A DNA stretch of 64,000 nt from Octopus bimaculoides. Taxonomy: Eukaryota. Where the stretch lies: NCBI RefSeq assembly GCF_001194135.2, contig NC_068986.1, forward strand, positions 1,337,039-1,401,038. Reading direction: 5' to 3'. Shown one piece after another: positions 1 through 64,000 of the stretch; the first letter of the stretch is position 1, and the number at the start of each line of letters is the position of its first letter. The notes under the pieces were generated by a model. It saw only the letters and a program-made list of their open reading frames with translations. It was not told where the DNA came from and did not search any database. Made by a program: the position numbers and the translations under genes.

Positions 1-250
1 CGTTGTATGATGCTATATCCCCTTCTATTTCGTTAAATGCTTCAAGTAACTTGTCTCTAAGTCTCTGTCCGTTTGCAGGGTCTTTAAGCTTCCACACCCT
101 TCTCCTCCAAGCCTGTCTAATTCTGGACACCCATTTTGTTGTGGGGTACATTCTTCGCCAGGGTAGGTTTTGGCATTTATAAGCCACCCTCTTTCCCTAT
201 TTCTGGTGAGGATGTAGTCGATTTGGCTAGAGTGTCTGCCGGAGCGGTAG
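1..250 (-). mobile_element. RTE-like LINE fragment (linker between endonuclease and RT)
   Basis: Minus translation RRRVWKLKDPANGQRLRDKLLEAFNEIEGD; truncated by the window edge. Confidence 0.6.
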
Positions 251-271
251 GTGACTAGGTGACTGGCAGGT

Positions 272-309
<38 letters not shown>

Positions 310-320
310 TTTATATATAT

Positions 321-483
321 GACAGGCTTCTTTTAGTTTCCATCTACCAAATCTCAGTCAGAGGACTTTGGTTGGCCTAAGGCTATAGTAGAAGACACTT
401 GCCTAAGTGCCACATAGTGAGAATGACCGCAAAACCATGTGGTTGGGAAGCAAGCTTCTTTCCACACAGCCACCCCTGCGCCT
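321..483 (-). mobile_element. tRNA-derived SINE, family A
   Basis: Reverse complement of the head GGCGCAGG.GTGGCTGTGTGG..AGAAGCTTGCTTCCCAACCACATGG plus body. Confidence 0.8.
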
Positions 484-694
484 GTGTCTATTTTTGTTTT
501 AGTATTTTTATTATTTCATTATTATTTTTGTTTACTTTTTATTTTGCTATTTTTATTGAAATTATAATTTTTCTTTTCCATTTTTCACATTTGCTTGATA
601 CTCACACACACCACACACATGCTCACATTTATACATACCCTTCTCTAAGCACACACTCACACAAGTACACATATAGATGTCTGTACATTTTAAC

Positions 695-703
695 AAGTGT
701 ATA

Positions 704-739
<36 letters not shown>

Positions 740-765
740 ACACATAAACAAAGACACATACACTT
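695..765. repeat. (CA)n microsatellite, representative of dozens of (CA)n, (TA)n, (CT)n and (ATC)n tracts
   Basis: Seen directly; others at e.g. 3745, 7160, 13514, 17822, 25015, 31970, 36445, 43758, 62180. Confidence 0.95.
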
Positions 766-2819
766 TGCTTTATTTATCCACATAAACTCTCTCTCTTGCA
801 CCCCACCTACCTGCTCGCATTTGCAAGTCTGCACAATTTGCAAGCCAGTATTTGTTTAATTTTCCACTCATATATGTACATACATTCACACAGGCACACA
901 TACAGATATGCACACAAGTGCATGTTTTTCATATGTGTGTGTGTGTCCCACAAACACATACAATCTTTTTGTGCTGCAGTCATCACTCACTCTTCTCCAA
1001 GCCATGCATTATTGATATCCATCATTTAGTCTCTCGCTCTCTCATATCAGTAACTCTGTAGTGCCATTAATATTTCTCTTCTGTTACTCCCTCTAGTTCT
1101 GCCCGTCTTTCACTACATTCTCTTCCCTACTACCCTCTCCAACCCAAATGACTTTGTTCTTCCCATTATGCCATCACTCCTCCCACCCACTTGGCACCTG
1201 GAAACTGAATGGAAGCTCATCATGCAGATACAGCAGTGGTTTAAAAGTTTGCTTCAAAACACTGTGGTTTTGCATTCAGTTCTACTGTGTAGTACATTGA
1301 AGAGATATACTATAACACTAGACTGATGAGTGTCTTGTGAAGAAATTTGACTGATGGAGGCTGTATTAAGACCATCACATATATGTGTGTATGGACATGC
1401 AAATATATGTAAATGTTGATATCTCATTAACCTCCATTTGAGCAAAATGATGTTTACATTTCCTTGTTGACATTTATGACCCCTTGCTCTGTGCTTGTGG
1501 GGAAATGTAGAATGAATAAATCCCTTCCTGGAAAAATAGTTGAGTTTTGGGGACAGAAAAAGTGTTCTGCAATAAAATCCTACCTCAAAATTAATTTCCA
1601 TTTAAGTCGTGCTTTCATGGAAAAGTGGGTATTCAGTGAACAAACATGCCTGTGTGTAAGCTCGTATCTAAATGTATATTTGTCTCCATATGTCTTTATG
1701 TTGATACCACTTGACCAGCATTGACAGTATTTATGCCATGCATAATCAACAAGTTTAGCAGTGCAGCAGTACTTTACTTGAAAACAAGAAAGTGTTGGTA
1801 TCAAGAAGGTCTTCTGGGTGTGGAATACTGCTTCAGCAAGTCTCATCCAACACATACCAGCATGGAAAAAGAAAATGTAAAAACAACAGTGCCAATGAAT
1901 TAATTAATATTAATCTTCTTTCACCATCATTAACTTCAGTGATTTATTATTTTTTATTCATCCTAAACTTTTCAAATTTACTCATGTATATTATTGTACA
2001 TCTATTTATTGATTCTCCCATCCAACAACTTCAGCAAACTCCATGCTTTGCTGTGAAGGTCCGATATGACCAGAATTCTCTTCCATTCTTCCCAAAATGA
2101 TTAAAATCACATTAGCCATTAAGTTAATGGTGAATTTTCCTCAGTGAATAACTATTTTTAATTAGATTGTTGATGGTCACTACATTTAGTGTGAGAAAAC
2201 TAAATTAGCTGTCTCATTCTGCTTTACCTGATAATATTCCACACATTAAATATGCTTTTACCTACTTAGCTATTATATATCGTACAAATGTAGTCTAGAT
2301 GACAATTCTCTTTTCAATCTATAATATATATATATAAAATTATATCTTTTAAATTAAATTCACTGGAAATATCTGGAAGGTAGATGTTTTGACTATCCGT
2401 TAATAGTCTCAACATAGAAAACATTACCTAACCTATCTTTCTTCTCACCTTTCTTTAGACATTCATGTTTAAATGCATGTTTGTAAACATAACTTTTAAT
2501 TCTCAAATGAAAAAAATCTAATTTCACTTATATCTACTCTTAACTTTCAACATTCAAATTATAATGAAACGCAACATAACTTTGCAATCCTCATGACTTA
2601 ATGCATTATATCGTTCAATTTTTATCAACCCTCATAAATCATCATTAACACATGTATGTGTGTGTCTATCTATATGTATGTGTGTGAATATACACAGACA
2701 CATATCACTTGTATTGATCAGACCAATGGATTTTCTTACAGATCACTGATCAAAATGCGCTTACAATTCTTCCTTGATTTTGCTCTTCTTTTTCATCTTG
2801 GTACAAATTAGTTAACTAA

Positions 2820-3070
2820 ATTCCTTCCCATCATGTGGAAGCCTTCCAAGTTGCCTTTTCCAATCTCTTGGATACCATTCGGCAACTTCATGATTTCACT
2901 TGTCTCTGAACCTTGTAGCATGCCTGGACCAGTGAGACTTGGGCTTTCAGTGTTCCGAGGTTGTGCCATTCACTTTGATCCATTCTCAAATTACTTCATT
3001 TGGGATTTGCTCTCACAATTAGACTCCCAGTATGGAATAGATCTTTCCAAAACCCTTTGCATCATAGACA
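2820..3070 (-). mobile_element. RTE LINE C-terminal remnant
   Basis: Minus translation HATRFRDK*NHEVAEWYPRDWKRQLGR resembles RTE GHVAR..D.RW...VTEWYPR..KR..GRP. Confidence 0.6.
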
Positions 3071-3332
3071 ACCATTATTCTTTATATATATATATATATC
3101 ATCATCATCATCATCATCATCATCATCTTCATTTAACATCCTCTTTCCATGCTGGGATGGGTTACATGGTTTGACTGGAACTGGTAAGCTGGAGAGCTGT
3201 ACCAGGTTCCAGTCTGATTTGGCAGGGTTTCAATGGCTGGATGCCCTTCCTAACATCAACCACTCCAAGAGTGTAATGGGTGCTTTTTACGTGCCACTGT
3301 CACAGGTGCCATTCACATGACACTGGCAACAG

Positions 3333-3737
3333 CAATGGCTGGAGAAGTTATAGTAAGAAGTTTGCTTCCCAACCACATCGTTCTGGATTCAGTCCCACTG
3401 TGTGGCACCTTGAGCAAATGTCTTCTGCTATATCCTTGGGCCAACCAAAACTTTGTAAGGGGGTTTGGTAGACAGAAACAGAAAGAAGCCCTTATATAAA
3501 TATATACACACATATATGTATGTATCTTTGTGTGTGTATTGTGTTTGTACCCCATTACTGCTTGACAAATGATGTTGGTTTGTTTACATCCCTGTAACTT
3601 AGAAGTTCCACAATGAGACCAGTAGAATAAGCACCAGGTTTAAAATATATAGGTACTGAGTTCAATTTGTCTGACTAAACCTTTGAAGGTAATGCCCCAA
3701 CATGGCTGCAGTCCAGTGATGGGAACAAGTAAAAGAT
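3333..3737 (+). mobile_element. tRNA-derived SINE, family A (long form)
   Basis: Same head and body as the 16284 copy, ending gtaaaagat. Confidence 0.75.
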
Positions 3738-3740
3738 GAA

Positions 3741-3783
<43 letters not shown>

Positions 3784-4041
3784 CACCTAAGGGAGAAAAC
3801 AAAAGAAAGAAAAAGAGGGAAGTATCTGGAAATTAGTATAAGTTGAAGATTAAAAAGCTGAAAATGTAACAGAATGTTGATAATAAATCCATGAACAGCT
3901 GTAGTGGGTTAAAGCTGAAGTAGACAGTAGTGAGTAGGTGAGTATTTCTGGTGAATAGTGAAGTATTGATCTATTCTGCTATAAGGAAATGATTATGGAA
4001 AGTTAAAGAGTTAAAAATGTCAAAGAGTACATTAAAACATC

Positions 4042-4072
<31 letters not shown>

Positions 4073-4659
4073 GTGAGATCAGGAATGTCTATTAGTGAGA
4101 ATGTATGAACATACCAGCTAAAATATTAGTATAGTATTAAACAGAAGGTGGTATGAGGTTCATGTTTCAGGAGGTACTTGTGAAAGTGGACACAGTTCGT
4201 AAATATTTCTGATTTAACATGTAGATGGTTTGCAGTTTTATGAGATTTTTAACTATGAGGCTCTTCTCACTTACAGATAACTATACATGTGGGCACATTC
4301 ATGGCTGTGAGGTTAAGAAATTTGTTTCACAATATATTTTATGTTTTATTTATGTTCTCCAGTCTTTATATTTTTAAGTCATGCAAACCACCTGAGGGTT
4401 TCTAATCACCTGAGGGAAATAGCTAATCTCAACAACAGTAATATGTAATGGGTTACACCCCTTACAATGTATTTTCAATCCACAATGTACTACTTGAAAC
4501 ATTCTATTCTTACAACATATACATTGTTGATATTTGAGTAATTGGGTATTTGACATTGGTTAGCATCGGTTAGGTATGAAACTAGATGTTATAATAATAG
4601 GATATATCATTATATATATGCTTGTGTGTGTATCACAAACCACATAATATGATGAGCAC

Positions 4660-4940
4660 TATGTAGTTATTGTAGAAAAGAAATTTAAACAATGGTACTT
4701 TAGTCATACTTCCTCTTTCAGAGATATAGGAAAGAGGAATATAGTGAAAGTATCCAAGGACATGCTACTGATTTCAATATCAAATGGAAGATCCTCAAAG
4801 GGATACTGGTCATACAGAAATATGACAACTTATTGCAAATTATGTATAGCTGAGAAAGAGTTTATTATTCAAAAGCCTAATAAATATTCAAACTATATAA
4901 ATCATTGATTAGAGATATTTACTATATGCTGCCACTCTTT
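4660..4940 (+). mobile_element. Penelope-like element, GIY-YIG endonuclease remnant
   Basis: Frameshifted EKKFKQWYFSHTSSFR...DFNIKWKILK...CKLCIAEKEFII, typical of the PLE GIY-YIG C-terminus. Confidence 0.65.
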
Positions 4941-6009
4941 TGCTGAATATTTAATCTTTTCAACTATTTAATCTAATTTCAGTGTGTTTTAATCCTGCTG
5001 AGGCATAATTGCAATCCAAATATCAAAGACAGCACTGGCCAAACAGCTGCTGATGTGGCTGACCGCTGCTGCCAACCAAGTTGTTCCAAAGCCATCAAAG
5101 AGTATCCTTATAAACCAGTATGTAGTTTTTTTTTTATTTGTTTTTCTCATTTGTAACCCAAGATTAACTATGATTATACATGTTATTTCAATACACTTGA
5201 ATCATAATTGCTTTGAATTTAATTTGAAGTTACATGAACTCCACTGGCTTGAATCACTATAACTGTAAAATAAGTACAATTTCTGTCGCTGTAAGAGTTA
5301 AGTGATTACTTTTGGAAGAGAATGCTTGTGTAAATATCCATTTTGTTTTAAAATTTGCTAATTCAAAATTTAAATCCCCCTCTTCCTCATTGTCTTTCTC
5401 TCCCTCCCTCTTTCTCTCTCTCCCTTTTTCTCTCCCCCTCTCTCTCACACACACACACATCAATATGTTCAAATGTCTAAATATTGATTCATTTGTCTGA
5501 AATAACCTATTACATTCAAAAAGTTGACTATTAGAAAAGCTGATAAGGTACATGAGCATAGTCCTTCAGATGTAAATCTGTAGGAAACCAGGAATTTCAA
5601 TGTGCTTTTATTTATTATTCTTCCTTCCAGCCTCTTACCAAATTCCCTATTTAGGTTTCTGATATCAACGGATGCAAATGTGTTCCATGATTCAGAAGCC
5701 ATGGCTGGCTGAATTAACAGTATTCTGTGCAACCGGTCTATAGGCCAATGGTTCCTATCTTGCTACTGGCTCTGTATTTCACTCCCAATAACCAGGTTTG
5801 CTTATTTCTGAGATATTACAGAATGGTGTAATTCAGTATCGAAGACAACAGCTGTAATATTGAATTTACAAATGATTTATTGCCTTGCCTCACTAAGTTC
5901 AGTTTCTGCTGTGGGAGATGTTGAAGATAAGGACTCGTTTAATTTGACTCAGCATCAGATGTCTTTGAAGAGACTAAGGAAAAATGAATTTACATCAGCA
6001 AATCTAGTT

Positions 6010-6200
6010 ATTCGGTACTCTTGTTTGTCCTTCCTAAAGGTTACTATATCTGGCCATCACTGCTCTAACACCCTGTCTGCCTGGAAATCAAAGTCCCGGA
6101 GGATTTTTGCCTTTCCCTTTTCATTCATTACTTTTTCCGGTGTATGTTGGTACCAAGCACCTGTAACCTCATGTTCATAGTTACAGCAGAGTAGCCAGTA
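6010..6200 (-). mobile_element. Non-LTR retrotransposon remnant with restriction-like endonuclease (R4/Dong-like)
   Basis: Minus translation WYQHTPEKVMNEKGKAKILRDFDFQADRVLEQ*WPDIV resembles WYEH.PEKV.EN...KILWDF..QTD..I...RPDIV. Confidence 0.65.
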
Positions 6201-7158
6201 GAGGTTTTTTATTATTATTATTGTTGTTTTGTTTCTGTCAGTTACTAAGTATCATTTTGCTCTTTGTTATAGTCTAGACAGTTCTTTCACATTAGGAACA
6301 TTTCCTATCACTCCTGAACAGAATCTGCAGCCATAACTAGATTATTCACATATACAAGTTAGTGAGGACATTTGATTTTGAACTGCTGTGTTATTTGCCT
6401 CAAGAATTATAAAGAATGGAAAAATATCTTGTTGACAGAGCTAACCCTCACTGTATTATATAACTTACTCTCATTATCTTTATATATGTATTGGGTTCCA
6501 TCCACTTGACCACAGAGCATAAAATTACAGAAATCATGCGTGTATCCAGGAAAAATGTCTATGTCAGTATGATTAAATAATACAAAAGGATGAGGTACTT
6601 GAGGCTGTACTTAGCATTACGCTAGTTAAAGTTACCCAAGAGAGACATTTCTTCAATTTCACAAAGCCATACATTACATATTATTTGATGTGATATATAC
6701 ATTACATATTATTTGATGTATAAATTATATGGCTTACCTCAGACACACTGTTCAATTCCCATGGATGATCATACAACTTTTTTCCAGTTTAAATACATAC
6801 ACACACACACACACACACACATACATACATACAAGTTTAAAATAATGGTCATTACATATAATTCGATTTTTGGAGCAAATGTGGCTAACAGCTGTTTCCA
6901 GTAATCATTATAGGTACATTACTGATAAGTTTACTCAGTTGATTTATTGATCAACTGAGGTACACTGAACGACCTAAGAAAATTAATGCTACTTTTGTCA
7001 AAGCCATTACTGGAAATAACAAGTAGAGCACTTGAGGAATGGCTATTGTGTGGGGAAAGTGGGGAAGATTGGGATGTTTCAAGTAGAATAGAGAGCAGGG
7101 GAAGACAGGTTACAAGGGGTGGGAGCATGTAAGGGAGTGGTAGAAGTAGTGGCATAAG

Positions 7159-7209
<51 letters not shown>

Positions 7210-8250
7210 TACACAACCAAAAGTGCTACTATTATGCTATTATGATACTTGAATGGGAATATTTATTTCTCATTGCTCCAGTCCACTCAGCTGGGAAAAG
7301 TGAATAGTGCCTGGATTTGAAAGGACCAGCCTTGTCACATTCTGTGTCATGCTGAATTTCCCTGAGAACTACATTAAGGGCAAATGTGTCTGTGGAGTGC
7401 TCAGCCATTTGCATGTTAATTCCATGAGCAGGCTGTTCTCTTGATCTGATCAAGTGGAACCCTCATCATTGTAATAATTAATGGAGTGCCAGTTTTATTC
7501 ACACGCAATTATTCTGAAATCCATTTCTCCATGCCACCATGTGTAGTAGAGTTTAAACAAATATGAAAATTAGCATTCACTTTTAGAGTTTGGACTTATA
7601 AAACTCTTTCTATTACTAATCTTTCATCTGTAAGGTAAAATTAGAACCTGTTGTCAACCAAACTGACTGAGATGCAATGGATTATGTACCCTGTGTATCA
7701 GTCACTCATCATAATCCTTTGTCACTTTACTTGTGATGTCCGACATGCTGAGATCTAGGTACATAATTTTTTACTCTGCTTCTTCTGTTTTGGGTTCTTT
7801 ATTGCTAATGTGTGAGTCTTTTCCACTCTACACTTGTCATCCATATACATAGTGTGTCCAAACCAGCAAGCAGCAGATAATGCCAATAATACCCAGATCC
7901 TGTCTCATCGCTCTTGTGACCTGCTATTCAAGTTAGTCAACATATTAATAGATTTCAAAACGTCTCCATCATGTGTGATCAATCTGATCAATTGTTGTCA
8001 TTTATTTGTTCAACATTAACAGCTTTTTAATCAAATAAGTCAAACATTTGAACTAAGACCATTGATCAGAAACACTATTTCTAATCAATAACCTTTGGTC
8101 AAATAATATTTAACCTAGTTAATTGTGTAGATGATAAAGTTGAGCAGACACCTTTAACCTAATAATAATATATTATATACACCTTATGAAGTCTATAATT
8201 TCTTGGTATAACAGAAAATTATTTTATATTTTAAGATATATATATATATA

Positions 8251-8503
8251 TATTGTTGCTATTATGTTAAACTGTCGTATGTCCAAAATTGGCCAAATGC
8301 GTTTTTTCCAAAATTTTTCTTTGCTTGCAATAATCCAGTTCTTTTGGTCAACTATCGTTTCTCTAGCCGTTTCTGTTGCCAAGATATTAAAAATTGTCAA
8401 AGTGTAGCACAATGGTTTTGCTATGGAATGGTGAAACTATTTTCTCATTTTCTGAAAAAGCAACATTTTCGACTTACAACACTTTTGCATGATAACAATG
8501 ATA
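8251..8503. mobile_element. Degenerate MITE with about 36-bp terminal inverted repeats in (TA)n
   Basis: Left gttgctattatgttaaactgtcgtatgtccaaaatt versus reverse complement of right attgttatcatgcaaaagtgttgtaagtcgaaaatg; roughly three quarters identical by eye. Confidence 0.5.
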
Positions 8504-8508
8504 TATGT

Positions 8509-8544
<36 letters not shown>

Positions 8545-8546
<2 letters not shown>

Positions 8547-8618
8547 CGCAGGAGTGGCTGTGTGATAAGTAGCTTGCTTGCCAATCACATGGTTCCGGGT
8601 TCATTCCCACTGCGTGGC
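8545..8618 (+). mobile_element. SINE family A head, cut by an assembly gap
   Basis: ggcgcaggagtggctgtgtgataag..ggttccgggttcattccc, with A- and B-box-like motifs. Confidence 0.8.
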
Positions 8619-8953
8619 NNNNNNNNNNNNNNNNNNNNNNNNNNNNNNNNNNNNNNNNNNNNNNNNNNNNNNNNNNNNNNNNNNNNNNNNNNNNNNNNNN
8701 NNNNNNNNNNNNNNNNNNNNNNNNNNNNNNNNNNNNNNNNNNNNNNNNNNNNNNNNNNNNNNNNNNNNNNNNNNNNNNNNNNNNNNNNNNNNNNNNNNNN
8801 NNNNNNNNNNNNNNNNNNNNNNNNNNNNNNNNNNNNNNNNNNNNNNNNNNNNNNNNNNNNNNNNNNNNNNNNNNNNNNNNNNNNNNNNNNNNNNNNNNNN
8901 NNNNNNNNNNNNNNNNNNNNNNNNNNNNNNNNNNNNNNNNNNNNNNNNNNNNN
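8619..8953. other. Assembly gap (N run)
   Basis: N run ending in (TA)n. Confidence 1.
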
Positions 8954-8990
<37 letters not shown>

Positions 8991-8995
<5 letters not shown>

Positions 8996-9450
8996 GGTAT
9001 GGTGAATAATTGTCATCTAAATTATGCAAAAATGAAAATAACACTGATATCTCATTTAAACTGATATATTTACCAAAATTACATAAAAATATCTTGAAAT
9101 ACTAAAGAGTAAATTTATTCAATAAAGGCGTCAACCATGGCCTCTGGATGACTTCAGAATCCCCTGCAACTCTTCTGGATGGACTCTTTGTTTGAGTTGG
9201 TGAATGCAGTTACAAGGAGTTTTGTTGGTCTTTCACTCAACTGTTCTCTACACATAATATTCAATGGGGTTGCAGTCTGGGGAGTTAGGCAACCAGATGT
9301 TAGGGGTGATGTGGTCACAGAATTTGTCTGACAGCCATGACTGGGTTCTCCTGCTTGTGTGGCATGGTGCCAAACATAAGGTCTTTCAGCAGCTACCCTG
9401 CTGACCCAGGGCAGCACAACTTCCTCCAGGCACTTGATGTAGGAAGGTGA
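8991..9450 (-). mobile_element. Tc1/mariner-family transposon 3' remnant
   Basis: Minus translation YIKCLEEVVLPWVSRVAAERPYVW...TPNIWLPNSPDCNPIEYYV (the WPPNSPDLNP motif); CAGGGT-type terminus after (TA)n at 8991. Confidence 0.85.
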
Positions 9451-10679
9451 GTTGGGAGAGTAACAGTGAACTACTAACTTGAGGCAAGAGAAGGGGGAAC
9501 AAATAGGAGTGTGCTATGGGCAATATATCCTTCAAGGCACAACATATGTAAGTGTAACATAAAGGAATATAGAGTTTGAGAGATGAGATGAGGTGGTGGT
9601 CATTGGAATGACATAATCAGTAGACAAGTGTTATGGAGGAAGTGGAAGAGTGGCCAAAGGGTGGAAAGTTGAGTACAAAGACTTTACTTGTTCAATCAGA
9701 GCATAACAATTTATGGTAATATGAAAAAGTTTTGTAAAAGCAGTGACAGTCAGGGGGATAGAGAATCTTCATTTAGTGTTTAAGAATTAGCTAATATGTG
9801 TATGGTATTGACATTTAAAATTGGTCTTGGAGCCAATGTAAATTCTGAAGGAATTAAAGTGTTCTGTGGTAACCATATACTTATGCACAATATCATAGCA
9901 TAGACAGTAGCTCTCCAAGGGACAATTAGTAGATATTCTGACGTTGCATGTCTTCCTATCTCACATACATGGGCTACTCTGTTTGTCTTGTCAAGATCAT
10001 GATACGTGCTCATATCATCAGTCCTATTATTAATAATATCCTTATCGCTAATATCATTGTTAGTATTATAATTATTATTAGAGTCACTACGTTAACAATA
10101 AATATTATTATTATGATTATAATCATTATAATGATTATAACTGCTGCTATGTGAGCCACTGCTCATATCATTATCATTATTATTCTTATCATAACCATTA
10201 ACACTGTTTACGATACTGTCCTAATTTTTAGTGAGTGCAGGAGTATCTTTATTCGCCAGGGTCGGTTGACTATGTTTGTTATTGCAAGACTGATGTATAA
10301 TATTACAATAGTAGTTATCAATAGTATAGTTAAGATTACATTATAGTTATTGTTCTTATGGATACCTATATCATTATTGTTGCCATTAATGCTATTATCA
10401 TTATTGCTCCAATCAGTGTTACCAATATTAGGATCAGTATTGTTTTATTTTTAGCTCTATCATGGTTGTTATTCCATGATTTTCAGAGAAAGTTGTCCAT
10501 ATTGTTTCTACAATTGTTAACGTTACTGAGGGTTGTCATTTTTATGTTTTTCTTACAAGTGATATTATCTCTGTCATTATTGCTTTTATGGGAACAGTTA
10601 TGAAAATAATCATTTACTATTGTTATGATGATGATGATGATGATGATAACAGTTGTTATTGGCATTATCAGGGTTCTTT

Positions 10680-11330
10680 TCTACAAGCCCTTGCTTTTGT
10701 CATTGAATGTTATGAGTATTGAGCTGAGGTTAAGTGTAGTGGAAAAGGAGAGTTTGATAGTGGGCTTGTTGGCATGGGAAATTTGATTTAAAGATTTTAA
10801 AGAGTTTATGTTGGGCTGTAACTCATTAAAGAGAATGATGTGTGAACAACAGGACTTCATGCTTCCTATTTTTCTTATCATTTCCACTGTATTTTAAGTG
10901 GGAAGTGTTTACCAGGGATGACCATATCAAGTGCCTTCCATTTGTAGCCCAAGTTACGTAATTAATAGAGACATGATTGTTATCAGAAGTGGTGAGCTAT
11001 TTACTTTGAATTTCACTAGTGGCATAGTTTGATTTAAGTGTGGTAATATTGTTGGGGTGGAGGTTATCATTTTTAACTTGTTTTTCAGCCTAGCGTAGTA
11101 AATATCAGTAATTTTTTTTCTGTGTAGTGATTGTGTGCATATTTTCACACCAGGAACTTCAAATACAGAATCCCTGAAATGTTTTCCAAATTTTCTGTTT
11201 CTCTAATCGATTGTTTCTCAAGGATACAAATCTGTCTGCTCTTTTGTTTTTTGTAGAACCCAAGCTTTTCCAGTTTTCTATGCAGCTCTGTTGTTATGTA
11301 GCCCACTGCACCTATGATAATAGGAACAAA
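10680..11330 (-). mobile_element. Probable Penelope-like ORF N-terminal remnant
   Basis: RKLEKLGF and LNLSSILITFNDKSKGL resemble PLE RKLEK and V.NLSS..LT..E...LSKGL; highly decayed. Confidence 0.4.
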
Positions 11331-13510
11331 TGAAAATCTATAGCCTGGTTATGAGAGATGTGTGTGTTGTGTATGTGAGTGAGTATTGTGNNNNNNNNNN
11401 TGTGTGTGTGTGTGTGTGCATGTATGCATGTATGCATGTGTGTTTGTGTGTATAAAAAGTATTTCGTATCTTATTGAAACTGTAATACTATATGTATTAT
11501 ATTTGTATAGTTAGTTTTGTGACTGTCTGCCATTTCTATGTCAGCATGGAAACAGGATGCCAAGTGACTCGAGATATTCAGAAAGAGATCAATGGATCAA
11601 AAATACAATATTGCTTTATATTCAGCTGGATTAATGATTCATTTATCAAGATTAAAATATTGATAGAAATGTACCTTGTTCCTAATATTCCTTTCTATAG
11701 ATATTATGAAGGACAGTGAATTATATGCATGTGCATATTTCTGTTTACAAACATACAGTTTAGCTAAAACAATATTTCCTAAAACTTAAAAAAATTTACC
11801 TAGAATGTAGCAGCTTTTTAAATTTAGGCATTTGGTGGTAGTTTTTGTTGTTGTTGGAAACCTATGAATTAAGGCATTCCTGCCATGACTATCTCATCTT
11901 TTGGGATGTATGTAAACTTCAATAGCCAGTGTGTTCTCTCCTTTTCAAAGATAAGATGTTAATTGAAGAACATCTGGCTGCTATTTATAGCATGTCAAGA
12001 AAACATGTAAAGGTTCCTGCTTGCAGTTCATATGTTTTTGGTTGCGTTCATTATAAAGTGGCTGTCAGAGCAAGGAAAGAAATCGATAAAGTCTAGTATG
12101 TCAGCCATAGGTTTATTGTGTTCCGTGTTGAAACCAAACTTTATTCCTCTGCAATATTTTGGAGAGGTGATTATTGCTCTTCCTCCTCCAAGATAAAAAT
12201 AAATCAAATAAATGCATAAGTAAAATTCAATCAATATTTCATATCACTTTAATACAATATTGGAGAAAAGGAGAAAATGTTTCATTGTATTTTTCTAAGA
12301 TTTAAAACATTTTTTCATGCTATTTCTGGAAAGCTGGCTTTTGTTAAAATATATGTTTTTACAGCTAGATAACCTTCCTATCTTACTTACCTCTTCAATC
12401 TTACTTACTCAAACTAATGTTTGTCTCAAGACACCAGGCTTATTAGATCTGAGCTTAACTTGGTTTTCTAGATATTTAAGTGACTGAGAATATAAAAGTC
12501 CCTCTCTCAGCCTTGATTGGCACACCAGTTCATCATGTTTAACTCTCATCTACCACTATTTGTATTTATTTTTACCTGAGTAGACTGGAAACATAACATG
12601 CCTTGCTAAAAAAACAAAAAATGTAGCACCTGATCTAGGAATTGAACTCATGAGTTAACGATTGTGAGTTCAAATTTATTACCATTAGGCCATACACCTT
12701 CACACAGAAACTAAAGCAATCATAATTTTGTCCCTTTTGCAACACGTTGGATGTTCAGTATTAATCTTATAATTTTTAGATATTGTAATTTATGTTTTTA
12801 CTTAAATGTGTGTTTACATTTGTGGGTGTTCATGTGTGTGTACATGTGTGTGTGTATGTGTGTGTTTATATGTTTTCTTTGTGTGTATGTAAGAAATTTA
12901 CAATCAATTACATCATCACATCAAGAAATAATTGAGGAATGAATATAACAGATTTTTGTGTTATGAAATGGTTAATATGACTTTCCAATGATATAACTGC
13001 TTCAATTTCAAGATACAGTCTCTGATGACTAACGAGTTGAATAGAACACTACTCCACATTATTTGTTCCAACTCTCTACACTCTGAATTCATATTACACT
13101 GAGGTCATCCTTTGCTTTTTGACTCTTTCAGAGATCAATAAAAGGTACAAATTCAGGACAATAGATTGGCAGAATGATATAAAAAAGTTAGATCTGGCAA
13201 TTTCTGCTATTTGTTTGAATTCTTTGCATTTTGAGTTCAAATCCACCCCACTCCCCTCTGGTAGTAATCTTGAATGGTAGACTTAATTTCTCACCTTGTT
13301 TACCATCACTACCTGACACCTTGGATGTCTTTAACAGAGTCCTAGTCTGTTGTAAATATTCAAGCCAGGCTTCTAGTTTGAGAATGTCTTATCCCATTCC
13401 TTCTTCCCACCAGTCTCAGAGACCTTCTGAGGGGTTGTGGACCCTGCTTTTCCTCCTGACAAAAAGATTTAAAAAATGAAATTAGTTGCCAAACAAGTAA
13501 AACTCCATAT

Positions 13511-13545
<35 letters not shown>

Positions 13546-13919
13546 TATCATCATCATTATCATCATCATCTTCATCAACCTATCTAATGTCCATGTTCCA
13601 TGCTGGCATGTGTTGGACAGTTTTGACAGGATCCAGTGGGTCTGAAGACTGCATCACGCTCCATTATCTGCTTTGGTATGGTTTCTGTGGTGCCCTTTCT
13701 AATGTTAACTTCTTTGCAGCATATAAGAAAAAAAAATAGATGGAATGACCACAGCTGAAATTCCTTTGGTCATAGGCTTACTTGATCGGAGCTGACTTGG
13801 GCCTAAAGGACAACAACAGGAAGAGGAATCTGTTTGGTTACTTCTGTTTCACTGGCACCTTTACTTTAGAGTCTGTTCTTTCTCCTCTTGCTATATTTTT
13901 GTCTTCAGGTTAATAGGAT

Positions 13920-14460
13920 TTAGTTGTTGAAAGAAAGACTTGACACCAAGCATTACAAATGGTGTCTGAGTGTTTCCTTCATAGAAAGCAATGGGCATGA
14001 TGCAACAATGGACTGCAATGCTGCACGATAATGAGATGTAAAAATTGTATGCAGAGGATGTGCAAAGGCTGGAAATAAATGATGCAAGCATAATCTGCTT
14101 GATATGTAATGTTTGTGATTATGAATGATAAAGCACAAATGTGGTGAGGAAAAAACTGGGTGGAAAAGGAACCAAATGTAACGGACAAGAGAGATAACTC
14201 TGTTGGTGCAGACATACAATACTTCTAAATGATGAGAGATAAGTAAAGAAATGTGAGGAGATCCAGAGATTCATGTGGAGGGAACCAGTGGATGAGAAAG
14301 ATCAAGGAAGACATGGGTAGATAGGTGAAGACTAATTTCAGGAAGCTGAACTTCACAAAGAAGATGACAAAGGATAGGATGCTGTGTTGGATGGGGGGGG
14401 GGAGTACTCATCTGGCTCATGCAAGCATGGAAAAACAAATGTAAAATGATGGTGATGCAG
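13920..14460 (+). mobile_element. RTE LINE 3' remnant with tail
   Basis: AEDVQRLE.NDASII...RKKLG and VEGT.G...RKTW-like segments followed by a gcatggaaaa..(gat)n tail. Confidence 0.6.
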
Positions 14461-14936
14461 ATGAATTGGGCTGACAACACCATCTAAATTATGTAACAGG
14501 TGTTTCACACAAATTGACATACAGGCTATTGACATTAAGCTTTGATCTGAAGAAAAGAAAGGTTCTAGCTACAGCTGAGAAATAGTCTTTGATGTTTCAG
14601 GACTACTTCTCTGCTTGAGAGAGAAATGTTTTCTGTCATATTTTCTGTTTGTTTTCTTTCTCTCAGACAAAAGAACAGCTTCCTCTTTTATCCCTGACAT
14701 ACAAACTTATTCAAACTCAACAGTTTCACTGGGTAATTTTTGTTGACAACAGACCACCAGCAGTTTCTTTGAACTCTGTTTCTTTTTCTTCTTCCTTTTT
14801 TTTTCCCACCTGTATAATGTTTATATATCAGCCCTTACTGAAGAGTTAAAGCTATTTTCTTTTCTTTTTGGGAGAACTCTATTTTAAGAAATATATATAT
14901 ATATATATCTATATATATATATATCTNNNNNNNNNN

Positions 14937-15014
<78 letters not shown>

Positions 15015-16283
15015 CATCGACATATATATTGATTTTCACAATCATATATATTCATTCACTATTCATCTGTGTGCATATTGATTTTTATTAACATATATTC
15101 ATTTGCTATTCATGTATGTGTTAATCTTTCTCTCTCCCCTCTTTCTCCCTCTTTCTCTTCTCTCTCTTGTGTATGTGTGTGTGTGTGTGTGTATAGATTT
15201 AGATAGATAGATAGATATGGACACATATATAAAGATGTGTGTATGTGTGTGTATGCGTGTTGTATCATAATCTGTTTTTATGACTGGTTATATTGAATTG
15301 TAATGTTGTGGTTTTTTCCTTTTTTGCTTTTCTTCATGCTTTAGTAGCAAAGAAATAATAAAGTAACTTTGAAGGGAAATACAACTCAGAAACCGAATGA
15401 TATATTACTATACACAGATGCAGAAATAAAAGAATTAGACCATGGTCTAACTTAAGGATCAATGAACTAGATTAAAAATATATTAATCTGAGGAGGTGAT
15501 TCACCTTTACTGGTGATGGTGACATTATTGATATCTGATGCAGAAATGAATAAAATGGTTAGGAAAGAATATTATAGATGCTTCAGGTTAATATTTAAAA
15601 ATAAACTCTGCTAAATAAATTCTAGCAGATCTCAAGACCATAGCTGTTCCAGTAATCAGGTATTGTTACAATGATGGAGGAAGCTCTTCCAGTTGAAGTT
15701 GTCTCTGTAGTTTTCACCTTACTAAGTGCAGGCCTGGACAAGGTCGTTTTTTGTTGAAGTCTGGTGGTTGCCTATGCATGCAAGTCTCTTCTCTCATGCG
15801 TAAAATTGGTGGAATCATCTGTGCACTGTACAGAATTATGGTCTTTGTTCCAACTCTCTGCATTCTAAGTTCAAATGTCACTGAGTTCAATTTTGTTTAG
15901 GCCTCATAGAGGGGCAAAGTGGCCAAGTTCCTTTCGAGTGTTGGGCCTCACAGACGTAATGGATGGCCAAGACCTTTGGCATTATGTCATGCTTGAGAAG
16001 AGGACCCATCAAACCAAGCAAAATCGCAGTCATGGCAGGTACTAGTGTCATGCAAATGATACCCATGCTGGTGGCATGTAAAAGTGCCCATTACACTCTT
16101 GGAGTCGTTAGTGTTAGGAAGGGCATCCAGCCATAGAAAACCATGCCAAATCAGACTGGAGTCTGGTGCAGCCTTCTAGCATGCCAGCCCAGTCAAACTG
16201 TCCAACCCATGCCAGCATGGACAATGGACATTAAATGATGATGATGATGATGTTAATGATCCTTTTGAAGTTGATTAAAATAA

Positions 16284-16712
16284 GGTGCAGACATGGCGTA
16301 GCTGTGTGATAAGAAGCTTGCTTCTCAACCACATGGTTCCAGGTTCAGTCCCACTGTGTGGCACCTTGGGCAAGTGTCTTTCACTATAGCCTCGAGACAA
16401 CCAAAGCCTTGTGAGTGGATTTGGTAGACGGAAACTGAAAGAAACTCATTGTATACATATCTATCTATATGTGTGTGTGTGTGTGTGTGTGTGTTTCTAT
16501 GTGTATGTTGTGTCTTTGTGTCTGTATTTGTCCCCCAGTCACTGCTTGACAACCAGTGTTGGTGTGTTTCCATCCCCGTAACTTAGTGGTTTGGCAAAAG
16601 AGACTTTTAGAATAAGTACCAGGCTTAAAAACTAAGATTTGTTCGATGAAAAATCCTCCAAGTTGGTGCTCCAGCATGGCCACAGTCATATGACTGAAAC
16701 ACAAGTAAAAGA
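16284..16712 (+). mobile_element. tRNA-derived SINE, family A, near full length
   Basis: Head with B-box-like ggttcagtcc, body ccttgggcaagtgtc, internal (TG)n and 3' segment; followed by (GAATGAGA)5. Confidence 0.85.
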
Positions 16713-17774
16713 ATGAGAGAATGAGAGAATGAGAGAATGAGAGAATGAGAGAATAACTGGATGTGATGTCTGTAGAGGAGGTCAGCTGTGGAATGAAGCG
16801 CCTAAGAGAACCTGTGAAAGAAGAACAAGAAAAACCGAGGTAAGAATAGTCTGACCACAAAGGGATGAACTTCATGAAGATAAAAGACTGTGACAAGCAG
16901 GGGAAACACTATGCAGGAGAAGTTCCACCCAACTCATGCAAGCATAGAAAAGCAGATGAAAAAATGGTTGGGATGCTTGATGTCCACATTTAGATGGTTC
17001 TTGATTATTTGTCCATAGCACTCTTTTTCTCTCCCACCCCACCACCTACATAATGACAGATGGATCTATATTCAGTATTCACTCATTCATTTTACAGCCA
17101 TATTTTTCTATGCTTGGATGGGTTGGACAGAAATATGATTGAGGCCTTGCTTTATGGCTGGATGCTTTTCTTTGCCTGTTTTATAGGTTATCTCTTATCT
17201 CATGCATCTGCAAAGAAGGCACAAAGTGAGCAGACAAGTTGTTGCCAAGGAAAGTAACAACATCCTTCATAACAACTGTTGTAGAAAGCAAATGTAAACA
17301 GATGCATGCACACACATTTAGAAACATACACACACAAACACACACACATACATACACACACACACATTATCATCATCATCATCATTATCATCATCGTCTG
17401 TTTTTCCTTGCTCACATGTGTTGGGTGATTTGACAGTATCTGGCAAGCTGCAAGGCTGTGTTGAGCTCCAGTGTCAGCATTAGCATGATCTCTGCAGATG
17501 GATGCCCTTCCTAATGCCAACCACTTTATACTATGTACAAGATACTTCTTTTGTGATATGGGTACTAGTGAGGTTGCCATGTAACATGGAAGACAGAAAC
17601 GTAACAAGGAAAAGCAAAAGTCTCATTCTGCTAAGTGGAGAGTATTTGAGAGGGAAAGATCCTGTTTAAGACAGTTTGGTATTCTCTGTAAATGCACAAA
17701 AACAGTTTTAAGGGCTCCATACTTTGTATTGTTGTTATTGGATTAGTGAAACAATTATGAGAACAGATCCAAGG

Positions 17775-17820
17775 GATAAGCTCCACTTTTCCGGGAATAA
17801 CCGGGTACATCAGCTAGTAC
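17775..17820 (-). mobile_element. Terminus of a non-autonomous Helitron/Helentron-like element
   Basis: Minus strand tactagctgatgtacccggttattcccgg. A matching opposite-type end (aaattggttgg..cagacagacac..tatatatatagat) occurs at about 23595-23695. Confidence 0.4.
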
Positions 17821-17894
<74 letters not shown>

Positions 17895-17955
17895 AATATA
17901 TAAAAACAAAAGGATAAAGAGAGCAAAGGTAAGGTTGAAGAATTTTATGGATAGA

Positions 17956-18004
17956 GTCTTACAGCTGTTTCTGGGAAGATCCAGTACTTCCGTTCATCGG
18001 AGAC
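17956..18004 (-). ncRNA. Degenerate minimal type I hammerhead ribozyme motif (Penelope-type)
   Basis: Minus strand GUCU-CCGAUGA-(ACGGAAG..CUUCCCA)-GAAA-C-AGCU-G-UA-AGAC: 4-bp stem I, palindromic stem III, GUA triplet. U4 is C and the base of stem II is mismatched. Confidence 0.55.
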
Positions 18005-18401
18005 AGAAAAAATAAAGTTATCTATTATTATATCCATAGGCGGATATTTTTAGTATGAAGTGGTAAAGAGTGTGATGTGCTGAAAAAAGAGAGAACAATA
18101 CTTGAAGAGTAGTTTCATTCCAGTGGTAAATATCCGTGTAGAAATTAGTGCAGATTAATCCTTGTGTGAATAATCCGGAAAATTTATGTTGGAACGAAAG
18201 TTGATATAGCTTAGGTGGCAGAGGTATATATATTCCATTTTGCAATAGATTTTTGCTTGTTTACTTGAAGGATGTCCAAGCCAAGTGAAAAGTTAGCGGT
18301 AATTAGGTCAAGTCAAGACGATAGAATTTGGAAGGGGATAGAGTGGTTAAATCCAATACCCTCCTCAACCTTATATATATATATATATATANNNNNNNNN
18401 N

Positions 18402-18460
<59 letters not shown>

Positions 18461-19189
18461 TATGTGAGTGTGGCAGATGGCTTCCACATAGTTTGTTTCT
18501 ACCAAATTATGCCCACAAAGTGTTGGTTAACTTGAGAATATAGTAAAAGACATTTGCTCAAGTTACCATTCTGTGGGATTGAACCTGAAATACTACAATT
18601 AGAGAATCAACTTCATAACAACACAGCCATGCATATCAGCCCCCCACTCATCCTTTTTCGTTTGTTATAGCAAACAGTTTTTAGTCTAAAGATATTTATT
18701 TAAAACATTTATTTGTTCATATTGTTATTTTAGGGACTTGAAAATTAATGTTATCATGTGAAACTATAAGATATAACATATGTAAAGGTACTTAAGATAT
18801 AACATGAAATATTTTCTAACAGTTATTGCAACTGAGTACAGTTAGGTCAGTATTTTGTAACTACATAGGGCAGAGCAAATAGCTGAGACAGCCGGTCACT
18901 TGACTGGATTCATCACATAATTTAATATCAACTTTCTATATTCAACTTCTGTCAAACTCTATGATGAATGTGCCTCAAAACCCCATTAATTACACCATTT
19001 GTGTAGCATTGTTCCTTGGGATTTCTGTTCCTTACAGGAATATGTGGTCTTTAAAATTTACACTGTTATCCATCCTTAAAACCTAAACAGCTCCAAAGAG
19101 ATTCGTTTAGGATAAGTCTTACCAGACGTTAAGGGCTTGTGTAAGCCATAGCACTGGCTCTTCCTCCAAACCCAGTAAGTTAAAAAAAA

Positions 19190-19500
19190 TTGTGTTGGTA
19201 TGGCTGTATGGTTGGAAGTTCACTTGGGAGCTGAGTGACTTTGGGTTCAGTCCTAATGCACAGCATCTTGGATAAGTCTCTTCTACTATACCTCCAGGCT
19301 ATTACATGTGTGTCTGTATGTATAGTTGTGTTTGTCCCTAATTGATTGACATCTGGTGTTAGTTTGTTTACATTCTTGTAACTGAGTGGCTTAGCACAAA
19401 GAGACCAATGTAAGTATCAGGTTTAAAGTAAGCACCAAGGTCAGATTAATCAAGGCAGAGCCTCAGCGTGGCTGCAGTTGAGCAAATGAAGCATGTAAAA
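19190..19500 (+). mobile_element. SINE family A, diverged (another at about 19987-20170 +, and 18465-18632 -)
   Basis: Recognisable head and body despite divergence. Confidence 0.65.
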
Positions 19501-20432
19501 GAATCAAAGAGCAGAATTGCAAAACTAGTTATAAATGTAAATGTCTGGAATATTTTATTTAAAAAGTTTTTTTTTTTAAACTAAATTTGACACTTTAAGC
19601 AGAATGTTAAAAGTGTAGAGGATTTTGGCAAATGAGCTATAACATCATTTTGAAATATTTATATAGGAAAAAATAGAAAAAAACAATGAAAACCTTTTAA
19701 TTTTGACTTCACTAAAATAACAAATTCACCAAAATAGTTGAACAAGAAAGAACAAAATATTTGTGCACATGTTTAAAATATTTAAACTGTCAGTTAAAAT
19801 CAAATATAATGAGATTACATAAAAAAAAATGTTACTGTCACAACAAGTCTGTTGATAGCATGCTGCTTATATTTGCCATTAGTTATTAAATTCATGATAA
19901 TTGATAAAATCATTAAATATTTCAAAATAAAATCGTTTTTTTTTTTCATTAGTTACTGTTTTATAACGAAAATATGTGTAAAAATGCAGGTATAGCCATG
20001 TGGTTAAAAAATTTGCTTAGAAACCATGTAGTTTTGGATTCGATTCTACTGCACAGCACATCATCTTTGGCTAGTGTCTTTACTTGTGGCCTTGGGTTGA
20101 TCAATACTTTCTAATTGGAACTTGATAAATGGAAACTATGTGGAGGTTCTTTGTATGTAAATCTGCATGTCTCTGTTTATGTTGCATTCCTTTTAGTCCC
20201 ATAACTAACTCAGTACCATCTTGTTTGAGAAATAACCCAAAAACTGTGACACACAGATATTGTTTTGAGCTGAGTGGGGGTGCTAGATTCCCTTGTTTGA
20301 AAATATGAGGACACAGATTGTGTCGTGTAGCCAGCTGGAGATGATGTCTCCTGGGGCTAAATTACAGCAACATTCGTCCTAAACTAGGACTGCAATATTA
20401 TGTTGGCAAACAATCTTTACTACAATAGATAA

Positions 20433-20645
20433 TCTTTTCTACTTTAGGCACAATGCCCGAAATTTTGGGGGAGGGGGTCAGTCAATTAGATTGACCCCAG
20501 TACGCAGCTGATACTTAATTTATCGACCCCAAAAAGTTGAAAGGCAAAGTCGACCTCAGCAGAATTTGAACTCAGAATGTAAAGACAAGACGAAATACTG
20601 CTAAGCATTTCGCCCAGCATGCTAACGTTTCTGCCAGCTCACCAC
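20433..20645 (-). mobile_element. tRNA-derived SINE, family B
   Basis: Reverse complement of gtgagctggcagaa.cgttagca..gggcgaaatgcttagc..gagttcaaattc..gaggtcgactttgcctttca. Confidence 0.85.
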
Positions 20646-21683
20646 CTTAAGATATAGATAATCAGATAAATGAATTTTTTAATATTGTTCAGTTGAAAAG
20701 ATAACTAATCAATTGGTGATTCTTATCTATTAGTTTAAGGTTACTTCTTTCTTTCATTGTCATGATAACCAATATAATTTTATTCTTCATTGTTATAGAT
20801 TGACTTAGATTTTTCATTTGACCACATTTTTTAGTATTCCATTTGTTAATGACAAAAACGTGGTCTTAATTACGTAATGGGTGAGGTGTTTTTGTATGTA
20901 TCAGTTTAATTACTTTGGAAATAGATGTAGTTTTCTCATTAAATTCATGTTGTATGAGTTCATATGAGTCCATTTTTTGGATTATTATGTCGTTAGTACT
21001 GAATTAAGATGAGCAGATATTTCGATCGGGAATATTTAAATCACAAATATATTACAAATTATATATTTGTCAATATTGATGTTTAAATCACATTAGAAAA
21101 TTCATTTAACCCATTAAAATCAGTTTGTTAGTACAATAGCATTCTTAAATAAGTATAAAAATTGACCCAAAAGATCAGACTCATTTTCCACTGTATACTG
21201 TATCATCCATTCAAACTGTAATTAATCTAGACTTCAGAGTTGTTTCCCTTGCCTTTTTTGTCAAAGATTATAATTAACCCTAATGATATTTCTTTTCATT
21301 GCCAGCATAATTTTAGATGATTAAAAAATGTATGGGCTTACGACATAAAGTATATTAAGCCTCCCCCATTTAACTAAATGAGTGAAGTAGTGATTAAAAC
21401 TCTTTTCTCTTTCAAGATGAAAATTGATTATGGAATTTTCTACTTGCTTTCAAGAGTTAATACTTCACACTAATATTGATTGCATATTGTTTGTTTTGTT
21501 TTTTTTTTCTTTAATTTCATCTTAAGCTATTGATAATTAGCTAACATATAACATTAATGGTATTAATGATGAGAAACTTCTGTCTTTTTGCCTGTTTCAT
21601 TCCATTTACTAATGTGACCTTTAAAGTCATAAAACTATTTACTCCAGTTGAGAAGACAATTTATTTTTGATTTTAATCTTTAG

Positions 21684-21792
21684 GTACATTCTGAAAACAG
21701 CAACAATAACAATAACGTGCACTCAACAACTAATATAAACAGAAGTCTGCATCATCGCCAAAATTCTCCATTTAAACGACATTCCTACCCTG
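21684..21792 (+). CDS. Espin/forked-like gene, internal coding exon A (VHSENSNNNNNVHSTTNINRSLHHRQNSPFKRHSYP-)
   Basis: Acceptor ttttaatctttag|G and donor CTG|gtaagt. 109 nt; only phase 0 is open. Ends in phase 1, matching the acceptor at 28630 (G+TT=Val). Confidence 0.75.
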
Positions 21793-22399
21793 GTAAGTAT
21801 ATGTTTTTATTCAGTGGCTTATCTGTTTTTTTTTGTTTGTTTTTGTTTTTTTAGCTACTCAAGTTAGATATGTGTTGACACCGATATAGAGACTGTTTAC
21901 TGTTGATAATTTCTGAAATGAAGCTAGATTGGCAGAATTGGTTGAGCAACAAACAAAATGCGGTGTGATCATTAGTTAAATCCTTTTATGTTTTGAGTTC
22001 AAATCCTGCCGGGGTTGACATTCCCTTTTATCTTTTGAGTGTTAGTAATTTCTGCTATCAAGATGAACTGAAAGATTAGGAGAGTGATGAACAAAATACC
22101 TTACATTATTTTAGTTAAGTCCATTTTCATCTGGATTTGAAACCCTGCTGAGTTCAGTTTTGCTTTCCTCTCTTTTGAGTATTGACAAACTAGAGTACTA
22201 ACCAAATACTGGAGCTATTCCAGTCTACTGTGACCCCCACCACCAGCTCTCTCTCTCTCTCTCTCTCTCAAATTTATGTTCTCTACTTCCCACTATTGCT
22301 GCCTCTACTGTTCACTAATGTATCCCTCACAGCTGCAGTTGCTACTGTTTATCAATCTGATCTCTACTGCTCACAGCTGTATTTTCTACTGTGCGCACC

Positions 22400-22750
22400 G
22401 CCTTTAGTCAAGCAAATCGACCCCAGGTCTTATTCTTTGTAAGCCTAGTACTTATTCTATCGGTCTCTTTTGCTGAACCGCTAGGTTACAGGGACGTAAA
22501 CACACCAGCATCAGTTGTCAAGCAATGTTGCAGGGACAAACACAGACACACAAACACACACATATATATATACATATACATATATACGACGGGGTTCTTT
22601 CAGTTTCCATCTTCAAAATCCACTCACAAGGCTTTTGTCGGCCTGAGGCTCTAGTAGAAGACACTTGCCCAAGGTGCCATGCAGTGGGACTGAACCCGGA
22701 ACCATGTGATTGGTAAGCAAGCTACTTACCACACAGCCACTCCTGCACCT
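22400..22750 (-). mobile_element. SINE family A, near full length
   Basis: Reverse complement of the consensus seen at 16284. Confidence 0.85.
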
Positions 22751-22768
22751 ATATATATATATATATAT

Positions 22769-23330
22769 NNNNNNNNNNNNNNNNNNNNNNNNNNNNNNNN
22801 NNNNNNNNNNNNNNNNNNNNNNNNNNNNNNNNNNNNNNNNNNNNNNNNNNNNNNNNNNNNNNNNNNNNNNNNNNNNNNNNNNNNNNNNNNNNNNNNNNNN
22901 NNNNNNNNNNNNNNNNNNNNNNNNNNNNNNNNNNNNNNNNNNNNNNNNNNNNNNNNNNNNNNNNNNNNNNNNNNNNNNNNNNNNNNNNNNNNNNNNNNNN
23001 NNNNNNNNNNNNNNNNNNNNNNNNNNNNNNNNNNNNNNNNNNNNNNNNNNNNNNNNNNNNNNNNNNNNNNNNNNNNNNNNNNNNNNNNNNNNNNNNNNNN
23101 NNNNNNNNNNNNNNNNNNNNNNNNNNNNNNNNNNNNNNNNNNNNNNNNNNNNNNNNNNNNNNNNNNNNNNNNNNNNNNNNNNNNNNNNNNNNNNNNNNNN
23201 NNNNNNNNNNNNNNNNNNNNNNNNNNNNNNNNNNNNNNNNNNNNNNNNNNNNNNNNNNNNNNNNNNNNNNNNNNNNNNNNNNNNNNNNNNNNNNNNNNNN
23301 NNNNNNNNNNNNNNNNNNNNNNNNNNNNNN
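22769..23330. other. Assembly gap (N run)
   Basis: N run flanked by (TA)n. Confidence 1.
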
Positions 23331-23331
23331 N

Positions 23332-23372
<41 letters not shown>

Positions 23373-25013
23373 TACAAAGATGTATATACATACGTAGTGA
23401 AATAAAAATGAAACTATTGAAAGGGAAACAAAATAAAAGTGAAACTATTATATCACATTACAACAGAAATGTTATTTTTTCACTTTTGGCATGTAATACC
23501 GAAACAGTGTAAGAGATTGCTCTGGGCTTGCATTAAGTAAGAAGTTTAAAAGTTTTCTCACCCATGACACTCCATGGACCCTAAGTAAAGCATGTTTAAA
23601 ATTTGAATGAAATTGGTTGGGTAGTTCTAGCGTTTTAGTGATGCACACGTACACACAGACAGACACATACATTATAAGTTTTATATATATAGATATATAT
23701 AAACATGTATGATTGTATGACTTAGAAACAGTTTACATGAATGACTTACATTACTATATGCCTTTATGCATATTTGTTTAGAAGTTCTTTCTTGAGTCTC
23801 CTGTATATTATAATACATTTTTATATTCTTCATTAAATTTATTCTTTAAAACATAAGTTTATTTATTTATATGAAGACTTATTTTCCAATTCTATAACTT
23901 TCAATCATTTTATAGTAATGCATTAAAAACCTACATGTGGTGAAAGCATATTAGCAGGTGCCAATAATTTTTGTTGCTGTGAAGAGTGAAAATTCTTGAT
24001 ATTTCAGGCATAGATCCTTAAACCTCATGGGAACTAAACTTATTGACATGTACATTCTGGCATTTTATTAACATTGTTGTCAACACAGATTTTCTGCCGT
24101 TTCCTCAGATTTCAAATTTTACACTTAATCAATACAAAGCACTTACATTTTTCATTACTTGAAAACCATATTTGTTTCTTCTGCCTCGTGGTAAGAACAA
24201 CATTTTATTTTTAGCACTGCTTGTTGCCATAATTTGATTATCAAATGACAGTTTGCAGATTTGTAATTTTAACACAAACTTTCTGAAAGATTATATTATC
24301 TCATTCTCTCCCTAATGGAAATTTTCAACCAGTCAAGAGTGGCTAACTGCAATCTAAATGCAGAATAATTGGTTTTAAATTTAGTTTGTTTTGTTTTGTT
24401 TTTGCTTTTGTTCTTGTTCTGTTTTTCTTCACTGGAGTGAAAAAATAATGAGATGAAAGTGCCAAGCCAAGCAACAGCAAGATTTGTTTGAACTGATAAC
24501 AGCCATTCAGGGAATGTATAGAGTTTTGTTCTGTAATTAAACTTTGCTGCAATAATAAAGAAACTAGTACCAGTTTCAGTTTGCAAACTAGCTAATAACG
24601 TGTGTGTGTGTGTGTGTGTGCCTTTATTTGAAGGTATGTGGCCAGGTGATTAGGTTGTTGTATTCATGATCACAAGATCATGATTTCAATTCTGACTCAG
24701 TGGTGCATTGTATTCTTGCTTCTTCATTTCACAATGCTTCAGTCCACTCAGCTGTAAATGAATAACTTTGTAATGGACTGGTGTCCCATTCTTGGAATAA
24801 TGTTGGGATCTTAGTTACTTATATGCCATGAAAACTGGGTTACCAGAATTATGAGTTCTAGGGCTCAGGACAGTAATGCCCAAGGGTTTTGCTTTCTCTC
24901 TAGGCACAGGTGTGGCTGTGTGGTAAGAAGTTTGCTTCCCAACTACATGGTCTTGTGAGTGTATTTGGCAGACAGAAACTGAAAGTAGCCTGTTGTATTT
25001 ATATGCATGTGTA

Positions 25014-25082
<69 letters not shown>

Positions 25083-25206
25083 GTATGTATATATATATAT
25101 ATATATATATATACATACATATATACATATATATATTTATATAATTATGATAATAATATCAGGGAAAAATTCAATTTAATTTATCAAAATTGAATTAAAT
25201 TTCACA

Positions 25207-25240
<34 letters not shown>

Positions 25241-25560
25241 CTCATGTCTCCCAACAGGGCTGTTTAAACCTTTGGCATTTAAACAGCTATATCTGACTAA
25301 ACTGGCAACCCCACCAGGCCTGCTTTGTGAGGTGGGTGCTTGTTGAACACCCTGCGGGACAAAAAATAAGACCTGCCAAAGGGCGGAGGAACTACAATGT
25401 AGTCACTGGCCATTCAACTACATGTGTTTGTGGAGTGTTTGTGTGTGTGTATTGTATATATTGCATTTTAAACTGTGTATGTGCATATTGTATATATTTT
25501 ATTTCAGCATGTGTGTGTACATATTGTATATTGTGTTCTTAAATTGTATATATATTGTAT

Positions 25561-27007
25561 GGCGGCTTAGCTTCTAAGCCCAGCGGAACTGCTACCACTG
25601 ATGGGAGAAGGGGCAAAGGTGGGTATCTGACACCTCAAAACCAGTTGCTTCAGGCAGGTGGGGGCTTGTCAACCCAGGAGGGCAGCCCACCTGGGGGAAG
25701 GGAAACCCTGATTTCAAACCTCTGTCATCTTGTGGGATACCTGGTCACAGGGAAGGCTTCAGGAGTAAACCTTAAGGAAAAATCAGGAGTCAGAGCCCCT
25801 AAAGCAGCTTGATGTTGACTTCAACTTCATCCTGGCTGCTCCTGCAACCATGTTGGCACCAAACTGTAGCAGCCCACTGTTCCTTTGGATTCGTCAGCAA
25901 GGTGGAGAAGGGGGGAAAAGTGCATGGGCAACAACCTGTTCTCCATACTACATTGCCCTGGCTCACATCCGTCCACGCCATCATTAAACATGCACACCTG
26001 CACCTGGAGAGGAAACTCCAGCTTCACCATTTATTTGATGTCAACACAACACAGGAAGCAGCAGGTACTGGTTATAAGCCTTTACTCAATTGGCGTAGAG
26101 TGTGGCACCAGGGGTTGCTTCTGTCGGTGGGAGAGATCTTCGAGTCTCATTGGACAGCTACCACCCGCCTCGAGTTACGCAGACCCCAGCCAGTAAGGTG
26201 TTGTCCTGCTGTGGCTTGCTTTCCCCATTGGGTGCATGAGGGATTAGGAGAACATCCGACAAGCAGATTGTCGACTACCGAACCAGGTAAAAGCAGAAAA
26301 GCTATCAAAAAGTGACCAGTTCTAAAACTGGAACATTGGAATGTCCGGACAACGATGCCTGGCCTCTCTCAGGACCTTCAGGACATCATTGACACCAGGA
26401 AAACAGCAGTCATCAACAAGGAGCTCAAGAGACTGACATATCAATATCGCTGCTCTGCAGGAAACATGGTTAGCCAATGAAGGCACACTGAGGGAGAGAG
26501 ACTACACATTCCTCTGGAAGGGAAGAGCTCTGATGAGCTCAGAGAACATGGAGTAGGCTTTGCAACAAAGAACAGCTTGCTGAGAATGGGAAAACCAGGC
26601 ATCAGTGGCTCTGAGTGGCTCCTAACTCCCCACCTCAACACTACCAAAGGCCCTGTCACCCTCGTCAGTGTGTATGCCCCAACAGTGTTCACTGCCCCGG
26701 AAGCTAAGGACAAGTTCTACGAGAACCTTGTATCCACTATCAAGAGCATCCCCATTAGTGAACAACTATGGATTGGTGAAGAGAAGCTGTCAGCTGCAGC
26801 TGTGGAAACTTGAGCCCAATGTAAGGGATCAACAGCCGACAGACCAGAATCCATACACAGATGCGATCTATGTGACCGAGACTGTCATTCTCACATTGGT
26901 CATCATAGCCACAGGAGGCACTGCTCAAGCCGAGCGACCCAAACAAGACAACAAATGGACAGACGTGATACCCATGGTCAGCCATGACTGAACGTGGCCT
27001 AAGAGGA
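25561..27007 (+). mobile_element. Internally deleted RTE (BovB-like) LINE: 5' UTR, APE endonuclease and C-terminal Cys/His tail, no RT
   Basis: HWNVRT..., INIAALQETWL, EHGVGFA and VSVYAPT...KDKFYENL (26320-26768) are joined directly to GEEKLSAAA...HRCDLCDRDCHSHIGHHSHRRHC. Confidence 0.88.
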
Positions 27008-28188
27008 TATATGCAGATATGTGTGTGTGTGCATGTGTATATTTATGTATGTGTTTGTGTTTATGTATGTGTTGTGTGACCAATGCTTTGTGAGTGAAAT
27101 TGGCACTCAGAAAGTGTAAGAGGCCTATTGTTTATATATGTGGGTGTATGTGTTTATTTGTTTTGTTTTTTTGCTTAGATGTTGTGTACATACATATTAT
27201 GTAAAAACAAGGTCACTGAACTAGTCATAAAAGCAGCTTTTTTTTTTGTCACAATTTGCTATAGAAACATGTCCAGCCAATAAGCTGTCTGTTGTTTGAA
27301 AGGCTAGAGGAGATATTACCTTACATAGAAATAAGTGAGAGTTGACAATAGGAAGAGCATCTAGCTGTAAAAAAAAAGCTGCCTGTTTACGTTTTGTCTA
27401 ACTCTATGCCAGTATGGAAAGTAGATGTTAAAATGATGATGATAGTAATGATGATGATGGACGGGGGAATGAAATATTTGGGCATCAAAAAGGACTAGAA
27501 AGTTGAATCCTGATTAGAAATCCACATAGTGAAGTATTTGAAAATTGAATTTTCTAACTTGAAGATCCACTGATTGAAGAATAAATGTGTGATATGAGAT
27601 TAATATGGATGTTTGTGTTTTTTCACTATAGAAGCAAAATATTTTCCTCTTTAACTGATTTCCATCTTTATTCAAAAAAAAAAAAAAAAAAAAAAGAGAG
27701 AAATAATTAGATTAAACTATCAGCATATTCAGTACTTTTACTACTTTTGAACCAAGTTAGATATTTAGAAAACATAAATGACCAAAAATAAACAATCAAA
27801 AAATATGTCAACCACTTGTCAATACATAATAATTTATCTTTGAAGAAACTAATAGCTTAGGTGTTCCTGTGTCTGCTGACTACATAATATGGACAGAAGT
27901 AAAAAGCACTTAGATAGAATATATTCTACCAAGCAAGTAAAAATGATGAAAGCTCTTGTACATTACCTTTCGGTAATGGAAAATGACACTAGAGAAGAAT
28001 TGTTAAAACATATATAACTGGAATGATTATTGACTTCTTTGCATTGTATTGTAAATAAACTAAAATGGTTCCGATTAAGTAAGACACAAAATGTTTGTTT
28101 TGCTCTCGTGTAAAAAATCTCTGAGTGCACTGTAAATTCATTAAAAAAAAAACTACTTATATTTTTGTACTCATTTATTTATATTCCT

Positions 28189-28227
<39 letters not shown>

Positions 28228-28630
28228 CTCCTATATATATGTACCTATGCATACAGGTAAACATGCATATACATGTAACATCCAACTGTTCACTCTCGGA
28301 ATAGAGGATCTGTAACTATAATTTCTATGTTTTGAAATTATTTTTTATATTATTATTTAATGGTTTTATATGTAAAATTTAAATCAGTTTCAAATTATAT
28401 AAATCCCATTTAATATAAATGTTAAAATAAATAGCAAAAAAAATCAATATTCTAAATGTAAAAAAAGAAATATTTATGTTACATTATTAATTATCAATGT
28501 ATAATATTGAAACTGTATTCCCTAAGCTGTTCATCATTATGTAATATTATCATTGCTATTATTTGCTAATTAACTTGCAGATGAATTATCAAATTTTCAG
28601 TGTCTAACATGCAGTTGTATTTTATCTCAG

Positions 28631-29684
28631 TTGCAGACCACATAAAACAGTCGTCGTCAATACCACCCCCTCCACCTCCACCAGCAGCCAGTTCTTATTG
28701 GAAGACTTCTTCATCTCGCTCCAACCGTCACTCAACGTGTGTAAGTTTCAACTCCTCCTCGTCTCCTTCTGCATCACCCCACAATTCTGCTTCTCTGAGC
28801 ATTGGAGCCGGCTTGCCAGCACATACGATTTCATTACCAGCTTCTGCAGTGAGAATTTTGCCCCCACTAACAACAAACATTATACCGCCAACACCTCCTC
28901 CACCACCGACACCACCTGCCCCATTCAGTTTCCCATATTTAGCAGAGAAATCTGCGACAATTCCAGGAGCTTCCAATAGTAATCAGCCATCGACTTCAAG
29001 TTCATTGAATGCTGCTGAAGAGGACAAGCAAAATGCAGAACATTCTTCCACTTCTCCAGGTCAAAGAATGAATCCTTCACAGGTCCTTCCATCTTCTGAC
29101 TATCGTAGCCGTCCAATAGAAGGTTCTGAAGACTTCTATTCCTGGTCTAGCAAAGGAGATTGCAGTGGGCGTTCATCTATTGAGAAAATCCAGATAAATA
29201 AAAAGTTTGCTCGCAAAATGGATCCTGTGCAAATTAGTAAAATTAACAATAACTACACAACCTCCATCCAAGTAGGTTCCAAGAAACTCTCAGAAGCCAA
29301 TGCTGAGAAGCTGCCAAATCACTTTGATAAAGAAGAGGAGGAGATTGCTCGAATGACTTCAGACATGCCCAAATACTTACACTTAAGTAACCCGAGTAGA
29401 GAAATGGGCTGTTCTCCTTCGCCTCCACCGCCTCCACCACCACCACCACAATCTCTTATTGAAGAGCTGGAGAAAAGCTTTTCATCATCACAGGACACTG
29501 ACAGCCTCTCTATGCAAAGTGATACTGATGACCTACCACCGCCACCACCTCCACCACCTCCTCCTCCTCCTCCGCCGCCGCTGCCTCCACCTCCCCTCTT
29601 TCAACATTCTTTACCATCATCATCCTCTCCTATGTCTGCTGCTTGTGAAGTAAACAGAACTGCACCGTCATTGTCCAAATCAAG
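28631..29684 (+). CDS. Espin/forked-like gene, large proline-rich exon B
   Basis: Lies within ORF 28600-29688 with four poly-Pro tracts. Branch-point-like CTAAC at 28604-28608, acceptor tttatctcag|, donor AAG|gtagat (phase 2). Confidence 0.9.
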
Positions 29685-30169
29685 GTAGATATACATACCT
29701 TCTAAATTTCTTTTCTTTTAACATTTTTCTGTTTTCTTTTTTAAAATAACAATTATCATAAATTTTCAACAGAAACATCATTATTAAGCATATCTTCATT
29801 AAATGCATATACATTCATATTTTTTCAACACCCTATTATTTAGTGACGATATTTACAATGTGATTCTAAAAGTCACTATGTAGTCTTGAAGTAAGTTTTT
29901 GCAGAGCTAAGTTTATAATTTAGCTTTGAATTCAAGCTCCAGCTGTAAGCGTTTCACTTCCAACTCTAATACACATCAGGAAGGTAAAGATCTGATTATT
30001 TTGCCTTTATCTATAAACATGAGACATTTGAGCGTGCCATACATAGTCGCACACATGCACACATATATTTAATTTGTTCTAATACATTTCCTAGTCATCA
30101 TTTTCACATCCATTTTGCTATGCTTGTATGGGTTGATTAGATTCATCAACACAGCACTTTGTCACTTGT

Positions 30170-30800
30170 TGTGATTCTATGATGTCACCTTTATGAGGTT
30201 CAGTATCAGTCTTTACTTCACGTCTTCTTTGGTCTTCATTTTCCACAGACTCCTTCCGTGGGATCTCTTTAGCTATATTCCTCCATATGCATCACATGTC
30301 CATACCAGAACAGGTTGCTTTCTTGCATACATCTGATTTTCTTTATATCCAGCTTTTCTCGCAATACATTTGGGGTTTACCGTTTGTGCACACTAACATT
30401 ACACATAAAGCAGAGCTTGCTTGATTCATTTCTTTGCAGCTTTTTTCACCTCCTCCACATTCACTGCCTATGTTTTATTGCCATACAACATTACACTCTA
30501 TACACAAGCATTGTATAATCTGCTCTTCACTCACTGAGATAAATCACTAACTCTCTGAAGGTTCCCATTCTGTTTTTACTCTGGATTTTATGCTTTTGGA
30601 ATACTCACCTCCACTGCTATATAGGTTACCTAGATAAAAGAAGCTACCAACTCTTAATCATTTGAAAAAACATTTTGCAGATGCTCTTATTACTAACCAC
30701 TCCTACCCACTTGCTACCTACAAACTTTCTCTTTTCTACCAGTTCAGGTATGATACCACTGCAACTCTAAGGCGCTCCCATGGATTACATTGGATACATC
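30170..30800 (-). mobile_element. RTE LINE 3' remnant
   Basis: Minus translation QESNLFWYGHVMHMEE...RPKKT. Confidence 0.55.
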
Positions 30801-31072
30801 ACATGAAGTTCTCAACTTACTCTTTTCCTGTATATCAAGTGTGAACACTTTTCCATTTCGCTATATTGTCCTATCTTCTTTCCTACTAACACAAATTTTT
30901 GTTGCTCTGAGTTTACTTTAAGGCCTTGGATTCTAGGTTTTGCTTCTGTCTTTGGAATTTCTGGTATTCTCCACCAGAAATTGTTAGTAAAAAACAGTGT
31001 GATTGGTTGAATGTTTTCCACAGGCCAACTACCAATGTAACATATTTCGGAATTTGAAAGTGACATATACAC

Positions 31073-31113
<41 letters not shown>

Positions 31114-31984
31114 CATGCATGCGTGCACATGTCTGTGTGTACCTTTGTGTGTGTGTGTATTTAACACATTCCTGTACACTAGAACAAATACAGTGTTTGC
31201 TGCAAAATTTTGTCTCTGAGAAAAAATGTTTCCTTATTTTTCCTTATAGACTCAGTGGACTACCTGACATAGTGTTTCAGTGTAGTTTTGCCTCCTCAGT
31301 ATCATTTGGAGCTAAGCTAGAACATCTGTTCCTGTACAGAAAATAGATAACTATAGATTTGTTTCGTTTTGGGATTTGGTTTGCAAAGACATACAAAACT
31401 GAAATTAATTTCTTTGCAGTAGAATTTTGTCTCTGGGAATAATTTCTCTTAACAGACTTTGTGTTTGAAAAGACACCAAGCCAAGCCAAGCTCCAAGTAT
31501 TGGAGCTCGGCTAGATGCGTTTTTCACACAAAATCTATGGGGAGATATTTTTCTCTGAGAAAATCTTACTGCAAATGCTTTTCTCATTCTAGTGTTCAAA
31601 AATGTATTAAAAATAAATGTACACATCTTTACTTTGATTCATGCTGCTTTATGAAAGATTGTTTATAAGATATTTAGTTACACCATCTCACATACATTTC
31701 ATTAACATAAGTGATTATAGGTTGCATAAGGCAGAATAAATAATCAGCACTTACTGTTAACTTGTCGGAGACATTTAACTATCATATGCAATACTATTAA
31801 ATTGAAAAAATGATGGTAAATACTGTCACCTTTCCCCAAGTCCCCACTCACCTGGAGTAAAAATCAAGAGGATTCATGAAAAGAGATGATGAAAGACTGA
31901 TAGTTGTAATGGAGTGGTAAGCTCTGCCTTTATGTCTCTTTCTCACCCTAATTTCTCTCTCCCTTATGTGTACACACACACACA

Positions 31985-32035
<51 letters not shown>

Positions 32036-32769
32036 ACACACACTCAGTTGTAATGATGAAGTCAAACCAAATAGTGATATTTTGAATTGGTTTGGCTTTG
32101 TTATTACAGTGTATACAACTTGATGCCAGTACAAAGTAGCCAGTCCAGATTCCACTCATGCAGATCCTCAAACAATGATTTGGAGTAGTTTGTTATATTT
32201 GACATGAGTCAAAAATCCTGGTACCATGCACAGCTTCTAAGCATATATATTGGTTTGGTACTTCAAGCAGGAGAGATAGAACTCCAAATATGAGTATCAA
32301 CATCATCATTATCATCTTCGTTATTTCATGCCCATATTCTATACTGGCATAGAGTGGAGGGTTTGACTGGATCTGATGGGTCCAAAGACCAATAGTTTCT
32401 TTAGCATGGTGTTTATGACTGTTGCCCTTCCTAATACCAACTATGTTACAGTGTGTACTGAATGTATTTTTGGATCATCAGCACTATTGAGGTGTCAAAA
32501 AGCTCACACATATATAAAAGATACAGATATAAATATTGTAATATTGTACAACCGCTGCTTTCAATGACCTTATTTGGTACTACAGGCTATGTATAAGAAG
32601 GACTTATGCCAATTTTTAATGGATGGAGGAAAATTTACTATGTGGCTAGTCCCTAGAGAGATAATTATTTTCTGATATTTTCTTTTATATGAAAAATATA
32701 AGATATTGTTTCCATATGTTATATTCATATTTGAATGAAAATTTATGATATCCATGAATTTTAAGTTGG

Positions 32770-33440
32770 TTATATTTAATTTACAGTAATTTGCTTCATC
32801 AAGCTTTGTTATGCAATGGTTGTAACATTAGGTTCAACTTGTTGTCCATGCAAAGTGTTCTTCAATCCAGAAATAAAATCCTTTCTGAGAAACCATTTAT
32901 TTTTCCATCCGCCAATGCTGATTGCATGCTCTTCTAACCTATTCACAAATGAAATATGGCTTTTGTGGACCCATATTGTTAGCCAAGTAACATGCAAATC
33001 ACTTTGAGATCTTTACACAACATCCATTCATATTATTTCTTTCTTCTTTCTTTTTATGCGATCTTACAATTTCATTGGTTCCTTTTAAATGAACAAAACA
33101 AACTTCTGGCATGAATGTCTATATCACTCTTCAACATTCAGTACCTAGCTTCCACACCAATTCCAAAATGTCTTTGGAAAAACAGAAGGACACTCTCTCA
33201 TCATGAAAATTAAACAAAATCTTTCTCATACTTTCTGTATCAAGCAAAGACAGTGAATGCCTGCAGATTGTTTTCAAGCAGGTTAGACACCAAATGTTCT
33301 GTTGAATTTTGGGAGCAGATTCTGTCACCTGTTAAGTTGTTCAGCTGGGCTTATGTTAATGATTTATGCTCTCTTCAAGAATATTATCATTGTCTAAATT
33401 TAGATCTTAACCGGTATTATGATGATCCAGGCTGTTGAGT
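32770..33440 (-). mobile_element. Decayed DNA transposase, Chapaev3-like (CMC)
   Basis: Minus translation YEWMLCKDLKVICMLLG*QYGSTK..FICE resembles CGDLKV..LLG.Q.GYTK..CFLCEWDSR; upstream QAQLNNL...LLENNL. The family label is from recall. Confidence 0.6.
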
Positions 33441-33812
33441 GGATGAGTAACTAGAATAAATAGATCAAAGAGTACAGATTTGATTACTGATGGAAGATCT
33501 GGGTACTAAAAGCTTTCTGTATTCTTAGAACTGTAACCTTGAACGTTGCATGCACAGAAGTTGTAGTCAGTGATAGGATTTCATGGTTCATATACCATCA
33601 CGATTCTAAGAGCCAAATGTTTTCTTTTTACCATGACTTCAGTATCTCAATGCAACTCTTATGTGACAAATCTGGTGTGGAACAACTTTTGTCATGATCT
33701 CCTACTTTTATTTTGAAGTAAGCATGATAAAAAAAAAAGGTTGATTAAAAACGTTTGTTACATCTTGTCTTTGCTTTTAGCAGCAGATATATCACTCACA
33801 CACACACACACA

Positions 33813-33894
<82 letters not shown>

Positions 33895-33895
33895 N

Positions 33896-34117
33896 NNNNN
33901 NNNNNNNNNNNNNNNNNNNNNNNNNNNNNNNNNNNNNNNNNNNNNNNNNNNNNNNNNNNNNNNNNNNNNNNNNNNNNNNNNNNNNNNNNNNNNNNNNNNN
34001 NNNNNNNNNNNNNNNNNNNNNNNNNNNNNNNNNNNNNNNNNNNNNNNNNNNNNNNNNNNNNNNNNNNNNNNNNNNNNNNNNNNNNNNNNNNNNNNNNNNN
34101 NNNNNNNNNNNNNNNNT
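33896..34117. other. Assembly gap (N run)
   Basis: N run after (TA)n; boundaries approximate. Confidence 1.
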
Positions 34118-36443
34118 TTATGATTTTTCTCTAAAAATTCCTGAAATATAAAAACAAATGTAAATTATATTATTTAAAGCTAATGTGGTATTTAAGTTCA
34201 CAAATATACATCAAAAAGTTTTATTGTACATTTTGTCAGTTAATGGGATAAGTGTTCAAAGAATGTATAAAAACTTAGGAAGATACAAAAAGGTTTCAGT
34301 AATAGCTATTAAACTGTGGATGGGGGCAGGCAATGCAAATAGTTTTTTCTTTAATATGGCATTCCAAATAGCTTTAAAATCACTTCTCAAAATGAAAATG
34401 AAATTTAATGCAATCTGGTGTAATTTGTTTAAAGTTACATGATCCAATGTTCACAAAAAATAATTTGTCTCAAATTAGAATTAATTAACATTTTAATTTT
34501 TCTATCTTATTTAGATTTGAAATAAATATTTTACAACAGAAGCAAATATTTTGTGGAATATAAAATATAAACCATGCAATTTTTTAATGAGAAAATAAAT
34601 GGATTGAAGAAATTATATTCATCTATATTATGTTAGCAATATAGAAATAAAATGTATAATACACTTTTTTCATATTATGAATGTCTGCAAAGAGTAGAAC
34701 AAAGAAATTATTGGGTGGTCAAAATATGACTCAGTTTTTATGTTGTTATTTTGTAGTTCAGATTAGCTTCTGTAGTATTTATTAATTAGAATCTAGACGA
34801 GTGTTTGTTTTTTTACTTTATTGATATCAATCTAAATTTTATTTTGGCTTAATATCTAAATTTCGCTATTTGAAATAGTGATAACAAAGATATTAACTAT
34901 GGAGATAATAATTTATTTTCATAGAATAATCATAAACCTAAACAATGGAGATTGAATAAACTGTTCTTTTATATGCCTGCATTTATTAATGGTTTGCTTT
35001 TATTTTGATGTTTAAACTGACTTGCATGTCTTGTAAAATTGATATCTGACAGTGTTAAAACCATAAACTTGTGATTTCCTATCCCATGCATTTGTTTTCT
35101 TATTTTCAAATTTATACCATGTTTTCATCAGAGGCTATATTTTGTGATTAGAATTAAAATGATTACAATGATGAAGATGGTGATGATAATAAAGTTATTG
35201 CTTACAAAGATCAATAGGAAGAAATGTACCCTCTTTGATGTTAACATGTCATTTGATAGCTGTATAAACTGATTGGTAACATGTCATTTGATGGCTGTAC
35301 AAGCTAACTGTGAACCCATTGATACTAGAATAACTAGAATTATAGAAATAAATTGTTTTGGTGGTTGGAGCAACAAACTAGTCCTCTTATTTTGTATTTT
35401 GTTTCCTTCCAAAGCCTGTCTTTCAGATAATTCAATTGATTGTCTTCATTAGATGATTACTCCATCCATTACTTTTAGAAGTCAGTTGCAGATTTTTGTA
35501 TTTTCTAAATAAGTTGGTGATTGTCCTGTTTAGTTTTTCTGGTTGCTTTCAACAACATAGTGATGTTGACAACCATTTTGACGTAGATATAAGGTCTAGA
35601 CTATCACACACATTTCTGCAGGTGCCTCAAAAGAACAACTGGTATGAATAAATCCATTTTCTGCATTTTTAATTACAGTAGCCTTGTATCTCATGAATTG
35701 ACTAGGTTGGAAAAGTGAACCACAGAACTTTTACTATAACTAATTTAGTCAGAAGAAAAAAGGAAGTAACCATAACCTTTTTAAGTTCTGCCAATCTGGT
35801 ACGAGAAAATGATCCTCTAACTTGAGACCTGAACCAAATGCTTGTGATGAAATGGATTCTATTCAATATATCCAATGACTTCATTGTGATATTAAACCAG
35901 GAAACTGATTAAGTCTTTTACTAAAGTGCAGATCTGAGATCATCTGTGCTCTTTTGTATGTTTTTTTGGGGGGAATAGAAAATAAAAAAGCCTGTAATGC
36001 ACCCTACATGCTTGGATGGGTTGTTTTGCTCTCTGTAAATAAGGATAAGGGGAACTCAGTTATCAACAAACAACAGCTTTAGGATAAGTTCTGTCTCTAG
36101 ACTTTGTATGAACAGAGAAATAGTGGAAGTCAAAGATGCATTCCTCTACCTGGATCTTGAACATAGAAACTCTCTTTTGTATCATTGTCTGATACTAATA
36201 ACATCAAATAACTGGAATTTAGGAAAAGATAGAGACATAAAGGAAATACAAACATTCCTATTGTAGTTAACTCAACTTTTCAGACTTCAACTAATTACTG
36301 GAAAAATACATCAACCAAACATTTTTTCCTGTTGACTCCTGGAGTTGTATTCACTTCCACATCTTCTCTGAGTTAGGTCCTGTTTCAAGATGTCACAGAT
36401 ATTTAATCTTGCAGCTAATGCTTTCATCAACCCGTATCCCTAA

Positions 36444-36490
<47 letters not shown>

Positions 36491-36519
36491 NNNNNNNNNN
36501 NNNNNNNNNNNNNNNNNNN

Positions 36520-36566
<47 letters not shown>

Positions 36567-37014
36567 CCTCTTTTGATTTCTTCTCCACTGAACAACCTCT
36601 ATCTGTACATCAATGAAATTTCCAACCACACCAAATTAAGGTTTTCCACCACACATCTAAATAACTCACCTCACCCTGCCACAAACAGTTATATCTCATC
36701 AAGTCAGCTAATTGATTGAAACTAGACCAGTTCTAAGCTGCCTATGATTGCAAGCAGCAATCATACCTTGCCTGTCACTTATCCTGTACAGAATAAATGA
36801 TGGCAGACCATCATGCTAGAAGTAGAAGCCAAAGCTTGCTCAAATCACATTTTACTAACTTAGGAAAAAAGCACATGCTTAACCTTTTTGATACCATCCT
36901 GGCAGAAACCACCTCTGGCTCTGTAGTAAAAATGTCTTGTTTGCAGAAGTTCTGAAGTAAAATCTTCCACTAAACCTTTGTCACAATTTATGTTCCTAAC
37001 ACTAGCTTAATGAT

Positions 37015-37107
37015 AACTAAGTTATTTTACTAAATTCTTTGTTATATTTAAAATTAATTGAAAGCAACACAGAGTATCTCAACAGAAATATGGTAACAAA
37101 AGGGTTA
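37015..37107 (+). mobile_element. Right end of a piggyBac-like MITE (second copy at about 38255-38338)
   Basis: Two similar segments of about 90 nt, each ending aacaaaagggTTAA. Confidence 0.5.
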
Positions 37108-37288
37108 AAATGGTTTTGGATTTCTTGCCCAAAGGAAGATAAGAGGTTTGTTAATGATGGAATCCCTTGGATTTTAATCTGCATAGTCAGAGCTGAACTT
37201 TGACTAAGCAACAACTGGAACTATTTTCTTTTAAATGTCTTTGCTCATTCCAGATACAACCAAAGTCTGTTACCTAAGACTCTCCAAC

Positions 37289-37597
37289 TAGTTCACATGT
37301 AGCTGTGTTGCCTAAGTAATTCACATATAGCTGTGTTGCATAAGTAATTCACATGTAGCTATACTACATAAACCACATGTTGCTCTGTGACTATAGTTGT
37401 TCACAGATAACTGTATGACTGCAGTAGTTTTCATGTGACTGTGTTACCACAGTAGTTCACGTGCAACTGTATTACTGCAGTGGTTCATATGTAGCTATAT
37501 TGCTACATTAGTTCACATGCAGCTGTTGTTGCTATGGTAGCTCACATGTAGTTTTGTTGCTGCAGCAATTCACATGTAGCTATGTTGTAGTAGTTCA
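37289..37597. repeat. Minisatellite, about 28-nt unit (agttcacatgtagctgtgttgctgcagt), about 11 diverged copies
   Basis: Recurring ttcacatg/tagct core visible directly. Confidence 0.8.
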
Positions 37598-38496
37598 GGC
37601 ACCAAACAAGACCAACAACAAATGAAAGAAAATTTCTCCCATTTCCCCCCCCTTCCACCAATTCCTGTAATACTACCCTCTGAAAAGGTAAAAATCAATG
37701 CCTCCATGCTGGGCCATCTTAGCAGCATTTTAGGTCCTTGGCCAAATCATGCACTAGGCCCTACAGTATTTATCTATTGACAGAAATCCACAGCATGGGC
37801 AGATCAGTATTGGGCTCCTAGACCCATGGCGTCCCCGTATGGCAGTCCAGTGTGCCCATGTCCTAAGATAACACTGCTTTCATGCATGGCTCAACCTGCA
37901 ATCTTTCCCACCTCCAGTTGCATCCTTCTGAAAATTTTCTCTAAATTTACAGACTTACATAACTCCTTGACCTACATGACTCTATAAGCAGTTTGCCCAT
38001 GGACGGACCTTTCATGTATGCTACCCACTTTGCACCCAGGGCACGCACTTGATAAAATCCCTTCCAATTTTTTCTTATCCACTCCATCAATCTCACCACT
38101 ACATACCAAGTACAGAAACACTTCTTGCTGTTCTAAAATACAAAACCATAGGTTTTTAAAGTGTTTTAGATGAAATCCTTCCATAAAATTTTATGTTAAT
38201 TTATGTTCCAAATTCCAACTTAATAATAATAAAATTGTTTTAATAAACTTATTTTATTAAATTCTTTATTATTTTCAAAATTAATTGAAAAGTAAAAGTA
38301 GCATATTTCAACAGAAACGTGATAACAAAAGGGTTAATTTAATTTCCCTCATAAGTCTCATTTGGGTGATATATTACATTTAAAAGTTAGTTGATATTTT
38401 AAACTTTTATTTAATATGGTAAATTTTGATTAGTAAAATAGAATAAATTAAATTATTTTTTTAATTAGAATATATGTATATCATATTAGAATATAT

Positions 38497-38527
38497 ATGC
38501 TTTGATATATATTTCTAATTAATATTA

Positions 38528-38561
<34 letters not shown>

Positions 38562-38592
38562 TAATATTAATTAGGAATATGTATCAAAGCAT
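38497..38592. repeat. 96-nt palindrome centred on (TA)n
   Basis: 34-nt arms with two differences from a perfect inverted repeat. Confidence 0.9.
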
Positions 38593-41500
38593 TACCCTGT
38601 TAGTTTTCCTTATTTTCTATAGAGTGTGTGTATATAAGCCACTGGCAATTAAACTTTAATGTTTTAAAACTGTGAAATGTTAAATCAATAGATATAATTA
38701 ATAAATATATAGATAATTTGCTTGTAATATTTTCTCTCTTGATTTTCATTTGATTGTTCATTTTCTATAAAAACTCTTTAAAATAATCTAATGTTCTTTT
38801 AAAGTAGTTATATTTATCGTTCATGTGAAAAATGAAGCTTTTGTTAATGTGTTAAAGTTTAATTATGTATGTGTTTATGTGTGTGTGTGTGTTAAATGTT
38901 TATTACAAATTAACAAATAGTGAAAAAAAGATGGCAAAATAATGCCTTGTGATATTTATATATCATAGAATTAAATTAATATGTAGTTCTCTTGCCTCCA
39001 AAATAAAAACACAACACTATAGAATTGCTCCAGTAGTATTATGTTGTTTATTTTTTTTTTATTATTACCATTGATTTCCTTTTTTTATTTCCTGTCAGAT
39101 TTTCTTAAAAAGACTATTATTATTATAAGAAATTAAAACTTTTACTGCAATTAGCAGAGATGTAAAATGTAATCAGAATTCTAATTTGTTGATTAAAAAA
39201 AAGAAAAAAAAGAATCGCATTTCCTTTTGCAGTGATATTAATTTTTAGTGTTTGAATTGCTTTCAATTCCTTTTGTAGGTCTTTGCTGGCATTCCTCACA
39301 CCACCTTCTAGGTCAGCTATATTCTCGTGATATTTGTTTGCTTGGAATGGAAAATACATTTGTTTTGCTTTCTTTTGCAATAATTTTATATTGTGGCAAT
39401 AATTTTTTTATTTTTTGCTGTTGACATTTAGCTTTTATTTGGCTCCTTTTTCCTTATTGTTCTTTGTTTCCCCAATGATTACCTACCCTTCTTTTATTTC
39501 TTCAATGATTACATCCCTTCCTTTTTTTCTTTTCTTTTCTTTTTGCTTTCAGCGTCTTCATTTGCTTTTCATCTATTATTAGTTTAACACACACACACAT
39601 AGAATATATATTAAATACACATAAACTCTTGAACTAAACTGTACTTGTATGGTTTGAAAATTATGATGGTTGTTGTAGTTTTAGAATAGTTCAGAAGGTC
39701 TGGTGAAATGTAATTAACACCTAATTTCTAATTCCTTCACCCTAATGAAGAGTAGGATCCTTACTTAAGTAACTAAACAAATTAGACTCAAGCCAAAAAT
39801 ATTGTTCTAATATAGTTTAATTTAAAATTATAATTATGAATATCTATCTGAACTGGTCTCATCAAATTCTTTGAATAAATTTATGAGTTTTGATGTATCT
39901 TTCTTATAGTCAGGTCTGTGTTTCCACAGTTTCAATATTATTGATTATGTAAAACATTGAAGTTGTACTATTTTTATTGTACACTGACATATACAGACTA
40001 GTGTCCTAATATTGGTTGTTGTAGTCACTATGTTTTGGCTGTAGTACCTTCCAGTCATCCTCAGGTGTCTGTCATATTTGCTACTATTCTTGGGATTTCA
40101 TTTTAAAATTCTAAGAACATTATTGAAAACAGCAAGCATCTAAGGAATGTTGTTAGGTTTTATGACCGAAATGTTGTGTCCATAAGAAGCAAGTTGAGGA
40201 CACGAGGTAGAATAGGTCAGTGTTTAATAATAATAATTTCTCATCTCAGAAATTCAAAGGAAATTAGTTTTATTTCATTTTACCCCCAAAATTACATTTT
40301 CAATGACTTACTCAGAAGAAGACCTCTATAACTGGTGGAAGGAAGAGTGGGAAATGTTTTTGAAGCAAAGACCTGGCCAGGGTGCTTGTAACAGTGTACT
40401 CTGCTAAAGGCAACCAGATGTCAGGCGGAGATGTTAAATTAGAAAATAAGTTTATTCCACACTTCTAAACAGGAATTGTCTCTTTTGCTGGGTTCTACAT
40501 ACTTTCTCTTACCCAATTTCACTCATAAGACTTTGGTTAACCTTCGACTATGATAGAAGTTACTTGTCCATGTTGCTGCTGTCCAGTTTAAAATAACTCT
40601 TTCTCACATAACTTCTCTTCCACACATCCATTCCTTCATATAGAAAATATGTTCCCTTAGGTGGTTTCTTTTATTTTCAAAAATGCTAAATGTTTTTGTT
40701 TGTTTTTTATGCTTTGGGAAAAATTCTAACAGAAACACAAGACTGTTGACAAAAATATCCTTAAATTGAATCTGATTAAGAAAGTGGTAAAAGTAGAAAC
40801 AGATATATTGTAGTGTTTGGGGTTCCTAGAGTTTTCTGGCATTTTTCTGTCATTTCTTTAAATTAGATAAAAATATCTTAAAATAGCTGACACCGAATCA
40901 AACGTATCTTGTTTAATGTGTTGCATTTATGGAACCAAATGTTAGCAAATGTCACTGCTGTACACTTAGACATCAACAAGACTTTTCCTCTATCAGCAAC
41001 GCAATATAGTTAGAAACATATCAAATAGTTGCAAATTATTATGCTGGATAAATTACATGCAGTGTATCATAATTGGTGGAGAATGCTCAGCTGAGCAAAG
41101 TCATGAGTTATGTTCTCTAAGGAACTATACTGAGTATCAGGCACAATTCAATTTGACTATACACCTGGAAGATGTAAAAGCAGCTGGCTACATGGTTTTA
41201 TGTTTACAGTTTACAGATTAACAGAAACGATGTTGTCTTCAGCCATAAACTCAAAACCACATGATCACCCACTTTTACCTACTCAAGTATATTCACGGGT
41301 TCAAAGGATTAAGTAATCCTGCTAGCCTACTACAGCTATGTCATCCACTTTTGCTGTAATCAATTTATCAGATCCTCAGTTTCTCATTAATGAGTCAATG
41401 AACTAACATGAGCTTTATTTTTTTTCTGTAGTAAATAAAATAAAGTGTCCTTGAAGCACTTCAGTCGATATATATAATCAACTATATACCTTCCTTCAAA

Positions 41501-42396
41501 CTTGCACCTAAGTTAAAAATCAATATTTGGTATATCTATGGTTTGACAGAGTGGCAGAAATGGTAAAGTGCCATATTAAATTACAATGTTTAATTATTGA
41601 CATCCTCTTAATATTCTCAAATTAAATCATGCTACTTCAACAAGAACAGTAAAGGCTAATCTTCTGGAGGAAGTCAGAATAAGGCCAAAATATGTCTAGA
41701 GTTGTCTTCCATACTTGCCAAAGAAAGGAAAATAATATTGATCATTGGCTAATATTGATATTATCTCATCCCTTTATTAGTAAATGTTAATATGTCACTT
41801 ATCATTTTTCATACATTTCTTTCTTTTTTTATATACATATTTAAGAATTATGAATTATAGGTAGATAACTTATACCAGGGTGAAGGGTGACAAGTTCTAA
41901 TAAGCACTTTGTGGGAAGAATCATATGCAAAATTCTTTAAAAAATATATTTCTTACAATTTAGTGGTATTACTTTGTATAGTAAGAAAATGTGGGGAAAA
42001 TGGAAAAATTGTCATGTGAGGAAAATGGGAAAATTTGATGGTGATGCATAATTTGCAAACAATATTACACATTTTTCTGAAAATATTAGATAGAAATTGG
42101 TTTAATAAATTTTATAAGGAAACTCTTAATTAAAAAAAATATGCTTAATCCTGTAATTTTCAGTATATTTTGTTGTTTTTTTTTTTTTCATGGGTATTTT
42201 ATCTTTTCATATTATATACCCATATTATATACCCATAGAAATGTGTTCATAATCTTGATATGTCTTGGTAAATATCTTTGGTATGTTTCAAAATTATTCA
42301 AATATTGTTTCTTTATTCATAAATATACATTAATCTTGTAAGACTGATTGTATTAATGTATTCTATTTAGGTTTTCCTGAACTGAAAGTGTAGAAG

Positions 42397-42688
<292 letters not shown>

Positions 42689-42692
42689 TTTA

Positions 42693-42890
42693 GGCAGTGA
42701 GCTGACAGAATTGTTGTCATGCTGAGTAAAATGCTTACTGGTATTTCGCCTGTCACTATGTTCTCAGTTCAAATTCCACCAAGGTTGACTTTGCCTTTCA
42801 TCCTTTCGGGATCGATAAAATAAGTACCAGTTGTTGTAATCAACTCATCCTTTCCCTCCAGATTGCTGCCCTTGTGGCAAAATTGAAACC
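42693..42890 (+). mobile_element. SINE family B (other copies about 21925-22230, 43228-43435, 52113-52327 on +; 60620-60745 on -)
   Basis: ggcagtgagctgacagaa..gttcaaattccaccaaggttgactttgcctttcatcc..taagtaccag. Confidence 0.85.
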
Positions 42891-43755
42891 ATTCTTATCA
42901 TTATTATTAGATTAATGATTATGGTTTTTAGGTGTTTTATCAATAATTAGGTTTTAGAAAAGAAAACATTTTTTAAATATTTAATTTCTTCTATTTTATA
43001 TTCTATTAATTGTAATTTAATTCTTATTAGTTATTGGACACTAAGTTTGTTATTATTGTTAATACCCATAGAATAGTCTCAGTAATCTCTGTTGGGGACA
43101 CTTGGGAATCTAACTGGAAATATAACTGGGTCCTACTGATAGGACCCTGTAGAGGAGGTGCCTGAGGATTCCACCCCAACAACCCTCCCAGGAATAGGGG
43201 ACAGAAAAGATGGACGGTTGAGAATATAAGGATAGTGGCAAAATCAGTTGAATGATACAAAATATTTTGTGGTATCTAATTACATATCTCAATGCTCTGA
43301 GTTCAAATCCTGCTGTGATCAACTTTGCTATTCATCCTTTTGGGGTTGATAAAATGTACACCAGTTGAGTACTGAGATTGACTTAACTGGCTATGTCCAC
43401 CTTCTACATTTGAATCCTTATGTTAGAAACAAATATTATGTAACCTGAAGTTAGTACTAAACTAAAAGCAAAATATGTCATATTTTGCACCATTCAGATT
43501 TTCTAATCTGAGTGCAATCTGAACATCTATGGTCATGAACCTTCAGCCTTCTTCAGAGCCACATGCATTTTCTAGTTTATTCAAATTGAACCTCGATATT
43601 CCAATATGTATAAAGCATTAGAAAATATCAAATAATTATGATTAAATTAAGTAATTAAGCAAAAAATATTACAGGTTAACTAACATTATTCTCTGGTCAA
43701 GCAATTCCAGATTCTTAACCATTGTCAGTGGAAGTATAGCTTTTATCATTCCTTG

Positions 43756-43806
<51 letters not shown>

Positions 43807-44637
43807 TAAAGCTGGAAAATGAAATTAGAAAAAATATATTTGTTTATAATCATTTATTTATTCTTCAGTTTCATTTAAATTTAGTTGTTCTAGGATAAAA
43901 TTATTGTATTTTTATTTATGTCTATTTTTTTTTTAAACTCTTGAACTTTTAAATGTGGTTGATTCCTTTGCTGGTACCAAGAAAGAGATATTTATTCTCT
44001 ATTATTTCTGTAATTTTAGGTAATAAATAAGATTTATAATTTCTCAAAGAAAATGTAAAAAAAAACGTCTTGTAATTGTGTCTACAGAAATTTTTTTTTG
44101 CATCTTTTTTTTTTTCTCTGTCATTCCAATGTCTTTCACATACTAATTTTTGGCCAAAGATGATGAAGTTTGAGATTTATAGTAGGTAAAGTTCAGTTTG
44201 AAGACTTCAAATAGATAAAAGAAAAATTTTCCACCTGACAGCAAGTGTCTTCATCAATTTTCTTCTGTTTGATTTATATAATCAGAGTTATTCATTCACT
44301 CAAAACATTTTTATTTACTCTTTGAACTCTCTCACAATTATCAAGATGTCTTCTATTCCATAAGAAGAAACAAATTCCTGCAAAAGTTGCATTTTAGAGC
44401 ATTAATATTTATCTTTTTTAAAGTCAACTACTTCATAATAGCTTCCTTTAAAGTTATTTATCTCAAGTTCTTTTATTTTTTCATGTTTGTTTCTATTACA
44501 ACATTAATACAACAATTTCTTTAGATATTTTCAAGGTATTTTTTGGAATTGCTTTTCTTTTTTGTCATTGTTTTTTTGTGTATGTTCTCATGTGCTTTTG
44601 TTTTACTGTTAATTATTTTTATTTTTTAAAGTTCCAG

Positions 44638-45181
44638 AAATTCACTGGGTTTCACTGTCAACGAAGCTAAAATGAACAGTCCGAGCAGAGCATCGATTCC
44701 AAACGCTTCCCCTGGAAGCTCCAGTGCTGATCTAATTGCAGAGATCACTGCAAAAGGAAAGTCTACTTTGAAGAGAACTCCACGACCAGAGCCTACTGTG
44801 ATGATGTACACTGAAAAAGGCATGGTCCCTGTAACAACTACCTCACCATTGTCAGCTGCAGTTTCTCCTACATATTCAACTGCAGCACCAACGACAACAA
44901 CCACTACCACAACAACAACAACAGATATTAGCACTTCTTCTAACAACAACAACAGTACTGTAACCAGTATTACTACTACCACTACTACCACTCGTAGTAG
45001 TAGTAATATCAAGTTGAATGACACAAGGACAAATCCTACAACAAATTTCTCACCAAATGTATCAGCAAACACAAGCCATGTCATTACTGCCAGCACGCCT
45101 ATTGCCACAATCACCAACAACACCAGTGAGGCACCAACCCCAGTGCCAGCAGTTGCTCCACAGCTGCTGCCTAAAGCAAAG
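44638..45181 (+). CDS. ESPN: Espin/forked-like gene, WH2 exon C (spliced form)
   Basis: Phase-2 acceptor ttccag|A (alternative aaag|T at 44632). Encodes ADLIAEITAKGKSTLKRTP, which resembles the vertebrate espin WH2 (SELLAEIKAGKSLKPTP), then a Thr-rich linker. Internal donor AAG|gtagga is phase 0, matching the exon at 51840. Confidence 0.85.
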
Positions 45182-46567
45182 GTAGGAAATGGACACTATG
45201 AAGATACTGTTAGTAGTACTTCATTGCGTCGACAGAAGTTTCTGGAAAGTCATAAAAATAATTCTCTTATTGAAATAGAAGAAGAGGTGTCTGTTAATGA
45301 AAAAACAATATCCCCAACACATACAGGGGACAGTAGTCAGGAAGACAGTGAGACAGATAAAAAACAAACAGAGGATACTTCAAAAGAAATAAAGTCAACA
45401 GTAGATAGTAAAACTTTTCATTCGGGAAATAGTTGGGAAAGTAAGCTTCTTCCTTCTGGAAGGAAATTACCAATGTTGAATGGAAAAATATCTACATTTT
45501 GGCAAATGGGAGGGAAGAGAAGCTTTGAACTTCCTAAAAAGAAGCATAATATTTTGTCTAGAATAAGTCAAGAAATCATAGAAATACCATCAGATGTTAA
45601 TAATAAAAGTAATGAAACGAAGCAAAAGAAGATTGATGACTGTGATGTAAAAACCTTATTGAAAAAGCCTAGTGTGGGTTTAAATGGGAAAGTAAAAGAA
45701 GCTACATTAGTTTCTCCACAAACCAATAATGGCATAAAAAGGAATGTAAAAGAGTCTAGGTTAGGCCGACCAGAGACATTTAAAAGTCTAAGAGGAAGAC
45801 TCAAAGAATCTAGTCTGTCATCAGAAACATCCACAGAATCCAGATATACAAAGTCTTTGGGGATTTCTGAAAATAGATTCTCTTTACAATCTAGTTTTTC
45901 TTCAGAAACATCTACTGAATCCAAGAACTTTAGGTCAATGGATTCCTATGAGAGAAGATTAATAAAACAGTCCAGTATGTCTTCAGAAGCATCAACAGAT
46001 TCTAGAAGTATAAGATTTGCTGATGTCTCTGATGATGTAATGGTTAAAGATTATAGTATATCATCGGAAATGTCTCTAGATTCTAAGCATTTCAAATATG
46101 ATGACAGTGAGACATCTGCTGGTAATGAGACTGATGAGTCTGAATCAGATTATGCTTATGGAGGAGTTTATGATAGATGTAGTGGCCGAAGGATTGGACC
46201 GATCGTTAATGAAATCAAATACAAAGCAGAATCATTAAAAAAGGAAACCTATAATTTTACAAAGAGCTTAGTTAACTTCAATCAAGGATTATATGTGGAA
46301 GATGTTGATGATGATTATGATGATTGCTATTATTATTCTGACTACGATAACCAAAATTATATTGAGGAAAGGAACAAAACAATGAGAAACCACATGCTTG
46401 AATTTAATATATGTAAACAGCCAATAGAGCATCCATTGAAAACGAGGCAATTTAGAAGTCTTGTGGATAGAAGACATATTCAGATTGGCACCAACTTTAG
46501 AGATTACGGTCAGACAAGATATCAGAATTTGCCGAGGAAATCACATTATGAAACCTTCATTAATTGA
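45182..46567 (+). CDS. Alternative terminal extension of exon C (461 aa plus TAA), isoform lacking the bundling module
   Basis: 1383 nt stop-free in AT-rich DNA beyond the donor; 81-nt periodic repeats; AATAAA at 46674-46679. Confidence 0.75.
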   Translation, partial: VGNGHYEDTVSSTSLRRQKFLESHKNNSLIEIEEEVSVNEKTISPTHTGDSSQEDSETDKKQTEDTSKEIKSTVDSKTFHSGNSWESKLLPSGRKLPMLNGKISTFWQMGGKRSFELPKKKHNILSRISQEIIEIPSDVNNKSNETKQKKIDDCDVKTLLKKPSVGLNGKVKEATLVSPQTNNGIKRNVKESRLGRPETFKSLRGRLKESSLSSETSTESRYTKSLGISENRFSLQSSFSSETSTESKNFRSMDSYERRLIKQSSMSSEASTDSRSIRFADVSDDVMVKDYSISSEMSLDSKHFKYDDSETSAGNETDESESDYAYGGVYDRCSGRRIGPIVNEIKYKAESLKKETYNFTKSLVNFNQGLYVEDVDDDYDDCYYYSDYDNQNYIEERNKTMRNHMLEFNICKQPIEHPLKTRQFRSLVDRRHIQIGTNFRDYGQTRYQNLPRKSHYETFIN

Positions 46568-46673
46568 ATAGGTTTCTCATTTAAGCTTAGGAAATGATCG
46601 TTTATCCTTGTTAAGAACAATTCTTGTAGCTTAATCCAAAGAAAATTTCATTAAAATGTCTAGAAATCTATTT

Positions 46674-46679
46674 AATAAA
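46674..46679 (+). promoter_or_regulatory. Candidate polyadenylation signal of the alternative terminal exon
   Basis: AATAAA 106 nt after the TAA, followed by U-rich ttattgtattttt. The hexamer is common in AT-rich DNA. Confidence 0.45.
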
Positions 46680-46719
46680 TTTATTGTATTTTTGCTGCCC
46701 GGTCCAGGAATCAAACCCA

Positions 46720-46830
46720 CAATCATAAGGTTGTGAGTTTGATTCCTGGGCCAGAAAGTGCATTGTGTCCTTGAGCAAGGCACTTCATTTCACATTGCTC
46801 CAGTGTACTTAGCTGGCAAAAATGAGTACC
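46720..46830 (+). mobile_element. 5'-truncated tRNA-SINE of a third family, with an inverted duplication of its B-box region
   Basis: gagtttgattcctggg..gtccttgagcaaggcact..gctccagt..agctggcaaaaatgagtacc; related copies at about 7230-7300 (-) and 24640-24770. Confidence 0.65.
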
Positions 46831-48442
46831 AACTGTTGCTTCAGCTCTTTCTCCTCCACCACCACCACCCACTCTTTCAGCTGTCACATCCTGGATGTTT
46901 CTCTGGGTCAAAGGTGAGAGGGTTCAGAGAGTGTCTGTCTATGTTTGTCCACATCTACAGCGTATGCTTCTACCAAGTTCTGCTTTCTTGCATACAACAA
47001 TAATGGGATGGGGTTTAATATATATTTTCATTTTTTATTTCATTTCATTTTAGAAAGACTTTGATGAGGACTATTTTTTCTCCCGATAACATTATCCAGA
47101 ATATATTTCAAAAGAGAAGAGAATTCATGATTCGGGAAAAATTTAACTTTAATTTCATTAATTACATTTACTCATTCTATCAAGTGTCAGTTTACAAAAG
47201 CTTTTTTTTTTTATATTTTACATGTCAAGACCCTCTCCTATGTTTTACTCCATTCTGGCTTCTTAAAACGAATTACAGAGCCCTTAACTTGTATCTTATG
47301 CATCATAACATTGATATGTTAATGACAAAAATCAATGTATTGTGCAATCACACGTTGCAAAAAGATTTGTAATTTATAATTTCACAATATTGATATTTTT
47401 TTTGTTATTTCTTTTATTTAGAAAGCTTTAAAAATTAGATAGTATCATATTTTCAAAATTTATTAGAATTTATCTTGGAGAAATATAATAATGGATTCTT
47501 AAATTTACAATCATAGCAATATTCCATATGGAAGCAATATTTTATACTAATCATGTTTACTCTTCGAATTCACTGAGATTTAGTGATTAGTGAATATTTT
47601 CATAATTAAATACAGCAAACAAATATTTTTTTCTTGAAATCTGGGAATCAACTAAAAGAGAAATTTATCTCATGATCTTTAATAATTTTAGAATTAAAGG
47701 AAATATATTTTAGTCTTATATAGCTTGGACTTGAACCATTAAAAAGAAACTTTCCAGATGTTATGCGTATAATTTTGTTAATGCCAATTGTCTGAATGAA
47801 ATGATACTTACATAAAAAATTAAAATTTTATTTGGGGAAAATGCATAGAAATAATAACAAAATTGGTGTTTATTTTTGTTGAAATCCATTGATTTGCTTG
47901 CTAATCTGAATATTAAAAAAAAACTTTTTCCTATATCATGAAACTATTCTATGAGACAAGAAAAAAAAAAGTAATATTATGTGATTTGTGATACTGGTGA
48001 ATGCATAAATATATTTGCAAGAATATATGTTGCAAAACTCTGAATTCTAAATAGTTTTCTATGAAATGGGATCTCTACTTATATGTAAATATTGGATATA
48101 CCAGAAAGTTTCTTGATCTATGAAGCTATCGGTGTTGGTGCCCATTTCTGCATATAAAGGTAACACCTTTCTGGTTGTTTTTATCAAATCACTGCAAAGA
48201 TTGTAATTCACTAGTAGTCACACAAGCAGTTGTGGTGATGTCACATCTTGATCCCTGATAAAGGAGCAGTAAAAATCAGGAACTCACAAAACATACTCTG
48301 TAACTTACAATATGTAATTGCTGTACAATGAAATATTCTTTTATAATTTTCTTTTTTCTATTAATGATAACCACGCACCTTATTTTTGAAATCCTATTTT
48401 TAAGTTTAAAATTTTGTTCTTGTAGGAAAATTAACTTTATAA

Positions 48443-48483
<41 letters not shown>

Positions 48484-51400
48484 TTATATATATATATATT
48501 TATTTATTTATTTATTAATATAATGGGTATGTTTTCAAAGTGCTGGACTACACAAGGTCAATGATTCAAACTTTGTCAGTCATTGTGCAGTGCTTTAAGA
48601 GAAGACAATATTCTGTTGCCACAGTCTGTCAGGTTTTCATTGGGTTCTACTTCCACTTTATAGTTGTATGATTAGCACCAAGAAAACCACAGATCTTTAT
48701 TAGCCATTACTCCAGAAATATACAAATGTTGAAATTGCCATCTCAAATATGATTGCATGGAAAATGTATATAAAACTGTAAAAAAAATGTTTTGTAAAAA
48801 TTAAAAAAATTACCATTAGTTAGCATATATTCATTAAGATTTTTATAAAATTAAATTTACTGAGAAATGTTCAGTTCATCTTTATTAGTAATTAATAGCT
48901 TTTTGAAACCTGCTTATTTTATGAGATCTTGGTGCATAATGTTCAAGATTAATTAGAAATGTATGCTTCATTAAAGTCTATTATCTGATACTAATTATTT
49001 TCAAGTTAGAAACTTCAGACTGGATTAGTTAATTGATATTCAGTAAATTTAATTACTTTGTTGTTAAATTTATCTCTCAAAAACAAGTCATATTTTGAGT
49101 ATATTATATTAAATTAAATATTTAAATTTGCATCTAGTTTGAGAATTAAGATTGATTAAAGAAACAACAAGAGAAGTTTATATGCAGTTGCTCAACCTGC
49201 TAGAAATGGCCATCAAATCTCCTTAAATTTCCCTTGGAAGACAACCTTACCTTCTTAAAACAAGAAGGGACACATTGGATAATATAGACCTGGATATATG
49301 AAAATTGGGATGGTCAAAACTGGTACATCTATGATCATAGGTTTGCTCTGTCAGAATTGACTTGTGAAGGATTGAAAGAATACATATTTTAAGCAATGGT
49401 TAGAGACTGGTTACCTAAAATAAAGAATCCTAAAAATGTGTTCTCTTTTTTGGGGAATTCTCTATTGTATTCCAACTTTTCCTAATTCATAAAATAAAAT
49501 CAAAAACTTGGATTGGTTTAATCAACTGATACTAGTTTCTCCCGATATTTTCTTAAAGAGACCACAGTTGAGAATCCCATCTTTACAGTACTATCTGTGT
49601 GTGCTTTTAAAGCAGACAAGGGTGTGATGCCATGCACACACACTGGAACATTCCATAAATAACCTTATAAGTGACAAGGTATGCAGTACATCCATAACTG
49701 TGTCCAATGCAAGTCAATATAAGAAGATTGTATTCATATAAGCATAATGTCTGAAATTTATTTTAAAATATATTACGGAATTCAATTAAAACTGTAAACT
49801 TATTTTCTAAATTATTTCTAATTTAGAAAAATATATTTTCATACATCCTAAAATCCTGATGTATCTTTGTACATGTTTAAAATCAGGACCTCTTAATTAA
49901 AGAGCTGCTAAACATCTTCCTTAACATATTTCTAATGAAATGCACTGTCTATTTATTTTGATTAAATTTGAAAATGATCAAGTAAATTGACTAACAACTA
50001 CATTATTGAGATGATGTCTGGAATATTACAAAAGGTTCTTTCATCTAATTATGAAAGAACAATTAAATTTATAGTTTTTTTAGTTTAATATATGAATGTT
50101 ATAAAACAAATTGTTTGTTATCATAAAACCAGTAATAACTTCAGGTGGGTTGGTATCTCAAGGATTTACCTTTTCTAAACTATTGTTGGGTTAAAATTGA
50201 AATTCTTCAAAAAAGAAAACACAGTTTAATATTGAAGTGTTTCATTGTAACAGCATTATATATTTAAAGAATATTTTCAGAAGCAATGTTTTCATAGCAA
50301 GTATGTATGTTGTGTATTCTGAGTGGTCACTTGACAGAACTCATTATAAAGCAATGACTTTCACTTTCTCTGTTAAATATAACTTAGAAATTTTAACAGC
50401 ATGTCACCACAGTTCATTAATCTCATGAACATTCAGGGTAAAAACACTGTTTGAATGCTTTGCCGTTTGGAGAAAAGAAAGCACAGTTGATAGCTTCACC
50501 TTCCTGAAAAGCATGTCACTTCGAGAAATGTTAGATAATAGTACAATAGTTGCAAGTCTCTTATATTCAGTTCACTTAAATTCCAACATTTTAAATTTCA
50601 CAGTTTTTTTAGGGGGGGGGGGGGTTTGTCACAAAACCACGTTGTCCATTTATTTTCGCTCAGTTTCCTAATTAATAATTTTTGAGTATAACTGTATATT
50701 ATTTAATTTTAGTTAGCCATTTCTCATTTGTGGCTTTCTTTTTCTCTCATTTACCATTCTTGATTCAATACACTGAACACACTTATATATGTCAATGCTT
50801 TTTAGAGATCAAATTTTTAAATCTGTAGTTACTGTGTGTTTGTCTAGATGCAAACATTACACTAGATATCTTTAACTTAAAAGTTTTGGGCCCTAGGCAA
50901 CACCTGCAAACTTGGAGTGTTTGAACTCTGAATTATAGGTTTAAAAGTTGATAACAAAATGTCAACCTATACATTAGTAAATAGAGAATGCTCACTTTAA
51001 AATTTAGGTCTTAAGTCTTATAATAACATTTTCATTCATAACAGACTCTATTATCTAATTTATGATATATTCTTTTATAAAGTGAGCCTCTCTTGTGTCC
51101 CCAGATAAAACTTAATGCTGTGTCCTCAGACAAGACGTATAATTCTATATTTCCCAGTTTACTTGTGAATAATCACTCTGATATTATAGGTAAATTACCT
51201 GTAATAGATTTGTATTTTATCCAGAAGATCTAACTTGCATCAGCTTAAATCAATAGAATCTGCAGATAAGAACTATACTACATAAGATTTAGTGCTAATA
51301 AAATGATTAAAAATAAATATATTTTCTTTTAATATAAATTAATATATGACAATTTAATAATTTTCTGTAATTAACATATTACAAAATTACATAATTTATT

Positions 51401-51839
51401 TCTTGAATTTTAAATTTATCAAACTGTTTCTTCATATAACATACACTTTTGAAATTTCCACCACACACACAGTAATGTTAAATACATCAAAGATATATGC
51501 ATAATTTTTAGTTACCTTATTCTGATGGGTATACTGTATCACCCCTTCATGTTGCAAGAAACAACTAAATAGTTTGACATCCAGAAGGGCATCCAGCCAT
51601 AAAATGCAACCTTAAAAATGTCCTACATACATGTATACCTCCTCACACACACACACATATAGGTATAAAAATATAATTGCACAATACATCTGTACATTAG
51701 TTCCTATACACTGCTAATATACATATATGTTGTAATGTAATGGATGTATGAAATATTGATGCTATTGTTTTATAATCTCCTTTAACATATGTTACTATGT
51801 TCTTTCTTAAAAACACATTCTATTCCTGTTTCTTATTAG

Positions 51840-52007
51840 GAACGATCAGAGCGAACAATACTGGAGGGTAACTTTGATCCTAAGAATTTCTTAGATCAAG
51901 TTCCTGATAAGGATGCTGCTGGGCGAGTCATTCCTCCATGGAAACGGCATGTATTAGCACGGCAGATGGCAGAGAAGGCAAAATCAGAAGAAGAAGAAAA
52001 GAAAAGA
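51840..52007 (+). CDS. ESPN: Espin actin-bundling module exon D (ERSERTILEGNFDPKNFLDQVPDKDAAGRVIPPWKRHVLARQMAEKAKSEEEEKKR)
   Basis: Acceptor tttcttattag|G, donor AGA|gtaaaa; 168 nt, phase 0/0. Resembles the espin/forked segment GRPIPEWKRQVMVRKLQ...EEEE as recalled. Confidence 0.92.
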
Positions 52008-52923
52008 GTAAAATAAGTTTTCAATACTCTGCATGCTTTTTTAAATTCTTTCATGAATCATTTTTGGTTAAATATCTTAATGTCGGAGATGAGATATTAA
52101 TATGATCTTAAAGACAGTAAGTTAGCAGAATTGTTAGCATGCCAGGCAGTGTTTTGTGGCATATCATCCATCTTTACATTCTGATTTCAAATTCCACCCG
52201 CCGAGGTCAACTTTGCTTTTCATCCTTTCAGAGACATTAAATTAAGTACCAGTTAAACACTGGGGTCAATGTGAACAACTGGCCTCCTCCCCACAAATTC
52301 CAGGCTTTGTGCCTATAGTAGAAAGGATTGTTAATGTGATAATGGTTTTTGCTCATCTGCAGAAACAACAAAAGGTTTAATATTTACACCTACATGGCTG
52401 TATCATTATGAAGTTCTTAGAGCCATAGTAGAAAACACTAGCCCAAAGTGCCTGCAAGAACCCTGTGCCAGTACCATGTAAAAAACACTTGTGCTAGCGC
52501 CATATAAATGTACACATGTCAATGCAATGTTAAAAGGACCCAGCACACACTGTAAAGTGGCTGGCATTGGGCAGGGCATCCAGCCATAGAAACCCAGCCA
52601 ACCCAGACTTGAACCTGGTACAGCTCTCCAGTTTACTGGCTCTAGTCGAACTGTCCAACTCATGCCAGCAGGGAAAGCAAATGTTAAATGAAGATGTATG
52701 TATATGTCTGTGTGTGCATGTACGTGTTTGTGTGTTTACCTATCTGTATATATATGTACATTTCTGTGTGTGTGTGTTTGCATGTATTTTGATATTGCAC
52801 AGCTTTGCTTTTCACTGCTGCCTAAGTAAAAATGTTTTATGGTATTCACATTCTTTGTCGACATTATGACCAGCCATTCTGTGCTTTCAAAGTCTAGTGG
52901 AATAAAAGATCCATTACTATGTA

Positions 52924-52955
<32 letters not shown>

Positions 52956-53203
52956 CATTCGAGTGAGATCATTGCCAGTGCCAATGGACTGGCTCCTGTG
53001 CAGGTGGCACATAAAATACACCATTTCGAGCATGACCATCGCCAATACTGCCTGACTGGCCTTCATGCCGGTAGCACGTAAAAGCACCCACTACACTCTC
53101 GGAGTGGTTGGCGTTAATATACAAGAACTTTTGTGGAGTTGATTGCTTAACCATTCTTTTGAGTTATTGTTGCACACTACTCACACTAAATTAGTTTCTT
53201 CAG

Positions 53204-53283
53204 CAGGCAGAAGAAGAAGCCCGTTTTAAAAATGTTCCCGCTTGGAAACGAGCTCTTATGCAGAAGAAATCAGCCGAAAACAA
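53204..53283 (+). CDS. ESPN: Espin actin-bundling module exon E (QAEEEARFKNVPAWKRALMQKKSAEN-)
   Basis: NAGNAG acceptor ttcttcag|cag|, donor AA|gtaagc. Resembles espin [21 protein letters not shown]. Confidence 0.92.
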
Positions 53284-53578
53284 GTAAGCATATACTGCGG
53301 AAATTAAAAAATTCCTTATCTGTTTCTTTAAAAGTTGATTAATTTTCTGTAAAGTAAAAATGTGTTTAACAGAGTTCAGGAAATAAAATTCAACATAGAC
53401 CTGCATTTTTCATCATATTCTATGTATATAATTGAGATCCTTGCTTTTATCTTCCTAAACAACAACGTTGGTTTCTTCTAGAGGATAAAAACATTTTTTG
53501 TTGATTTAGTATACTGTAACTAAATCAGATTAATCTAGTGTTTTATAGCATAATCTTTACCTTTGCTTCTAGCCTTAA

Positions 53579-53778
53579 CCCCTTAGCTTTTAAACTGGCC
53601 TAACTATTATCCCTGTTTTTATGTTCATACCAGCCTCTCACACCTAGCCTTTATTGTCAAGCTCAAAAATATACAATCACATCATTAAAATCTTGAAGCT
53701 ACAAATTAATGCATGATTAATTCAAAACGATGTAAGTAAAGAAGCATTACATTTACAGAATAATCTGAAGCTAAAGGG
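53579..53778. mobile_element. piggyBac-like MITE in the intron between exons E and F
   Basis: TTAA|CCCCTTAGC ... GCTAAAGGG|TTAA: inverted termini with a TTAA duplication on both sides. Confidence 0.75.
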
Positions 53779-54867
53779 TTAAATATTTACAGGAAGACGA
53801 AACACATTTATTTACATGTAACACGTAGTTGTTTCTTTAGCTTGATATAGCAGTCTTATGATCAGTGATGTTCTGGTGATGACCACCTTATCTTTTTTTC
53901 CGGGCACACCTTATCTAGAACTTCATTATCTAATATTTCTCTTTCTTTTCTGAATATAGTAGGGTGTGATTTGAAGGAGATTTAGTTGTTATTGTTAGCA
54001 GCTCACAAAATCAATTTGAGGCAATCTTGTTGATTTGTAATAAAATACCTTGTGGTGCTGAAACGAATTTATATTACTGATCCCCTTTGTAACTGTTTTT
54101 AATCTCCATATAAAATTTACTGAAATTAAAGAAGCAATATGGTTTTCAAGCACAATAAATAGTGTTTCATTGTAAAAATTTGCTAGCTGGGTCTAGCAAA
54201 AGACCATCTCAGTTTTCATTTTTTTAATGTTAAAACAATATTGAATGCGTCAGTTATGTAAAAGCAATATAATCCATAATAAGCACAGGTGTCAATAAAT
54301 AGACATTCATTTGGTTTCAAGTTCAGCCGCATAGCACAGTACTTTATGCAAGTGTCTTCTACAACAGCCTCAGGCCAACCATTGCTTTGTGAGTGAATTT
54401 GGTGGATGGAATCTGTACAAAACCCATTGTGTGTGTGTGTGTCTCAAATAGCAGCTTTGTTGTATTTTGAGCCTGAATGATTGCCTAAAAATACACAGCA
54501 CACTATACAAGCTTGTTCAACCATTGTATTTTCTGAGGTATGAAATTAATAGTAGCTCACATTTAAATCTTTTGTATATTGAAGGATATATGTAAATATT
54601 TATATTCTGCACATTGCGTGAGATATCATTCAGCTATGGTTGGTAATGTTTGTAACATTTCCTTCTCAACAACTCATCCAATAGCTCAGTGCTTTTGAAT
54701 GAAAACTCCCTTACTTAAAAGGGTTAGTGACAGGTAGATCATTCATCTGTAAAACAACACCTTAACTATATGTATTTGTCTAACCCATACTAGCTTGGAA
54801 AACACATGTAAAATTTCTTGAAACAAATATTAATTTTTTTTTTTTTCTGTGGTTGTTGTCTTTTCAG

Positions 54868-54994
54868 AGCTTCTCAAATTCAAAAGGAGACCAAATCACA
54901 ACTCTTTGCAGCACCCAAAGTAGCCTCTCGTGGTGTAGTTAATGGAGAAGGCAACATGATACCTCCTTGGCAAAATGATTTGAAGGGAAAATAA
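54868..54994 (+). CDS. ESPN: Espin-like terminal coding exon F (KASQIQKETKSQLFAAPKVASRGVVNGEGNMIPPWQNDLKGK*)
   Basis: Acceptor gtcttttcag|A in phase 2 (AA+A=Lys); IPPWQ resembles the espin C-terminal LAPWQ; TAA at 54992-54994. Confidence 0.88.
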
Positions 54995-57283
54995 GCTAGA
55001 TGGTTTGTCTGTTAAATAATATTCAATAGTACCACAGATGCTTTGGTACACCCCCAACCCCCATTGTGTTCTTGTATTGATACATGGTACCATAGAAGCT
55101 CAGGGACAGCTTAATTAACTATTCACACCTGGCTATGCTACATAGGCTTAACAACCATAGATATTAACTAAAAATGGACAGGTATATGATTTAAATGCAC
55201 AAATTAATGCATTTAATACATTTATTTGACGTTATATATTTCATCAGAACATAACTCTACATTTATCCCATTTTTTTGTTATATGGCAAAGGTTTTTTTT
55301 TAATCTTCTGCGAACCTTATTTTGTTCTTCTTTATCTTGATATATAAAATTATACAAATTTAATAATCTTCATTTGACTTAATTGATTTTGGAACTGCAC
55401 ATTTTAGTCAAGTTTAATTTATATATCTAAACAAAATTTTGGTGAGTTTTTTTCTTTTAATTCAAATGCTTTAAAGAAAAACCAACATTGGTGATCTCTA
55501 TACATTTTTTTTTTTTCAAAACACAAGAAAAAATATTTCAACACAATTGACAAGACAAAGAATTTTATTTTTTATGAAATTTTAAAAAAGAAATTATAAT
55601 TACTAACTGAAGAAAAATACTCTGCACGACTTATTTTATTCTTTTCTTTTCCTGTCAAATTAAAGAACTGAGATGAAAGATATAATTCTTCAAATGGCTA
55701 GGTGACATTTTGAAGATGGAAAGTGGGATTTGTCTGTAAAAAAAAAAATTGAAATACCATTTCCTTCATTTCAAGATTGATAGCATAACTGGGCTGTTAC
55801 TAAGACTTGATTTCATTGAATGAATTATAAAGTCTTTTGGTATTTATGACTTTAAAATGACAAAACAATGGTGAAAGGAAAATAATACAAACAAAGGAAT
55901 TCTTAATTTACTTTATAAAAATATAATGTATTAACATAATTTTTTTAAAAAAAAGGTGATTAATTAATTATGAAAATATTTATTTGTAACAAATTAAAAC
56001 AATAATTATCTTTAAATAATTCTCCAAGAGATAACATTTTCATGACTTCAGACAACAGTATCTGGTGATTGGATAAGTTATATGAATAGCCTGATCGATT
56101 CCGATATTAACTTATTTCTACTAGATCATTTTCTAGTATTTATTAAACTTATATTTATTAAACTTATACTATATCCAGTGATATTTCAAAGACTTGTATT
56201 ACAATCAACTTATATAAATATAATTTTTTTCTTTATATTATCATTAAGGAATTTAAAACACTTGCAATAGTTTTTTTTTTTTTTTACCTTACAAGACATA
56301 ATAGTCAACTGCTCTGAGAAAAATACAAGGATATTGACTAGAATAAAGTACTTGAAATTGAATATTGAGCTAAAGCAATTCATTTAAATTATGTGATAAT
56401 GCCAAATTAATTTGAGGATCATATCCAGACTATTGGAATAGTTTGGTGACATTGTTTTAGCCAGCTAGTTCCAGGAAAACATAAATGGGTAACATTTTAG
56501 TGAGTTTAACTTATGTATTATATATATTTCTCATTAGAGATATTCCAGTTCTTTTTGTTAATTATCAAGGAAATAGGTAACTTCTTAAAGTTATCTAAAA
56601 CTGAAAAACAAACGACTTAGTATGAGTGAGTATTTGTGTGTGTGTGTGTGTGTGAGTATCTGTGTGTGTGTGTGTAGGCAGTAGTGACTGGAGGATATGA
56701 AGTGCAGAAACCATGGAATAATGCAATGGAACTCCCATTACATATACATATATATATAGTGCTGAAAAGAGAGGAACATAATAATTGCACTTTATAAGAC
56801 AGTCACCATTGATATTACATTATTAATTAATCAATTTAATTTCCACTCTATGGAAAGGTTTGTTATATTCACGTAAATATTATAGGACTGAATGAGAGAC
56901 TGAGTGAGAGACATGTTCAGTGTTATGTGCGTGAGTGGTTGTAGTGTCAGCCAAATAAACACAATGATAAGTACTACAGATCCAATTGTAAACATGTTCT
57001 CTTTGCTACTAATACTGTGGCTACCGATATATGACTAAACCCAAGCTTACATAAACTATTATGCCACCACTAGTTTCATCTAAATTTATTTTAAAAAATA
57101 TTAATATTTTTGATTTTTTTGAGAGTTGTTTCTCAATCCTTGTTGTTTTGTTATGTTATTATTATTATTATTATTAACAAATGATTTGTTTTTGTTATTT
57201 CTTTTAGAACGTTTCTAATAGTCCTGCTGTATCCCAAAATTGAACATATGTTATTACCACTGTAGCTTAATGTTTTATCACTC

Positions 57284-57289
57284 AATAAA
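57284..57289 (+). promoter_or_regulatory. Candidate distal polyadenylation signal (about 2.3 kb 3' UTR)
   Basis: AATAAA with GU/U-rich downstream (tattttcgttgtttt), at the end of a repeat-poor stretch just before repeats resume at about 57340. Confidence 0.35.
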
Positions 57290-57717
57290 AGTTATTCAAA
57301 TATTTTCGTTGTTTTAAAGCTCATTCATTATACAAATTGTATATTTTTAACTTTCATGTTGCCTCTTGGCAGCAGTTAAACTTCATCACAATTGGTTTAA
57401 CATCAAGTTTCCCATTCTTGCTGCATAGGTCAGATGAAATTTTGCTCAACCAGATTTTTCTACAGCTGGATGCTCTTCCTGTTGCCAACCCTCACTTGTT
57501 TCCAGGATGGATAATATTTCCCCAAGTCCTTTGAACAATGAACAGCTCAGTGTACTAGGTTGATGCTCTGTATGAGATTAAAAAAAAAGAGTGGGTGTAT
57601 GTTTCAAGCATAGTTCTGTGTCTGAAAAATGAGAGAGGAAAGATCCTCTTGTCTGATTTGGCATGGTTTCTATGGCTGGATGCCCTTCCCAGTGCCAACC
57701 ACTTTAAAGAATGTGCT

Positions 57718-57915
57718 ATGTACTTATGTGGCACTGCAAGGGCACTTTTACATGACACCACACAGGCACTTTTAAGTGGCACTGCATGGGTACTTTTATG
57801 TGGAACACACACAGGCGCTTTTGCATGTCGTCACACTGATGTTATTATGTGACATCGCATGGGTGCTTTTGCATGTCACTGCATGGGCACTTTTATGTTG
57901 CACCACCAAGAGTGC
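57718..57915. repeat. Minisatellite, about 24-27-nt unit (gggcacttttatgtggcactgcat), amplified from a family C internal motif
   Basis: About 7 copies continuing directly from a family C copy. Confidence 0.7.
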
Positions 57916-58209
57916 TTTACACTATCAGAAGGATCAGTGTTAACACTTCTGCTGTGGGGTATGGGTCTTCTTGAGTACAGCCAGGCATCAGGTATCTCAG
58001 TGCTTTGTCATCTTGCCTGAAACGTTCAGCTTCCTGAGGTCATGCTTCAGGTACTTCATCCCATGTCTTCTTGGCCATACCTCCTCATACGAATACATAT
58101 ATATATATATGTATTTGTGGTTATAATACATACCTCATATATTTATAGTAAATACAATATTTGAAGTAAATTCAAGTATCTTAATTTTCTCATAAAAATT
58201 GTTGCTGCT

Positions 58210-58451
58210 TTGGTGGCCCAGTTGGTAAGGGTGCTTAAAAGTAGTAACAAGACACTAGCAGAGGTTTCTAATCTCTGCCAGGAATTACAGTGGGGTCTTA
58301 TTAAACATTTTCATTTTTTATCTCTGGAGATAAAAAAAAAAAATGAAAAATTTTAGTAAGACCCCTTAATGCAGGCCCTGGGTAGGATTGAACCCTGCCC
58401 AGGATGTTCAATGTGTCGGACTAATTATGTCTCTACCCACGAGACCACCAA
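58210..58451. other. Fold-back element: two convergent tRNA-like heads around a central hairpin
   Basis: Left arm TGGCCCAGTTGG...GGTTTCTAATC (+); right arm TGGTCTCGTGGG...GGTTCAATCC (-); central inverted repeat 58292-58365. Confidence 0.6.
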
Positions 58452-60052
58452 GACACCCAACATTAATGTAGTAAATTAAGAGATATTTAAATCTATCATA
58501 ACAAAAGATAAAAAACAAAAACTCTCTCATCACAGCTGTAGCTCAGTAATTAATCCCAAATTGGGGACCTGTTTAGATGCCTTTGTAGGTAAGGACATTG
58601 ATTAGTAAGTAGGGATTTAATGCACTGGGAGAAGGTTTCAATCTGTACCTCTCCCAAGGAATTACAAGAGCAGTGGAGTGCAGGGAGTAAATACATTATT
58701 TTTTTTTAAATTTCAAATTTTGTCTTGTTATTGTATTTATTCTTCCTGTTTCTCCTCTACTAGATCCTTAACTTCTTTACCCAATGCAATCTCTCTCAGA
58801 ATTTATTTTCTGGAATTCACTTCCAGTGACAGATGTTTGCTGCAGACATTCAAAGTGAACAGCAGTTACATCATTCTCATCAGATTTGGAAGACCTTCAT
58901 AAATTATCATCATCATCTTTTAACATCCACTTTTCCATGCTTGCATGGATTGGAGAGAATTTGTTAATGCAGATTTTCTACAGCTGGATGCCTATCCTAT
59001 CACCAACCCTCACCTATTTTCAAGTAAGATAATATTTACCATGAAACACATGTTTTTACAGAAGACTGGAAATAACGGATACTGCTTGCATGATGGTGAC
59101 ATTTGTTTTACAACTCTCATGTGAAGTCAAGGAGATACACACAAATACCACAATAGGCCTCTTTCAGTTTCTGTCTATCAAGTCCACTTACGGGCTTTTG
59201 TCAGCTTGGAGCCATAGTAGAATACATTTGCCCAAGGTGCCATTTGGTGGGACTGAACTTAAGACATTGTGGTTGGGAAGCAAACATCTTACAATATCTG
59301 CACCTGCAAATTATATATAAAAAGAAAACATGAGCAGTAGTAGAGAGATGTTTTGCATTTCTTTTTTCAGACCTATCTAGCATCATTCAGCAGAGAGAGA
59401 GAAGTGAGTCACAAGAGAATTTTTTGCTTTTATGATGCAAAAGAGTTTATCCATGTTGTCAGGAAAAGTAAGGGGGGGGGGAGAGGGATAACATAAACGG
59501 ATGGACTTCCAGAAATTGGGAATACTATACAATATCATGCAATATACTGGAGTCTGTATTGAGCAAAACAAACCTAGTTTATGAAGTTGATTAATTTGCA
59601 TACATTGTGTTAAAAAACAGTTTTGTTCTTTACTGTTTTTTTATGTAGATTCATAAAGATTAAACAAATTCTGCTTTAGAATTGCATTAATTTGTACCTA
59701 TGTCTCTACAATAAAACCATGATCTTTACTTTTCTTTGTTTAATTTTTCATCCTATTGTATGCACAGTATGACTTATTTTAAGAATTTCAAGCAGATTAA
59801 TAAATATTTAACAGACCCTGCTTTAGAAATGCATTAATTCAAATCCATCATGTAAAATTTAGCTGCTTACTTTTCATAGTTTATTTTATATTTTAAGTAT
59901 ATATTTAGGCTGTTTTCAGAAAACTGGAAAATCCAGTCCACTTCTGGTCACAAATTTGCTGGATATTTTGGTGTGGCTTTGTACAATGGTTGTGATGAAG
60001 ACAATAAGACTCAATAAAAAATTCATAAATACTTTATTACAAGAGAAAAAAA

Positions 60053-60165
60053 TTAATGTTTCTTCAGAGGTTTTTCATAATGTACGTTGTATTTCAGATA
60101 TTTATATGGAGGTTTATAGTTTGGTTTTCCATCTGGTCCGGGGGGAGCCAAGCTTCGAAGCAAAC
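60053..60165 (-). CDS. MRPS18A: MRPS18A terminal coding exon (GLLRSLAPPGPDGKPNYKPPYKYLKYNVHYEKPLKKH*)
   Basis: Acceptor tttcatttctacag|GT; phase 1 matches the 63535 donor, giving RAG-LL. TAA at 60055-60053; AATAAA on - at 60038-60033. Confidence 0.85.
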
Positions 60166-61011
60166 CTGTAGAAATGAAACAGTGATTTGAAATGATGAAA
60201 TTTTATAATTTCAGAACAGACAGTAATCTCTTAAGAAATGTTTACAAATGAAATATATATATATGCAAGCAATTAATTTTGTAACTGAACGAATTTGAAT
60301 AGATAAACTGGTGTAATAGTGAAGCAGAAACCCGTGTCCATAGCTCTCCTCTTGGTTTATATAAATAAATACATACATAAAAGACTGGTCTTTTATTTAT
60401 TGGCATGTCAATTTCAGAGAAATTCTTGAGTCTTGAGACTGCCTCACCTTCTCATTTGGAGTTGGTCACAATTGCCACCAGGAGTTTGTTTATCTTCTCT
60501 CAAAGTGAAAATAATTTCAATCTCTTTGTATTTGTTCAACACATGCATTTCATCATTGTGGATGTTTGGAATCCTGCATAAGCATTGGATGCTTAACCAC
60601 AATGGATCATTAGTGAATACACTATTGCACCCAAAAAGATGAATGGTAAAGTCAATCTCTGCTGAATTTGAACTCAGAATGTAGCGGCAGACGAAATACC
60701 ACTAAGCATTTCGCCTGGCATGGTAATGTTTCTGCCAGCTCGCTGCCTTATCACAGGCTCCAACCTGTTCTGGCAAGGTTTCTACAGCTGGATGACCTTC
60801 CTAATGCCAACCACTCTGAGAGTGTAGTGGGTGCTTTTACGTGCCACCGGCACAGGGTCCAGTTAGGCAGCACTAGCATCTATATATATATATATATATA
60901 TACTTTTATTGTTTTCATTTACTTGTCTCAGTCAATTGACTGTGTCCATGCTGGAGCACTGCCTTTTAGTTGAAGAAACCCGACCCCTGGACTTATTTTT
61001 TGTAAGCCTGG

Positions 61012-61325
61012 NNNNNNNNNNNNNNNNNNNNNNNNNNNNNNNNNNNNNNNNNNNNNNNNNNNNNNNNNNNNNNNNNNNNNNNNNNNNNNNNNNNNNNNNN
61101 NNNNNNNNNNNNNNNNNNNNNNNNNNNNNNNNNNNNNNNNNNNNNNNNNNNNNNNNNNNNNNNNNNNNNNNNNNNNNNNNNNNNNNNNNNNNNNNNNNNN
61201 NNNNNNNNNNNNNNNNNNNNNNNNNNNNNNNNNNNNNNNNNNNNNNNNNNNNNNNNNNNNNNNNNNNNNNNNNNNNNNNNNNNNNNNNNNNNNNNNNNNN
61301 NNNNNNNNNNNNNNNNNNNNNNNNN
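61012..61325. other. Assembly gap (N run) inside a minus-strand family A SINE, in the MRPS18A intron
   Basis: N run; SINE sequence on both sides. Confidence 1.
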
Positions 61326-61455
61326 ATCCACTCACAAGGCTTTGGTTGGCCTGTGGCTATAGCAGAAGACACTTGCCCAAGGTGCCACACAGTGGGACTG
61401 AACTCGGTACCATGTGGTTGGGAAGCAAGCTTCTTACCACACAACCATGCCTGTG

Positions 61456-61494
<39 letters not shown>

Positions 61495-61950
61495 TTCGTC
61501 TGTAAAATAGTTGTCATTAGCAAGGACATCCAACTGTACAAACCATGCCAAACAGACTTTGCCAGTGCTGGTGCCACATAAAAAGTGCCCAGTCCACTCT
61601 GTAAAGTGGTTGATATTAAGAAAGGCATCAAGCTGCAAAACCCGTGCCAAAACAGACAGTGGAGTTCGGTGCAGTCCTCTGGCTTACCAGCACCTGCCAA
61701 ACTGTCCAACTCATGGCCACCACAGAAGACAAACATCAAATGATGATCTATATAAAGAATTTTAATTTCTAAGAAGTACTCTGGTTTCCAGTTTACAAAC
61801 TGGTAGATTTAAAGTGTTCCCTAATGATCTGTTGTGGTAAAGAATTCAATTGCACTTAGAACATCCAGTGCTGTCATTCCAAACAATCACAATGGTGAAA
61901 CATACATAGAAACTAATGACATAAACTTGGGTATAATTCTCATACATATA

Positions 61951-62176
61951 CAAGGTTGGCCAAAAGTCACTCGACAGTAAATCAAAATCCCATAAATACT
62001 TAATATTCGATTTTATTTATTCATTCCAATTATGAATGCTGTGAGTTAAAATCACCATTTTTTTCTTTCAACATTTGTCTATTTATTAGCGAAGTCTCAT
62101 ATAAAATTATTCTTTGTTTTAATCTTGGAATTAATTGGGTTCTGATTTACCGTCAGGTGACTTTTGGCCAACCCTG
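61951..62176. mobile_element. Tc1/mariner-type MITE with about 43-bp TIRs
   Basis: TA|caaggttggccaaaagtcactcgacagtaaatc ... gatttaccgtcaggtgacttttggccaaccctg. Confidence 0.8.
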
Positions 62177-62187
62177 CATATATATAC

Positions 62188-62237
<50 letters not shown>

Positions 62238-62821
62238 TTGGTCTGTAAAATGGTTGGCATTAGGAAGGGTATCCAACTGTGAAAACCATGCTAAACAGAT
62301 CTTACTAGTGTTTGCATAAAACGTGCCCAGTCCACTCTGTAAAGTGGTTGGCATGAGGAAGGACATCTAGCCATGAAAGCCATACCAAAACAGACCTCGG
62401 TGTTGCTGGTGGCATGTAAAAACCATTGGTGTATATATCAAGAATTTTAATTTACAAACTGGTAGATTTATAACAATGGTGTTAGTAGTAACAACCTGCC
62501 CAACTCATACCAATAAGGAAAGCAGACATGAAATAATGATAAGGTAATAAATAATGATGAAGGTGATAGCAAGAGTGATGTTGATTATTTCTGGTCAAGA
62601 AAAGTAGAAGAGACTGAGCAAGTACAGTGATAACTAGGGACATGTTCCAGTCTCATCAGACCTCCTCAGTGAAGCACAGTTTTATCAATACTTGCAGGAT
62701 CTTCGATGACTGAGAAAATTTATAACGATTTTGAACAAATGAAACGAACAGATGTGATGTGTTATGATATCCAAAGACTAGCATTTTAGCCAAAATCAAG
62801 TTCTTCTACCACTATATATAT

Positions 62822-62977
62822 AGTTAGGAAGGGCATCCAGCTGTAGAAACTCTGCCAAATCAGACTGGAGCCTGGTGTTGCCATCCGGTTTCACCAGTCC
62901 TCAGTCAAATCGTCCAACCCATGCTAGCATGGAAAGCGGACGTTAAACGATGATGATGATGATGATGATGATGATGA
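62822..62977 (+). mobile_element. High-copy LINE/SINE 3' tail element ending in (GAT)n, family C
   Basis: aggaagggcatccagctgtagaaactctgccaaatcagactgg..catgctagcatggaaagcggacgttaaac(gat)n. Further copies at about 3100-3325, 13510-13730, 15900-16250, 17365-17590, 52440-52700, 57340-57540, 57640-57720, 58905-59110, 60770-60880, 61495-61750. Confidence 0.8.
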
Positions 62978-63534
62978 TATATACACCTTCAATATTTATT
63001 TCAGAGTTATCTCCCCTACTCTTCTTCCGAACCACAATTGATCATTAAGCAAATGTTTTTCTTCCTTACAATTATTTTAATAAATGAATTCTTTGACTCA
63101 CTACATTAGGTTTGTTAACATATTTTATATACCTCAAGCCACCTAGCTGCTAGCAACAAGGCACAAGAGTGTAGTACACAGAGCCTCCTGCTCCAGTCAC
63201 CAGCTAGGGATTTTACTTTTTTACTTAATACAAAGCTGATAGCAACTGGCAGCAAATCATTAAGTATGTCAGTCACCATTGTCTTAGATGGACTGAATTA
63301 TATAGAATAAATATCTGTCAATAGGAGGCATCAGGTCTGGAATATTAACTGTAATAAAACAAAATTCTGTCCAGGAGGAAATATTATCCTCCCCGGCTTA
63401 ATGCTACAGAAACTATCATGAGATACCAATCGAATGGAAGATTTTAAATGGATTAACTTTAGTTATTTCCAAACAAACCAATGTACCTAGAATGAAGTGG
63501 AAAGTATCATTTAGAAGACGAATTTCAACATTAC

Positions 63535-63658
63535 CTGCTCTGGTTGCAAAGTTGACAAGCATGTTCATGTGTTTGTGTTGGCGATTACATAGCTTGGTCA
63601 CATGCTGAGGTAACAGTTTACCAAAAGCATCAACAAACTGACTAACAATTAGTACATC
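63535..63658 (-). CDS. MRPS18A: Mitochondrial ribosomal protein S18A (mL66), internal exon (DVLIVSQFVDAFGKLLPQHVTKLCNRQHKHMNMLVNFATRA-G)
   Basis: Strong minus-strand acceptor ttctcctcttttcctctccag|GAT, donor GCAG|gtaatg; 124 nt, phase 0/1. Matches the recalled bS18 core of MRPS18A (DVLLLSQFI..G.MLPR..TGLC...H.....VKMAHRAG). Confidence 0.9.
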
Positions 63659-64000
63659 CTGGAGAGGAAAAGAGGAGAGAAGAGGGAGAAAATTTTAGTA
63701 ATTAAAATGAAGTTGTTTTAGCTATGATTTATTTTCATCTTTTCAGACAAGAAGTTCAATTCTCAACCACATGAAAAACTGCAGAGCTACAAGTGCTGGA
63801 CTTTGTGGTAATTTCCCTGTCAACAAATCATCCACTGGCATTACACTTTCAACAGTATGTGAAATAAGATATACCTTACTTGGAAAACAGGCAAGGGTTT
63901 GTGTCAGGGAAGGCATCCTGCTGTAAAACGATGCCCCAGTAATATATATTTGTCTAACTCATGCAAGCATGGAAAAATGGAGGTGAAAATAAATGAATTA

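What the first reader, a model, noticed from the sequence alone, without database searches (positions are those of the whole stretch)
44638..46679. Espin-like gene with a donor-versus-read-through switch that swaps the actin-bundling module for a 461-aa tail
Seen: the WH2 exon has an internal donor (AAG|gtagga, 45181/45182) in the right phase to join the three bundling-module exons (124 aa). The same frame also stays open for 1383 nt past the donor to TAA 46565-46567, followed by AATAAA. A stop-free run this long is very unlikely in neutral AT-rich intron. Known: espins bind G-actin through WH2 and cross-link F-actin through a C-terminal module of similar size. Inference: two mutually exclusive isoform classes exist, a bundler (693 aa from the exons found) and a WH2-containing non-bundler (1030 aa) that could act as a scaffold or competitor. 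I do not recognise the tail as a described espin region.
Basis: partly seen in the sequence, partly recalled or inferred. Interest (0 to 1): 0.72.

Follow-up and report, generated by a model that had tools for sequence, protein, structure and literature searches.

The report
Conserved alternative tail in espin-like gene
An exon of an espin-like actin-regulator gene, probably from an octopus, continues past a splice site into 461 further codons that are kept intact and under purifying selection in a related species. The gene therefore very probably makes a version that lacks the actin-bundling end, although no RNA data were available to show the switch.

Summary
The core observation holds. The frame is stop-free from 44630 to 46564. 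The best donor-like site in that run is AAG|GTAGGA at 45181/45182, in phase 0, which matches the acceptor of the first bundling-module exon at 51840. The frame then runs 1383 nt to a stop at 46565-46567, which is TGA, not TAA. AATAAA lies at 46674-46679. Chance openness is about 1e-17.

The new evidence is one orthologous genomic contig from a related species (Logan SRR11869394, about 12% intron divergence). It keeps the whole frame, the donor, the stop and the AATAAA.
- The tail is 94.7% identical, against 87.6% for the upstream intron.
- All three tail indels are multiples of 3.
- 52 of 73 substitutions fall at codon position 3, and dN/dS is 0.105 (P about 4e-18).

So the tail is real coding sequence translated in frame with the WH2-like exon. 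It is single-copy, has no Pfam, PDB or library homologue, and looks mostly disordered.

The donor-versus-read-through switch is still an inference. I found no transcripts and no annotation. The mechanism is of a known kind, a composite terminal exon.

The parts
28637..29684 (+). Upstream proline-rich exon, with poly-Pro tracts such as PPPPPPP and PPPPPPPPPPPPPPPLPPPP. It ends AAG|GTAGAT with two bases of a codon.
   Evidence: A 367-codon open frame spans 28585-29685. Acceptor and donor were read. Its end phase fits the one-base start of the exon at 44638, and also the AG six bases upstream. The exact acceptor (28631 or 28637) is not settled.
44638..45181 (+). Part of the WH2-like exon common to both predicted products. 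It holds the WH2-like motif and then a Thr/Asn/Ser-rich low-complexity stretch.
   Evidence: 95.75% identical to the orthologous contig L001, with 2 indels of 3 and 9 nt and dN/dS of 0.21. The 34 nt between the acceptor and the first ATG (44672) are unchanged, against 87.6% identity in the intron.
44726..44779 (+). WH2-like / beta-thymosin-like motif ADLIAEITAKGKSTLKRT.
   Evidence: Read from the translation and identical in P0001. The hydrophobic helix and LKRT spacing resemble WH2 and thymosin-beta4, which is my recollection. Pfam reports nothing for this peptide even at E<=10.
45179..45187 (+). Internal 5' splice site AAG|GTAGGA. The intron would start at 45182, in phase 0.
   Evidence: It is the best donor score among all GTs in 44640-46564, at 8.5 bits. 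The next phase-0 candidates score 5.3 or less. The 9-mer is identical in L001. Only 26 of 3552 GTs in the window score as high.
45182..46564 (+). 461-codon read-through coding extension, 'the tail'.
   Evidence: 94.7% identity to L001. Three indels, all of 3 nt. Substitutions by codon position are 12/9/52. Nei-Gojobori counts are dN 0.0216 and dS 0.2055, giving omega 0.105. Each third of the tail is separately significant. There are no homologues in 1.84 billion representative proteins other than the orthologue P0001, and none in Pfam or the PDB.
45800..46123 (+). Four tandem 27-aa Ser-rich acidic repeats, consensus xKQSSxSSETSTESRxF.
   Evidence: Protein alignment A1 has six invariant columns. 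Repeats 1 and 2 are still detectable at DNA level as an 81-nt-offset self-match. They are conserved in P0001.
46148..46564 (+). Most constrained, aromatic/acidic and helix-prone C-terminal segment of the tail.
   Evidence: The last third of the tail has omega 0.046, with 22.5 synonymous against 5.5 non-synonymous changes. The only predicted helices are at tail residues 339-369, 390-407, 435-447 and 452-460, at low confidence, pLDDT 50-62 at best.
46565..46567 (+). Stop codon TGA of the read-through frame.
   Evidence: It sits at the same position in L001.
46674..46679 (+). Candidate poly(A) signal AATAAA, 107 nt after the stop, followed by the T/GT-rich TTTATTGTATTTTTG.
   Evidence: It is identical in L001. 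It is weak evidence alone because the hexamer is frequent in this AT-rich window.
51840..52007 (+). Bundling-module-like exon 1: ERSERTILEGNFDPKNFLDQVPDKDAAGRVIPPWKRHVLARQMAEKAKSEEEEKKR.
   Evidence: Only phase 0 is open. The in-frame TAG of the acceptor closes the frame upstream. The donor AGA|GTAAAA is weak at 0.5 bits. Pfam gives a sub-threshold Phostensin_N hit with two matched stretches (best stretch residues 30-50, which hold the first P-W-K-R motif), E = 0.008.
53204..53287 (+). Bundling-module-like exon 2, QAEEEARFKNVPAWKRALMQKKSAEN(K), with an in-frame TAA at 53285-87. Alternatively, a GT donor at 53284 in phase 2.
   Evidence: AATAAA at 53382 is a possible 3' end.

Best explanation
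The exon that starts at 44638 is a composite exon of an espin-like gene whose motif order is proline-rich tracts, then a WH2-like motif, then a basic/acidic module with two P-x-W-K-R motifs.

If the internal 5' splice site at 45181/45182 is used, the exon ends after the WH2-like and low-complexity segment. It then joins in phase 0 to the bundling-module exons at 51840 and 53204.

If that site is not used, and the transcript is cleaved and polyadenylated about 1.5 kb into the 6.66-kb intron (near the AATAAA at 46674), translation runs on for 461 codons to TGA 46565. The result is a product with the proline-rich and WH2-like parts but no bundling module. In its place is a largely disordered Ser/Lys/Glu/Asp-rich tail, with four 27-aa repeats and a more constrained helix-prone C-terminus.

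Shown here: the tail is translated sequence under purifying selection, contiguous and in frame with the upstream exon. The donor, stop and AATAAA are conserved, and the phases fit.

Inferred: both outcomes occur from the same pre-mRNA, and the choice is a competition between splicing and intronic polyadenylation. Read-through without early polyadenylation would put the stop far upstream of later exon junctions and probably be degraded. The tail-bearing form would bind actin monomer or profilin but not cross-link filaments.
For: - ORF and signals.
- Chance is excluded, at about 1e-17, and the other frames are full of stops.
- The orthologous genomic contig L001 is collinear with window 43323-46800.
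- Identity is 87.6% in the intron with 20 mostly non-3n indels, 95.8% in the common exon part, and 94.7% in the tail with 3n-only indels.
- dN/dS is 0.105 for the tail. The third-position bias appears from about 45240 to the stop; the bin spanning the donor (45089-45238) has too few changes to show it. Each third of the tail is significant.
- The donor at 45182 is the top-scoring GT in the ORF, is the only strong one in phase 0, and is identical in the orthologue. The stop and AATAAA are also conserved.
- The proline-rich exon's end phase fits the 44638 acceptor.
- The tail is single-copy with no TE signature.
- In vertebrates the bundling module is shared by all espin isoforms, and a separate paralogue, ESPNL, lacks most of it (PMC3953818; PMC4773517).
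Against: - No transcript, junction or 3'-end evidence could be obtained. The protein libraries evidently hold no cephalopod transcript-derived proteins: the bundling-module query found nothing at all, and two DNA scans of metagenome contigs found nothing.
- Conservation of the donor 9-mer is expected anyway at about 95% coding identity, so it adds little.
- AATAAA is frequent, and three copies lie inside the tail ORF.
- Only one orthologue, at modest divergence, was available.
- The bundling exons could not be compared with any orthologue, and their assignment to espin rests on motifs only.
- The end of the bundling module is unresolved.
Confidence: 0.6

Rival explanations
1. The tail-bearing form is the only product of this exon. 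The 'internal donor' is just a Lys-Val-Gly coding triplet run. The downstream bundling-like exons belong to transcripts from another promoter in the 46.7-51.8 kb interval, or they are decaying relics.
For: Nothing shows that the donor is used. Its conservation is explained by coding constraint. The bundling exons have a weak donor (0.5 bits) and an unresolved end. Exons of 56 and 27 codons can stay open by chance at 1-15%, calculated from the stop rate.
Against: The donor is the best of all GTs in 1.9 kb and falls in the one phase the next exon needs. The bundling exon has no start codon of its own near its 5' end, and its acceptor is good. The order WH2 then module matches what vertebrate espins show (PMC3953818). 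Both P-x-W-K-R motifs are intact.
Confidence: 0.2
2. A short independent product also exists, or exists instead. A promoter just upstream of 44638 would drive a 631-aa protein from ATG 44672 (WH2-like motif plus tail), unconnected to the proline-rich exon. This would resemble the short vertebrate espin isoforms that start near the WH2 domain.
For: ATG 44672 opens a complete 631-aa ORF, and the orthologue starts at the same ATG. Vertebrate espin isoforms differ through alternative transcription starts (PMC3953818).
Against: A strong polypyrimidine tract and AG lie directly upstream. Sequence between the acceptor and the ATG is perfectly conserved, the frame is open from 44630, and the phase fits the upstream exon. 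These all suggest an internal exon. This rival would not remove the donor-versus-read-through choice. It only changes the N-terminus.
Confidence: 0.12
3. The tail is a captured transposable-element ORF, or an exon of a nested unrelated gene, that happens to be in frame.
For: It has no recognisable homologue anywhere. The window is rich in repeats. A palindromic repeat-like hairpin sits just downstream.
Against: It is single-copy in the window and has no TE domain. It is at the same position in the other species, with host-gene-like purifying selection that is detectable within about 60 nt of the donor and holds for the first third of the tail on its own. There is no stop between the WH2-like part and the tail in either species.
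Confidence: 0.04
4. The open frame is a chance or neutral feature of the intron.
For: None beyond the AT-rich context.
Against: P is about 1e-17 for openness. The binomial P is about 4e-18 for the deficit of non-synonymous changes. All 5 indels in the ORF are multiples of 3, against 15 indels per kb, mostly non-3n, in the adjacent intron.
Confidence: 0.001

Closest known systems
Vertebrate espin (ESPN) isoforms and the Drosophila forked proteins
   Same: The order of features matches: proline-rich tracts, a WH2-like G-actin motif, then a short Lys/Glu/Arg-rich C-terminal module with repeated P-x-W-K-R motifs. One gene gives several products.
   Different: In vertebrates all isoforms share the C-terminal bundling module and differ at the N-terminus through alternative transcription starts (PMC3953818). 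Here the predicted difference is at the C-terminus and removes the module. No ankyrin repeats lie in this window. The module seen here is 83-85 aa, against the ~14-kDa C-terminal module of vertebrate espins (PMC3953818; about 116 aa by my recollection). No database match confirms homology. That forked is the espin relative is my recollection (Bartles et al. 1998) and was not tested here.
Vertebrate espin-like protein (ESPNL)
   Same: It is an espin relative of about 1000 aa that keeps only a 27-residue stretch of the bundling module, and it modulates or antagonises ESPN-1/myosin-III-driven elongation (PMC3953818; PMC4773517). The predicted read-through product would be a comparable espin without its bundler.
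   Different: ESPNL is a separate paralogous gene, not an alternative 3' end of the same gene. No sequence similarity between its tail and this one was tested, because no ESPNL sequence was on hand.
Composite terminal exons / intronic polyadenylation switches, for example the immunoglobulin mu secreted-versus-membrane choice
   Same: The anatomy is the same. A 5' splice site lies inside an exon, an in-frame extension beyond it ends in its own stop, and a poly(A) signal lies upstream of the next exon. Splicing and cleavage then compete and give alternative C-termini. This comparison is from my own knowledge.
   Different: Here the extension is very long (461 codons) and is the larger of the two alternative ends. 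Use of either path is not demonstrated.
Phostensin (PPP1R18) / taperin N-terminal motif, Pfam PF13916
   Same: The Pfam match has two stretches; the best one (residues 30-50) holds the first P-x-W-K-R motif, and the second stretch probably covers the other. The tail carries one RVxF-like SIRF motif.
   Different: The hit is below Pfam's cut-off, at 17 bits against 23. The motifs sit at the C-terminus and not the N-terminus. An RVxF-like tetrapeptide is easily a chance match.

Membership tests
Espin / forked family | C-terminal actin-bundling module homologous to that of espin | tested here: inconclusive
   Two exons encode a Lys/Glu-rich segment with two P-x-W-K-R motifs. There is no hit in the 5.8-billion-protein search or in the PDB. 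Pfam gives only a sub-threshold Phostensin_N hit. The end of the module is unresolved.
Espin / forked family | WH2 domain upstream of the module | tested here: inconclusive
   The motif ADLIAEITAKGKSTLKRT is present and is conserved in the orthologue. Pfam reports no WH2 or thymosin match even at E<=10.
Espin / forked family | Proline-rich (profilin-binding type) tracts | tested here: met
   Several poly-Pro runs, up to 15 consecutive Pro, lie in the exon at 28637-29684.
Espin / forked family | N-terminal ankyrin repeats (large isoforms only) | tested here: not met
   A regex scan of all six frames for ankyrin-repeat core motifs found none in the window. They may lie upstream of the window, and they are not required for the short isoforms.
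Composite terminal exon (splice versus intronic polyadenylation switch) | A functional-looking 5' splice site inside an exon, in a phase compatible with the next exon | tested here: met
   AAG|GTAGGA at 45181/45182 scores 8.5 bits and is the top GT in the ORF. It is in phase 0, the same as the acceptor at 51840. This is sequence-level evidence only.
Composite terminal exon (splice versus intronic polyadenylation switch) | The extension beyond the donor is translated, meaning open, in frame and selectively constrained | tested here: met
   461 open codons, dN/dS 0.105, 3n-only indels, and the stop conserved in the orthologue.
Composite terminal exon (splice versus intronic polyadenylation switch) | A poly(A) site between the extension's stop and the next exon | tested here: inconclusive
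   AATAAA at 46674-79 with a T/GT-rich downstream stretch is conserved in L001. The hexamer is common in the window, and 3' ends were not observable.
Composite terminal exon (splice versus intronic polyadenylation switch) | Both transcript classes are actually produced | not testable with these tools
   No RNA-seq, cDNA or annotation for this organism is reachable. The protein and DNA collections returned only one genomic contig.

The most novel reading that the evidence does not exclude
An octopod-lineage coding extension with no detectable relatives turns an espin-family filament bundler into a bundler-less, WH2-bearing protein, through a regulated choice between an exon-internal splice site and intronic polyadenylation. 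One cephalopod gene would then do what vertebrates do with two paralogues, ESPN and ESPNL. The tail, with its Ser-rich acidic repeats and a constrained helical C-terminus, would bring a new partner or a phospho-regulated function to sensory-cell actin protrusions.
Probability: 0.3. Interest if true: 0.6.

Novelty: new variant of a known kind. Interest (0 to 1): 0.45.

Why it matters
Espins set the length and thickness of the actin bundles in sensory microvilli and stereocilia. In vertebrates every isoform keeps the bundling module (PMC3953818). A conserved isoform that drops it for a long, selectively maintained tail would show a different way of tuning this machinery, by alternative C-termini and not alternative N-termini or a separate paralogue. 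It would also give a concrete candidate regulator for cephalopod mechanosensory and chemosensory cells. In practical terms, it shows that this 1.4-kb stretch must be annotated as coding and not as intron.

Tried and rejected
1. Pfam scans of the whole exon, the tail and the proline-rich exon gave nothing. A short WH2 peptide also gave nothing.
2. The word-indexed search of 5.8 billion proteins with the 642-aa exon gave only the orthologue P0001. The exhaustive HMMER search of 1.84 billion representatives with the tail gave only P0001. So there are no distant relatives, but these libraries seem to lack cephalopod and other animal proteomes: the bundling-module query found nothing at all. Absence is therefore not evidence of lineage restriction.
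3. An exact look-up of the window's own 631-aa ORF found it is not on record.
4. PDB sequence searches with the module and with the tail gave nothing relevant.
5. Two exact-pattern scans of metagenome contigs, one designed to catch both genomic and spliced forms upstream of the donor, gave no matches.
6. Literature searches for the run accession and for espin in cephalopods gave nothing useful.
7. AlphaFold2 on the single sequence gave pLDDT 41. That is too poor for a fold search, so I ran none.
8. Rfam and ARAGORN around the 3' end gave nothing.
9. The TE and repeat hypothesis for the tail was rejected.
10. A search for a third W-[QKR]-[RK] motif downstream found none.
Full report
**1. What is in the sequence**

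The window is AT-rich eukaryotic DNA with assembly gaps and many microsatellites.

- On the + strand one frame is free of stops from 44630 to 46564, 645 codons. This is by far the longest open run in the window. The next longest, 367 codons at 28585-29685, is another exon of the same gene.
- A good acceptor, ttttattttttaaagttccag|A, ends at 44637. An AG six bases upstream is equally in phase.
- The sequence AAG|GTAGGA lies at 45179-45187, and the GT starts a codon, so the donor is in phase 0.
- The next recognisable exon starts after ttcttattag| at 51840 and is readable only in phase 0.
- From 45182 the frame continues for exactly 1383 nt to a stop at 46565-46567.
- AATAAA is at 46674-46679 and is followed by a T/GT-rich stretch.

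**2. Is it more than chance?**

Local base composition gives a stop probability of 0.07-0.08 per codon. The probability that 461 codons stay open is therefore about 1e-17. In 5 kb of the downstream intron the longest open run is 117 codons, and 2000 shuffles of the tail never exceeded 128. The other two frames of the tail contain 28 and 85 stops.

With my approximate metazoan donor matrix, the site at 45182 is the best of all GTs inside the open frame, at 8.5 bits. It is the only strong one in phase 0, and only 0.7% of all GTs in the window score as high.

The AATAAA is weak evidence on its own. There are 190 copies in the window on both strands, and three lie inside the tail itself.

**3. Comparative evidence**

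A search of 5.8 billion proteins with the 642-aa exon translation returned one protein, P0001. It is 634 aa long and 92% identical over 98% of the query. It is encoded on a 3458-bp Logan contig from run SRR11869394, fetched as L001. L001 is collinear with window 43323-46800, including 1.3 kb of upstream intron and 230 nt beyond the AATAAA. It is therefore orthologous genomic DNA from a related species, not a transcript.

| Region | Coordinates | Identity to L001 | Indels |
|---|---|---|---|
| Upstream intron | 43323-44637 | 87.6% | 20, mostly not multiples of three |
| Common exon part | 44638-45181 | 95.75% | 2 (3 and 9 nt) |
| Tail | 45182-46564 | 94.7% | 3, each exactly 3 nt |
| 3' flank | 46568-46800 | 92.7% | none |

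In the tail, 52 of 73 substitutions are at third codon positions. Nei-Gojobori counting gives 49.5 synonymous and 23.5 non-synonymous changes, so dS is 0.21, dN is 0.022 and omega is 0.105. The common exon part has omega 0.21.

The deficit of non-synonymous changes has a binomial P of about 4e-18 for the whole tail. It is significant in each third separately, at 2e-5, 1e-4 and 1e-11. Read in the other two frames, the same substitutions give omega of about 1.3. The third-position bias appears from about 45240, some 60 nt past the donor, and runs to the stop; the 150-nt bin that spans the donor has too few changes to show it.

The ATG at 44672, the donor 9-mer, the TGA and the AATAAA are all at the same places in L001.

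Conclusion: the tail is protein-coding, it is read in the frame of the exon it extends, and it has been kept by purifying selection since the two species split.

**4. What the tail is**

- It has no Pfam match and no PDB match.
- It has no relative other than P0001 in an exhaustive HMMER scan of 1.84 billion representative proteins.
- It is single-copy in the window. Its only self-match is an 81-nt-offset internal repeat. It is therefore not a dispersed repeat or a recognisable transposable-element ORF.
- It is rich in Ser, Lys, Glu and Asp and has a net charge of about 0.
- It contains four tandem 27-residue repeats, consensus xKQSSxSSETSTESRxF, at 45800-46123.
- It has an acidic/aromatic patch, DDDYDDCYYYSDYD.
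- Its C-terminal third is the most constrained part, at omega 0.046.
- AlphaFold2 on the single sequence predicts disorder up to about residue 335 and four helices after that, all at low confidence with mean pLDDT 41. I ran no fold search on such a model.

**5. The gene around it**

- The 367-codon frame at 28585-29685 carries long poly-proline tracts. It ends AAG|GTAGAT with two bases of a codon, which fits the one-base start of the 44638 exon.
- The exon at 44638 encodes ADLIAEITAKGKSTLKRT, a WH2/beta-thymosin-like motif, followed by a Thr/Asn-rich low-complexity stretch.
- Exons at 51840-52007 and 53204-53283/4 encode a Lys/Glu/Arg-rich segment with two P-x-W-K-R motifs.

This order of features is that of espins as described in PMC3953818. 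The family assignment could not be confirmed by any database, however:
- The window holds no ankyrin-repeat motif.
- Pfam reports no WH2 match.
- The module gives only a sub-threshold Phostensin_N match, E = 0.008, 17 bits against a cut-off of 23.
- The large protein library returned nothing for the module, which shows that it lacks cephalopod and other animal espins.

**6.

The only GT at the end of the second module exon is at 53284-85 (ACAA|GTAAGC). The exon therefore ends in phase 2, and an in-frame TAA at 53285-87 follows at once.

It needs a phase-0, non-GT donor. With the real GT donor it reads Lys-Pro-Ile-stop. No third W-[QKR]-[RK] motif lies downstream in the window.

The module visible here is therefore 83-85 aa. 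It ends either at TAA 53285, with an AATAAA at 53382, or in an exon I could not identify. I did not check the totals of 693 and 1030 aa.

**7. Mechanism**

The anatomy is that of a composite terminal exon.
- If the internal donor is used, the transcript continues to the module exons.
- If cleavage and polyadenylation occur first, about 1.5 kb into the 6.66-kb intron, the mRNA ends after the tail's own stop.

This is the same logic as the immunoglobulin mu secreted/membrane choice, which I cite from my own knowledge. A transcript that retained the intron but was still spliced downstream would carry its stop far upstream of exon junctions and would probably be degraded. A productive tail isoform therefore needs the proximal poly(A) site; this step is inference.

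The selection on the tail shows that read-through mRNAs are made and translated. The intact, phase-compatible module exons and the strong donor argue that splicing also occurs. No RNA evidence was reachable, so the switch remains an inference, at confidence of about 0.6.

Rivals:
- The donor is never used and the module exons belong to other transcripts or are relics (about 0.2).
- An internal promoter gives a 631-aa product from ATG 44672. This would change only the N-terminus (about 0.12).
- A nested gene or captured TE ORF (about 0.04).
- Chance (excluded).

**8. Comparison with what is known, and novelty**

In vertebrates the bundling module is 'shared by all espin isoforms', which differ through alternative transcription starts (PMC3953818). 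A separate paralogue, ESPNL, is about 1005 aa long and keeps only 27 residues of the module. It modulates, and in some settings antagonises, ESPN-1/myosin-III activity.

A single gene that yields both a bundler and a bundler-less product through alternative 3' ends would be a new variant for this family. The mechanism itself is ordinary.

I could not check whether public octopus annotations already list such an isoform. The tail has no detectable relatives, but the libraries searched are poor in animal proteins, so I make no claim that it is restricted to this lineage.

**9. Verdict**

The isoform switch is plausible but unproven. Several details in the finding are wrong: the stop codon, the third module exon and the isoform sizes. 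Interest is moderate.

Noticed in passing
window 46701-46752: There is a near-perfect 22-bp-arm hairpin, GGTCCAGGAATCAAACCCACAA / TTGTGAGTTTGATTCCTGGGCC, with an 8-nt loop. It starts 22 nt after the candidate poly(A) signal. Folding 46690-46765 gives -40.4 kcal/mol and z = -8.1. The orthologous contig keeps it with three changes, two of which preserve pairing. There is no Rfam or tRNA hit. It may be a palindromic mobile element or a structured 3'-end element.
   Followed up: partly
window 53204-53390 and 59371-59496: The second bundling-module exon ends ...GAA AAC AA|GTAAGC, and TAA is in frame immediately after AAG. AATAAA lies at 53382. The 41-aa frame at 59371 contains two strong donor-like sites of its own (GAA|GTGAGT and AAA|GTAAGG) and does not fit the phase. 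The true C-terminal exon of the bundler form is unresolved.
   Followed up: partly
window 45800-46123: Four diverged tandem 27-aa repeats (S-x-SSE-x-S-[TL]-[ED]-S-[RK]) lie inside the tail. Repeat 3 carries an RVxF-like SIRF motif that is conserved in the orthologue. The Ser/acidic pattern suggests phosphorylation clusters.
   Followed up: partly
window 45388, 45602, 45961 (+ strand): Three AATAAA hexamers lie inside the tail ORF. If used as poly(A) signals they would give non-stop transcripts. They are probably just a consequence of the A-rich coding sequence.
   Followed up: no
window 44889-44992: Codon-repeat tracts (CAA/ACA/ACT) encode poly-Thr and poly-Asn in the common exon part. The two in-frame indels relative to the orthologue (3 and 9 nt, at about 44833 and 44942) lie in the Thr/Ser/Asn-rich stretch around these tracts.
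   Followed up: partly
window 42381-42722: This is a trinucleotide microsatellite of about 340 bp. It reads as poly-His, poly-Ser or poly-Ile depending on frame, and it lies in the intron upstream of the WH2-like exon.
   Followed up: no
window 25500-27000: This block has about 50% G+C, against about 33% elsewhere. It has several open frames of 90-170 codons on both strands and no Pfam match. It may be a degraded mobile element.
   Followed up: partly
window about 8600-9000, 22800-23400, 33900-34100, 61000-61350: These are runs of N (assembly gaps), each flanked by TA-rich dinucleotide-type microsatellites that read as IYIYIY.
   Followed up: no
window 45571-45945 (- strand): A 125-codon open frame runs antisense to the tail. 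It has no support beyond being opposite a coding region.
   Followed up: no
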